In this document: piece after piece, positions 1 to 32,000 of the stretch | Layout of the letters: each line of letters begins with the position of its first letter | Position numbering within the stretch: the stretch's first letter is position 1 | DNA from: Acaryochloris marina S15 | Lineage (GTDB): Bacteria; Cyanobacteriota; Cyanobacteriia; Thermosynechococcales; Thermosynechococcaceae | DNA length: 32,000 nucleotides | Reading direction: 5' to 3' | Assembly: GCF_018336915.1 (NCBI RefSeq) | Contig: NZ_CP064923.1 | Location: 1,350,001-1,382,000 of the forward strand | Position numbers and translations under genes: made by a program | Notes under the pieces: generated by a model | Databases searched by the model: none | What the model was told of the DNA's origin: nothing | The model's input: the letters and a program-made list of their open reading frames with translations, nothing else

Positions 1-616
1 GGTTGAATTGATCTTCAATGGTTTCTAAGGCGAGGGTCTCTTTGCCATCCTTGATCGCTTTTTTGAAAAAATACTGATCAACGCCATTTTCAGGATTGAA
101 CTCTAATCGCTGTAGTTTCAACGTGATCAAGGTCAAAGAAAAGAACCAAGGCTTAAAACCGGAAAAAGCCTCAATTGGTAAGCCAATCTCTGATGCGGTG
201 GTTTTTGCTAGCTGATAGGTTTCTGGTGTCAGCCGATCTTGGAGGGTTTTGCCATCTTGAGCTGTAGCTTTCTCTAAGACGATGGATTGAGTTTTGCTGG
301 ATTCGAGTTCCCCCATGTTGACTTCAAATACTAACTTTTCGGCATCCTCATAGGCGTCATTGATCTGCTTCGCTAAGGGATAGTCTGATTCCTTTAATAG
401 GTGAATCGAACCTAGGAGGTAAACCGTATTCTGGGGGGATTTGACTTGCCAGAGAAACGTTTGCTCGGGTTGGGGCGCTTGAGGCTTAGAGGCGTTTGGG
501 GTTGGAGAGGGGGTGGGGCTGGTCGGTTTGTCGCCGCAAGCGCTGACTAATGTCAGCAGGGTGATGACCGCAATCCGGGACACATTTTTTCGGATTACGC
601 CATGAAGTTTATTCAT
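1..616 (-). CDS. TraB/GumN-family lipoprotein, N-terminal part (gene runs off the left edge of the window)
   Basis: Hand translation of the minus strand from the ATG at 616-614 gives MNKLHGVIRKNVSRIAVITLLTLVSACGDKPTSPTPSPTPN...FLWQVKSPQNTVYLLGSIHLLKESDYPLAKQINDAYEDAEKLVFEV. I checked every codon and the frame stays open to position 2. It has a lipobox-like LVSAC. The FLWqV / LLGSIHL / yPL / lvfE pattern matches my memory of GumN/TraB proteins. It is absent from the ORF track because it is truncated. Confidence 0.6.
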   Translation of the reverse strand, partial: MNKLHGVIRKNVSRIAVITLLTLVSACGDKPTSPTPSPTPNASKPQAPQPEQTFLWQVKSPQNTVYLLGSIHLLKESDYPLAKQINDAYEDAEKLVFEVNMGELESSKTQSIVLEKATAQDGKTLQDRLTPETYQLAKTTASEIGLPIEAFSGFKPWFFSLTLITLKLQRLEFNPENGVDQYFFKKAIKDGKETLALETIEDQFN

Positions 617-1064
617 TAGATTCCCCACTAAAGTTGAATTGAACTGAGAGTATTGGCATCAGTTTAAGCAACGTTCAATCTAGCATTTCAACTTTAGTAA
701 AGACCGTGAACCAATCAATAGGTCACCCCTTTGGCTACATAGGTACGGAGACAGAACCCACTGAACTTTGGATTTAGCCAAAAGGTTGGGGAAGTCAGGG
801 CTGGAACCTAGGGTTCTGGCTAAAGAGCATCCTGTTAGATTCGAGGCTACCTATTCATTGCTAAGCTGCTTTAGGGTTATTTAGAGACAGCAAAAGGAAT
901 GTTACGCTTGTGCGGAACTACTGCCTTTTAATACAAGGTTTTGAAGCTTTTGCGGTGTACGATAGACATGCACCGCTTAAGATTTATTTTAGGTGATGGC
1001 TTCACCAAAATGGTGCATTGGTTTATCGCACAAGCAGCCAATCCCCCAGTTGAATGATGAGTGA

Positions 1065-2372
<1,308 letters not shown>

Positions 2373-2422
2373 GCCGCTTTTCTTTGGTGAGCCTCATTCT
2401 TGAAAGTTTAACTCTCTGAAGC

Positions 2423-2453
2423 ACTCCAGTTCTCAATGAACTGGAGTTTTTTT
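2423..2453 (+). terminator. Rho-independent terminator downstream of petH
   Basis: Perfect 9-bp stem, actccagtt (2423-2431) pairing with aactggagt (2439-2447), with a 7-nt loop. A run of T's to 2453 follows directly. It lies 50 nt after the petH stop. Confidence 0.75.
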
Positions 2454-2576
2454 CAGGGTTACTAGATAGGGAAAGACCAAGATCGGATTTCTGGGGTTCG
2501 CTTTCTGAAGAAGATTGAGTAAAATCTAATCAGTTCAAGGCTAGCTGTCCTTGAATGCCGTTGCTTAACAAGAGGC

Positions 2577-2930
2577 TTGTCCATGGTTGCCAATATCTAT
2601 GATCCAGATAAACGCAAACTCCTGTCGTCTTTGAGTCATGGTTCAATTTTTCTGAGTGCCTTGGTATTATCCATCGGTATTCCACTGGTCATTTTGCTCG
2701 TGTCGGATGACCCAGTTGTCAAAGCAAATGCCAGAGAAGCGATTAACTTTCACGTCAATGTTTGGTTCTATGGCATCTTATTCGGCATCCTCTGTTGGGT
2801 TTTACTAGGATGGCCGCTGTTAGGTTTGTTATTTGTTGTGCAGTGGGTGATGCCAGTTTTAGCGATTCGCCATTGTCTACAGGACCCAGATGAACCTTAC
2901 AACTACTCATTCATTTTTCATGTGCTTTAG
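2577..2930 (+). CDS. small integral membrane protein, DUF4870-like
   Basis: 117 aa with a TTG start in the track (an ATG follows two codons later). It has three or four hydrophobic helices. The segment AREAINFHVNVWFYGIL resembles the a.eALNFqi motif I recall for DUF4870 proteins. Confidence 0.6.
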   Translation: MSMVANIYDPDKRKLLSSLSHGSIFLSALVLSIGIPLVILLVSDDPVVKANAREAINFHVNVWFYGILFGILCWVLLGWPLLGLLFVVQWVMPVLAIRHCLQDPDEPYNYSFIFHVL

Positions 2931-2972
2931 GCCGTGATTTCTCTGGCCGACATAGGCTGATTGCCCTCAATG

Positions 2973-3182
2973 TTAGGTGTCGCGCCGATCAGTCCAATTG
3001 CATGCGGGGCAATGGCAGTTGCCAATTGCCCGTTCTGTGATGTGGATTTTAGTTTTGCACTCTGGACACTGACCGGTGAAAAAAGGATGGGTCATGATCA
3101 GTCGCACTTGTTCCATATAAGACAATTGGGACAACATATAGCTCAAGGACGGAGGCATGATTTGATCAGGATGGTTAGACAC
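2973..3182 (-). CDS. small zinc-ribbon-like protein (hypothetical)
   Basis: 69 aa ORF with paired CxxC motifs, CPEC-x15-CPAC. It overlaps an equally long plus-strand ORF (2961-3191). I prefer the minus strand only because of the zinc-ribbon pattern and a more protein-like composition. Confidence 0.4.
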   Translation of the reverse strand: MSNHPDQIMPPSLSYMLSQLSYMEQVRLIMTHPFFTGQCPECKTKIHITERAIGNCHCPACNWTDRRDT

Positions 3183-3507
3183 GGTCTTTAGGGGTTGGTT
3201 CTAGAGAAATACAAACCCGCAGGAGAAAACGTTCGCTTCGTAGCGTTAAGGTATCGATTTCTTTTCGCAGAGTATATATATAATCTGTCCGATCTACACC
3301 GAGAACCACCACTGAGAAACTACTGAATTCCTATACATGAGCGGGATTTGTAATGCTTCATAGTTTCCGGGGATATACGGATAGGGGAAGAGAATGAAAA
3401 ATTTAGCTGAATTGCTGCAGCCAAATCCTCTCTTGGCTGATCTGATATAAATTACGCACGATGGCAGGCAGCTAAGATGACAGATATTGAATGCAAAGGC
3501 ATGAGGG

Positions 3508-5091
3508 ATGAAAGACCTAGCGGCTGTCGAACAGGCATTTAAACGGCTTCAAGCTCAGTTATGTGATCGCTGGCAGGAGATTGAAACTGTAGATACGGGG
3601 CATTCCGATATTTTGGTAATTCCCTCGTTTAGTGTGGATCAACAAGAGCTGCAAAAGATTGATGGGTTTTTGCATTACGAGGAGCGGCTCCTGTTTTCGC
3701 TGATCCGGCTTCGTGATCCGAAAACCCGCTTGATTTATGTGACATCCCAACCGCTGCCGCCGATTGTGATTGATTATTATCTCCAGCTTTTACCAGGCAT
3801 TCCGTTTTCCCATGCCCGAGATCGCTTGTTGCTATTGCCCATTTACGATCAGTCTCTTAAGCCCCTCAGCCAGAAGATTCTAGAACGGCCTCGATTGATG
3901 GAGCGAATTCGGCATTCTATGCGACCAGGTTGTTCCTACATGATCTGCTTTAACTCGACGGACTTAGAACGGGAAATTTCGGTCAAACTCAATATTCCTC
4001 TATTGGCTGCTGATCCAACCCTTTTACATTTAGGGACGAAAAGTGGGAGTCGGCAGGTCTTTGCGGAGTGTGGTATTCCTCATCCTGATGGCAGCCTGTT
4101 GGTGTGGGATACGGAAGCACTCATAGAGGCGGCAGTTGCCCTCTGGCAGCGTCAGCCCCAGCTTCAACGGATGGTCGTTAAGCTGAATGAGGGCTTTTCT
4201 GGAGAGGGAAATGCGTTGCTGGATCTGCGGAATGTTGGGGATATTGAGACGTCAGAAAAAAGACGAAACGTGATTTGCGATCGCATCCCCCATCTCACCT
4301 TTGAATCTCCCACGGAAACTTGGTCTCATTTTTGCGATCGCATCCCCAAACTCGGTGCGATTGTTGAAGCTTTTATTGAAGGGGAATATAAGACCTCTCC
4401 CAGTGTCCAGGGCCAAATTACCCCTAATGGCGAAGTAGAAATTCTTTCAACCCATGATCAGATTTTAGGGGGGCCTAATCAACAAATTTATTTAGGGTGC
4501 CGGTTTCCCGCTTCAGAAGAGTATCGCCTCCGACTTCAGCAGTTGGGCCTCAAAGTCGGTGAGAATCTGGCCAAAAAAGGGGTGCTGGAGCGATATGGGG
4601 TTGATTTTGTCGTAGCCAAGCGCATTTTGGCGGATGGGAGTACCCATTGGGATGTCCAAGCCATTGAAATTAACCTGAGAAAAGGGGGCACGACGCATCC
4701 CTTTATGACTCTGAAACTGCTGACCAATGGCCTTTATGACATGCATAGTGGCTTGTTCTTTGGCCAACAAGGGTTACCGAAGTACTATGTGGCCTCGGAT
4801 AATCTTTGTGAATCTTCCTATCAAGGATTATTACCAGACGACTTGATGGATATTATCGCCCGCCACCATCTCCATTTTGATACGGGAAGTGAGATGGGTA
4901 CGGTTTTTCATCTGATGGGCTGTTTGTCCGAGTTTGGCAAAGTCGGTCTGACCAGTATTGCTAATTCACCAGAACAGGCAGACACGATTTATAACCAGGT
5001 GATTGAGATTTTGAACCAAGAGACCCAGCCACCCACTCAGACCCAAGACACTGATCCGACCCTACCGATTGGTTGGAGTATCGGTAGTTGA
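3508..5091 (+). CDS. ATP-grasp superfamily ligase-like protein (PGM1-type peptide / carboxylate-amine ligase-like), function unknown
   Basis: 527 aa ORF with ATP-grasp-like elements: MVVKLNEGFSGEGNALL (glycine-rich loop region), IVEAFIEGEYKTSPSVQ, and AIEINLRKGGTTHP (catalytic-loop region). Confidence 0.6.
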   Translation: MKDLAAVEQAFKRLQAQLCDRWQEIETVDTGHSDILVIPSFSVDQQELQKIDGFLHYEERLLFSLIRLRDPKTRLIYVTSQPLPPIVIDYYLQLLPGIPFSHARDRLLLLPIYDQSLKPLSQKILERPRLMERIRHSMRPGCSYMICFNSTDLEREISVKLNIPLLAADPTLLHLGTKSGSRQVFAECGIPHPDGSLLVWDTEALIEAAVALWQRQPQLQRMVVKLNEGFSGEGNALLDLRNVGDIETSEKRRNVICDRIPHLTFESPTETWSHFCDRIPKLGAIVEAFIEGEYKTSPSVQGQITPNGEVEILSTHDQILGGPNQQIYLGCRFPASEEYRLRLQQLGLKVGENLAKKGVLERYGVDFVVAKRILADGSTHWDVQAIEINLRKGGTTHPFMTLKLLTNGLYDMHSGLFFGQQGLPKYYVASDNLCESSYQGLLPDDLMDIIARHHLHFDTGSEMGTVFHLMGCLSEFGKVGLTSIANSPEQADTIYNQVIEILNQETQPPTQTQDTDPTLPIGWSIGS

Positions 5092-5235
5092 TAGGCGTTG
5101 GGGGCTTCCTTGCCCGCAGATTCCTGTCTAACGTTTCAACCTGTGGCTGAACCCATGGGTAACTACGATATTCTCCCTCTCGACCCAAAAACTCAATCCA
5201 TCAGTCTACTGCAGTATGAGGTTAGATTAGAAAAA

Positions 5236-5574
5236 ATGGGCACACTGGGTAGACTGATGGCGAGACATCAAATGCAAATTAGAAAACCTGGCATAGTAGT
5301 CCCAATAGTTTATTTTGGCATCACCATTGGTTTGATTACGCCTGTACAAGCTATACCAACAGCGTCTCAGGGATTTTTCGATACTCAGAATGCTGCAGAA
5401 GAGTTTTTTGACATTGGCCGTGAGCGCTTGCAGCGCGAGATTAAACTCTTGGAACAGAAACGAAGTCAGCGTTCAGAGAAAATTCTCAAAATCGATGAAA
5501 AAACGAAACTCAATGAAAAAGAGCTGGAGAATTGGGATGACTTACATCCTCAACACCAGCTCCGTCAACAGTAG
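5236..5574 (+). CDS. hypothetical signal-anchored coiled-coil protein
   Basis: The track ORF is 5098-5574. I place the start at the internal ATG at 5236 (MGTLGRLMARHQMQIRKPGIVVPIVYFGITIGLITPVQA...), which gives a basic N-region plus a hydrophobic helix. A charged coiled-coil-like tail follows (FFDIGRERLQREIKLLEQKRS...). The start is uncertain. Confidence 0.35.
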   Translation: MGTLGRLMARHQMQIRKPGIVVPIVYFGITIGLITPVQAIPTASQGFFDTQNAAEEFFDIGRERLQREIKLLEQKRSQRSEKILKIDEKTKLNEKELENWDDLHPQHQLRQQ

Positions 5575-5585
5575 ATGAATTGAAA

Positions 5586-6473
5586 CTAGCCAAGGCGGCG
5601 GTAGAGTAGCTTTTGAATGCTTAGGAGTGCGAGGGCATCAAATCCGAATAGCAGTAATAAAGAACCCGCTAGGCTTACAGATCCCCAAGGTGCTTCCATC
5701 ACAACGCTAGTGAAGCTCCAGTCGTTATGGAGATAAAGGTAACGAATCGGCTCAATGGCGAAGCTGAGGGGATTCAAGCTTGCCACCACCTGTAGCCAAG
5801 TGGGCATAAAGGTTAAGGGGACTAAAGCTGTGCTGGCAAACAGCAGAGGCAAATTCGTGACAAAGATAACGGCAATTAGTTCGATGTGACCCGGTAATGC
5901 AAAGGAAAGTCCCAGGCTAAGGGCTGTCACGCCTAAAACTAGGAGTAAAACAATGAGAGCAACAATGGCTAAACCCACCGTATTGGGTAAACCAGCTCCC
6001 ATAAAGAAGCTCAGAGCCATAATCGCTAGGGTTTGGACCAAACTTAAGGTGGTGATGAAAATCGCTGATGCCATCACGATGGAAAAGCGGGATGCCAGGG
6101 GAGCCACCAGCAGTCGGTTCAAGAACCCAAATTCCCGGTCAAACATGACAGGGAGACCCGCATTTAAAGCGCCACTAAAGGCCGTAAACACAATGACGCC
6201 TGCGCTGAGGAACTGGCCATAGCTTTGGCTCGTTCCGAATAGGCCTTCCGGTACATTTTTAAACAGGGCGCCAAACAGAACCAACCACATCAAAGGCTGA
6301 ATAATGCCAGCAATTAAGGTGGTGGGGCGTCGCTTCAGTTGAATGAACAGACGGCGGGTTAGGGCGACCGTCTCTTGTAAAAATTCGCCAGAAACAATGC
6401 CAGGAGTTGTCAATAAATCGGCTTGAACACCTGAGTCAGCGATTGAGTTGGTGTTAGCGGAGGTGGTGGTCAT
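5586..6473 (-). CDS. ABC-2 type transporter permease
   Basis: 295 aa with about six hydrophobic helices. The N-terminal RRLFIQLKRRPTTLIAGIIQPLMWLVLFG segment is typical of ABC-2 permeases. It lies directly downstream of an ABC ATPase on the same strand. Confidence 0.8.
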   Translation of the reverse strand: MTTTSANTNSIADSGVQADLLTTPGIVSGEFLQETVALTRRLFIQLKRRPTTLIAGIIQPLMWLVLFGALFKNVPEGLFGTSQSYGQFLSAGVIVFTAFSGALNAGLPVMFDREFGFLNRLLVAPLASRFSIVMASAIFITTLSLVQTLAIMALSFFMGAGLPNTVGLAIVALIVLLLVLGVTALSLGLSFALPGHIELIAVIFVTNLPLLFASTALVPLTFMPTWLQVVASLNPLSFAIEPIRYLYLHNDWSFTSVVMEAPWGSVSLAGSLLLLFGFDALALLSIQKLLYRRLG

Positions 6474-6555
6474 AACAAAGTTTTAAAAGTTGGTATCTAG
6501 ATTCAGAAAAAGTTGAGGACCTACCGACGGCCAGTTGATCCTGATTGATAGGGAG

Positions 6556-7575
6556 CTAACGCATATTTTCTTTGCGTTCTTTTTTGCGATCGCGGGTGCC
6601 TGCTGCTGCCATTTCAGCATCCAATAAAGTTCGACCTGTGGCAGCCAGATAAACATCGTCCAAACTCGGACGGGCTTGGGCAATGCTGAAGATGGGCAAC
6701 CCGGCCTCTTTAAGGGCAGTTTGAATATTTAACAGGGCATCTCCTTGGGAAGAGACCACCATATTGAGTGAGTTGCCTTGGGCAGGGTTAATAATCACAT
6801 CCTGAACAAAGGGCAAGGCGGTGGTCATTTCCTGGGCCTGTTGTGCCTCTTGATCTGGGGTGAACTCCCGAATCTTAAGGGTGACTCGATCTCCCCCAAC
6901 TTGGTCTTTAAGTTCCGTGGGAGCTCCTTCGGCAATCACGGTACCTTGGTCAATGATGGCGACGCGATCGGCAAGGGCATCGATCTCTTCTAAATAATGG
7001 CTAGTCAGCAGAATCGTTGTGCCTCGCTCTCGCAGCCCTTGCAGGAAGTCCCAGATCACGACCCGACTTTCAATATCTAACCCTACGGTGGGTTCATCTA
7101 AAACTAAGACAGCCGGCGCATGCAAGAGACCAGCTGCCAGGTCTAGACGTTTACGAATGCCGCCAGAATAGGTTCCTGTTTTAGTGTCCGCCCAACTTTG
7201 TAAATCCAGAAGCGTTAAAACTTTTTCTACCTGGTCAGCAATCGTTTTGGCAGGTAAATGATAGAGGGCCGCTTGCAGTTGCAGCAATTCACGACCGGTT
7301 AGGACTTTATCCAGGGCTACTTCTTGGGCAATATATCCCAACAGTTGACGGGCAGCTCTGGGATATTTTCGCACAGAGACCCCATTCACCTCGATGTTGC
7401 CACCATCAGGTGTGGCTAAGCTGCATAGGCAACGCAAGGTTGTGGTTTTACCAGCACCATTGGGTCCTAGCAAGCCAAAAATCTCTCCCGGTTGAATTTG
7501 AAAGGAGACATCTTTAACTGCTTCAACCTTGCCGTAGGATTTTTTTAGGTTTTGGATGAGAACAGCAGGAGCCAT
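6556..7575 (-). CDS. ABC transporter ATP-binding protein (DrrA/ABC-2 exporter type)
   Basis: 339 aa with Walker A GPNGAGKTT, ABC signature YSGGIRKRL, Walker B VLVLDEPTVGLD and H-loop TSHYLEE. Confidence 0.9.
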   Translation of the reverse strand: MAPAVLIQNLKKSYGKVEAVKDVSFQIQPGEIFGLLGPNGAGKTTTLRCLCSLATPDGGNIEVNGVSVRKYPRAARQLLGYIAQEVALDKVLTGRELLQLQAALYHLPAKTIADQVEKVLTLLDLQSWADTKTGTYSGGIRKRLDLAAGLLHAPAVLVLDEPTVGLDIESRVVIWDFLQGLRERGTTILLTSHYLEEIDALADRVAIIDQGTVIAEGAPTELKDQVGGDRVTLKIREFTPDQEAQQAQEMTTALPFVQDVIINPAQGNSLNMVVSSQGDALLNIQTALKEAGLPIFSIAQARPSLDDVYLAATGRTLLDAEMAAAGTRDRKKERKENMR

Positions 7576-7905
7576 ATAATCACAAATCTCAACAGGCAGT
7601 CTTTCTTATTTTATTACTGTGTCTACGATGCAATGGCATGAATCTTAGAAATTGCTAGTTGAGATTGGAGTTTTTGGGGCCATTCGCCACGAATGACTCC
7701 CGTTTATAAGGTTATAAATCGACGATATCTAGTCGGAATAAAGACATTGGATTATCAACGGCCTCTTTTTCTTCTTATCCTTTGTTTTAGGCAGCTTAAG
7801 TCTGTTTTTTGCTTAATATCGCCATAAGGCTTTAGGGAGAGAGGCACCTGTTAATCTGGCTAAAAAAAATTTAGATGGGGTAAATTCAGCATGAATTTTA
7901 TGACT

Positions 7906-8880
7906 TTAACCAATACTGGGTATCCAAGCTTGCAGGATATGAGTGGAGTGGTGCCACATCTGTTGAGTCCAGGGCAAGCTATCCACTCCCATGCCTGCGC
8001 AGAGCAGCATCATGTACAGAATCGAAAACTTAAAGACTGACCGGGCCATTTGCTTATCTTCTGGTGTTTGAGTCAGCTGCCAGGCTTTGTGAATAAACTG
8101 GGCCCAGAGCACAATGGCAATCGATGCGTATAGCGGGCCAGACACCTGTAAGGGATAGACCAGTAACAAAGTAACCGGTAACAACAGTAGCGTGTAGATA
8201 AAGGTTTGATTGGCAGTGGTGGCCATGCCTTTAACCACGGGCATCATGGGAACGCCAACTTTGGAGTAGTCCTCTTCAATCATCATGGCGAGAGGCCAAA
8301 AATGGGGTGGCGTCCAGATGAAAATGATGGCAAACAGTACCCAAGCCGCCCAGCTCAATTCTCCTGTGACAGCAGCCCAGCCAACTAAGGGCGGAATAGC
8401 CCCTGCAGCACCCCCAATGACAATGTTTTGGGTGGATGAGCGCTTGAGCCAGTAGGTATAGACGCCGATATAAACAGCGATACCCGCCATCGCTAGGCAT
8501 GCACTGAGGAGGTTCGCTCCAAAGTCCAAGAGCAGAAAGGCTATTAGAGCTAATGCTGCTGCAAAGATGCTGGCCTGCCAGACTTGGATTCGCCCAGAAG
8601 GAAGAGGACGATGCCGGGTTCGCTCCATGATGTAATCGATGTCGCGATCGTAAATACAGTTGATGGTATTCGCCGACCCTGCAGCACAAGCGCCTGCTAG
8701 CAAAGTCGTCAAAAATAATCTTGGGCCGACTTGTCCAGAGGAAGCAACCCACATAGCAGCTGCTGTTGTAATTAAGAACAACAGAATCAGCCGGGGTTTC
8801 GTCAGTTGATAGAAATCGATGCAGGTCTGAGCAAAACCAGGATGAAGCCAAGGAACCTCAGCCCATACGGTTTTTTGCAT
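7906..8880 (-). CDS. ctaB: protoheme IX farnesyltransferase (heme O synthase)
   Basis: 324 aa polytopic membrane protein. It has the UbiA-type motifs NCIYDRDIDYIMERTRHRPLPSG and the TKPRLILL start. It is adjacent to ctaA and the ctaCDE operon. Confidence 0.9.
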   Translation of the reverse strand: MQKTVWAEVPWLHPGFAQTCIDFYQLTKPRLILLFLITTAAAMWVASSGQVGPRLFLTTLLAGACAAGSANTINCIYDRDIDYIMERTRHRPLPSGRIQVWQASIFAAALALIAFLLLDFGANLLSACLAMAGIAVYIGVYTYWLKRSSTQNIVIGGAAGAIPPLVGWAAVTGELSWAAWVLFAIIFIWTPPHFWPLAMMIEEDYSKVGVPMMPVVKGMATTANQTFIYTLLLLPVTLLLVYPLQVSGPLYASIAIVLWAQFIHKAWQLTQTPEDKQMARSVFKFSILYMMLLCAGMGVDSLPWTQQMWHHSTHILQAWIPSIG

Positions 8881-8941
8881 ATTTAAGCCTCTGAATAAAT
8901 TCCAAGATGGGGCAAGACGATAAAAATGAGTGTGAGAATGA

Positions 8942-9913
8942 TTAAGAAGGCTCTAAGGAGCCTGCCATTCTGATGGGCACGGTGTGTAAGGGCTGAACAT
9001 ATTCGGCCTGGTGACGATCCCGAATCGCGATAACGCTGAAGATCACTAAGGTGCCTAATAAAGTCGCTCCAATTGCCTGATGGGCAACAGTTAAACCTAC
9101 CACTTGTAGATGTAATCTTAGGGTCGATATGCCGACTAAGATTTGTAGGCTTAGCAAGCCTAAAGCAAGTTTCCCCAATCCCCTTAAACGCGGATGAAGT
9201 GCTGGGGTTCGCCAAGCCAAAAACACCAGCGCTAGAACAGCTAAGGTGGGAGGAACAACCCCAATAAAGTGGTTATACATAATCCGGCAGAGCTTTGCCC
9301 CTGCCAAACATTGGTGAGCAGCCCAACGAGAAGCGACTAAGCCACCGAGAATACTCTGGAAATAGATGAGGACTCCGGCTAGAGTGCTGAGCCAAGGCAA
9401 TCGATCAACCACTCCCGTTCCCTGATAGGGCATCAAACTACTGCCCAGCACCAACATGCTGCTAAAAAAGAGCAATCCCGTTGCCAAATGAGCGGTCACA
9501 ATATCGAATCGTAATAGTTGAGTGACCGTTAACCCTCCTAAAACGCCTTGGAAGATAATGAGTCCAAGACACAGGGTTGTCACGACCGGCACCCATTTGG
9601 GGAGTTGGGATTTCCACCGCCAGGTTGCTCCCACTAATGCCATCATCAATAGGCCAAGGGAGGAGGCAATCAGACGGTGAAACCACTCCAGAAAAACCTG
9701 GAGATTCATTTGGTCCTTGGGAATCAGCTCTCCGTAGCATAAGGGCCAATCTGGACAAGATAGCCCTGCATTCATCACCCGGGTTGCACTGCCTAAGGCC
9801 ATCAAAAACAGTGTCAATAGGGCCATGGCGAAAAATGCATAGCTGAAGAGCTGAGAAGGCGTTCTTCTCACTGAATGGGCACCTGGGGAGTGGGTCTGTA
9901 GTATGTCGGCCAT
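8942..9913 (-). CDS. ctaA: heme A synthase (COX15/CtaA family)
   Basis: 323 aa polytopic protein with the CPDWPLCYG motif and conserved His in the helices (EWFHRL, TAHL, VAHQ). It lies immediately upstream of ctaB on the same strand. Confidence 0.85.
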   Translation of the reverse strand: MADILQTHSPGAHSVRRTPSQLFSYAFFAMALLTLFLMALGSATRVMNAGLSCPDWPLCYGELIPKDQMNLQVFLEWFHRLIASSLGLLMMALVGATWRWKSQLPKWVPVVTTLCLGLIIFQGVLGGLTVTQLLRFDIVTAHLATGLLFFSSMLVLGSSLMPYQGTGVVDRLPWLSTLAGVLIYFQSILGGLVASRWAAHQCLAGAKLCRIMYNHFIGVVPPTLAVLALVFLAWRTPALHPRLRGLGKLALGLLSLQILVGISTLRLHLQVVGLTVAHQAIGATLLGTLVIFSVIAIRDRHQAEYVQPLHTVPIRMAGSLEPS

Positions 9914-10389
9914 GGATTATGTCAACAACGATAGGAAGAGGAGTGTAACCACATCAATGGTTATTAACTTTTAATAGTTCGCTACTAATAGGGATCTATC
10001 GAAGCTTGGTCAGGATAGATATACTGTAACCACTATTTCCCTGAGGCTGGAATGGTCTGAAACATATTGCTATACAAGTGTTGCAGCTTGCTTGACACTG
10101 TTGCAGATATTACCTTTTTTTAAGGGTTCTACTGAAAGGTAGAAAGACATTGACTTTTGTAAGGAAACTTTAAGGTACAGTTATCTCCAAATCTAGAATC
10201 AACTGCCAAGATGGAAGTATCTGTTGTCTTGTCAGGATCCCAAAGAAAAGCCTAAGACTGCTGATCAGAGTTCCACCTTACCGAGTGAGCTGATCTACCG
10301 TAGTAGGTGATGTTGAAGGTTCTGAATAGGTGTTTAAGGCTCCTTATTGTTTGGCCTGATGTCCGCTCTATCACTACAGGAAAATCACT
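9914..10389. promoter_or_regulatory. divergent intergenic region between ctaA-ctaB and ctaC-ctaD-ctaE (presumed bidirectional promoter region)
   Basis: 476 bp non-coding gap between divergently oriented start codons of functionally linked operons. I could not identify individual -10/-35 elements with confidence. Confidence 0.4.
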
Positions 10390-11379
10390 GTGAAAGTTCC
10401 AACGGCGATTCTCACCTTAATTATTGGGATTCTAATTACCCTTGCTAGCCTCTGGGTCAGTCAACACAATGATGTATTGCTGCCCATTGCTGCAGCATCT
10501 GAAGCAGCAGAAATCGATCGCTTATTTGCCGCGATGATGGCCATTGCCACGGGCCTATTTCTGATTGTTCAAGGGGCGTTGCTATATTCCTTATTGGCGT
10601 TTCGCCGTAAGCCTGATGATCAGACGGATGCTGCACCCGTGCATGGCAACATTCCTTTAGAGATTGTTTGGACTGCCATCCCTGCAATGTTAGTGCTCTG
10701 GTTGGGAATCTATAGTTTCGATGTCTATCAAAGTATCGATAGTGTGGGCACGATGGGATCTCACAATATGGCCCATCAGCATGGCGATATGGAAATGGCG
10801 GCTGGTTCAGATTCAGCCCAAATGGTTGCCGATCAAGGGCAGATGTCTTCAGATGCGCTTAGCCAAGCGATGGCGACTGAAACCCTTGCTCCTTTGCAGG
10901 TTAATGTAGATGGTTTGCAATATGCCTGGTTATTTACCTATCCCGATACGGGCATTATTTCCGGTGAACTCCATTTACCTGTTAATCGGCCAGTGACCCT
11001 TAACATTTCGGCGAGAGACGTGATTCATGCGTTTTGGGTGCCTGAGTTTCGCTTGAAGCAAGATGCGGTCCCTGGGCAGGTGACTCACTTGAATTTTCAG
11101 CCTACAAAAGAAGGGGTTTATCCGGTGATTTGTGCTGAGTTATGTGGTGCTTATCACGGAGCGATGAAAACCCGCTCCATTGTTCACTCTGCCCCTGAGT
11201 ATCAAACTTGGGTGGATAGTCAACTTGTGGCGAATACCTCAAGGGATACTATGGCTCAATCTGAAGGCTCGTCCCCCTTAGAACATCATGCTGCGGCTAT
11301 GGGCATGCCTGAACATTTGCATGACCTTTCACCCCAGTCGGATTTAGCTCAGGCTGGCAACTTCCCTTCAGAGTCATGA
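10390..11379 (+). CDS. ctaC: cytochrome c oxidase subunit II
   Basis: 329 aa with a GTG start. It has two N-terminal TM helices and a cupredoxin domain with CuA ligands (DVIHAFWVPEF ... CAELCGAYHGAM). Confidence 0.92.
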   Translation: MKVPTAILTLIIGILITLASLWVSQHNDVLLPIAAASEAAEIDRLFAAMMAIATGLFLIVQGALLYSLLAFRRKPDDQTDAAPVHGNIPLEIVWTAIPAMLVLWLGIYSFDVYQSIDSVGTMGSHNMAHQHGDMEMAAGSDSAQMVADQGQMSSDALSQAMATETLAPLQVNVDGLQYAWLFTYPDTGIISGELHLPVNRPVTLNISARDVIHAFWVPEFRLKQDAVPGQVTHLNFQPTKEGVYPVICAELCGAYHGAMKTRSIVHSAPEYQTWVDSQLVANTSRDTMAQSEGSSPLEHHAAAMGMPEHLHDLSPQSDLAQAGNFPSES

Positions 11380-11445
11380 CAGCATTATTTATTTTGACGA
11401 TAAGACAACGATTTCTGTGATTACCCCGGGATAAAGGATTGATTT

Positions 11446-13113
11446 ATGACGGAAGCGCAAGCACCCCATCTAGAAGAAGTAGAGGTGACGCCTTGGCGCG
11501 AATACTTCAGCTTCAGTACTGACCATAAGGTGATTGGCATTCAATATCTGGTCACTAGCTTTGTGTTCTATCTGATTGGTGGACTCCTGGCTGAATTGGT
11601 ACGGACTGAGTTGGCTACCCCGGCTTCGGATTTTGTGCCACGGGAGACCTACAACGAACTGTTCACAATGCATGCCACGATCATGATCTTTTTGTGGATC
11701 ATCCCCACTCTTACGGGAGGATTTGGCAATTTTTTGGTGCCCCTGATGATTGGGGCTAGGGATATGGCCTTCCCGAAACTGAATGCGATCGCATTTTGGA
11801 TCATTCCGCCCACAAGCATTTTGTTGCTATGCAGTTTTTTTGTTGGACCCGCTGCTGCAGGTTGGACTTCCTATCCACCTTTGAGCCTCATTACCAACAA
11901 AGCTGGAGAAGCTATCTGGATTTTGGGCGTCATTCTCCTGGGGACTTCGTCGATTATGGCGGGGCTGAACTTCCTGGTCACCATCCTCAAAATGCGAATT
12001 CCCAGCATGACCTTGAATGATATGCCTCTCTTTTGCTGGGCCATGCTCGCCACTTCGGCTTTGCAGCTGATTGCGACTCCTGTTCTGACTGGTGCAATGG
12101 TGTTGTTAGGCTTTGACTTGTTGGTGGGGACCAACTTTTTCAATCCGGCGGGTGGTGGTGATCCGATTGTCTACCAGCATATGTTCTGGTTTTATTCCCA
12201 CCCAGCGGTTTACATCATGATTTTGCCGGCTTTTGGCTTAATCTCAGAAATTCTGCCGGTTCATGCTCGTAAGCCCATTTTCGGTTATCAAGCAATTGCC
12301 TATTCTAGTGTTGCCATTAGCTTTTTGGGATTAATTGTCTGGGCCCACCATATGTTCACGAGTGGCACCCCCGACTGGCTACGAATGTTTTTTATGATTG
12401 CCACAATGGTGATCGCCGTGCCCACGGGCATTAAGGTGTTTAGCTGGGTGGCAACGGTCTGGGGCGGCAAGCTGAACTTATGCAGCGCCATGCTGTTTGG
12501 GATGGCCTTTGTCTCCATGTTTGTTGTGGGTGGTCTGAGTGGGGTGATGGTAGCCTCAGTCCCCTTTGATATCCATGTGCACGATACCTATTTTGTTGTT
12601 GCTCACCTGCATTATGTGTTGTTTGGTGGCAGCGTGTTTGGCATCTATGCCGGGCTCTACCACTGGTTTCCCAAAATGACCGGGCGGATGCTGAATGAAT
12701 TTTGGGGAAAAGTGCATTTTGCCATGACCTTTGTGGGCTTCAATATTTGCTTTTTGCCGATGCATGTCTTGGGATTGCAAGGGATGAATCGCCGGATTGC
12801 CGAATATGATCCGAAGTTTGCGGCATTGAATTTAGTTTGCACGATTGGTTCATATATTTTGGCTGTATCGACGGTGCCCTTTATCGTCAATGCAATATGG
12901 AGTTGGATTGCTGGCCCCAAAGCTAATAGCAATCCTTGGAAAGGTCTCACTCTAGAGTGGACCGTTCCTTCTCCCCCCCCTGTAGAAAATTTTGAGGAAG
13001 ATCCAGTTCTAACCATTGGCCCCTATGACTATGGAACCCCTAAGGCCCTAGATTTTGTGGCGGCAACCCTAGCGCCACCGACCCCTGCCCTAGCAGGAGA
13101 AAGCTCAGAGTAA
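11446..13113 (+). CDS. ctaD: cytochrome c oxidase subunit I
   Basis: 555 aa with about 12 TM helices and heme-copper oxidase motifs: HATIMIFLWIIP, WFYSHPAVYIMILPAFG, WAHHMF, VVAHLHYVL. Confidence 0.95.
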   Translation: MTEAQAPHLEEVEVTPWREYFSFSTDHKVIGIQYLVTSFVFYLIGGLLAELVRTELATPASDFVPRETYNELFTMHATIMIFLWIIPTLTGGFGNFLVPLMIGARDMAFPKLNAIAFWIIPPTSILLLCSFFVGPAAAGWTSYPPLSLITNKAGEAIWILGVILLGTSSIMAGLNFLVTILKMRIPSMTLNDMPLFCWAMLATSALQLIATPVLTGAMVLLGFDLLVGTNFFNPAGGGDPIVYQHMFWFYSHPAVYIMILPAFGLISEILPVHARKPIFGYQAIAYSSVAISFLGLIVWAHHMFTSGTPDWLRMFFMIATMVIAVPTGIKVFSWVATVWGGKLNLCSAMLFGMAFVSMFVVGGLSGVMVASVPFDIHVHDTYFVVAHLHYVLFGGSVFGIYAGLYHWFPKMTGRMLNEFWGKVHFAMTFVGFNICFLPMHVLGLQGMNRRIAEYDPKFAALNLVCTIGSYILAVSTVPFIVNAIWSWIAGPKANSNPWKGLTLEWTVPSPPPVENFEEDPVLTIGPYDYGTPKALDFVAATLAPPTPALAGESSE

Positions 13114-13160
13114 CTTGACTCTATTTAGTAAACCGGACATTTTAGCAATATTGGATAGCC

Positions 13161-13787
13161 ATGCAAGGTTCAACAACCGATCAAAATCAAGCCGATATTA
13201 CCTATGCAGCCACGGTAGAGACAACTGAGCATCATAGTGAACATCCCGATTTACGGCTTTTTGGGTTTATTGTCTTCCTCGTCTCAGAAAGCATGTTGTT
13301 TCTGGGACTCTTTGTGGCCTATTTCGCCTTCCGCGTGGTGACGCCTGAATGGCCACCCGAAGGCACTGAAGAACTTGAATTGATACTCCCTGGAATCAAC
13401 ACCATCATTTTGATTTCCAGTAGTTTTGTGATTCATAAGGCTGACACTGCGATTAAGCAGAGTGGGGATGTTAAAGCAGCCCGATTATGGTTTGCGATCA
13501 CCATTGCCATGGGGGCGACCTTCTTAGCCGGTCAGGTCTACGAGTACAACCATCTTGGATTTGGTTTAACCACCAACCTCTTTGCCAGTACCTTCTATTT
13601 GTTGACAGGCTTCCACGGACTGCATGTATTTGTAGGCTTACTGTTGATGTCATCAGTGTTGTGGCGTTCACGAGTTCCAGGTCACTATTCTGAAACCAGC
13701 CACTTTGGGATTGAGGCCACCGAAGTTTATTGGCACTTTGTGGACGTTATCTGGATTGTTTTATTCCTGATTTTGTATATCCTCTAA
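13161..13787 (+). CDS. ctaE: cytochrome c oxidase subunit III
   Basis: 208 aa hydrophobic protein with the subunit III motifs TGFHGLHVFVGL and YWHFVDVIWIVLF. It is the third gene of the operon. Confidence 0.9.
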   Translation: MQGSTTDQNQADITYAATVETTEHHSEHPDLRLFGFIVFLVSESMLFLGLFVAYFAFRVVTPEWPPEGTEELELILPGINTIILISSSFVIHKADTAIKQSGDVKAARLWFAITIAMGATFLAGQVYEYNHLGFGLTTNLFASTFYLLTGFHGLHVFVGLLLMSSVLWRSRVPGHYSETSHFGIEATEVYWHFVDVIWIVLFLILYIL

Positions 13788-13873
13788 GGCCAGACCTTTT
13801 TTGAACAGGGCAGATGATTACTTTGTTTTGAGCCTTTGGATCATCAAAGGCTGAACCAATCATATGAATGCAC

Positions 13874-13920
13874 TGCAGATAAATCCTAATCTTTGCCAAA
13901 AAGTATTGGGTTTATCTGCA
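13874..13920 (+). terminator. possible terminator hairpin downstream of ctaE
   Basis: 10-bp stem, tgcagataaa (13874-13883) pairing with tttatctgca (13911-13920), followed by tttgtgt. The loop is large (27 nt) and the T tract is weak. A second 8-bp hairpin (agcctttg/caaaggct) lies at 13831-13852. Confidence 0.3.
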
Positions 13921-14074
13921 TTTGTGTACTGAGAGCCTGCTAAAACGTTGAGTTTTGAACCCTCTGGATATCCAAGTAATGAAAGGGGCCACCCCAATTC
14001 CTACAGGCCTGAAGCAAGAATGCTGACCTCAATGCGATACTATTCCCTAGTTTGAAACTGGCACTGAATAATCT

Positions 14075-14941
14075 GTGGCAAATTTACCTCCCTGGCTGAT
14101 TCTAGATCCACTTCTACAAGCCTGGCTGGCTGAAGATATTGGCCGGGGCGATCGCACGACCCAGGCCCTCTGGCCTGCTGGGTCAGAAGCCGAGTGGGGG
14201 CAAGCTGAACTCCGTCTTAAGCAGCCGGGGGTCGTTGCGGGTTTGCCTTTGTTTCAGCGAGTATTCCATCTCCTGAGTTTCCAGGTGGAGATGCATTCTC
14301 TCGTTAAAGAGGGAGAGAACAGTTCTTCTGAGACCGTTGTTGCCCAGCTCCAAGGACCCATGAGTGCCTTACTGATGGGAGAGCGGGTCGCCCTGAACTT
14401 GATCATGCCGTTAAGTGGCATTGCCTCCCTAACTCGCACCTATGCCGATAAAATTGCCGATTTACCGACTCAGCTCGTTGATACTCGCAAGACGACACCT
14501 GGCCTGCGTATCTTAGAAAAATATGCCACCCAGGTCGGAGGAGCGATAAATCATCGCATGGGCTTGGATGACGCGGTGATGATTAAGGACAATCATATTG
14601 TTGCTGCTGGGGGAATTGGTGAAGCCGTTCGTCGCGTGCGTCAACAAATTCCGTTTCCCCTCGCCATTGAAGTGGAAACTGAAACATTGGAGCAAGTCCA
14701 GCAGGCTGTGGATAATCAGGCCGATATCATTATGCTGGACAATATGGCGGTTGAGCAGATGCAATCTGCCGTCAAACTGATTCGAACCCAATGTGCCCAC
14801 ACGGTCAAAATTGAAGCTTCGGGCAATATCAATTTACAAACGATTAGAGCGGTTGCCGAAACAGGCGTGGACTATATCTCTACGAGTGCCCCGATCACCC
14901 AAGCGAGTTGGTTGGATCTGAGCCTTAAGTTTATGGACTGA
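14075..14941 (+). CDS. nadC: nicotinate-nucleotide pyrophosphorylase [carboxylating] (quinolinate phosphoribosyltransferase)
   Basis: 288 aa with a GTG start. It carries the typical NadC segments AEDIGRGDRTT, DTRKTTPGLRILEKYA, HRMGLDDAVMIKDNH and IMLDNM. Confidence 0.9.
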   Translation: MANLPPWLILDPLLQAWLAEDIGRGDRTTQALWPAGSEAEWGQAELRLKQPGVVAGLPLFQRVFHLLSFQVEMHSLVKEGENSSSETVVAQLQGPMSALLMGERVALNLIMPLSGIASLTRTYADKIADLPTQLVDTRKTTPGLRILEKYATQVGGAINHRMGLDDAVMIKDNHIVAAGGIGEAVRRVRQQIPFPLAIEVETETLEQVQQAVDNQADIIMLDNMAVEQMQSAVKLIRTQCAHTVKIEASGNINLQTIRAVAETGVDYISTSAPITQASWLDLSLKFMD

Positions 14942-15207
14942 TCAAGGCTTTTGAGGGGTTGAGCGACCGGTCAGGAAACAAAACTTAAAGATTGCTCTCA
15001 TTCAACCCTAAATATCTGATATCCGTAGGCTTGGAAAGGTTTTCAGAGGTTCTAATTCTGTTGTTTGAGCCAGAGGTTTGTTATCTGAACCCTGCTCGGT
15101 GGGTATGCAAGAATCAACAAACAGTGCGACCCGCTACGTTTTGCGGTTAACTTAGAATATCTTGATTACTGGACGATTTTTATTGTCTTACATGCAGGTC
15201 ATCCCCC

Positions 15208-16197
15208 ATGTCTGACCTTCCGTTTACGCTTGATCAACTCCGCATTCTCAAAGCAATTGCTGCGGAAGGGAGTTTTAAGCGTGCCGCTGATAGTTTATAT
15301 GTCTCTCAACCCGCCGTTAGCCTTCAAGTTCAGAACTTAGAGCGTCAGCTAGCCGTACCTCTTTTTGACCGAGGAGGACGACGAGCCCAGTTGACTGAAG
15401 CTGGCCATCTCTTGCTTGACTATGGCGATAAAATTTTAGCCCTTTGTCAGGAAACCTGCCGCGCCATTGAAGATTTGCAGAACCTGCAAGGGGGCACCCT
15501 CGTGATTGGGGCTAGCCAGACCACAGGAACGTATCTGATGCCGCGTCTAATTGGATTATTCCGTCAGGCCTATCCTGATGTAGCCGTCCAGCTTCATGTT
15601 CATTCCACTCGCCGCACGTGCTGGAGTATTGTCAATGGGCAAGTTGATTTAGCGATTATCGGCGGTGAAGTCCCGTTGGAATTGCAAGAATCCTTAACGG
15701 TGACTGCTTATGCTGAAGATGAGCTGGCCTTGATTTTGCCGAAGTCCCATCCGCTTGCTGAGTCTGCAGTGATTCAACGGGAAGATCTGTACAAGCTTAG
15801 CTTTATCACCCTGGATGCCCAGTCCACGATTCGCAAGGTGATTGATCAAATCCTAACGAGAGGCAACATCGATCCTCGTTTGTTAAAAATTGAAATGGAA
15901 CTGAATTCCATTGAAGCGATTAAGAATGCGGTTCAGTCGGGTTTAGGAGCTGCTTTTGTCTCCACATCTGCGATTGAGAAAGAACTTGAGTTGGGTAGTT
16001 TGAAGCGCGTAAAAATTGAGAATGTTGCTATAAAGAGGATATTATCTCTGATTATCAACCCCAATCGATATCGCTCCAAAGCGGCAGAGATTTTTATCTC
16101 CGAGATTTTGCCCAAGTTTAGTACTCTATCCTCAGACCTAAAAGGAATTGCGAACTCATCTGACGATGCCGAACTTGTTACCTCTGCCACTAACTAG
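15208..16197 (+). CDS. rbcR: LysR-family transcriptional regulator, RbcR/Ycf30 type
   Basis: 329 aa. The N-terminal wHTH segment [43 protein letters not shown] and later blocks ([41 protein letters not shown]) closely match my recollection of cyanobacterial RbcR (Sll0998-like) and plastid Ycf30. Confidence 0.8.
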
Positions 16198-16223
16198 TTT
16201 TTGCGAGTAGCTGCATATCTTCA

Positions 16224-17729
16224 ATGGAGATTTACTGTACCCGCCCGAATTGTCAGCGCCCGAATAACTATTTTGCTGACCTGGATGATCCTCAGGCTCT
16301 CAAAGCTGTACAGCAAAAGTTTTGCTTAAGCTGTGGAATGCCGTTGATCCTTATTGGTCGATATTTACCGTCGCGACTGCTGGCAAAGGGTGGATTTGGA
16401 GCGGCGTATCTAGCTTGCGATCGCTACACGCCAGGCTTACGGGATTGTGTGGTGAAGCAATTTCAGCCCACGGGTTTAGGGCCTAGCCAGATGCAAATGG
16501 CCCAAAGCTTATTTCAGCGAGAAGCCGAAGTCCTGGAAAAATTGGGTCGGCATCCGCAAATTCCGGATCTATTTGCTTTTTTTGAGTTACCGGTCTCTGG
16601 GCGAGGATCACAACCCGCTGAAGATTTTTTCTATTTGGCCCAAGAATTTATTGATGGCAAAACTCTTGAAGAAGAGTTAGACGACAAAACTCAGTTTAAG
16701 GAAAAGGAAATCCTGGAACTGCTGGCAGAAATTCTGCCTGTTCTCCAGTTTGTCCATGAGAATGGCTCGATTCATCGGGATATTAAGCCTTCGAATATCA
16801 TGCGCCATACCCATACCAATATGACCCAAACGGGAAATGGGTTGCTGTATCTCCTGGATTTTGGGGCCGTGAAGCAGGTCGCCAATGTGGCAGCCCCTAC
16901 CCCCAGCAAGGCCACCAGTATCTATACCCCCTTCTATGCTCCACCGGAGCAAACCCATGGTAATCAGGTGTTTCCCTCGTCCGATTTATACGCGTTGGCC
17001 GTCACCTGTATTGTGCTGTTAACGGGTAAAGCCCCCAACGACTTGTTCGATACGTCCCACAATCAGTGGAACTGGCGACCCCATGCTCAGGTGAGCGATC
17101 GTTTGGCTCTGATTTTGGACCGGATATTAGAGACTTCACCCCAAAAACGATTTCAGTCTGCTGCCGAAATTCTGGTGCAGTTGGGTCAACCCCGTTCCAG
17201 TCTGGGGCAGCCACTTAACTATAGTCAGCCCGCACCCCAATCTCCATCCCCACCCGCTCCTGTGTCGCCAGCTCCTGCCAGTCCTGTACCTCAGGCAGCC
17301 AGTCCTGTACCTCAAGCTCCTGTGCCTCAGGCGGCTAGTCCTGCTATCCCGACCCCCGTGCGTGTCAAGACACCACCACCTCCTTTTTCGCTAGTTCGCA
17401 TGTTAGGGGGAGCTGCTTTCACGGGGTTTGAAGGAGGCGTATTGGCAGTGGCACTGACGAGCTTTTTGGGTACAACCCTGATCAGCGGTGGTTTTTGGAT
17501 AGGCCTAGTGGCTGTTTTGGTCTATTGTCAATTGCAGCAATGGATTGAGCGGGTTGATTTGGCCATTATTGCCGTGCTTACCTTGGTGATTATCTTCTTT
17601 GTCCCAGCGCTTCAAGGCGGTAACCCCATTCAATCTATTTTGTTGCTGGGGGTTGTATCGGGTTTAGTGTTGATGACCCTGAGCCTAGTGTTTCGACTGA
17701 TTTATGGTGTTTTATCTCAGTTCCTTTGA
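16224..17729 (+). CDS. Ser/Thr protein kinase with N-terminal 4-Cys zinc-ribbon prefix, Pro-rich linker and C-terminal membrane domain
   Basis: 501 aa. The N-terminus has CTRPNC...CLSCG (4-Cys). Hanks kinase motifs are present: GGFGAAY, VVKQF, IHRDIKPSNIM, LDFGAVK, YAPPEQ. Next come a P/A/S/Q-rich tract and about four hydrophobic helices. Confidence 0.9.
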   Translation: MEIYCTRPNCQRPNNYFADLDDPQALKAVQQKFCLSCGMPLILIGRYLPSRLLAKGGFGAAYLACDRYTPGLRDCVVKQFQPTGLGPSQMQMAQSLFQREAEVLEKLGRHPQIPDLFAFFELPVSGRGSQPAEDFFYLAQEFIDGKTLEEELDDKTQFKEKEILELLAEILPVLQFVHENGSIHRDIKPSNIMRHTHTNMTQTGNGLLYLLDFGAVKQVANVAAPTPSKATSIYTPFYAPPEQTHGNQVFPSSDLYALAVTCIVLLTGKAPNDLFDTSHNQWNWRPHAQVSDRLALILDRILETSPQKRFQSAAEILVQLGQPRSSLGQPLNYSQPAPQSPSPPAPVSPAPASPVPQAASPVPQAPVPQAASPAIPTPVRVKTPPPPFSLVRMLGGAAFTGFEGGVLAVALTSFLGTTLISGGFWIGLVAVLVYCQLQQWIERVDLAIIAVLTLVIIFFVPALQGGNPIQSILLLGVVSGLVLMTLSLVFRLIYGVLSQFL

Positions 17730-17741
17730 TTGTTTAGCCCC

Positions 17742-18851
17742 ATGAGTGATCCTCTACCCCCCGGTTTGTCCCCTTGGGTTGTCGCAGAACAATTCAAACC
17801 TGCAGGGACCGTCGTTGATATCCAAGAATTTGGTCAAGGCAATATCAACAGTACGTTTCTGGTGACCTTAGATGCTGCGACGGACCAACGGTTTATTCTG
17901 CAGCGAATTAATACCCAGGTGTTTCAGCAGCCTCAATTGGTGATGCGGAATATTCGCACCTATTCGGAGCATGTTTGCCAACGACTACAAACAGATGGCT
18001 GTCAAAGACGTTGGGAAGTGCCCCAAGTCTTTCTTACCCAAGACCGTCAGGACCATTGGGTCAGTCCGAATGGTGACTTTTGGCGGGCCATGAGTTTTGT
18101 GGAAACGGCCCAAGCTCTCCAGGAAATCACGACCCCTGATCAGGCGGAAGAGGTGGGCTATGCCTTGGGTATGTTTCACCATCTAATTAGCGATCTACCG
18201 GCGGAGCAGTTGGCGGATACCCTGGAGGGCTTTCATATTACCCCTCAATATTTACAGCAGTTTGAGCAGGTGCAGGATACTCAGGTTGAGTTGACGCCTG
18301 AAGTGGAATATTGTCTGCAATTTGTGTGCGATCGCAAACAAGATACCAATATTCTCGAAACGGCTAAAGCGGAGGGCAAACTCCGCATCCGTCTAATGCA
18401 TGGCGATCCTAAGATCAACAACATCTTGATGGATACAGAGACCCAGCAGGCGGTGAGTGTGATCGATCTCGATACGGTGAAACCTGGGTTGATTCACTAC
18501 GACATTGGTGACTGTCTGCGGTCGGGCTGTAACCCCTTGGGAGAAGAAACGGAACAGTGGGAAATGGTGCAGTTTGATCTCAAGATGTGCCAGCGGATTC
18601 TACAAGGATATTTGGCGGTCGCTCAGTCTTTCCTGACAGACGATGATTATGACTACCTTTATGATGCCATCCGCCTGATTGCCTTTGAACTAGGGCTGCG
18701 CTTCTTTACGGACTACCTTGCAGGCAATGTTTATTTCAAGGTCAACCATCCAGACCATAATCTCAACCGCGCCTTAGTTCAGTTCAAACTGACGGAGAGT
18801 ATCGAAGCCCAATCCGAAGCGATTCAAGCCCTGATCCAATCCTTGCGATGA
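17742..18851 (+). CDS. APH/choline-kinase-fold phosphotransferase family protein (NahK-like), substrate unknown
   Basis: The track ORF begins at TTG 17730, directly after the kinase stop codon. I prefer the ATG at 17742 (MSDPLPPG...). It has the Brenner-type catalytic motif LMHGDPKINNIL followed by VIDLDT, plus an N-terminal GQGNINSTFLV nucleotide-loop-like segment. Confidence 0.75.
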   Translation: MSDPLPPGLSPWVVAEQFKPAGTVVDIQEFGQGNINSTFLVTLDAATDQRFILQRINTQVFQQPQLVMRNIRTYSEHVCQRLQTDGCQRRWEVPQVFLTQDRQDHWVSPNGDFWRAMSFVETAQALQEITTPDQAEEVGYALGMFHHLISDLPAEQLADTLEGFHITPQYLQQFEQVQDTQVELTPEVEYCLQFVCDRKQDTNILETAKAEGKLRIRLMHGDPKINNILMDTETQQAVSVIDLDTVKPGLIHYDIGDCLRSGCNPLGEETEQWEMVQFDLKMCQRILQGYLAVAQSFLTDDDYDYLYDAIRLIAFELGLRFFTDYLAGNVYFKVNHPDHNLNRALVQFKLTESIEAQSEAIQALIQSLR

Positions 18852-19372
18852 CTGCCTTTACCCTTCAGCCCTTTGGCGAACCCCACCCCGAGATCACAAT
18901 TGCAGGCACCTTAGAGCGAGAGGGGCATCAACTTGCGATCTCATACACAGTTTCCGGCAACTTAAATCAGGTAATCGTTCCCCCGCCGTCGTCACCGACT
19001 CGCCAATTTGATCTGTGGGAAGCGACCTGTCTGGAATTTTTCCTAGGGCAGCCTCACCAGCCCAATTATTGGGAGTTTAATCTTTCCCCCGCCGGAGATT
19101 GGAATGCCTTTCACCTTGAGGCTTACCGCCAAGGCTTACAGGAAGTTGAGGCGATCAAGGCGCTGCCGTTCCAAGTTCATCACCAGCAGACCGCCCTCAC
19201 TTTGTCTTTAACCTTTGATCTCAACCAAATTATGGCTACTTCCCCTGCTTTAGACGTGGGGATTTGTGCGGTGATTCAATCTCCTGACCTGCCCCTGACC
19301 TACTGGGCATTATGCCATCCAGGATCTGAGGCTGATTTTCATCAACGGGATAGTTTTATTCTGGTGCTCTAA
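18848..19372 (+). CDS. hypothetical protein, possibly DOMON/CBM9-like beta-sandwich
   Basis: 174 aa. Its start overlaps the upstream stop as ATGA, suggesting translational coupling. The family guess rests only on a loose recollection of similarly sized cyanobacterial proteins beside APH-family genes. No diagnostic motif was identified. Confidence 0.5.
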   Translation: MTAFTLQPFGEPHPEITIAGTLEREGHQLAISYTVSGNLNQVIVPPPSSPTRQFDLWEATCLEFFLGQPHQPNYWEFNLSPAGDWNAFHLEAYRQGLQEVEAIKALPFQVHHQQTALTLSLTFDLNQIMATSPALDVGICAVIQSPDLPLTYWALCHPGSEADFHQRDSFILVL

Positions 19373-19570
19373 CCTCTGACTGGTGGAGAAAGCAGGTGCC
19401 GGTAATCCATTCTCAAAGTATGGATGCCTACAGATGATTTCCCTCTCACACACCTGAGAGTCACAAACTTACGAGTTTTTACGGTGGCAACAGACTGCTT
19501 TGCGCTTTTACCTTAAGACTAATGCCAATAATGGTCGTCCATTCGCCGTTCTTCTTCTAAACCAGAAATT

Positions 19571-20137
19571 ATGAATGTACAAGCTCCAACACCGCCAATA
19601 GTGGTGACCCAAGATTGTCACGTGTTGATGATTGAAGAAGAAGAAGGGGTTCGCTGTGTATTATTAGAGTCCCCCACCTATTCTCTAGGGCGAGATAAGA
19701 AAAATTCCATTGTGTTGCCTGCGTCCAAAGCAGTATCTCGTTTTCATGCCATGCTGTTGCGTATCCCTGGTGCCAATAGTTCTGGCTATAGCTACCGAAT
19801 TGTCGATGGAGATGCAACGGGTAAGCTCAGCACCAATGGTGTCGTCGTCAATGGTGAACGTACAACCTCTCATACCTTGGTCGAAGGGGATGCCGTTATG
19901 TTGGGCAATGTTAAAGCGTCCTATCGCTTAATGACCTTGTCTCCTTCAGGACTGAACCAGGTGAGTGTCGAAGGATTAGATATTCGCAGTACCCTGCCCC
20001 ATGTTTTCAATCCCCACGCCACTCTGACCAGAGAACATGCTGTTCCATCGGGCATGAATAATACAATGCCCCCGATCGAAGAAGATTTACCGCCCACCAT
20101 GTTTTTTAAGAAAGCCCCCAAGAAAACAGCACCTTAA
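19571..20137 (+). CDS. FHA domain-containing protein
   Basis: 188 aa. The FHA core reads YSLGRDKKNSIVLPASKAVSRFHAMLL ... YRIVDGDATGKLSTNGVVVNGERTTSHTLVEGDAVMLGN (G-R ... S-x-x-H ... NG signature). The C-terminal ~60 aa look disordered. Confidence 0.85.
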   Translation: MNVQAPTPPIVVTQDCHVLMIEEEEGVRCVLLESPTYSLGRDKKNSIVLPASKAVSRFHAMLLRIPGANSSGYSYRIVDGDATGKLSTNGVVVNGERTTSHTLVEGDAVMLGNVKASYRLMTLSPSGLNQVSVEGLDIRSTLPHVFNPHATLTREHAVPSGMNNTMPPIEEDLPPTMFFKKAPKKTAP

Positions 20138-20159
20138 TGGTGGCCTATAGCCTGAGAGG

Positions 20160-23100
20160 CTATGATCCTTGGCATACGGATAACTGTTCCTGGGGATGAC
20201 TGTCTAAATAATCAGCCAGCCAATGGCAGCCTCGCTGTAATAAGGCATCCAAATGTTCTTGAGGAGTCTCAGACAGTTGCCAAGTCTGAACGGTTCCATC
20301 ATTGGCGACGGACGTCAATTGCTGACCCTTACTGTCAAAGCTGAGATCTTGGATCACCGTAGCGTGACCATCAAATTCCATTTGTAGGTTTCCTTGTAAG
20401 TCCCAAATTTGGATATTGCCATCTGTTGAGCCGGTGGCGATGCGTTGGCCATCAGGACTAAAACGGAGACGATACACAGAGCTTGGATAATTGCGAAAAG
20501 AAGTGAGCAGTTGGCCCTGTCGTGTCCAGAGACGAATTTGACCATCTTCCGATGCGGTGGCGAGGGTCTGGCCATCGGGACTAAAGTGACCGTCATACAC
20601 TGCCCCTTGGTGATCGGGCAGTTGAGCTATCAGATCCCCTGTTAGGGTCCATAATCGGGCAGTACCGTCCTCAGAGGTGGTTAAGAGGTGTCGAGCATCG
20701 GGACTGAAGCGAACGCTATAGACCGCCCCAGAATGGCCTTTCAGTGAAGCCTGCTGCTCTCCCTGGTGATTCCAGAGTTTAACGGTCTCATCCCGAGAAG
20801 CTGTTGCTAGGAGATTGTTTTGGGGGTTGAGTTGGATATTGTAAATGGTATCTTTGTGAGCTTGGAACGTTTGGAGTAGCTTGTCTTTCTGGTATAAGTG
20901 AACGGTGCCTTGCTTGGTGGCTGCTGCCAGTAGTTGTTTTTGAGCCTGGAAGCTCAGACTCGTAACAGCATTGACCTGACTTTGTAGTTGTTTGAAGTTG
21001 GGTTGGGTCGGTTTCCCGATTGACATAGAACCATTCACCCAAGCTGTGATTAAATCCTGGCTGTCAATACTGAAATTCAAACTGGCGATTCTACCTTGAA
21101 GCTGCCGCTGTTGTTGCGCGAGCCAAGTCGAACGAACCTGCCAGATATGGGCACTATCTTCATCATTGGAGGCGGTGGCCAGGAGATTCCCTTGGGGACT
21201 AAACCGAGCGCTATAGACAGCGCCTTGGTGCCCCCTCAATACCTGTAATGCCTGTCCAGATTGATCCCATAGCCGAATGGTTTTATCCCCGGAAGCAGAG
21301 GCTATCCACTGACCTGCTGCACTAAAACTAACGTCGTAAACGGCCCCTTGGTGGCCCCTGAAGATCTTTAAGGGTTTTCCTTGGATGCTCCACAATCGCA
21401 CCGTTTGATCCGCCCCTGCCGTGACGAGTTGCTGCCCATCTGGACTAAAGCTCACATCATAGATAGCGCCTTGATGTCCTGTTAGAACCAATAGCTGCTT
21501 GCCAGTAGGGGTCCAGATGCGGATTGTCCCATCCCGGGAGGTTGTGGCAATCCTTTGGCTGTCGGGACTAATACTAATGGCATAGATTGAGTCTTGATGC
21601 TGTTGGAATCGCAAACGTTGACGCCCTTGGCGATCGAACACAATGGCGGTGCCATCCTTCGAGGCTGAGGCGATATAGTTGCCGTCTCCACTCCAACTGA
21701 GGTCATAGATATCGCCTTGATGTCCTTGCAAGATCTGTACCGTTCGTCCCGACCGGGTCCATAAGCGAATGGTTCGATCTTGAGAGGCGGTAGCCAGAAG
21801 CTGTCCATCAGGACTAAAGGCAATATTGTAGATATCGCCTTGGTGTCCAGTAAGAACCTTTTGGGTTTGTCCTTGCAGGTTCCACAGGCGGGCGGTACCA
21901 TCCCGAGAGGCGGTGGCAATCGACTGGCCATCGGGACTAAAACTGATGCTATTAACCGTGGCTGTATGACCTTCTAAGCGGTTGCGCTCCCAGATATGCT
22001 GCAAGATTTCTTGTAAGGCGATTAAGGGTGTGGTGGTGGGATAGCTTTGTAAAGACTGATGTTGACTCACAAGAGGCCGGAGATTTTGACCGGATTCCAG
22101 GGCCGTGAGTAGGGCTGCAATCTGGTCAAAGTCAAATTGCTGGAGTGCACTTTTACCGGCCCATTCAATGGATTGGGTTTGGGCAATTTGTTGTTGCTGC
22201 AAGGCATGGTTCACCCAGATAGAGGTCGAAATGGCACCTATCAAGGACAGAGCCAGAATTCCTGTGCCTAACCGTAGTTTACGTTTGGCGTCGGCATAGG
22301 CTGCGGCTAGGGTCTGTTTGGCTTGTTTTTCGGCATCGAGTTGGGTGCTTAGACGCTCTAAGTCTCTCGCCTTACGCTCATTGTCAATGGCGATTTGCTT
22401 ATCTAAAGCTTGACTGGCCGCTAGGAATTGGTAATCTTGGTTGCTGAGTTGCTGCTCTTGAGACCAGTCAAAGGCATCTTGTAAGGCCTGACCTCTTAGC
22501 AGGCGAGAGGTATCTTGACGGTCGGATCGTTCCCAGGCCTGCATCATTTCCGCATAGGGGCGCAGGGCAGCCAGTTCCTGTTCTATCCAGCTTGGGTTGA
22601 AAATGTGACGGTAGATACGGTTATAGACGGTTAGTTGCCCTTGTCGACTGACCACTAACCCAGACAGCTGGAGTTCACTGTGGGCCGCACTACCATCGGC
22701 AACCACGAATTCTTGGTCTAGGATCTGGCGATACAGGCCCAGGAGTTGTCCTGTGCGGGCTGGGTGGTGTTGGAGTCGATCACGGATCGTGCGTAAATGG
22801 ACGGGCTCGTCTTGGGTGGACCAATGATTTATGACGTGAGATCGCACCAAGGCTGCAATACTATTTTCCTCTTGTCCTGCCGGGATTTTAGCCTGTTTCT
22901 GAATCACTAATTGGCACAGCTTCTGAGATAGAAAAGGTTGCCCCCCAGTCCAGGCTACTATGGCTTGCAATACAGCTTCTGTATTGGACGCATAAGACTG
23001 CAGTCCCTGCTGGAGTGGCCGAGCTTCTTCTGGGGTGAATCCAGCCAGTTCGATCGCATGGCCAATATTAAATAGGGTTTGGGTTTTATCTTGAATCAGA

Positions 23101-23663
23101 TCAGAAGGGGTCGCGACACCAAATAAGGCGAAGGTTAACCGGTTATAAACGCCATTCTCTGCTCGTTGATTATAAAACAAGCGAATTAAAGCAAAAAAGT
23201 CATCGACGGAGAATGGAAGGCTGAGAATTTTGTCAATTTCGTCAATAAAGATAAAAATCTTACGGTCAGGAACGTACTGGTACAACACCTCATCGATAAA
23301 GTGCTTTAGCTGCTGTACAGGCGATAAATAAGCTTGGGCCTGTAGCCATTGCTTGAGGTTAAGCTGGTCTGTCAGAGCTAACCCTTGCCAGAGTTGAACC
23401 ATCAGACTGGCATACCACTGTTGCTCCTGTACTTGGCTACCCGGCAGGGTCATATCCATGGAGACACAGGAGTGCTGCTGATCGGCCAGATAGTTCATGG
23501 CCCGGACTTTTAGGCTCGACTTCCCCATTTGGCGACTGTTGAAGACATAGCAGAAATCTCCCTGGCTGAGGGCTGCTAACAGTTCATGATCGGCTTGCCG
23601 GGTGACATAGGAAGGATGGTCGTAGCCTAAACTACCGCCAACTTTATAGGCTGTCGAATTCAT
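20160..23663 (-). CDS. P-loop NTPase (STAND/AAA-like) - coiled coil - hydrophobic helix - 14x WD40 repeat protein
   Basis: 1167 aa. The N-terminus reads YKVGGSLGYDHPSYVTRQADHELL...VFNSRQMGKSSL (Walker A), then IFIFIDEIDK (Walker B), DDFFALIRLFYNQRA, FALFGVATPSDLIQD and WTGGQPFLSQKLC. These blocks are typical of the cyanobacterial AAA-like NTPase modules fused to WD40. A charged coiled coil (ERKARDLERLSTQLDAEKQAKQ) follows, then the hydrophobic helix GTGILALSLIGAISTSIWV (nt 22212-22268), then 14 GH...WD-type repeats. Confidence 0.9.
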   Translation of the reverse strand: MNSTAYKVGGSLGYDHPSYVTRQADHELLAALSQGDFCYVFNSRQMGKSSLKVRAMNYLADQQHSCVSMDMTLPGSQVQEQQWYASLMVQLWQGLALTDQLNLKQWLQAQAYLSPVQQLKHFIDEVLYQYVPDRKIFIFIDEIDKILSLPFSVDDFFALIRLFYNQRAENGVYNRLTFALFGVATPSDLIQDKTQTLFNIGHAIELAGFTPEEARPLQQGLQSYASNTEAVLQAIVAWTGGQPFLSQKLCQLVIQKQAKIPAGQEENSIAALVRSHVINHWSTQDEPVHLRTIRDRLQHHPARTGQLLGLYRQILDQEFVVADGSAAHSELQLSGLVVSRQGQLTVYNRIYRHIFNPSWIEQELAALRPYAEMMQAWERSDRQDTSRLLRGQALQDAFDWSQEQQLSNQDYQFLAASQALDKQIAIDNERKARDLERLSTQLDAEKQAKQTLAAAYADAKRKLRLGTGILALSLIGAISTSIWVNHALQQQQIAQTQSIEWAGKSALQQFDFDQIAALLTALESGQNLRPLVSQHQSLQSYPTTTPLIALQEILQHIWERNRLEGHTATVNSISFSPDGQSIATASRDGTARLWNLQGQTQKVLTGHQGDIYNIAFSPDGQLLATASQDRTIRLWTRSGRTVQILQGHQGDIYDLSWSGDGNYIASASKDGTAIVFDRQGRQRLRFQQHQDSIYAISISPDSQRIATTSRDGTIRIWTPTGKQLLVLTGHQGAIYDVSFSPDGQQLVTAGADQTVRLWSIQGKPLKIFRGHQGAVYDVSFSAAGQWIASASGDKTIRLWDQSGQALQVLRGHQGAVYSARFSPQGNLLATASNDEDSAHIWQVRSTWLAQQQRQLQGRIASLNFSIDSQDLITAWVNGSMSIGKPTQPNFKQLQSQVNAVTSLSFQAQKQLLAAATKQGTVHLYQKDKLLQTFQAHKDTIYNIQLNPQNNLLATASRDETVKLWNHQGEQQASLKGHSGAVYSVRFSPDARHLLTTSEDGTARLWTLTGDLIAQLPDHQGAVYDGHFSPDGQTLATASEDGQIRLWTRQGQLLTSFRNYPSSVYRLRFSPDGQRIATGSTDGNIQIWDLQGNLQMEFDGHATVIQDLSFDSKGQQLTSVANDGTVQTWQLSETPQEHLDALLQRGCHWLADYLDSHPQEQLSVCQGS
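20270..21978 (-). repeat. intragenic tandem array of 14 WD40 repeat units (~41-42 codons each; enough for two 7-bladed propellers)
   Basis: I counted 14 units of the form L.GH.g.vy.v.FSPDGq.iAtaS.DgT.rLW...G in the translation. Units 8 and 9 are degenerate (LQGRIASLNFSIDSQDLITAW..., LQSQVNAVTSLSFQAQKQLLAAAT...). Confidence 0.85.
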
Positions 23664-25041
23664 GATTATTCAACGGCATATTGGCAAAGTACTGACGATA
23701 TAGCTCACAACTGGGCTGGGCATAATCCCCTGTGAGACTGACTAACCCCATGCTTTCGAGTTGATAAGCTTGAATCGGTTCTAACCGGACCTCAGGAGAT
23801 TCGGTCACCACTCGATACATGGCGGTGGCCAACTGAGGCTGGCCCTGTAAGGTATTCCACAGCCCCCGTAGATGGGTACTGTAAATACTGCTTTGGGTGG
23901 GAGCTTGTTGGAGTAGATGATTCAGCTGGAGCTGCTGGCGGCGTAGGGCATCAAAAGTGAGATGGACCAGGTAAGGATGACCACCAATGAGGGTTTTCAA
24001 GGCTTGAAAGATGTCAGGAGACTGAATTTCTAGCTTGCTATCCAGATGATATAGACGGGCTAAATCCTGCATTTGTTCAGGTGTAAAGCCCCAGAGTTTA
24101 ATCGGCCACCCCACATTAAAGGGGGATTGATGAGCATCTAGCTCAATGTAAATTTCAGTGGAATGAGCAATGACTAATCGAATTTTCTGCCAAATGGCCT
24201 GAGTATTCGCCTCTTCATTCCAAGAGCGCAGCATGGGTAAAAAATCTTGAGCAATGTGAGGATATTCAAACAGTCGATCGACGTTATCTAAAGCTAGGAC
24301 AAGGGCAACATCAACGTTGGGTAACAGATAGGTTTGAAAGTACGTCTTGCAGCTCATTAAGCTGCCATATATGTCTTCAGCCCAATACTGATCAAGTTGG
24401 GGAGGCAACCCTAATTCGCGGCAAATATTGGCACAAAACCATTGCAAAAATTTATCCAAGCTAGCGAAAATAGACGTTTCAGCTTCGCGAAAGTTCAGAT
24501 AAATTTGTTGATATTCTAAAGTCTGTGCCTGAAATAAAAGCTGGCGCAGCAATGAAGTTTTACCCATTTGGGCAGGGGCTTTAATCCGAACCAGAGCACC
24601 TACTTGCTGAATGGCTTGAGTACAGTCGGCTTCAGTGGGGGGTCTGTCGATGTAAAAGGGAGAGTTCGCAGATAGAGGCGTTCGGTAATTCAAGATAGGT
24701 AAATCTTGAGGCAAGACCGCTGCTCGCATTTGCAGCCATTTGGGATACTGTATATCTTGCAACCAGTCTCGCAAAATATTGAATTTTCCTGGCCCTTTAC
24801 TCAATAAATCTAGTTCAGCACAGCCATGATCTGTTTGACTAGCAAAAGCAGAATAAACCGTAGTCATTTGCTTTTTATAGGATTCATGGCTGGCTGCCTG
24901 GGCCAGGGGCCAAACCTCTTTATCGGGTTTGCGCCAATGCTCATAAGCAAAACGAGTCAGAAAAATATTTTTAACTTTGCCCGTTAAGTTCACTTCTTGA
25001 GCGGTATGCTTCAAGAAATCATCCCATTGGTGAGGTTTCAT
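23644..25041 (-). CDS. AAA-like (AAA_35-type) P-loop NTPase with N-terminal helical, possibly HTH-like, domain
   Basis: 465 aa. The core reads FYIDRPPTEADCTQAIQQVGALVRIKAPAQMGKTSLLRQLL (Walker A), FLQWFCANICRELGL, ALVLALDNVDRLFEYPHIAQDFLPMLRSWNEEA (Walker B region), QSPFNVGWPIKLWGFTPEQ, IGGHPYLV and CELYRQYF. This matches the block pattern I recall for the Pfam AAA_35 'AAA-like domain' family. Its stop at 23644 overlaps the downstream ATG at 23663 by 20 nt. Confidence 0.85.
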   Translation of the reverse strand: MKPHQWDDFLKHTAQEVNLTGKVKNIFLTRFAYEHWRKPDKEVWPLAQAASHESYKKQMTTVYSAFASQTDHGCAELDLLSKGPGKFNILRDWLQDIQYPKWLQMRAAVLPQDLPILNYRTPLSANSPFYIDRPPTEADCTQAIQQVGALVRIKAPAQMGKTSLLRQLLFQAQTLEYQQIYLNFREAETSIFASLDKFLQWFCANICRELGLPPQLDQYWAEDIYGSLMSCKTYFQTYLLPNVDVALVLALDNVDRLFEYPHIAQDFLPMLRSWNEEANTQAIWQKIRLVIAHSTEIYIELDAHQSPFNVGWPIKLWGFTPEQMQDLARLYHLDSKLEIQSPDIFQALKTLIGGHPYLVHLTFDALRRQQLQLNHLLQQAPTQSSIYSTHLRGLWNTLQGQPQLATAMYRVVTESPEVRLEPIQAYQLESMGLVSLTGDYAQPSCELYRQYFANMPLNNHEFDSL

Positions 25042-25280
25042 CTATTTTAATGACCCACTCAAGTCAGGATAGATAATCTTTTGGGAAGGTTGTTCATCTC
25101 TGGTTTGTATCGGTTGATTGGAAGGTCTTGAATTCCACTTGCTTCTACTTTTTTCCACTTCCAGATTAATGAGTTTCTATTTATTTATTCTTAGATTTTG
25201 GCTGCCATTAGACTGACATGCCTGGGCTTTGAGACTAATCTAACACTTGAGAGTAACCGATAAAGCTGAGTAATAAAGCA

Positions 25281-25760
25281 ATGGCTAAATCCTCTGTGAT
25301 GTTGGCTGCTGCTCTGATGGGTGCGACAGCATTTATGTCTCCTGTCCAAGCAGTAATCCTAAGTCAAGAAAGTACACAGCAAGTCCAAGAAGAGCAAACC
25401 TCTTCATTGATTGCGAATAAAACACGATCCCGACGTCATAAGCGCTACTGTTGGCGTCGATATGGTCGACTCTATTGTCGAGATGATCACAATTCCAGTC
25501 GTAATGATCGTTGGCGTCAGCAAAAGCTGAAAGAACGTCGTCGTTGGGAAAAAGAGCGAGACCGCCGTTGGCGAGAGCGTCGTCGACGCTCGGAAAAACG
25601 CCGTCGTTGGGAAAATCGTCGCCGAGATGAAGACTATTGGCGGTCTCGTCGTCGCGATCGCGACTATGAGAATGAGAATTGGCGAAAAGGAGATCGACGA
25701 GGTGATTTCCAAGATAAGCTAGACCGCTGGCTTAATCGTGGCCGTGATGATGACGATTAA
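25281..25760 (+). CDS. secreted Arg/Trp/Asp/Glu-rich repeat protein (hypothetical)
   Basis: 159 aa. It has an N-terminal signal peptide MAKSSVMLAAALMGATAFMSPVQA. About 100 aa follow that are dominated by R, W, D and E, with Trp recurring every 8-14 residues (RRRWEKERDRRWRERRRRSEKRRRWENRRRDEDYWRSRRRDRDYENENWRKGD...). A strong terminator follows. Confidence 0.65.
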   Translation: MAKSSVMLAAALMGATAFMSPVQAVILSQESTQQVQEEQTSSLIANKTRSRRHKRYCWRRYGRLYCRDDHNSSRNDRWRQQKLKERRRWEKERDRRWRERRRRSEKRRRWENRRRDEDYWRSRRRDRDYENENWRKGDRRGDFQDKLDRWLNRGRDDDD

Positions 25761-25811
25761 GCGCCATTCATTGAAAGTGTCTTAGTACCCCAATAAGCCC
25801 GTGTAAATGTT

Positions 25812-25852
25812 GCTCAGTAGTTAGATGTCTTCTAACTACTGAGCGATTTTTT
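25812..25852 (+). terminator. Rho-independent terminator after the R/W-rich gene
   Basis: Perfect 14-bp stem, gctcagtagttaga (25812-25825) pairing with tctaactactgagc (25831-25844), with a 5-nt loop, followed by gatttttt. Confidence 0.8.
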
Positions 25853-25902
25853 CATCAGTATCTCTAGGAAATGCGTTCTATTCAGTGTCTGAGTCTAACT
25901 AT

Positions 25903-26085
25903 ATGTCTGTGTCTTTGACCGAAGCTTTCGCCCGAGACCCTGATTGGAACATTATTCCCATAGCTGATCGACCCCGCGCTCAAGAACTTGCTACTCTCAT
26001 TTGCACACAGGTCGATCTTCCCCGAAGCCAAAAAGGAGAAGAATATTATGGATGGCTGATCGAATTGAACAGAATGATTAACTAA
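25903..26085 (+). CDS. small hypothetical protein
   Basis: The track ORF is 25885-26085 with a GTG start. An ATG at 25903 gives MSVSLTEAFARDPDWNIIPIADRPRAQELATLICTQVDLPRSQKGEEYYGWLIELNRMIN. No recognisable motif; the support is ORF length only. Confidence 0.3.
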   Translation: MSVSLTEAFARDPDWNIIPIADRPRAQELATLICTQVDLPRSQKGEEYYGWLIELNRMIN

Positions 26086-26112
26086 AAGCTAGGTTATTTA
26101 GCCACGCACCCA

Positions 26113-26259
26113 TTAATCGCAGGGAGGATACTTACAGTCAGGATTTGTTTGCTGTGGCGGTGCTTCAATCGCTGAATGGAAGTTGGCTCTGTAGGCAGAG
26201 ACGCTGAACCCGCTAATCAAGACAAGGCTAAACGATATCAATAGAGTCTTGAAATTCAT
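26113..26259 (-). CDS. small secreted peptide precursor with C-terminal Cys loop (hypothetical; below the ORF-track size cutoff)
   Basis: My hand translation of the minus strand from ATG 26259-26257 to TAA 26115-26113 gives 48 aa, MNFKTLLISFSLVLISGFSVSAYRANFHSAIEAPPQQTNPDCKYPPCD. It has a clear signal-peptide-like N-terminus and a C-x4-C at the C-terminus. It is on the same strand as, and downstream of, kptA. Confidence 0.35.
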   Translation of the reverse strand: MNFKTLLISFSLVLISGFSVSAYRANFHSAIEAPPQQTNPDCKYPPCD

Positions 26260-26440
26260 AGCAATAATGGTGCCGTTGGAGGGACAGCCTGAACACTGGT
26301 GAAAATGTAAATTCGAAAGCGAGAAATGGTGTCAGTATTAAGCCAATGATTCCCGTTTGCTTTCTATATCAAACATCTCTATTGTATGGTTTTTATTTGT
26401 CTATCGCAATAGTGTTTAGGGACTATTGATTGAGCTGGCT

Positions 26441-26986
26441 TTATTCTACTTCTACTAAATACTGAGTGGGCACATAATCGGTGAGCCAAACGCCATTTTC
26501 GGAACAATAAAAAAGATAGCCATCAGTTTGCATTTTTAGGGCATTAATTTCTAACACAGTGGGCTTGCCATGTCGTCTGCCTACTGCGATCGCAATTTCG
26601 TATGACGCTGATAGATGAACGTGTTGACGCCCAGAAGGGAGTAAGCCACTCGCCATGATAGACGCTAAAAACCGTGTGGCTGTTCCATGAAATAAAACAG
26701 AAGGTGGTGTCAAAGGTAATAAATCTAAGTTGACCGGAATGGAATGTCCTTGGTTAGCTCGAATATATTGCCCATCTTCACTTAATTTAAAACGCTGCTT
26801 ATCATTAGAAATAACCACTTTTTTGATGATTTCTTCAGATAAAGAATGGTCATGTTTGTCAGCACATTGAATTAAGTCAGAAACGGCTGCCCAGCCACCC
26901 GCATTAAGCTCTAAATCAATGGCCTCTGGCCGATGGCGGAGAATATAGCTGAGAAACTTGCTCACAGCTTTTAACGGTTGGTCCAT
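26441..26986 (-). CDS. kptA: RNA 2'-phosphotransferase, Tpt1/KptA family
   Basis: 181 aa with Tpt1/KptA blocks: VSKFLSYILRHRPE, GGWAAVSDLI, QRFKLSEDGQYIRANQGHS, LFHGTA, GRQHVHLS. Confidence 0.85.
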   Translation of the reverse strand: MDQPLKAVSKFLSYILRHRPEAIDLELNAGGWAAVSDLIQCADKHDHSLSEEIIKKVVISNDKQRFKLSEDGQYIRANQGHSIPVNLDLLPLTPPSVLFHGTATRFLASIMASGLLPSGRQHVHLSASYEIAIAVGRRHGKPTVLEINALKMQTDGYLFYCSENGVWLTDYVPTQYLVEVE

Positions 26987-27079
26987 ATTTGAAGAATGCC
27001 ATTACGAATACTGTGAGTCTGCAAGAGCCGAATTCACGGACTTACTATCCATCCAGACGATTGTAGTCAGTGAATTGGA

Positions 27080-27817
27080 TTAGTCTGTCCCTTGGATCAG
27101 TTGAAAGCCTTTCAAACTTGGACCCACTTGTTCTGAAAAGATAACAGGTCCAAAAGAGTGGGCGACTTCAATCCCTTGGAGATGGCGGACAGTCCAGGCA
27201 TTACAATCAGACCAAATCACATAATATTCACGACCTGGGTAAAACTGCCCCCTAAAATTAGGGACTTGTGGATAGGGGACACTCCGTTCACCATCCTGAC
27301 GCTTGAAGCTTTGCTCTAACGTTGTAATCAGATCATATAGTTGTTGCGCCGAGACTTTCCGATGATACAGTTGCCGCGCGTGCTTTTGGGCCGACAGTAG
27401 CGTGTCTCGGCCTCTCAGGTACATCACTGACTCCGTTGGCAGGATGCCAGCTGTGAGAGTGGCCAGAAACGAGGTGTCGGATAGCATAAAAAAATGCTTA
27501 TCCCCCCAGCCATACTCAACATAACGGGAGTTTGGTGAGTGGGGAGGTCCCAGTGCCCAGCCCTGGGGTTGTTCAATGAGAATAGCGGTATGAAATCCCC
27601 AATTGACGACATAAAGATCATATTCCGCCTTTTTTAATGGGTTGATATTGGGTAGTTCAACTTCTGGAATAGGGGGTGTCCAAATCGCCATATATAGGGC
27701 AGGTACGCCCCACAAACCACCATTAAGCAATAACAAAATACCCAAGCAGCGACGCCGTTGTTTGAGGACGCCCCAAAACTGTCGAATTTTTGTCCGCCAG
27801 AGTGGATGGGTGTGCAT
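27080..27817 (-). CDS. DUF2459 / TIGR02117-family protein (function unknown)
   Basis: 245 aa with an N-terminal basic region and a hydrophobic helix. The segments VVNWGFHTAILIEQP, YVEYGWGDKHFF and YYVIWSDCNAWTVRHLQ resemble the GWHT / eFGWGd / CNtWt pattern I recall for DUF2459. Confidence 0.5.
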   Translation of the reverse strand: MHTHPLWRTKIRQFWGVLKQRRRCLGILLLLNGGLWGVPALYMAIWTPPIPEVELPNINPLKKAEYDLYVVNWGFHTAILIEQPQGWALGPPHSPNSRYVEYGWGDKHFFMLSDTSFLATLTAGILPTESVMYLRGRDTLLSAQKHARQLYHRKVSAQQLYDLITTLEQSFKRQDGERSVPYPQVPNFRGQFYPGREYYVIWSDCNAWTVRHLQGIEVAHSFGPVIFSEQVGPSLKGFQLIQGTD

Positions 27818-27918
27818 GAGGATTTAAATAGGGTTTAACGTAAAAATTGAATTGCATTCCCCTTGGTCCCAAGATAGGATGCCAAAGTTGCAGACAATAT
27901 CAAAAAGTTAGGATTACC

Positions 27919-28341
27919 ATGACCAAAGCCATAATGGAAACCAATAAAGGTACGATTAATCTTGATTTATTTGATCAGGACGCCCCTAATACCGTCAAGA
28001 ATTTCGTTGATTTAGCGAATAAAGGGTTTTATGACGGTTTAGCTTTTCATCGTGTCATTCCTAATTTTATGATCCAAGGGGGATGTCCCAAAGGTACCGG
28101 TACAGGTGGACCTGGTTACACCATCAAGTGTGAAATTAATAACAACAAACACCAAGCTGGAACCCTATCCATGGCCCATGCTGGCCGGGATACAGGCGGC
28201 AGTCAATTCTTTATTTGTCATGCCCCTCAATCTCACCTAGATGGGGTACATACCACCTTTGGTCTGACCCAAAATATGGATGTGGTGAATGCGATTCGCC
28301 AGGGAGACAAGATTCTATCGGTTAAAATTTCTGCAGAATAA
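27919..28341 (+). CDS. peptidyl-prolyl cis-trans isomerase, cyclophilin type
   Basis: The track ORF starts at 27847. The ATG at 27919 gives [67 protein letters not shown]...[16 protein letters not shown], a canonical short bacterial cyclophilin. Confidence 0.9.
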
Positions 28342-28358
28342 GCTGAAAGGCGTGGATC

Positions 28359-28937
28359 CTAATTGTTAATGGCTGCACCAGGTGCAATCTGCTCTAGAGA
28401 CAAGTTAGGGCATTCCACGCCAGAAGCCTTTTGTAAGGCTTGGTAACTCACCTTAATGCCCGCCTTCTTCATTTTTGAATAGTTACTGATCAACAGCAAA
28501 CAGGTTTCCAGTTTGATACGGGTTAACTGGGAACGAGCATGTCTCTTACAAGCTTCCATTCCTGCTGATTGAGTATAGGTAAATGAGCCGCCTAGGGAGC
28601 CGGTATCAAAGGGGCCAATCCCATTCCCAAATACTGAAACGGCTAAGCCACTCGTGGTGCAATCGCTTAAACTTTTACCGACAATTGACTTTCCCAAAGG
28701 GCGTTGGCCAGATTGTGAATTCGTTAAGACACCACCTTGAATGAGTTCCAGCTCTGGACTGGCATCTGCTTCAGCTGTATTGCCAACGTCAATATTGTTT
28801 GTCCTAGACTGGGCAAAACCGACGATAGGAGTAAATGATACTTGTACGGCCAGTGTAAGCATCACTAACAACCGTCTCTGTTGTATGACCGATTGCTTTG
28901 ATAGTGAGATGTTTGCTAGCACTGCCTTGGGAACCAA
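28359..28937 (-). CDS. secreted four-Cys protein of unknown family (cassette protein B2)
   Basis: 192 aa with a signal-peptide-like N-terminus (QQRRLLVMLTLAVQVSFTPIVGFAQS). By my hand count it is ~61% identical (81 of 132 ungapped positions) to the 29539-30276 product. The four Cys align between the two, as do the blocks FGNGIGPFDTGS.GGSFTYT and CLLLISNYSKM.KAG.KVSYQAL. The start codon is uncertain (TTG 28937 or the internal ATG 28862). Confidence 0.75.
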   Translation of the reverse strand: MVPKAVLANISLSKQSVIQQRRLLVMLTLAVQVSFTPIVGFAQSRTNNIDVGNTAEADASPELELIQGGVLTNSQSGQRPLGKSIVGKSLSDCTTSGLAVSVFGNGIGPFDTGSLGGSFTYTQSAGMEACKRHARSQLTRIKLETCLLLISNYSKMKKAGIKVSYQALQKASGVECPNLSLEQIAPGAAINN

Positions 28938-28942
28938 TAAGT

Positions 28943-29329
28943 TTAAAAGCTATAGCCTGTTATGGCGTTATTGATGATTAAAGACTCATTAAAGTCGAAC
29001 TCTTCGCGCACCTCAATCTCGATCTGACGAGTAATATTTGCAGTTTCAATACTGACACTAGTAGAAGTTGCTCCGTAGCTATAGTTGGTTTGTGTTGTTG
29101 TGCCGTTCTCGCTATTAGAGGTTTGGGTCGAGCCACTACTGCCATCGGTGGTCAAAGACACAGAACTCTGACTATTTTGCGTAGAGTCATTGATACTTCG
29201 CTCAACAAGGGTATGTCCAGTGGGCGAGACCTGAAAAGTGGTAACGGTTGTGGCGAAAGCACCTTGTCCTAGGGCTGGCCTAGCTCCGACAGTGGTTATC
29301 GCAAATAGAGTGAGATAGAAAAGTTTCAC
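28943..29329 (-). CDS. small secreted Ser/Thr/Asn-rich protein with aromatic C-terminus (cassette protein A2)
   Basis: The track ORF is 28943-29359. I prefer the GTG at 29329, which gives (M)KLFYLTLFAITTVGARPALGQGAF..., a signal peptide. The mature part is S/T/N/Q-rich. The C-terminus EEFDFNESLIINNAITGYSF parallels DSYDYSGINKTHRVTGGFSF of the 30346-30741 product. Confidence 0.65.
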   Translation of the reverse strand: MKLFYLTLFAITTVGARPALGQGAFATTVTTFQVSPTGHTLVERSINDSTQNSQSSVSLTTDGSSGSTQTSNSENGTTTQTNYSYGATSTSVSIETANITRQIEIEVREEFDFNESLIINNAITGYSF

Positions 29330-29538
29330 GTGATATAACCAACGACACTTGCACAACAAAGCATCTCTACGCAGCTAATCATTTGTCTTAGACTGTCAGA
29401 AATTTTTAAATTGCACATTGCTCACCTAGGGTAGGCAAACTTTTGGAAACAGCAAATGAGCATAAACAAGAAGTATCAAATCAAACTAGATTTAAGCCAA
29501 CTTGATATATTCAACGCAATTTGGATAATAATCGAGAA

Positions 29539-30276
29539 TTATCGGTAGGCGTTAAAGTTTTGCTGTTGAGTAGGGGCTTGTGAAGGCACTGGGTGATTTG
29601 GGCTTTGTTGGTGCTGTTGATTGAGTCTGGGGTTTTGTTGAACCTGACGTTGGTTCGGTGAGATATTTTGGAGTTGTTGAGGCTGCTCAGGTTGTTGCGG
29701 TTGATAGAGCACTGGCTGAGGACGAGCCTGGGGAGGAGCTGTACGGCCCAATGGTCCAGGGTTGTTTGCCGGTGCGATCGCACTTTGAACCACAATCGGA
29801 GGACAATCCACACCACCAATTGTTTTTAGAGCTTGATAACTGACTTTAACGCCAGCTTTAATCATCTTGGAATAGTTGCTGATCAGTAACAAGCAGTTCT
29901 CTAACTTGGCTTTGGAAAGCTGTGTTTGGGCATATTCGTTACATGTTCCCATACCAAAAGAATGGGTATAAGTGAACGAACCACCAATACTACCCGTATC
30001 AAAAGGGCCAATTCCATTGCCAAAAGCAGAAGCAGCAATACCATTACTGGTGCAATCTGCAACTCCTCGACCAACAATACTTCGCCCTAAAGGATGAGTA
30101 TTGACCTGTGTATTAACCAAAGAACCTTGTTGATTCAAATCGACAGCCGGATTCGCTGTGGATTGGGCATTGTTGGGAGCATCAATATTATTAGTGGTTG
30201 TTTGGGCTAGAGCAGAATGAGATGAAATTGCTAAAAACCCAACAACTGATGCACAGAAAAGAAAACGAGGGCGCAT
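29539..30276 (-). CDS. secreted four-Cys protein of unknown family with Gln/Pro-rich tail (cassette protein B1)
   Basis: The track ORF is 29539-30327. The ATG at 30276 is preceded by aggaga 8 nt upstream and gives MRPRFLFCASVVGFLAISSHSALAQTT, a signal peptide. It is a paralog of the 28359-28937 product and has an extra ~85 aa P/Q/N-rich C-terminal tail. Confidence 0.8.
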   Translation of the reverse strand: MRPRFLFCASVVGFLAISSHSALAQTTTNNIDAPNNAQSTANPAVDLNQQGSLVNTQVNTHPLGRSIVGRGVADCTSNGIAASAFGNGIGPFDTGSIGGSFTYTHSFGMGTCNEYAQTQLSKAKLENCLLLISNYSKMIKAGVKVSYQALKTIGGVDCPPIVVQSAIAPANNPGPLGRTAPPQARPQPVLYQPQQPEQPQQLQNISPNQRQVQQNPRLNQQHQQSPNHPVPSQAPTQQQNFNAYR

Positions 30277-30345
30277 AAGTGAATTCTCCTGAATTATAAA
30301 AGGGGCAACGGGATAACGTTGCCCCAAGAAATATACTTAATTCAG

Positions 30346-30741
30346 TTAGAACGAGAAACCACCTGTTACTCTGTGGGTTTTGTTGATTCCAGAGTAATCG
30401 TAGCTGTCTGTATTGTGTACGTTGGTTGTTCTGGAGAGCTTACCATCTTCAGTTGCAGAGCTGATAGTTGAAATGGTTGAGTGGTCAGTTTCCTCAAACC
30501 AGACCCCATCTTTATCTCCAGATGTGGTGGTAGTTGCATCAACATGCTTAGTGGAGGTTGAACCTGCCCAGGTTGTAGCATCGTAGGTCTCATGAACATT
30601 CACATTGGTTGTGGAATGACCGTTAAAGATGCTCTTGACTCTATAGCTGTTCTCAACATAGGACTCGCCAGCTGCAGCAGGTAATGCGGCAGCGCCAAGG
30701 GAGATTAGGACCGCAAGAGGTGCGATTTTTTGAAGTTTCAT
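30346..30741 (-). CDS. small secreted Ser/Thr-rich protein with aromatic C-terminus (cassette protein A1)
   Basis: 131 aa with signal peptide MKLQKIAPLAVLISLGAAALPAAAG. The mature region is T/S/D/N-rich and ends in ...VTGGFSF. It lies immediately upstream of B1 on the same strand. Confidence 0.75.
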   Translation of the reverse strand: MKLQKIAPLAVLISLGAAALPAAAGESYVENSYRVKSIFNGHSTTNVNVHETYDATTWAGSTSTKHVDATTTTSGDKDGVWFEETDHSTISTISSATEDGKLSRTTNVHNTDSYDYSGINKTHRVTGGFSF

Positions 30742-31380
30742 GAGTAGTTACCGCTGAAAGTGTTTAGTAGCAATGGGCTTGGTGATGAAAGCTCGCCCAA
30801 GAGATAAGTGCAAACAAATAAAGCCTGCAACAGAATTAGCATTAAAAAGCAAAAACACTGACACCAGAATCCATCTCATGTCTTAAAGCACCAACTGCTC
30901 ATAAAGAACATCCCCCTGTTAGTGCTTGATGGTGTATTTTTGCTGTCAAATCAACTTGCCTAAACCATCTAGATCAGGTAGTTGAACTTTAATAACTAAC
31001 GTTGCAATACAATATATTGCCCGTGTTTTGCGTTTCAAATTACCCCATGGAACAAAACAGCGAAGTTGTAAATCTAATTGAATTACAACACCGAATACCT
31101 GATTTGCTCTGACAATAAATAATTTAATTCACAAGCAAACTGTAGTCTGGATTTTTTTGCCCCTAGTGCTTTTTCACAAAATATTCACTCACCTAGAGAA
31201 AAAATTAAGAGATATCTTTTTTAGCTAGAGAGTATGAGACTATACCTAGCCTTATACTTCAGATCTTTAAGTAGAAATGGCATCATTTTATAAAGAAGAT
31301 TGAAGTTTATAGTAGTTTTAATTAGAAGTTTCTTTCTCTTGTAATATCTCTGTTTTGTATTGTGTTGGTACAAGAGTATT

Positions 31381-31428
31381 TACTTATTCCCTCAGACAGA
31401 AAGGCAAGGATGTCTGAAGGAATAAGTA
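31381..31428 (-). terminator. long hairpin downstream of the 31489-32000 gene (possible terminator or RNA stability element)
   Basis: 18-bp stem with one mismatch, tacttattccctcagaca (31381-31398) pairing with tgtctgaaggaataagta (31411-31428), and a 12-nt loop. It lies 60 nt past the stop of the minus-strand CDS. There is no clear U tract on either strand. Confidence 0.35.
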
Positions 31429-31488
31429 AGCGTTTGGAAGAGGCCATAACGCTTGTGTCATAGTGATGAGCCGAAAGCCATCATTCAA

Positions 31489-32000
31489 TCAGCTTTGAGA
31501 TAATCTCTGAATGGATTGCCCACCTAGTTGTAAGTGTGTCTGTGATAGGAGTTCAGGTATTTTTTCAGCATGGGGGCTAGCTCTTAAGCATTCCTTCAGA
31601 TCCAAGTTGGACAAATGGGTTGCTTTTTGACCGGGGAACCAGTGACTGGCTTGCCCTAGGAGGTTGTAGCGCATCTTGGCATAGTCTTGCATGTCATAAG
31701 CTAGAGCTAGATTTCGCAACCATAGAATGACGGGAATATTGATATTGCCGGGCGTTTGCTCATGGGTTGGCAGGCCTTGATGCCAAGTGTTGACCCAGTC
31801 TTCGCCTAGGGTTGAGATTGCTGCTGCTTGCAGCCGCTCCAAGATCGGTGGTAGCAAGGTCTCTGCTTGTTCGAGTAGCTCCAATGTTTTCAGATGTTCA
31901 TCAAAATCACTGGGGCGAGCTGCACCCAAACTGAGGGTATGGACTTGGGGATGACTTAAGCAGAATAAGTCGTTGAATACTATGGGGCTGAGGGGTTGGC
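31489..32000 (-). CDS. C-terminal part of a protein continuing past the right edge (possibly aldo/keto-reductase-like)
   Basis: The track ORF is 31489-31929, but I checked that the frame remains open from 31930 to the window end (...QPLSPIVFNDLFCLSHPQVHTLSLGAARPSDFDEHLKTLE...). The HPQV..LSLGAARPSDFDEHL segment resembles the C-terminal strand and loop of aldo/keto reductases. That assignment is weak. Confidence 0.45.
   Translation of the reverse strand, partial: QPLSPIVFNDLFCLSHPQVHTLSLGAARPSDFDEHLKTLELLEQAETLLPPILERLQAAAISTLGEDWVNTWHQGLPTHEQTPGNINIPVILWLRNLALAYDMQDYAKMRYNLLGQASHWFPGQKATHLSNLDLKECLRASPHAEKIPELLSQTHLQLGGQSIQRLSQS

What the first reader, a model, noticed from the sequence alone, without database searches (positions are those of the whole stretch)
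20160..25041. Overlapping tandem pair of distinct P-loop NTPases, the second fused to a 14-blade WD40 sensor-like module
Seen in the sequence:
- A 465-aa AAA_35-like NTPase (Walker A QMGKTS) with a ~130-aa N-terminal helical domain ends 20 nt inside the start of a 1167-aa protein.
- The N-terminus of that 1167-aa protein is a different AAA-like NTPase module (QMGKSS, IFIDEIDK). A coiled coil, one hydrophobic helix and 14 WD40 repeats follow it.
- The 20-nt overlap implies co-transcription and probably translational coupling.

Established knowledge: STAND/AAA-like NTPases fused to repeat super-structures (WD40, TPR) act as ligand-triggered switches in immunity and programmed cell death. They are expanded in multicellular cyanobacteria and actinobacteria as parts of conflict systems.

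Inference: a two-NTPase module could be a sensor-transducer pair. One component has a possible DNA-binding or adaptor head, and the other has a large propeller sensor.

Neither protein has an obvious effector domain (no nuclease, protease, TIR or similar), so the output is unknown.
Basis: partly seen in the sequence, partly recalled or inferred. Interest (0 to 1): 0.68.

Follow-up and report, generated by a model that had tools for sequence, protein, structure and literature searches.

The report
Split two-gene STAND sensor–regulator pair
Two overlapping cyanobacterial genes encode related ATP-binding switch proteins, one carrying a probable DNA-binding head and the other a membrane anchor plus a large propeller probably outside the cytoplasm, so together they look like a receptor split in two that carries an outside signal to gene expression rather than a phage-defence system.

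Summary
On the minus strand, P1 (23644..25041, 465 aa) overlaps P2 (20160..23663, 1167 aa) by 20 nt, with intact Walker motifs and 14 WD40 repeats in a 41-aa register.

The two NTPases are not different families. Both match Pfam AAA_35 and are old paralogues, here called type A (P1) and type B (P2).

Comparative data support a functional pair:
- The genes are adjacent in several cyanobacterial lineages, with different flanking genes.
- In 36 of 57 metagenome loci with at least 2 kb upstream, a type A gene lies upstream of a type B gene.
- Type A carries only a variable N-terminal output domain. Type B carries only a C-terminal module.

New points:
- P1's N-terminal domain is a diverged LuxR/GerE-like helix-turn-helix.
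- Type B has a conserved single membrane helix. Positive-inside charge and a cysteine-poor C-terminal part suggest the WD40 propellers lie outside the cytoplasm.
- A conserved element (box ATGTCAGTC plus AAGTRGAA repeats every 10 nt) precedes P1 across genera, and precedes NACHT genes that share P1's N-domain.

The locus sits among the same flanking genes in four Acaryochloris genomes, with no defence neighbours. The best reading is a split, membrane-spanning STAND-type transcription switch. This is inferred, not shown.

The parts
23644..25041 (-). P1: type A AAA_35 NTPase, 465 aa (orthologue of A. marina MBIC11017 AM1_4611)
   Evidence: The ORF is listed. It matches Pfam AAA_35 at 4e-140. It is 96% identical to L001 / AM1_4611. 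The AF2 model has pLDDT 86, and its best PDB fold matches are SSO1545 (2fna) and PABY2304 (2qen), followed by Cdc6/ORC, CED-4, RPP1 and Avs3.
24718..25041 (-). P1 N-terminal five-helix domain (aa 1-108): a diverged LuxR/GerE-like helix-turn-helix and the presumed output module
   Evidence: About 40 positions are invariant across orthologues. A profile search found the domain only at the N-terminus of AAA_35, NACHT, NB-ARC and nSTAND1 proteins. hhalign of the diverse profile A6 against a GerE-type head gave probability 90%, E 1.5e-6. A PDB sequence search with A6 put VpsT (LuxR family) first at E 0.012, with ChrA, ComA, RhlR and GerE also aligned on the HTH region. Neither Pfam nor Foldseek gave a direct hit.
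23683..24681 (-). P1 AAA_35 NTPase plus helical and winged-helix-like region (aa 121-453). Walker A is at 24553..24579. Walker B LVLALDNVDR is at 24274..24303.
   Evidence: G160, K161 and T162 are invariant in 52 orthologues. The residue after the Walker B aspartate is Asn253 in at least 90% of them, rather than Glu.
20160..23663 (-). P2: type B AAA_35 NTPase, then a membrane helix, then 14 WD40 repeats; 1167 aa (orthologue of AM1_4612)
22596..23633 (-). P2 AAA_35 module (aa 11-356). Walker A is at 23511..23537. Walker B IFIFIDEIDK is at 23229..23258.
   Evidence: It matches Pfam AAA_35 at 2e-28. Among type B genes, GKSS is present in 83 of 83 and DEID in 76 of 83.
22278..22421 (-). Charged helical (coiled-coil-like) stretch, aa 415-462
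   Evidence: This is read from the sequence and is conserved in orthologues. No coiled-coil prediction program was run.
22212..22268 (-). Predicted single transmembrane helix (aa 466-484), preceded by KRKLR
   Evidence: Its Kyte-Doolittle score is 1.65, the highest in the protein. A homologous hydrophobic segment scoring at least 1.6 is present in 74 of 83 type B genes, and at least 2.0 in 61 of 83. K+R counts are 4 in the 15 aa before the helix and 0 after it in P2; the family means are 4.53 and 2.22.
20247..21971 (-). 14 WD40 repeats (aa 565-1139), enough for two seven-bladed propellers; predicted to be extracytoplasmic
   Evidence: There is no DNA-level tandem repeat. The repeats contain no cysteine.
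20163..20246 (-). Conserved C-terminal tail GCxWLxDY..HP..C, holding the only two cysteines after the membrane helix
   Evidence: Pfam gave no family for it.
25208..25219 (-). Box 1, ATGTCAGTCTAA: the first half of the conserved upstream element of P1
   Evidence: Box 1 lies on the coding strand within 350 nt upstream of P1 orthologues in 46 of 77 loci, at 1.73 per kb against 0.021 per kb elsewhere.
25133..25160 (-). Three AAGTRGAA 8-mers at an exact 10-nt period: the second half of the upstream element and a candidate operator array
   Evidence: The array is unique in the window and appeared in 0 of 100 shuffles. Such arrays occur upstream of P1 in 34 of 77 loci, against 7 of 4761 background windows. 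They also occur upstream of P2 in L077 and upstream of NACHT genes that share P1's N-domain.

Best explanation
P1 and P2 are the two halves of a split STAND-type ATP switch of the AAA_35 family. The family probably corresponds to the cyanobacterial 'Npun2340/2341' family of the MNS clade.

**P2 (type B)** is read as the sensor half. A canonical NTPase sits at its extreme N-terminus in the cytoplasm. It is followed by a coiled-coil-like stretch, one membrane-spanning helix, and two WD40 propellers that probably face the periplasm or thylakoid lumen.

**P1 (type A)** is read as the output half. It has a LuxR/GerE-like helix-turn-helix head on a paralogous NTPase whose Walker B glutamate is replaced by asparagine, and nothing follows the NTPase.

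**Proposed mechanism:**
1. Binding of an extracytoplasmic ligand or protein to the propellers changes the nucleotide or oligomeric state of P2's NTPase.
2. P2 then co-assembles with P1, or releases it.
3. Oligomerised P1 binds head-to-tail arrays of AAGTRGAA boxes, including those in front of its own gene. It thereby controls its own operon and a small regulon.

**Shown here:**
- the family membership of both proteins;
- the gene overlap;
- recurrent type A to type B synteny;
- complementary domain content;
- a conserved hydrophobic helix with charge bias;
- a conserved upstream element.

**Inferred, not shown:**
- physical interaction between P1 and P2;
- the membrane topology;
- DNA binding by P1;
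- which protein binds the element;
- the nature of the signal.
For: **Family**
- Both proteins match AAA_35.
- The P1 model's best fold matches are SSO1545 and PABY2304, followed by Cdc6/ORC, CED-4, plant NLRs and Avs3.
- Kaur et al. [quoted passage not shown]

**Pairing**
- The 20-nt overlap is real.
- P2 lies directly downstream of P1 in Acaryochloris (four genomes), Thermosynechococcaceae (two), Altericista, 'Lyngbya' confervoides, Symploca, Xenococcaceae and unnamed MAGs. None of the window's flanking genes was found in the non-Acaryochloris loci. The order is swapped in L070 but the genes are still adjacent.
- Paralogous type A to type B pairs exist:
  - GerE-AAA_35 followed by AAA_35-PBP, with a 4-nt overlap (L078);
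  - HTH_VMAP-M9-AAA_35 followed by AAA_35-WD40 (L082);
  - cyclase-TIR-AAA_35, then AAA_35-GUN4, then AAA_35-CHAT (L081).
- In 36 of 57 metagenome loci with at least 2 kb of upstream sequence, a type A gene lies upstream of the type B gene on the same strand.

**Complementary architecture**
- Type A proteins end a median of 5.5 aa after the AAA_35 match.
- Type B NTPases start a median of 3 aa after the nearest upstream Met.
- Type A heads include protein kinase, several HTH types, CHAT, TIR and BTAD+Trans_reg_C.
- Type B C-terminal modules include WD40, PBP_like_2, PG_binding_1, CHAT and GUN4.

**Asymmetry of the two NTPases**
- Type B Walker motifs are nearly invariant.
- Type A Walker B is variable, and P1 has DNVD.

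**Topology of P2**
- Type B paralogues with PBP_like_2 and PG_binding_1 modules, which are typical periplasmic domains, carry the same helix. The GUN4 fusion does not.
- In 7 of 9 P2 orthologues (3 cysteines in the other two), only two cysteines occur in the roughly 680 aa after the helix; they are the conserved pair.

**HTH head:**

**Upstream element**
- It also sits in front of NACHT genes that share only the N-domain (L164, L167, L169) and in front of a divergent type A gene (L165).
- It was not found in front of paralogous type A genes with other heads.

**Not an island:**
Against: - P1 orthologues stand without an adjacent P2 in most Microcystaceae-type genomes (Crocosphaera, Microcystis, Synechocystis, diatom endosymbionts). 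In these, the partner is either unlinked or absent.
- 21 of the 57 type B loci with at least 2 kb of upstream sequence lack an upstream type A gene.
- P2's hydrophobic segment is only at the usual Kyte-Doolittle threshold (1.65). No dedicated topology predictor was available. A few type B WD40 proteins lack the helix (P0197, P0209).
- P1's own N-domain gives no Pfam or Foldseek hit. A shallow profile gave nothing with hhalign. The HTH link rests on a wider family profile with modest statistics (E 0.012 against the PDB; hhalign probability 90%).
- The upstream element may lie in the 5' UTR and could be bound by another factor. Its association with the N-domain could also reflect co-inheritance of a promoter with the 5' coding end.
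- The element also precedes unrelated small genes.
- No interaction model could be run.
Confidence: 0.5

Rival explanations
1. The pair is an anti-phage or programmed-cell-death conflict system of the NLR/Avs kind. The WD40 part would sense an invader protein, the NTPases would oligomerise, and an as-yet unrecognised toxic output would follow.
For: - STAND-like NTPases with repeat sensors are used this way (PMC13581612; PMC8195603).
- Paralogous type A proteins carry TIR, CHAT, adenylate/guanylate cyclase and kinase heads.
- One paralogous locus sits next to a caspase-nSTAND1 gene and a CyanoTRADDas_TM gene (L078).
- P1's N-domain also heads NACHT proteins.
Against: - There is no specific PADLOC family; the only hit is driven by the WD40 repeats.
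- Neighbouring genes include a kinase, a phosphotransferase, an FHA-domain gene, Tpt1 and cyclophilin, with no recognised defence gene, and are collinear in four Acaryochloris genomes.
- P1 is a 50-60% identical orthologue across cyanobacterial orders and is kept in reduced endosymbiont genomes.
- The WD40 repeats are not hypervariable at the DNA level.
- The head looks like a DNA-binding domain, not a toxin.
- A sensor predicted to lie outside the cytoplasm would not meet intracellular phage proteins.
Confidence: 0.15
2. The two genes are simply neighbouring paralogues that work independently. P1 would be a self-contained regulator or adaptor, and P2 a self-contained WD40 NTPase. The adjacency would be historical.
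For: - P1 lacks an adjacent P2 in about 64 of 77 genomes sampled.
- A Microcystis type B gene stands alone.
- 21 of 57 type B loci lack an upstream type A gene.
Against: - The two are only 22% identical, so they are not a recent duplication.
- The reading frames overlap by 20 nt here and by 4 nt in other pairs.
- Adjacency survives changes of neighbourhood and a swap of gene order.
- Neither protein alone has both an input and an output domain.
- In L077, where the two genes are 640 nt apart, each has its own copy of the same upstream element.
Confidence: 0.15
3. The pair works together, but P2 is a soluble cytoplasmic Apaf-1-like sensor. The hydrophobic segment would be a buried helix, and the WD40 propellers would bind a cytoplasmic ligand.
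For: - P2's segment scores only 1.65.
- Some type B WD40 proteins have no such segment.
- WD40-bearing STAND proteins studied so far are cytoplasmic (PMC13581612).
Against: - A hydrophobic segment at the same position, usually scoring at least 2.0, is found in 74 of 83 type B genes.
- The charge bias follows the positive-inside rule.
- The same helix precedes periplasm-type PBP and peptidoglycan-binding domains.
- The part after the helix is cysteine-free except for one conserved pair.
Confidence: 0.2

Closest known systems
Pfam AAA_35 (PF14516), probably the cyanobacterial Npun2340/2341 family of the MNS clade of STAND NTPases (Leipe et al. 2004, as cited in PMC8195603)
   Same: - Both proteins match AAA_35.
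- The family is cyanobacterial and often fused to WD40.
- The fold is closest to SSO1545 and PABY2304.
- The family's name is itself taken from two consecutively numbered genes.
   Different: - No experimental function is known for the family.
- I found no description in the searchable library of the type A / type B split, the membrane helix, the HTH head or the upstream element.
- I could not read Leipe 2004, so I cannot say how much of the pairing was noted there.
MalT and the LAL regulators (large ATP-binding regulators of the LuxR family); SARP/AfsR-type STAND regulators
   Same: - They combine a STAND NTPase, a repeat sensor and a LuxR-type or other HTH domain.
- From established knowledge: MalT oligomerises in response to signal and ATP on arrays of asymmetric boxes arranged as direct repeats.
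   Different: - Those are single cytoplasmic polypeptides, and in MalT/LAL the HTH is C-terminal.
- Here the HTH is N-terminal on one protein, the sensor is on a second paralogous NTPase, and the sensor is predicted to lie across the membrane.
- The NTPase clade is different: AAA_35, not the MalT type.
Paired plant NLRs (for example RGA4/RGA5 and RPS4/RRS1) and sensor/helper NLR networks
   Same: Two adjacent genes encode two STAND NTPases with divided labour: one senses and the other executes.
   Different: - Those are eukaryotic NB-ARC proteins arranged head-to-head, both with LRRs, and the output is cell death.
- This is an analogy only.
Bacterial Apaf-1-like WD40 STANDs and Avs proteins
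   Same: They combine an NTPase with double WD40 propellers or other repeat sensors and oligomerise on ligand binding (PMC13581612).
   Different: - Those are single proteins with N-terminal toxic effectors.
- They are cytoplasmic sensors of phage proteins and are associated with defence islands.
Membrane-bound one-component regulators (ToxR/CadC type)
   Same: A periplasmic sensor domain is coupled through a single membrane helix to control of transcription.
   Different: - Those have the DNA-binding domain on the same polypeptide and no NTPase.
- This is a functional analogy only.

Membership tests
Pfam AAA_35 (PF14516) | Significant full-length match to the family profile, above the gathering score of 27 bits | tested here: met
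   P1 scores 466.8 bits over profile positions 4-330 of 331. The P2 N-terminal part scores 99.5 bits over positions 5-330 of 331.
Pfam AAA_35 (PF14516) | Intact P-loop (Walker A GK[ST]) and Walker B aspartate | tested here: met
   In P1, G160, K161, T162 and D252 are invariant in 52 orthologues. In P2, GKSS and DEID are invariant in orthologues and nearly so in 83 type B genes. One caveat: P1 has Asn, not Glu, after the Walker B aspartate.
STAND NTPases, MNS clade (Npun2340/2341 family) | NTPase fold closest to the archaeal SSO-type and MJ-type ATPases, followed by helical and winged-helix modules | tested here: met
   Foldseek's top hits are 2fna (SSO1545, E 9.8e-9) and 2qen (PABY2304), followed by Cdc6/ORC, CED-4, RPP1 and Avs3. 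The model ends with helices plus a beta-hairpin at residues 434-443.
STAND NTPases, MNS clade (Npun2340/2341 family) | Direct sequence identity of AAA_35 with the proteins Leipe et al. named Npun2340 and Npun2341 | not testable with these tools
   Leipe 2004 is not held in the library, and the old draft gene numbers could not be mapped. The family name appears only in PMC8195603.
LuxR/GerE-type HTH (P1 N-terminal domain) | Significant match to GerE, Sigma70_r4 or related profiles, or to solved LuxR-type HTH structures | tested here: inconclusive
   P1 alone gave no Pfam hit and no Foldseek hit. The wider family profile A6 gave hhalign probability 90%, E 1.5e-6 against a GerE-positive head. Against the PDB, A6 hit VpsT at E 0.012 and ChrA, ComA, RhlR and GerE at E 0.18-0.93, all aligned on the HTH.
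MalT / LAL regulators | Single polypeptide with a MalT-type NTPase, a TPR-like sensor and a C-terminal LuxR HTH | tested here: not met
   The system is made of two polypeptides. The HTH-like domain is N-terminal. The NTPase matches AAA_35, and no MalT-type family was reported.
Known anti-phage defence systems (PADLOC-DB v2) | Match to a defence-system protein model and/or location among defence genes | tested here: not met
   P1 gave no hit. P2 hit only HEAT-ARM_XIII, through its WD40 repeats. Neighbouring genes match no recognised defence family and are collinear across Acaryochloris.
Single-pass membrane receptor (N-in, C-out) | One hydrophobic helix of about 20 residues, positive-inside charge bias, and an extracytoplasmic-type C-terminal domain | tested here: inconclusive
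   P2's segment scores 1.65, and the equivalent segment scores at least 1.6 in 74 of 83 type B genes. K+R counts are 4 before and 0 after the helix. Cysteine is depleted after the helix apart from one conserved pair. Paralogues with the same helix carry PBP and PG_binding C-terminal modules. No topology predictor or experiment was available.

The most novel reading that the evidence does not exclude
The AAA_35 type A / type B pairs would be a previously undescribed class of bacterial signal transduction: a heteromeric STAND ATP switch that spans the membrane. An extracytoplasmic sensor (WD40, PBP-like or peptidoglycan-binding) sits on one NTPase. An interchangeable cytoplasmic output (HTH, kinase, TIR or CHAT) sits on a partly degenerate partner NTPase.

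In the P1/P2 orthogroup the output would be an HTH that binds its own conserved AAGTRGAA operator array. This would give a conserved cyanobacterial regulon, and the divergently encoded secreted Arg/Trp-rich protein could be a ligand or a target.
Probability: 0.3. Interest if true: 0.8.

Novelty: new variant of a known kind. Interest (0 to 1): 0.6.

Why it matters
STAND/NLR-type switches are usually studied as single cytoplasmic proteins that sense a ligand and release an effector.

If this reading is right, cyanobacteria have divided the switch between two paralogous NTPases and put the sensor on the other side of the membrane. That would be a third route for outside-to-inside signalling, beside two-component systems and ToxR-like regulators. 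It would also be a prokaryotic counterpart of sensor/helper NLR pairs.

The family is large and has no experimentally known function. More than 2,400 type A-like and 5,500 type B-like proteins appeared in the searches.

The P1/P2 orthogroup is conserved, apparently single-copy in the loci sampled, and has a defined candidate operator. This makes it an unusually tractable way into the family.

Tried and rejected
**N-terminal domain of P1**
- Pfam and NCBIfam gave nothing for the P1 N-terminus.
- hhalign with the shallow orthologue profile A4 against two HTH heads gave nothing.
- Foldseek of the isolated N-domain model (pLDDT 77) against the PDB gave no hit better than E 2.
- A profile search of PDB sequences with the P1 family found only P-loop-level matches, so no solved relative was found by sequence.

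**Other parts of P2**
- I tested whether P2's Cys/His tail is the NACHT 'NCC-H' motif; it gave no hit.
- A homologue search with P2's membrane helix and linker returned nothing. That was the last of the capped searches.

**Regulatory signals and RNA**
- The promoter and terminator scan found fewer sites than chance and was uninformative.
- Rfam and RNAalifold gave no support for an RNA structure in the upstream element. I therefore dropped the riboswitch or sRNA reading, although a linear RNA motif is not excluded.
- TRF found no WD40 DNA repeats, so I dropped the idea of highly conserved, fast-shuffling repeats.

**Literature**
- 'AAA_35' and 'PF14516' brought almost only noise.
- There was no real paper on AM1_4611 or AM1_4612.
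- Leipe 2004 is not held in the library.
- The supplements of PMC13581612 are not held.
- From memory, Synechocystis slr0143 might be the P2 orthologue. I could not check this and have not used it.

**Defence-island reading**
- I rejected this for this locus on the evidence.

Full report
**1. Observation**

The two ORFs exist as described, on the minus strand. P1 is 23644..25041 (465 aa) and P2 is 20160..23663 (1167 aa). P1's stop codon lies 20 nt inside P2.

The P2 start is fixed. The conserved motif YKVGG begins at residue 6, and no other start codon lies between the upstream stop and that motif.

P2 has one outstanding hydrophobic segment at aa 466-484, with a Kyte-Doolittle score of 1.65. 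It has 14 WD40 units in a strict 41-aa register, and units 8 and 9 are degenerate. Pfam counts 12 units.

One point in the description is wrong. The two NTPases are not different kinds.
- Both match Pfam AAA_35: P1 at 4e-140 and P2 at 2e-28, each over the whole profile.
- They align to each other at 22% identity, E 4e-10.

I call the two subfamilies type A (P1-like) and type B (P2-like).

**2. Source organism and setting**

The window is 96% identical at protein level to Acaryochloris marina MBIC11017. There the genes are AM1_4611 and AM1_4612, annotated only as AAA-like and WD40 proteins. No real paper mentions them.

Neighbouring genes include a Ser/Thr kinase, an APH-type phosphotransferase, an FHA-domain protein, Tpt1/KptA, a DUF2459 protein and cyclophilin. 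All the flanking genes that were compared keep the same order and orientation in four Acaryochloris species-level genomes, whose P1 identity falls to 73%. PADLOC gives nothing specific. This is a stable chromosomal locus among collinear flanking genes, not a variable island.

**3. Family**

The AF2 model of P1 (pLDDT 86) is closest to the archaeal ATPases SSO1545 (2fna) and PABY2304 (2qen). Next come Cdc6/ORC, CED-4, the plant NLR RPP1 and Avs3.

Kaur et al. 2021 refer to an 'MNS clade (Npun2340/2341 family)' of STAND NTPases, citing Leipe 2004 (PMC8195603). Three things make it likely that AAA_35 is that family: the cyanobacterial distribution, the SSO-like fold, and a family name taken from two consecutive genes. 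I could not read Leipe 2004 to confirm this. No member has a solved structure detectable by sequence.

**4. Are the two genes a pair?**

P1 orthologues were found in 77 species genomes. They are 450-465 aa long and 45-96% identical, mostly 50-60% outside Acaryochloris.

P2 lies immediately downstream on the same strand in these genomes, and none of the window's flanking genes was found in the non-Acaryochloris loci:
- Acaryochloris (four genomes)
- Thermosynechococcaceae (two genomes)
- Altericista
- 'Lyngbya' confervoides
- Symploca
- a Xenococcaceae MAG
- an unnamed MAG (L074)

Two further cases differ slightly. In L070 the order is P2 then P1, still adjacent. In L072 the two genes are 1.8 kb apart.

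P2 is not adjacent in Crocosphaera, Microcystis, Synechocystis, Snowella, Hydrococcus/Pleurocapsa or the diatom endosymbionts. Type B proteins that are 52-55% identical to P2 do exist in Crocosphaera, Snowella and Microcystis, and the one Microcystis example I looked at stands alone.

The same arrangement recurs among paralogues:
- GerE-AAA_35 followed, with a 4-nt overlap, by AAA_35-PBP_like_2 (L078).
- HTH_VMAP-M9-AAA_35 followed by AAA_35-WD40 (L082).
- Cyclase-TIR-AAA_35, then AAA_35-GUN4, then AAA_35-CHAT (L081).

I also sampled 80 metagenome loci carrying type B WD40 genes. Of the 57 with at least 2 kb of upstream sequence, 36 have a type A gene upstream on the same strand.

The two types are cleanly separable by profile score and have complementary content:
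- Type A proteins end a median of 5.5 residues after the AAA_35 match and carry a variable N-terminal domain.
- Type B NTPases begin a median of 3 residues after the nearest upstream Met and carry the variable C-terminal part.
- Type A heads include protein kinase (3), HTH_26 (3), GerE (2), CHAT (2), TIR, BTAD+Trans_reg_C and HTH_3.

A classical STAND protein has the order effector-NTPase-sensor. Here the effector and the sensor sit on two paralogous NTPases. This is the strongest argument that the pair works as one unit.

**5. Asymmetry of the two NTPases**

Type B keeps GKSS in 83 of 83 genes and DEID in 76 of 83.

Type A keeps the P-loop (GK[ST]S in 37 of 40), but its Walker B is variable (DEVD, NEVN, DDVD, SNID, SAVE and others). 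The P1 orthogroup has DNVD, with Asn253 in at least 90% of sequences.

By analogy with Walker B Glu substitutions in other P-loop ATPases, P1 may bind ATP but hydrolyse it poorly. This is an inference.

**6. The P1 head**

Residues 1-108 form five helices and are the most conserved part of the protein. Direct tests failed: Pfam, Foldseek and a shallow-profile hhalign all gave nothing.

A profile search of 1.8 billion representative proteins found 73 proteins. In those I inspected, the domain is always N-terminal, on AAA_35, NACHT (with HEAT, NCC-H and NCAB1), NB-ARC and nSTAND1 proteins. It therefore occupies the effector or adaptor position of several STAND clades.

The more divergent members show a canonical helix-turn-helix signature, for example ...DKQIASLLGISEPAFKKRMGKVY.... 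With this wider profile (A6):
- hhalign against the GerE-positive head of the Brasilonema partner gives probability 90%, E 1.5e-6, aligning P1 residues 18-69.
- A PDB sequence search puts the LuxR-family regulator VpsT first (E 0.012). ChrA, ComA, RhlR and GerE also appear, all aligned on their HTH.

I read the head as a diverged LuxR/GerE-like HTH, with moderate confidence.

**7. P2 topology**

A hydrophobic segment about 450 residues after the NTPase start is present in 74 of 83 type B genes (score at least 1.6) and in 61 of 83 at a score of at least 2.0. It is nearly always preceded by a K/R cluster.

K+R in the 15 residues before the segment averages 4.53, against 2.22 after it. The count before exceeds the count after in 61 of 73 genes. 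In P2 the counts are 4 and 0.

Domain content fits an outside location. The same helix precedes PBP_like_2 and PG_binding_1 modules, which are typical periplasmic domains, in paralogues. The GUN4 fusion has no such helix.

In 7 of 9 P2 orthologues, the roughly 680 residues after the helix contain only two cysteines, and the other two orthologues have three. The two are the conserved pair in the C-terminal tail GCxWLxDY..HP..C. The 460 residues before the helix have 3-10 cysteines. This pattern is expected for an exported domain with one disulfide.

Together this suggests an N-in, C-out topology with the propellers outside the cytoplasm. Two caveats apply. P2's own score is borderline, and no topology predictor or experiment was available. 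A few type B WD40 proteins lack the helix.

**8. A conserved upstream element**

Aligning the P1 upstream regions of the Acaryochloris genomes showed conserved blocks. The element has two parts:
- Box 1, ATGTCAGTC(C/T)(C/A)A, at window 25208..25219 on the minus strand.
- After a spacer of variable length, 8-mers of the form (A/T)(A/T)AGT(A/G)GAA or AACATGGAA at an exact 10-nt period. In the window there are three, at 25133..25160, and this array appeared in 0 of 100 shuffles.

Across the 77 P1 loci:
- Box 1 lies on the coding strand within 350 nt upstream in 46 loci, at 1.73 per kb against 0.021 per kb elsewhere.
- Arrays with 10- or 20-nt spacing occur in 34 loci, against 7 of 4761 background windows.

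The element is found in Acaryochloris, Hydrococcus, Crocosphaera, Microcystis, Pannus and the diatom endosymbionts. A -10-like nATAn motif sits 18 nt before box 1, so the element may be transcribed. Rfam and RNAalifold give no RNA family or structure.

The element's other locations are informative:
- In L077, where P1 and P2 are 640 nt apart, each gene has its own copy. The P2 copy is 101 nt before its start.
- Genes that share only P1's N-domain also have it. These are three NACHT genes (L164, L167, L169), where the 8-mers occur in both orientations, and a divergent type A gene followed by a type B gene (L165). L166 has none, and L168 has a different triple repeat.
- Paralogous type A genes with other heads show no such element.

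The simplest reading is that the HTH head binds these boxes, giving autoregulation plus a small regulon. This would resemble the way oligomerising MalT or DnaA bind arrays of asymmetric boxes (established knowledge).

Two alternatives remain. Another factor may bind the element. Or the promoter and the 5' coding segment may have travelled together during domain shuffling.

The element also precedes a Uma2-like ORF and a small secreted protein.

**9. Mechanism, with likelihoods**

I propose a split, membrane-spanning STAND switch. P2 senses something outside the cytoplasm through its propellers. Its canonical NTPase changes state and co-assembles with P1's partly degenerate NTPase, or releases it. 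P1's HTH then acts on the AAGTRGAA arrays.

My confidence in the separate steps:

| Step | Confidence |
|---|---|
| Same family, old paralogues | about 0.97 |
| Functional pair / operon | about 0.8 |
| HTH-type DNA-binding head | about 0.65 |
| Extracytoplasmic WD40 | about 0.6 |
| Regulatory rather than defensive role for this orthogroup | about 0.6 |
| Whole chain | about 0.5 |

**10. Comparison and novelty**

The proteins are members of AAA_35, within the STAND/MNS group.

- They work like MalT/LAL or SARP regulators in combining an NTPase, a sensor and an HTH. They are not members of those families, because the system has two polypeptides, an N-terminal HTH and a different NTPase clade.
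- They resemble paired plant NLRs only by analogy.
- They differ from Avs and Apaf-1-like bacterial STANDs in lacking a toxic effector, in genomic context and in predicted topology.

The searchable literature did not describe the type A / type B split, the membrane helix, the head's identity or the operator.

I rate the finding as a new variant of a known kind, with interest 0.6.

Noticed in passing
window 25133..25219 (minus strand); also L001-L077 upstream of P1, L077:7910, and L164, L165, L167 and L169 upstream regions: A composite element is conserved across cyanobacterial genera in front of P1. It consists of box ATGTCAGTC(C/T)(C/A)A followed by (A/T)(A/T)AGT(A/G)GAA 8-mers every 10 nt. 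It also precedes P2 in L077 and precedes NACHT genes that share P1's N-domain. It gave no Rfam match and no consensus RNA structure.
   Followed up: yes
window 25281..25760 (+): A 159-aa ORF lies divergent from P1. It has a Sec-type signal peptide followed by an Arg/Trp/Glu-rich repeat region (RRWRERRRR, RRWENRRRDEDYWR). It is conserved next to P1 in all four Acaryochloris genomes. Similar secreted Trp/Arg/Gln-repeat ORFs (WREHQWREQQW) sit beside P1 in L069 and L070, each behind its own copy of the upstream element. It could be a ligand, a target or a co-regulated product.
   Followed up: partly
L018, L019, L022, L027, L076 (diatom endosymbiont 'spheroid body' genomes), match at 6001..7356: Intact P1 orthologues (56% identity, residues 1-452 in a single alignment) and their upstream element are retained in the reduced genomes (2.5-3.1 Mb) of Epithemia and Rhopalodia endosymbionts. 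No type B gene lies within 6 kb. This argues for a housekeeping-like regulatory role. It also raises the question of whether a partner exists in those genomes.
   Followed up: partly
L081:1127-7733: Three AAA_35 genes lie in a row: adenylate/guanylate cyclase + TIR + type A, then type B + GUN4 (no membrane helix), then type B + CHAT. This is a conflict-system-like relative of the pair, with one type A gene and two type B genes.
   Followed up: partly
window 19571..20137 (+), with 16224..18851 (+): An FHA-domain gene ends 22 nt from P2's stop codon in convergent orientation. It lies downstream of a Ser/Thr kinase gene (with a Pro-rich linker and a hydrophobic tail) and an APH-type phosphotransferase gene. 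This arrangement is conserved in Acaryochloris only. No link to the pair was found.
   Followed up: no
L168:540-637: An NB-ARC gene whose head is a more divergent member of the P1 N-domain family has a different triple direct repeat upstream (AATTAGGATT, three copies at an 11-nt period). This is what one would expect if the operator co-varies with the recognition helix.
   Followed up: no
L078:1-4172: Next to the Brasilonema GerE-AAA_35 / AAA_35-PBP pair lie a caspase-nSTAND1-pentapeptide gene and a CyanoTRADDas_TM gene. At least some paralogous pairs therefore sit beside conflict-type genes.
   Followed up: no
window 26441..26986 (-): A Tpt1/KptA RNA 2'-phosphotransferase homologue (PF01885, 3e-49) lies 1.4 kb upstream of P1. 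This is ordinary, but it is a conserved neighbour in Acaryochloris.
   Followed up: no

Follow-up and report, generated by a model that had tools for sequence, protein, structure and literature searches.

The four adjacent genes described here, from Acaryochloris marina S15, are best explained as a copy of a conserved operon, not described before, that encodes Sec-exported envelope proteins and the product of which is most likely a structure of the cell envelope or the cell surface (Table 1). An earlier sequence-only reading of the same DNA had taken them for a duplicated two-gene cassette, A1-B1-A2-B2. That interpretation did not hold in so simple a form, as the gene then called A2 belongs to a separate and older family, termed C here, and B2 is a lineage-specific paralog of B. 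The usual order, found in about 20 loci, is one to three copies of A followed by B, C, and D, and C occupies the third position also in genomes without B2. In an NJ tree B2 forms a lineage-specific clade nested within the cyanobacterial B radiation (with orthologs at loci L010, L011, L012, and L014), and this tail-less protein sits, in this Acaryochloris lineage, at the position that D holds in most genomes; no homology was detected between D and A, C, or B. Given that C is third in genomes lacking B2 and that B2 is nested within the B radiation, the A/C and B/B2 splits are different events, and a conserved operon describes the locus better than a duplicated cassette does. The companion proposal, a binary module of A and B, is upheld as a conserved arrangement by the neighborhood comparison: every cyanobacterial B gene having enough upstream sequence (34/34) is preceded by an A-family gene within 700 bp.

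Table 1. Features of the operon, in positions of the window (the whole 32,000-nucleotide stretch analyzed)
Feature	Position	Strand	Remarks
Strongly conserved non-coding region, putative leader or promoter	30742..30831	-	directly upstream of A
Gene A (formerly A1)	30346..30741	-	ATG start, 131 aa
Predicted signal peptide of A, aa 1-25	30667-30741	-	cleavage between PAAAG and ESYV
Terminator- or attenuator-like hairpin between A and B	30292..30325	-	GGGGCAACG-loop-CGTTGCCCC plus U-tract
Gene B1	29539..30276	-	ATG start, Shine-Dalgarno AGGAGAA, 245 aa
Predicted signal peptide of B1, aa 1-24	30205-30276	-	
Conserved four-Cys core of B1, aa 25-165	29782-30204	-	
Pro/Gln-rich tail of B1, aa 166-245	29542-29781	-	
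Gene C (formerly A2)	28943..29329	-	GTG start, 128 aa; predicted signal peptide aa 1-21
Gene B2	28359..28937	-	TTG start at 28937; alternative start ATG 28862

ORF calls together with a check of the sequence recover all four minus-strand reading frames with their boundaries unchanged, and the extended N-terminus of B2 stays open in its orthologs. Much of what had been read from the letters is upheld by measurement. Direct reading of the sequences bears out the signal peptides claimed for all four proteins; they are of the Sec type, and positions -3 and -1 hold small residues. The mature A-type proteins, previously put at about 105 residues, polar-rich and free of Cys, are 106 (A) and 107 aa (C) long, Cys-free, and 47-57% S/T/N/Q/G. 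The supposition of selection on both pairs is likewise confirmed, in that comparison with four orthologous loci shows purifying selection on each of the four genes, with dN/dS of 0.03-0.19 overall (A 0.10-0.19; B1 ~0.09-0.11; C 0.09-0.13; B2 0.03-0.11). The two kinds of protein differ in charge, with pI of 5.3 for A and 4.1 for the very acidic C and of 8.7-9.2 for the basic B proteins (B1, 9.2), so that their charges are complementary. Neighbors within the window include DUF2459, KptA, cyclophilin, AAA_35, and WD40 genes and the cta operon, and none of the window's genes encodes an outer-membrane channel, usher, chaperone, or glycosyltransferase.

The kinship of A and C is apparent at the level of profiles. 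Pairwise BLASTP between them is not significant (20% identity, E 0.38), and hhalign comparison of an A profile (27 sequences) with an A2-type profile (15 sequences) gives a probability of 97% and E 8.8e-11 over 93 columns reaching the very C-terminus (reversed-sequence control, E 0.09). An HMM seeded with A also picks up C genes at E<=1e-21. By profile, A and C are thus distant paralogs, and C, S/T-rich and of the hairpin type, is the conserved third gene of the operon. The common C-terminal motif noticed before is real, with its spacing one residue off as first written: it reads DSYDY-x8-VTGGFSF in A (A1) and EEFDF-x9-ITGYSF in C (A2).

Mature A is predicted to be a single long β-hairpin. AlphaFold2 (AF2) builds it from two strands of about 50 residues each (2-52 and 55-104), without helices, at pLDDT 72.8; the model is of moderate confidence (pTM 0.32) and derives from a shallow alignment of 24 sequences, and the five models range in pLDDT from 47 to 73, two of the five falling below 50. 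The sequences of the family speak for the same shape. Length variation, loops with Cys pairs included, is confined to one central site, the predicted hairpin tip, and over ~100 residues, in both strands, every second position tends to be conserved (period 2); tip-only insertions and this periodicity together provide sequence support for the hairpin model. Cross-strand correlation of conservation has its maxima at i+j = 109 (r 0.69) and 107 (r 0.60). The invariant residues, which include 12 positions within the mature protein, lie on one face, and column analysis shows this conserved face to be semi-hydrophobic and the opposite face to be polar, charged, and variable. Further, a lone hairpin of 100 residues has two unsatisfied β-edges and should therefore oligomerize.

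The B1 and B2 proteins are, judged by their alignment, clear paralogs: BLASTP aligns them at 57% identity over 159 positions (E 8e-64), close to the ~61% over 132 positions counted by eye, and in a codon alignment 95 of 164 amino acids (58%) and 58% of nucleotides are identical, with dS saturated. The four aligned Cys remarked on earlier (C75, C112, C128, and C158 in B1 numbering) are invariant in the 24 family members compared. AF2 is confident for helices 109-140 and 147-154 only, the β region being of low confidence (model pLDDT 50), and a Foldseek search with this low-confidence model gave no match. B is predicted to consist of a β region followed by a disulfide-braced helix-turn-helix, to which B1 would add its Pro/Gln-rich tail.

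Both proteins lie outside described families. Pfam and NCBIfam scans of A, B, C, D, and distant homologs returned no family, the A-D proteins having no match at E<=1, and none of the A-family members, a set of 27 loci-derived sequences and 22 database proteins, carries a Pfam domain. PADLOC likewise matched none of the operon proteins or their distant homologs. Against all PDB chain sequences the B profile has no match at E<=10 and the A profile has three, at E ~0.7-1, none of them a pilin. An exhaustive search of 1.84e9 representatives with the B profile found only 19 at E<=1e-3. A literature search for the A. marina locus tags gave no match. The early judgment that no characterised family applies is therefore sustained, since Pfam, NCBIfam, PADLOC, PHROGs, and PDB sequences provide nothing useful, and a fibre subunit with a disulfide-stabilised partner is, we infer, the best reading of the pair.

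Two non-coding elements accompany the genes. The hairpin between A and B has nine pairs, seven of them GC, and the Shine-Dalgarno sequence of B is located after it; most related loci have a counterpart of it, differing in stem sequence, 3' of their last A gene. Where A is present in several copies a strong hairpin follows every copy, with weaker hairpins after B and C. These RNA hairpins, the only basis on the point, suggest that A is expressed above the other operon genes. The leader upstream of A is identical to that of three other Acaryochloris species at 79-83 of 91 nt, against just 59-83% identity for coding regions in the same comparison (dS ~0.8 or more). It gives no signal of an RNA structure or riboswitch (z -0.8, no covariation), its matches to Rfam are sub-threshold chance matches only, and a scan for sigma-70 promoters is at background (6 sites, 6.5 expected).

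Taken as a mechanism, A may be the major subunit of a laterally hydrogen-bonded β-hairpin polymer and B its nucleator or anchor, a proposal that is plausible but tentative. A would be made in excess, from one to three tandem copies each with a terminator-like hairpin behind it. Following cleavage of the signal peptide, its hairpins would join side by side through their free β-edges, and their conserved faces would pack onto a second layer or core, yielding a polymer, tubular or sheet-like, that would lie in the periplasm or at the cell surface, with C as a minor variant of the subunit. The B proteins, which are basic, might dock on the acidic hairpins at their conserved base, the meeting point of the N- and C-terminal motifs, and there act as nucleator, cap, or anchor, with the B1 tail spanning the cell wall. 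If A is indeed a free-standing, polymerizing β-hairpin of 100 residues, it would represent a new building principle for bacterial envelope and surface structures, the only near precedent being the cyanobacterial tubular (CT) pilus, described in 2025, whose own biogenesis is unknown. The two core genes, with their conserved N- and C-terminal motifs and their orthologs in cultured A. marina MBIC11017 and in phage S-CAM7, make the module directly testable. In MBIC11017 the orthologs are clear (AM1_4602-4604 and the next gene; AM1_4110 onward).

The distribution of the pair widens the question. A-B pairs are present also in high- and low-GC metagenomic lineages, in Synechococcus phage S-CAM7 (gp026-027), and in syntenic marine phage-like contigs. 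The A-likeness of the distant upstream proteins rests on common terminal motifs, defined post hoc, and on position: both A motifs occur in 40 of 3107 ORFs, all 40 of them upstream of a B, and hhalign between cyanobacterial A and these distant proteins is not significant (E 0.038). The phage homologs were recovered only via a distant branch of B, and a scan of viral contigs with the cyanobacterial B patterns gave no matches. These phage and marine homologs match phrog_28091 (A-like, E 1e-65), phrog_1755 (B-like, E 5.5e-32), and phrog_848 (B-like, E 2e-5), all annotated 'unknown function'; none of the window's own proteins reaches E 0.01 against the three. It is conceivable, if doubtful, that the pair, with C and D in cyanobacteria, constitutes a new class of Sec-dependent two-component β-hairpin polymer that B seeds or anchors and that is common to cyanobacteria, other bacteria, and T4-like cyanophages. 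Were it so shared, phages could carry a form of the structure of their own and use it to furnish or reshape the envelope of the host. The occurrence of the pair in marine cyanophages would extend the list of phage auxiliary genes by two that are exported and directed to the envelope. The module would also provide first annotations for several 'hypothetical' families, including phrog_1755, phrog_848, and phrog_28091.

The same distribution invites another explanation, in which A and B form a non-polymer periplasmic or cell-wall complex that modifies the envelope, for instance at a receptor, a porin, or a peptidoglycan site that it blocks or alters. Such a complex would serve phages in superinfection exclusion or host takeover, and bacteria in envelope homeostasis. 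Its presence in S-CAM7 and the phage-like contigs is in keeping with this, as are contigs that carry the pair along with KilA-N and primase genes, the peptidoglycan enzymes that flank distant pairs (SLT in one context, phage lysozyme and YkuD in another), the ECF sigma/anti-sigma pair adjoining one related locus, and the finding that no dedicated export channel is encoded near the operon. The flanking peptidoglycan enzymes are also in line with the polymer reading, against which the absence of an outer-membrane channel, usher, chaperone, or glycosyltransferase from the window does count. A complex of this kind is nonetheless unlikely, in view of the lack of any PADLOC match, the tandem A copies with their own terminators, which suggest a bulk structural product, the two open β-edges for which oligomerization is expected, and a chromosomal locus that is stable and syntenic across Acaryochloris species.

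Structural likeness raises the prospect that the proteins are secreted as a pore-forming or antimicrobial module of the binary-toxin or bacteriocin kind, in which A hairpins would form a β-barrel pore in a target membrane with B as helper or binding component. The best Foldseek matches of the A model, at E 5e-6 to 1e-3, are the stem hairpins of oligomeric pores and tubes (lysenin 5EC5, CDTb 6UWR, iota Ib, anthrax PA 3J9C, aerolysin, the phi29/Andhra tail knob, and flagellar L-ring FlgH), and among these matches every solved structure with such a long hairpin is an oligomeric barrel or tube, the one very long two-stranded hairpin of each protomer existing only inside a large oligomeric barrel; against BFVD the matches are generic long hairpins only. 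The oligomeric state of those solved structures speaks for the hairpin polymer as well. Tandem A copies recall bacteriocin loci, and mobile or phage elements carry the pair. However, TM-scores of just 0.2-0.35 and identities of 7-18% make the resemblance one of analogy rather than homology, purely geometric in nature. A is a hairpin alone, with no globular, cap, or receptor domain and no hydrophobic membrane-spanning tip; its tip is polar, variable, and tolerant of insertions rather than amphipathic-hydrophobic. No immunity-like membrane protein or transporter accompanies it, and selection is strongly purifying rather than diversifying. A pore module is thus quite improbable, and A lacks the toxin domains and the amphipathic membrane-inserting tip that mark β-pore-forming toxins, with no Pfam domain, a polar and variable tip, and a Foldseek likeness of hairpin geometry only.

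It is also very unlikely that A and C are exported matrix proteins of the mucin type, Ser/Thr-rich, for the most part disordered, and perhaps O-glycosylated, with the AF2 hairpin over-predicted and B an unrelated small disulfide protein binding their conserved termini. Their polar composition, the low pTM, and the two poor models of five would fit such a notion, as would the very polar, Gly/Ser/Arg-rich phage A homolog, which could be disordered, and the heavy O-glycosylation of the CT pilin on Ser and Thr (PMC12397347). Against it stand the strict period-2 conservation over ~100 residues, with its 12 invariant mature positions, a dN/dS of 0.1-0.19 over the whole length, and indels at one central site only. 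Finally, the idea of an outer-membrane β-signal, hinted at in the sequence-only reading, is weak, and that A and C are small integral β-barrels inserted by BAM through a C-terminal aromatic-x-aromatic signal is extremely improbable: cyanobacterial A proteins (22 of 22 aligned) and C do end in [FY]x[FY], and there is a weak, non-significant profile match to Opa60 (E 0.86), but a semi-hydrophobic conserved face with a polar, charged face opposite leaves no lipid-compatible surface and argues that A is not a membrane barrel, AF2 shows an open hairpin, 106 residues are too short for known 8-stranded barrels (OmpX has 148 aa), and the C-termini of distant A proteins read FSR, FSN, or FANP.

The polymer reading may be placed among known envelope systems. 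Phage spanins (Rz/Rz1) were rejected, as the signal peptides of A and B, and likewise of the homologs in phages, are by sequence reading of the SPase I type, and these proteins have neither a lipobox Cys nor a TM segment that would be retained. A chaperone-usher pilus was likewise rejected, the chaperone and usher Pfam families being absent from the window and related loci and A not being an Ig fold. Curli (CsgA major subunit, CsgB nucleator, CsgC disulfide protein) share with this operon Sec-exported subunits rich in N, Q, S, T, and G, a homologous minor subunit comparable to A/C, and a small Cys-containing partner; A, however, is a single long hairpin where the curli subunit is a five-repeat β-solenoid. 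Curli too were rejected, with no Curlin repeat or Csg family match and no CsgG, CsgE, or CsgF in the window. GvpA is also a long β-hairpin subunit that builds a wall by lateral antiparallel association (PMC12397347), but it is cytoplasmic, has no signal peptide, has flanking helices, and shows no sequence match to A.

By analogy, the closest counterpart of the proposed A polymer would be the CT pilus of Microcystis aeruginosa, with pilin MrpC/BH695_0841 (PDB 9BTQ; PMC12397347). CT pili are built of laterally hydrogen-bonded long β-hairpins and a helix-turn-helix from proteins with Sec signal peptides, by an assembly route that is unknown, and each pilin chain has two long β-hairpins followed by the helix-turn-helix (PMC12397347). 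The differences are considerable. Comparison was by description and by the search of PDB chains, and neither A nor B is similar in sequence to any PDB chain in a searched set that may not include 9BTQ. The CT pilus gene cluster encodes an O-GlcNAc transferase, an FkbM methyltransferase, an adhesin, and a surface or porin protein (PMC12397347), whereas genes of these kinds are absent from the window and from related loci. In this operon the predicted hairpin (A, C) and the predicted helix-turn-helix (B) belong to different proteins, the A model having one hairpin and no helices and the B model the two helices beside a low-confidence β region; B has four invariant Cys, and B1 a Pro/Gln tail besides. 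Further, the A-B pair occurs outside cyanobacteria and in phages, and CT pilins are reported only in cyanobacteria. The likenesses are these: the CT pilin is a cyanobacterial protein of ~12 kDa, Ser/Thr-rich and with a Sec signal peptide, a paralogous 'pilin-like' gene adjoins its gene, and the wall of the pilus arises from lateral antiparallel β-sheet hydrogen bonding, with one hairpin face packed on a second layer.

The four minus-strand genes that the sequence-only reading had named A1, B1, A2, and B2 are present where it had placed them, and dN/dS values of 0.03–0.19 for all four, from a comparison with four orthologous loci, identify them as genuine genes under purifying selection, as had been supposed for both pairs. 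The longer N-terminus of B2 keeps an open reading frame in orthologs. The further proposal of a duplicated two-gene cassette holds only in part. Sequence comparison leaves no doubt that B1 and B2 are paralogs (BLASTP identity of 57% over 159 positions, E 8e-64; 95 of 164 amino acids identical in a codon alignment, with 58% nucleotide identity and saturated synonymous sites). Pairwise, A1 and A2 show no significant similarity (E 0.38); their family profiles nevertheless align by hhalign over 93 columns up to the C-terminus (probability 97%, E 8.8e-11, against E 0.09 for a reversed-sequence control), and an HMM seeded with A alone picks up all A2-type genes at E≤1e-21.

Features of the operon and its surroundings (window positions)
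Feature	Position	Strand	Remarks
A1	30346-30741	minus	131 aa
B1	29539-30276	minus	245 aa; AGGAGAA upstream
A2 (C family)	28943-29329	minus	GTG start; 128 aa
B2	28359-28937	minus	TTG start; alternative ATG 28862
Cyclophilin	27847-28341		adjoins operon
DUF2459	27080-27817		
KptA/Tpt1 RNA 2'-phosphotransferase	26441-26986		
ORF	25281-25760	plus	159 aa
AAA_35 NTPase	23644-25041	minus	
WD40-repeat protein	20160-23663	minus	1167 aa
Terminator-like hairpin	30292-30325		U-tract
Conserved non-coding region	30742-30831	minus	
mir-4677-like match	31375-31432	minus	
ORF	31489-31929	minus	146 aa

Across some 20 cyanobacterial loci (Acaryochloris, Thermosynechococcaceae, Lyngbya confervoides, Limnothrix, Petrachloros, and Altericista), the usual order is one to three A genes followed by B, C, and D, with a signal peptide on every product. 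A2 falls in the C family, and D is a small aromatic-rich protein for which no homology to any of the other three families was detected. The A-B-C-B2 variant occurs only at one syntenic locus, which five Acaryochloris-like genomes share (the window, L010, L011, L012, and L014). A. marina MBIC11017 has both this locus (AM1_4602, A; 4603, B; 4604, C; then B2) and two tandem A-B-C-D units from AM1_4110 on, and a minimal A-B form occurs at loci L003, L007/L026, and L028. In a neighbor-joining tree without bootstrap, B2 is a long-branched clade inside the cyanobacterial B radiation and C lies beside B in earlier-branching clades where B2 is absent, so that the A/C and B/B2 duplications are distinct events and a duplicated cassette is not the best description. 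Across Acaryochloris genomes, DUF2459 and KptA/Tpt1 share synteny with the operon; at L029 these two neighbors are kept, yet no more than a B2 remnant survives (residues 96–162), which points to loss of the operon there. The remainder of the window is housekeeping (cta operon, ABC-2 transporter, NadC, LysR regulator), with no export machinery among its genes and no Pfam match for the two tabulated ORFs. Together with the downstream WD40 gene, which it overlaps by 20 nt, the AAA_35 gene makes up a STAND-like pair; a distant Acaryochloridaceae MAG likewise has an AAA_35 gene (L007 5677-7050) directly adjoining A-B, which may be coincidence or a link.

The nearest database proteins are from Acaryochloris: A. 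marina NIES-2412-like sequences are 98–99% identical, those of A. marina MBIC11017 70–85%. The B family is rare: a word-index search gave 45 proteins, and when 1.84 billion cluster representatives were searched exhaustively with a profile, only 19 matched at E≤1e-3. The adjacency on which the sequence-only reading had built a two-component module is conserved in other genomes, an A-family ORF lying no more than 700 bp upstream of each of the 34 cyanobacterial B genes for which enough upstream sequence exists; A and B form the conserved core of the system. Distant B relatives, recovered by that exhaustive search and by scanning metagenomes, lie on contigs of 35% to 67% GC, and those with upstream sequence have just 5' (a few genes away in L031) a small S, T, G, N-rich signal-peptide protein bearing N-terminal E[VIF]GV[TSR]N and C-terminal H-x-V-S-x-F motifs, as in A. 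Both motifs occur in 40 of the 3107 ORFs of all fetched loci, every one directly upstream of B, a figure that measures specificity only since the motifs were defined post hoc. The pairing extends to phages: the cultured T4-like cyanophage S-CAM7 encodes an A-like gp026 and a B-like gp027, several marine contigs share synteny with this phage, and the phage versions belong to PHROG families of unknown function. The annotated gp027 is probably N-terminally truncated, given that the ORF from 3884 (L057 3884-4393, NC_031927; deposited start at locus position 4022) gains the conserved N-terminal portion of the B domain along with a signal peptide. Other distant pairs have mobile or phage-like genes around them, KilA-N and a DUF5906 primase (L031, Logan SRR34502224 contig, with three to four unrelated small genes between A and B) or IS605 OrfB/TnpB (L033, Logan SRR25760724 contig). 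In one metagenomic cyanobacterial lineage, divergent ECF sigma and RskA-type anti-sigma genes directly upstream of A-B (L003 86-1425) hint at envelope-stress control.

The 69-nt A-B spacer holds a strong terminator-like hairpin; in most related loci an equivalent hairpin of other stem sequence stands behind the last A gene, and multi-A loci have one behind each A copy, those behind B and C being weaker. This layout would be usual for a major-subunit gene expressed at a high level, with read-through to minor components. Directly upstream of A, 79–83 of 91 nt (87–91%) are identical to three other Acaryochloris species, whose coding DNA is less conserved than this non-coding region (59–83%), and further conserved blocks extend ~450 nt upstream (to about 31200). 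Searches of this region for an RNA-structure signal and an Rfam family found neither; it may be a promoter, operator, or unusual leader. The sub-threshold match to mir-4677, a eukaryotic miRNA family (34.5 bits; gathering score 80), is almost certainly a chance hairpin in an AT-rich intergenic region.

From an alignment of 24 sequences, AlphaFold2 models mature A1 as a single hairpin (strands 2–52 and 55–104, turn D53-G54) with a mean pLDDT of 72.8, 88–90 mid-hairpin, and a pTM of 0.32, as an extended shape would give. Three family-wide patterns taken from the sequences alone agree with the model: all length variation, including Cys-pair loops, is located precisely at the predicted tip, in both halves conservation rises and falls with period 2, and invariant residues and hydrophobic positions all lie on one face, the opposite face being polar and variable. 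Cross-strand correlation is positive for odd i+j only, with maxima at 109 (r 0.69) and 107 (r 0.60). Such a conserved face fits packing on another protein layer or core. Foldseek returned, at low TM-scores, only stem hairpins of oligomeric barrels or tubes (lysenin, CDTb, iota Ib, anthrax PA, aerolysin, podovirus tail knobs, FlgH), a likeness that is geometric analogy, although it does show that hairpins this long are known in oligomers only. The B model is poor (pLDDT 50), confident only in helices 109–140 and 147–154, with short strands before them; four invariant Cys (75, 112, 128, and 158) would brace the beta region to the helix-turn-helix. B1-type proteins end in a tail rich in Pro and Gln (36 of the last 75 residues), which B2 lacks. 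Mature A and C are acidic (pI 5.3 and 4.1), B1 and B2 basic (9.2 and 8.7). Many A-B-only and distant-branch B proteins (P0038, P0041, P0044, P0045, P0056, P0057; L054 2280-2927) end, past the Pro-rich tail, in P-[VI]-[RK]-[GA]-L-W, which could be a docking or sorting motif; neither B1 nor B2 of the window has it.

We tentatively favor a lateral hairpin polymer. After Sec export, A, as the proposed major subunit, would join side by side through its free beta-edges, with conserved faces packed on each other or on C or B, to give a tube- or sheet-shaped polymer located in the periplasm or at the surface; B would dock at the base of the hairpin, which is conserved, and serve as nucleator, cap, or anchor, the B1 tail crossing the wall. 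Phage carriage of the pair, and the peptidoglycan enzymes flanking it in two independent distant contexts (SLT; phage lysozyme with YkuD), would fit a periplasmic A-B complex that does not polymerize and that alters the envelope, a rival which we consider rather unlikely. That the products form a secreted pore or bacteriocin is improbable, and that A and C are disordered, glycoprotein-like matrix proteins is very doubtful. An outer-membrane barrel is scarcely credible, as the one-faced conservation of A argues against lipid exposure.

Neither A nor B had been placed in a family by the sequence-only reading, and this stands: Pfam, NCBIfam, and PADLOC gave zero matches for A, B, A2, and the distant relatives, PDB chain sequences no significant match, and a literature search for the A. 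marina locus tags none. All components are without characterized relatives, the predicted bare-hairpin subunit has no described stand-alone counterpart, and the pairing spans bacteria and phages; together these suggest a previously undescribed system, a judgment drawn from negative searches and one moderate-confidence model. For the polymer, the closest precedent would be the cyanobacterial tubular (CT) pilus of Microcystis, whose pilin, a Ser/Thr-rich protein of about 12 kDa exported by Sec, folds as two long beta-hairpins and a helix-turn-helix and builds a tube of two layers of laterally bonded hairpins; its gene is adjoined by a pilin-like paralog, and its assembly route is unknown (PMC12397347). 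Membership in the CT pilin family is not supported: there is no sequence match, the accessory genes are different ones, and the A-B pair spreads beyond cyanobacteria. Hairpin and helix-turn-helix, united in one chain in CT pilin, are predicted here to lie on separate chains.
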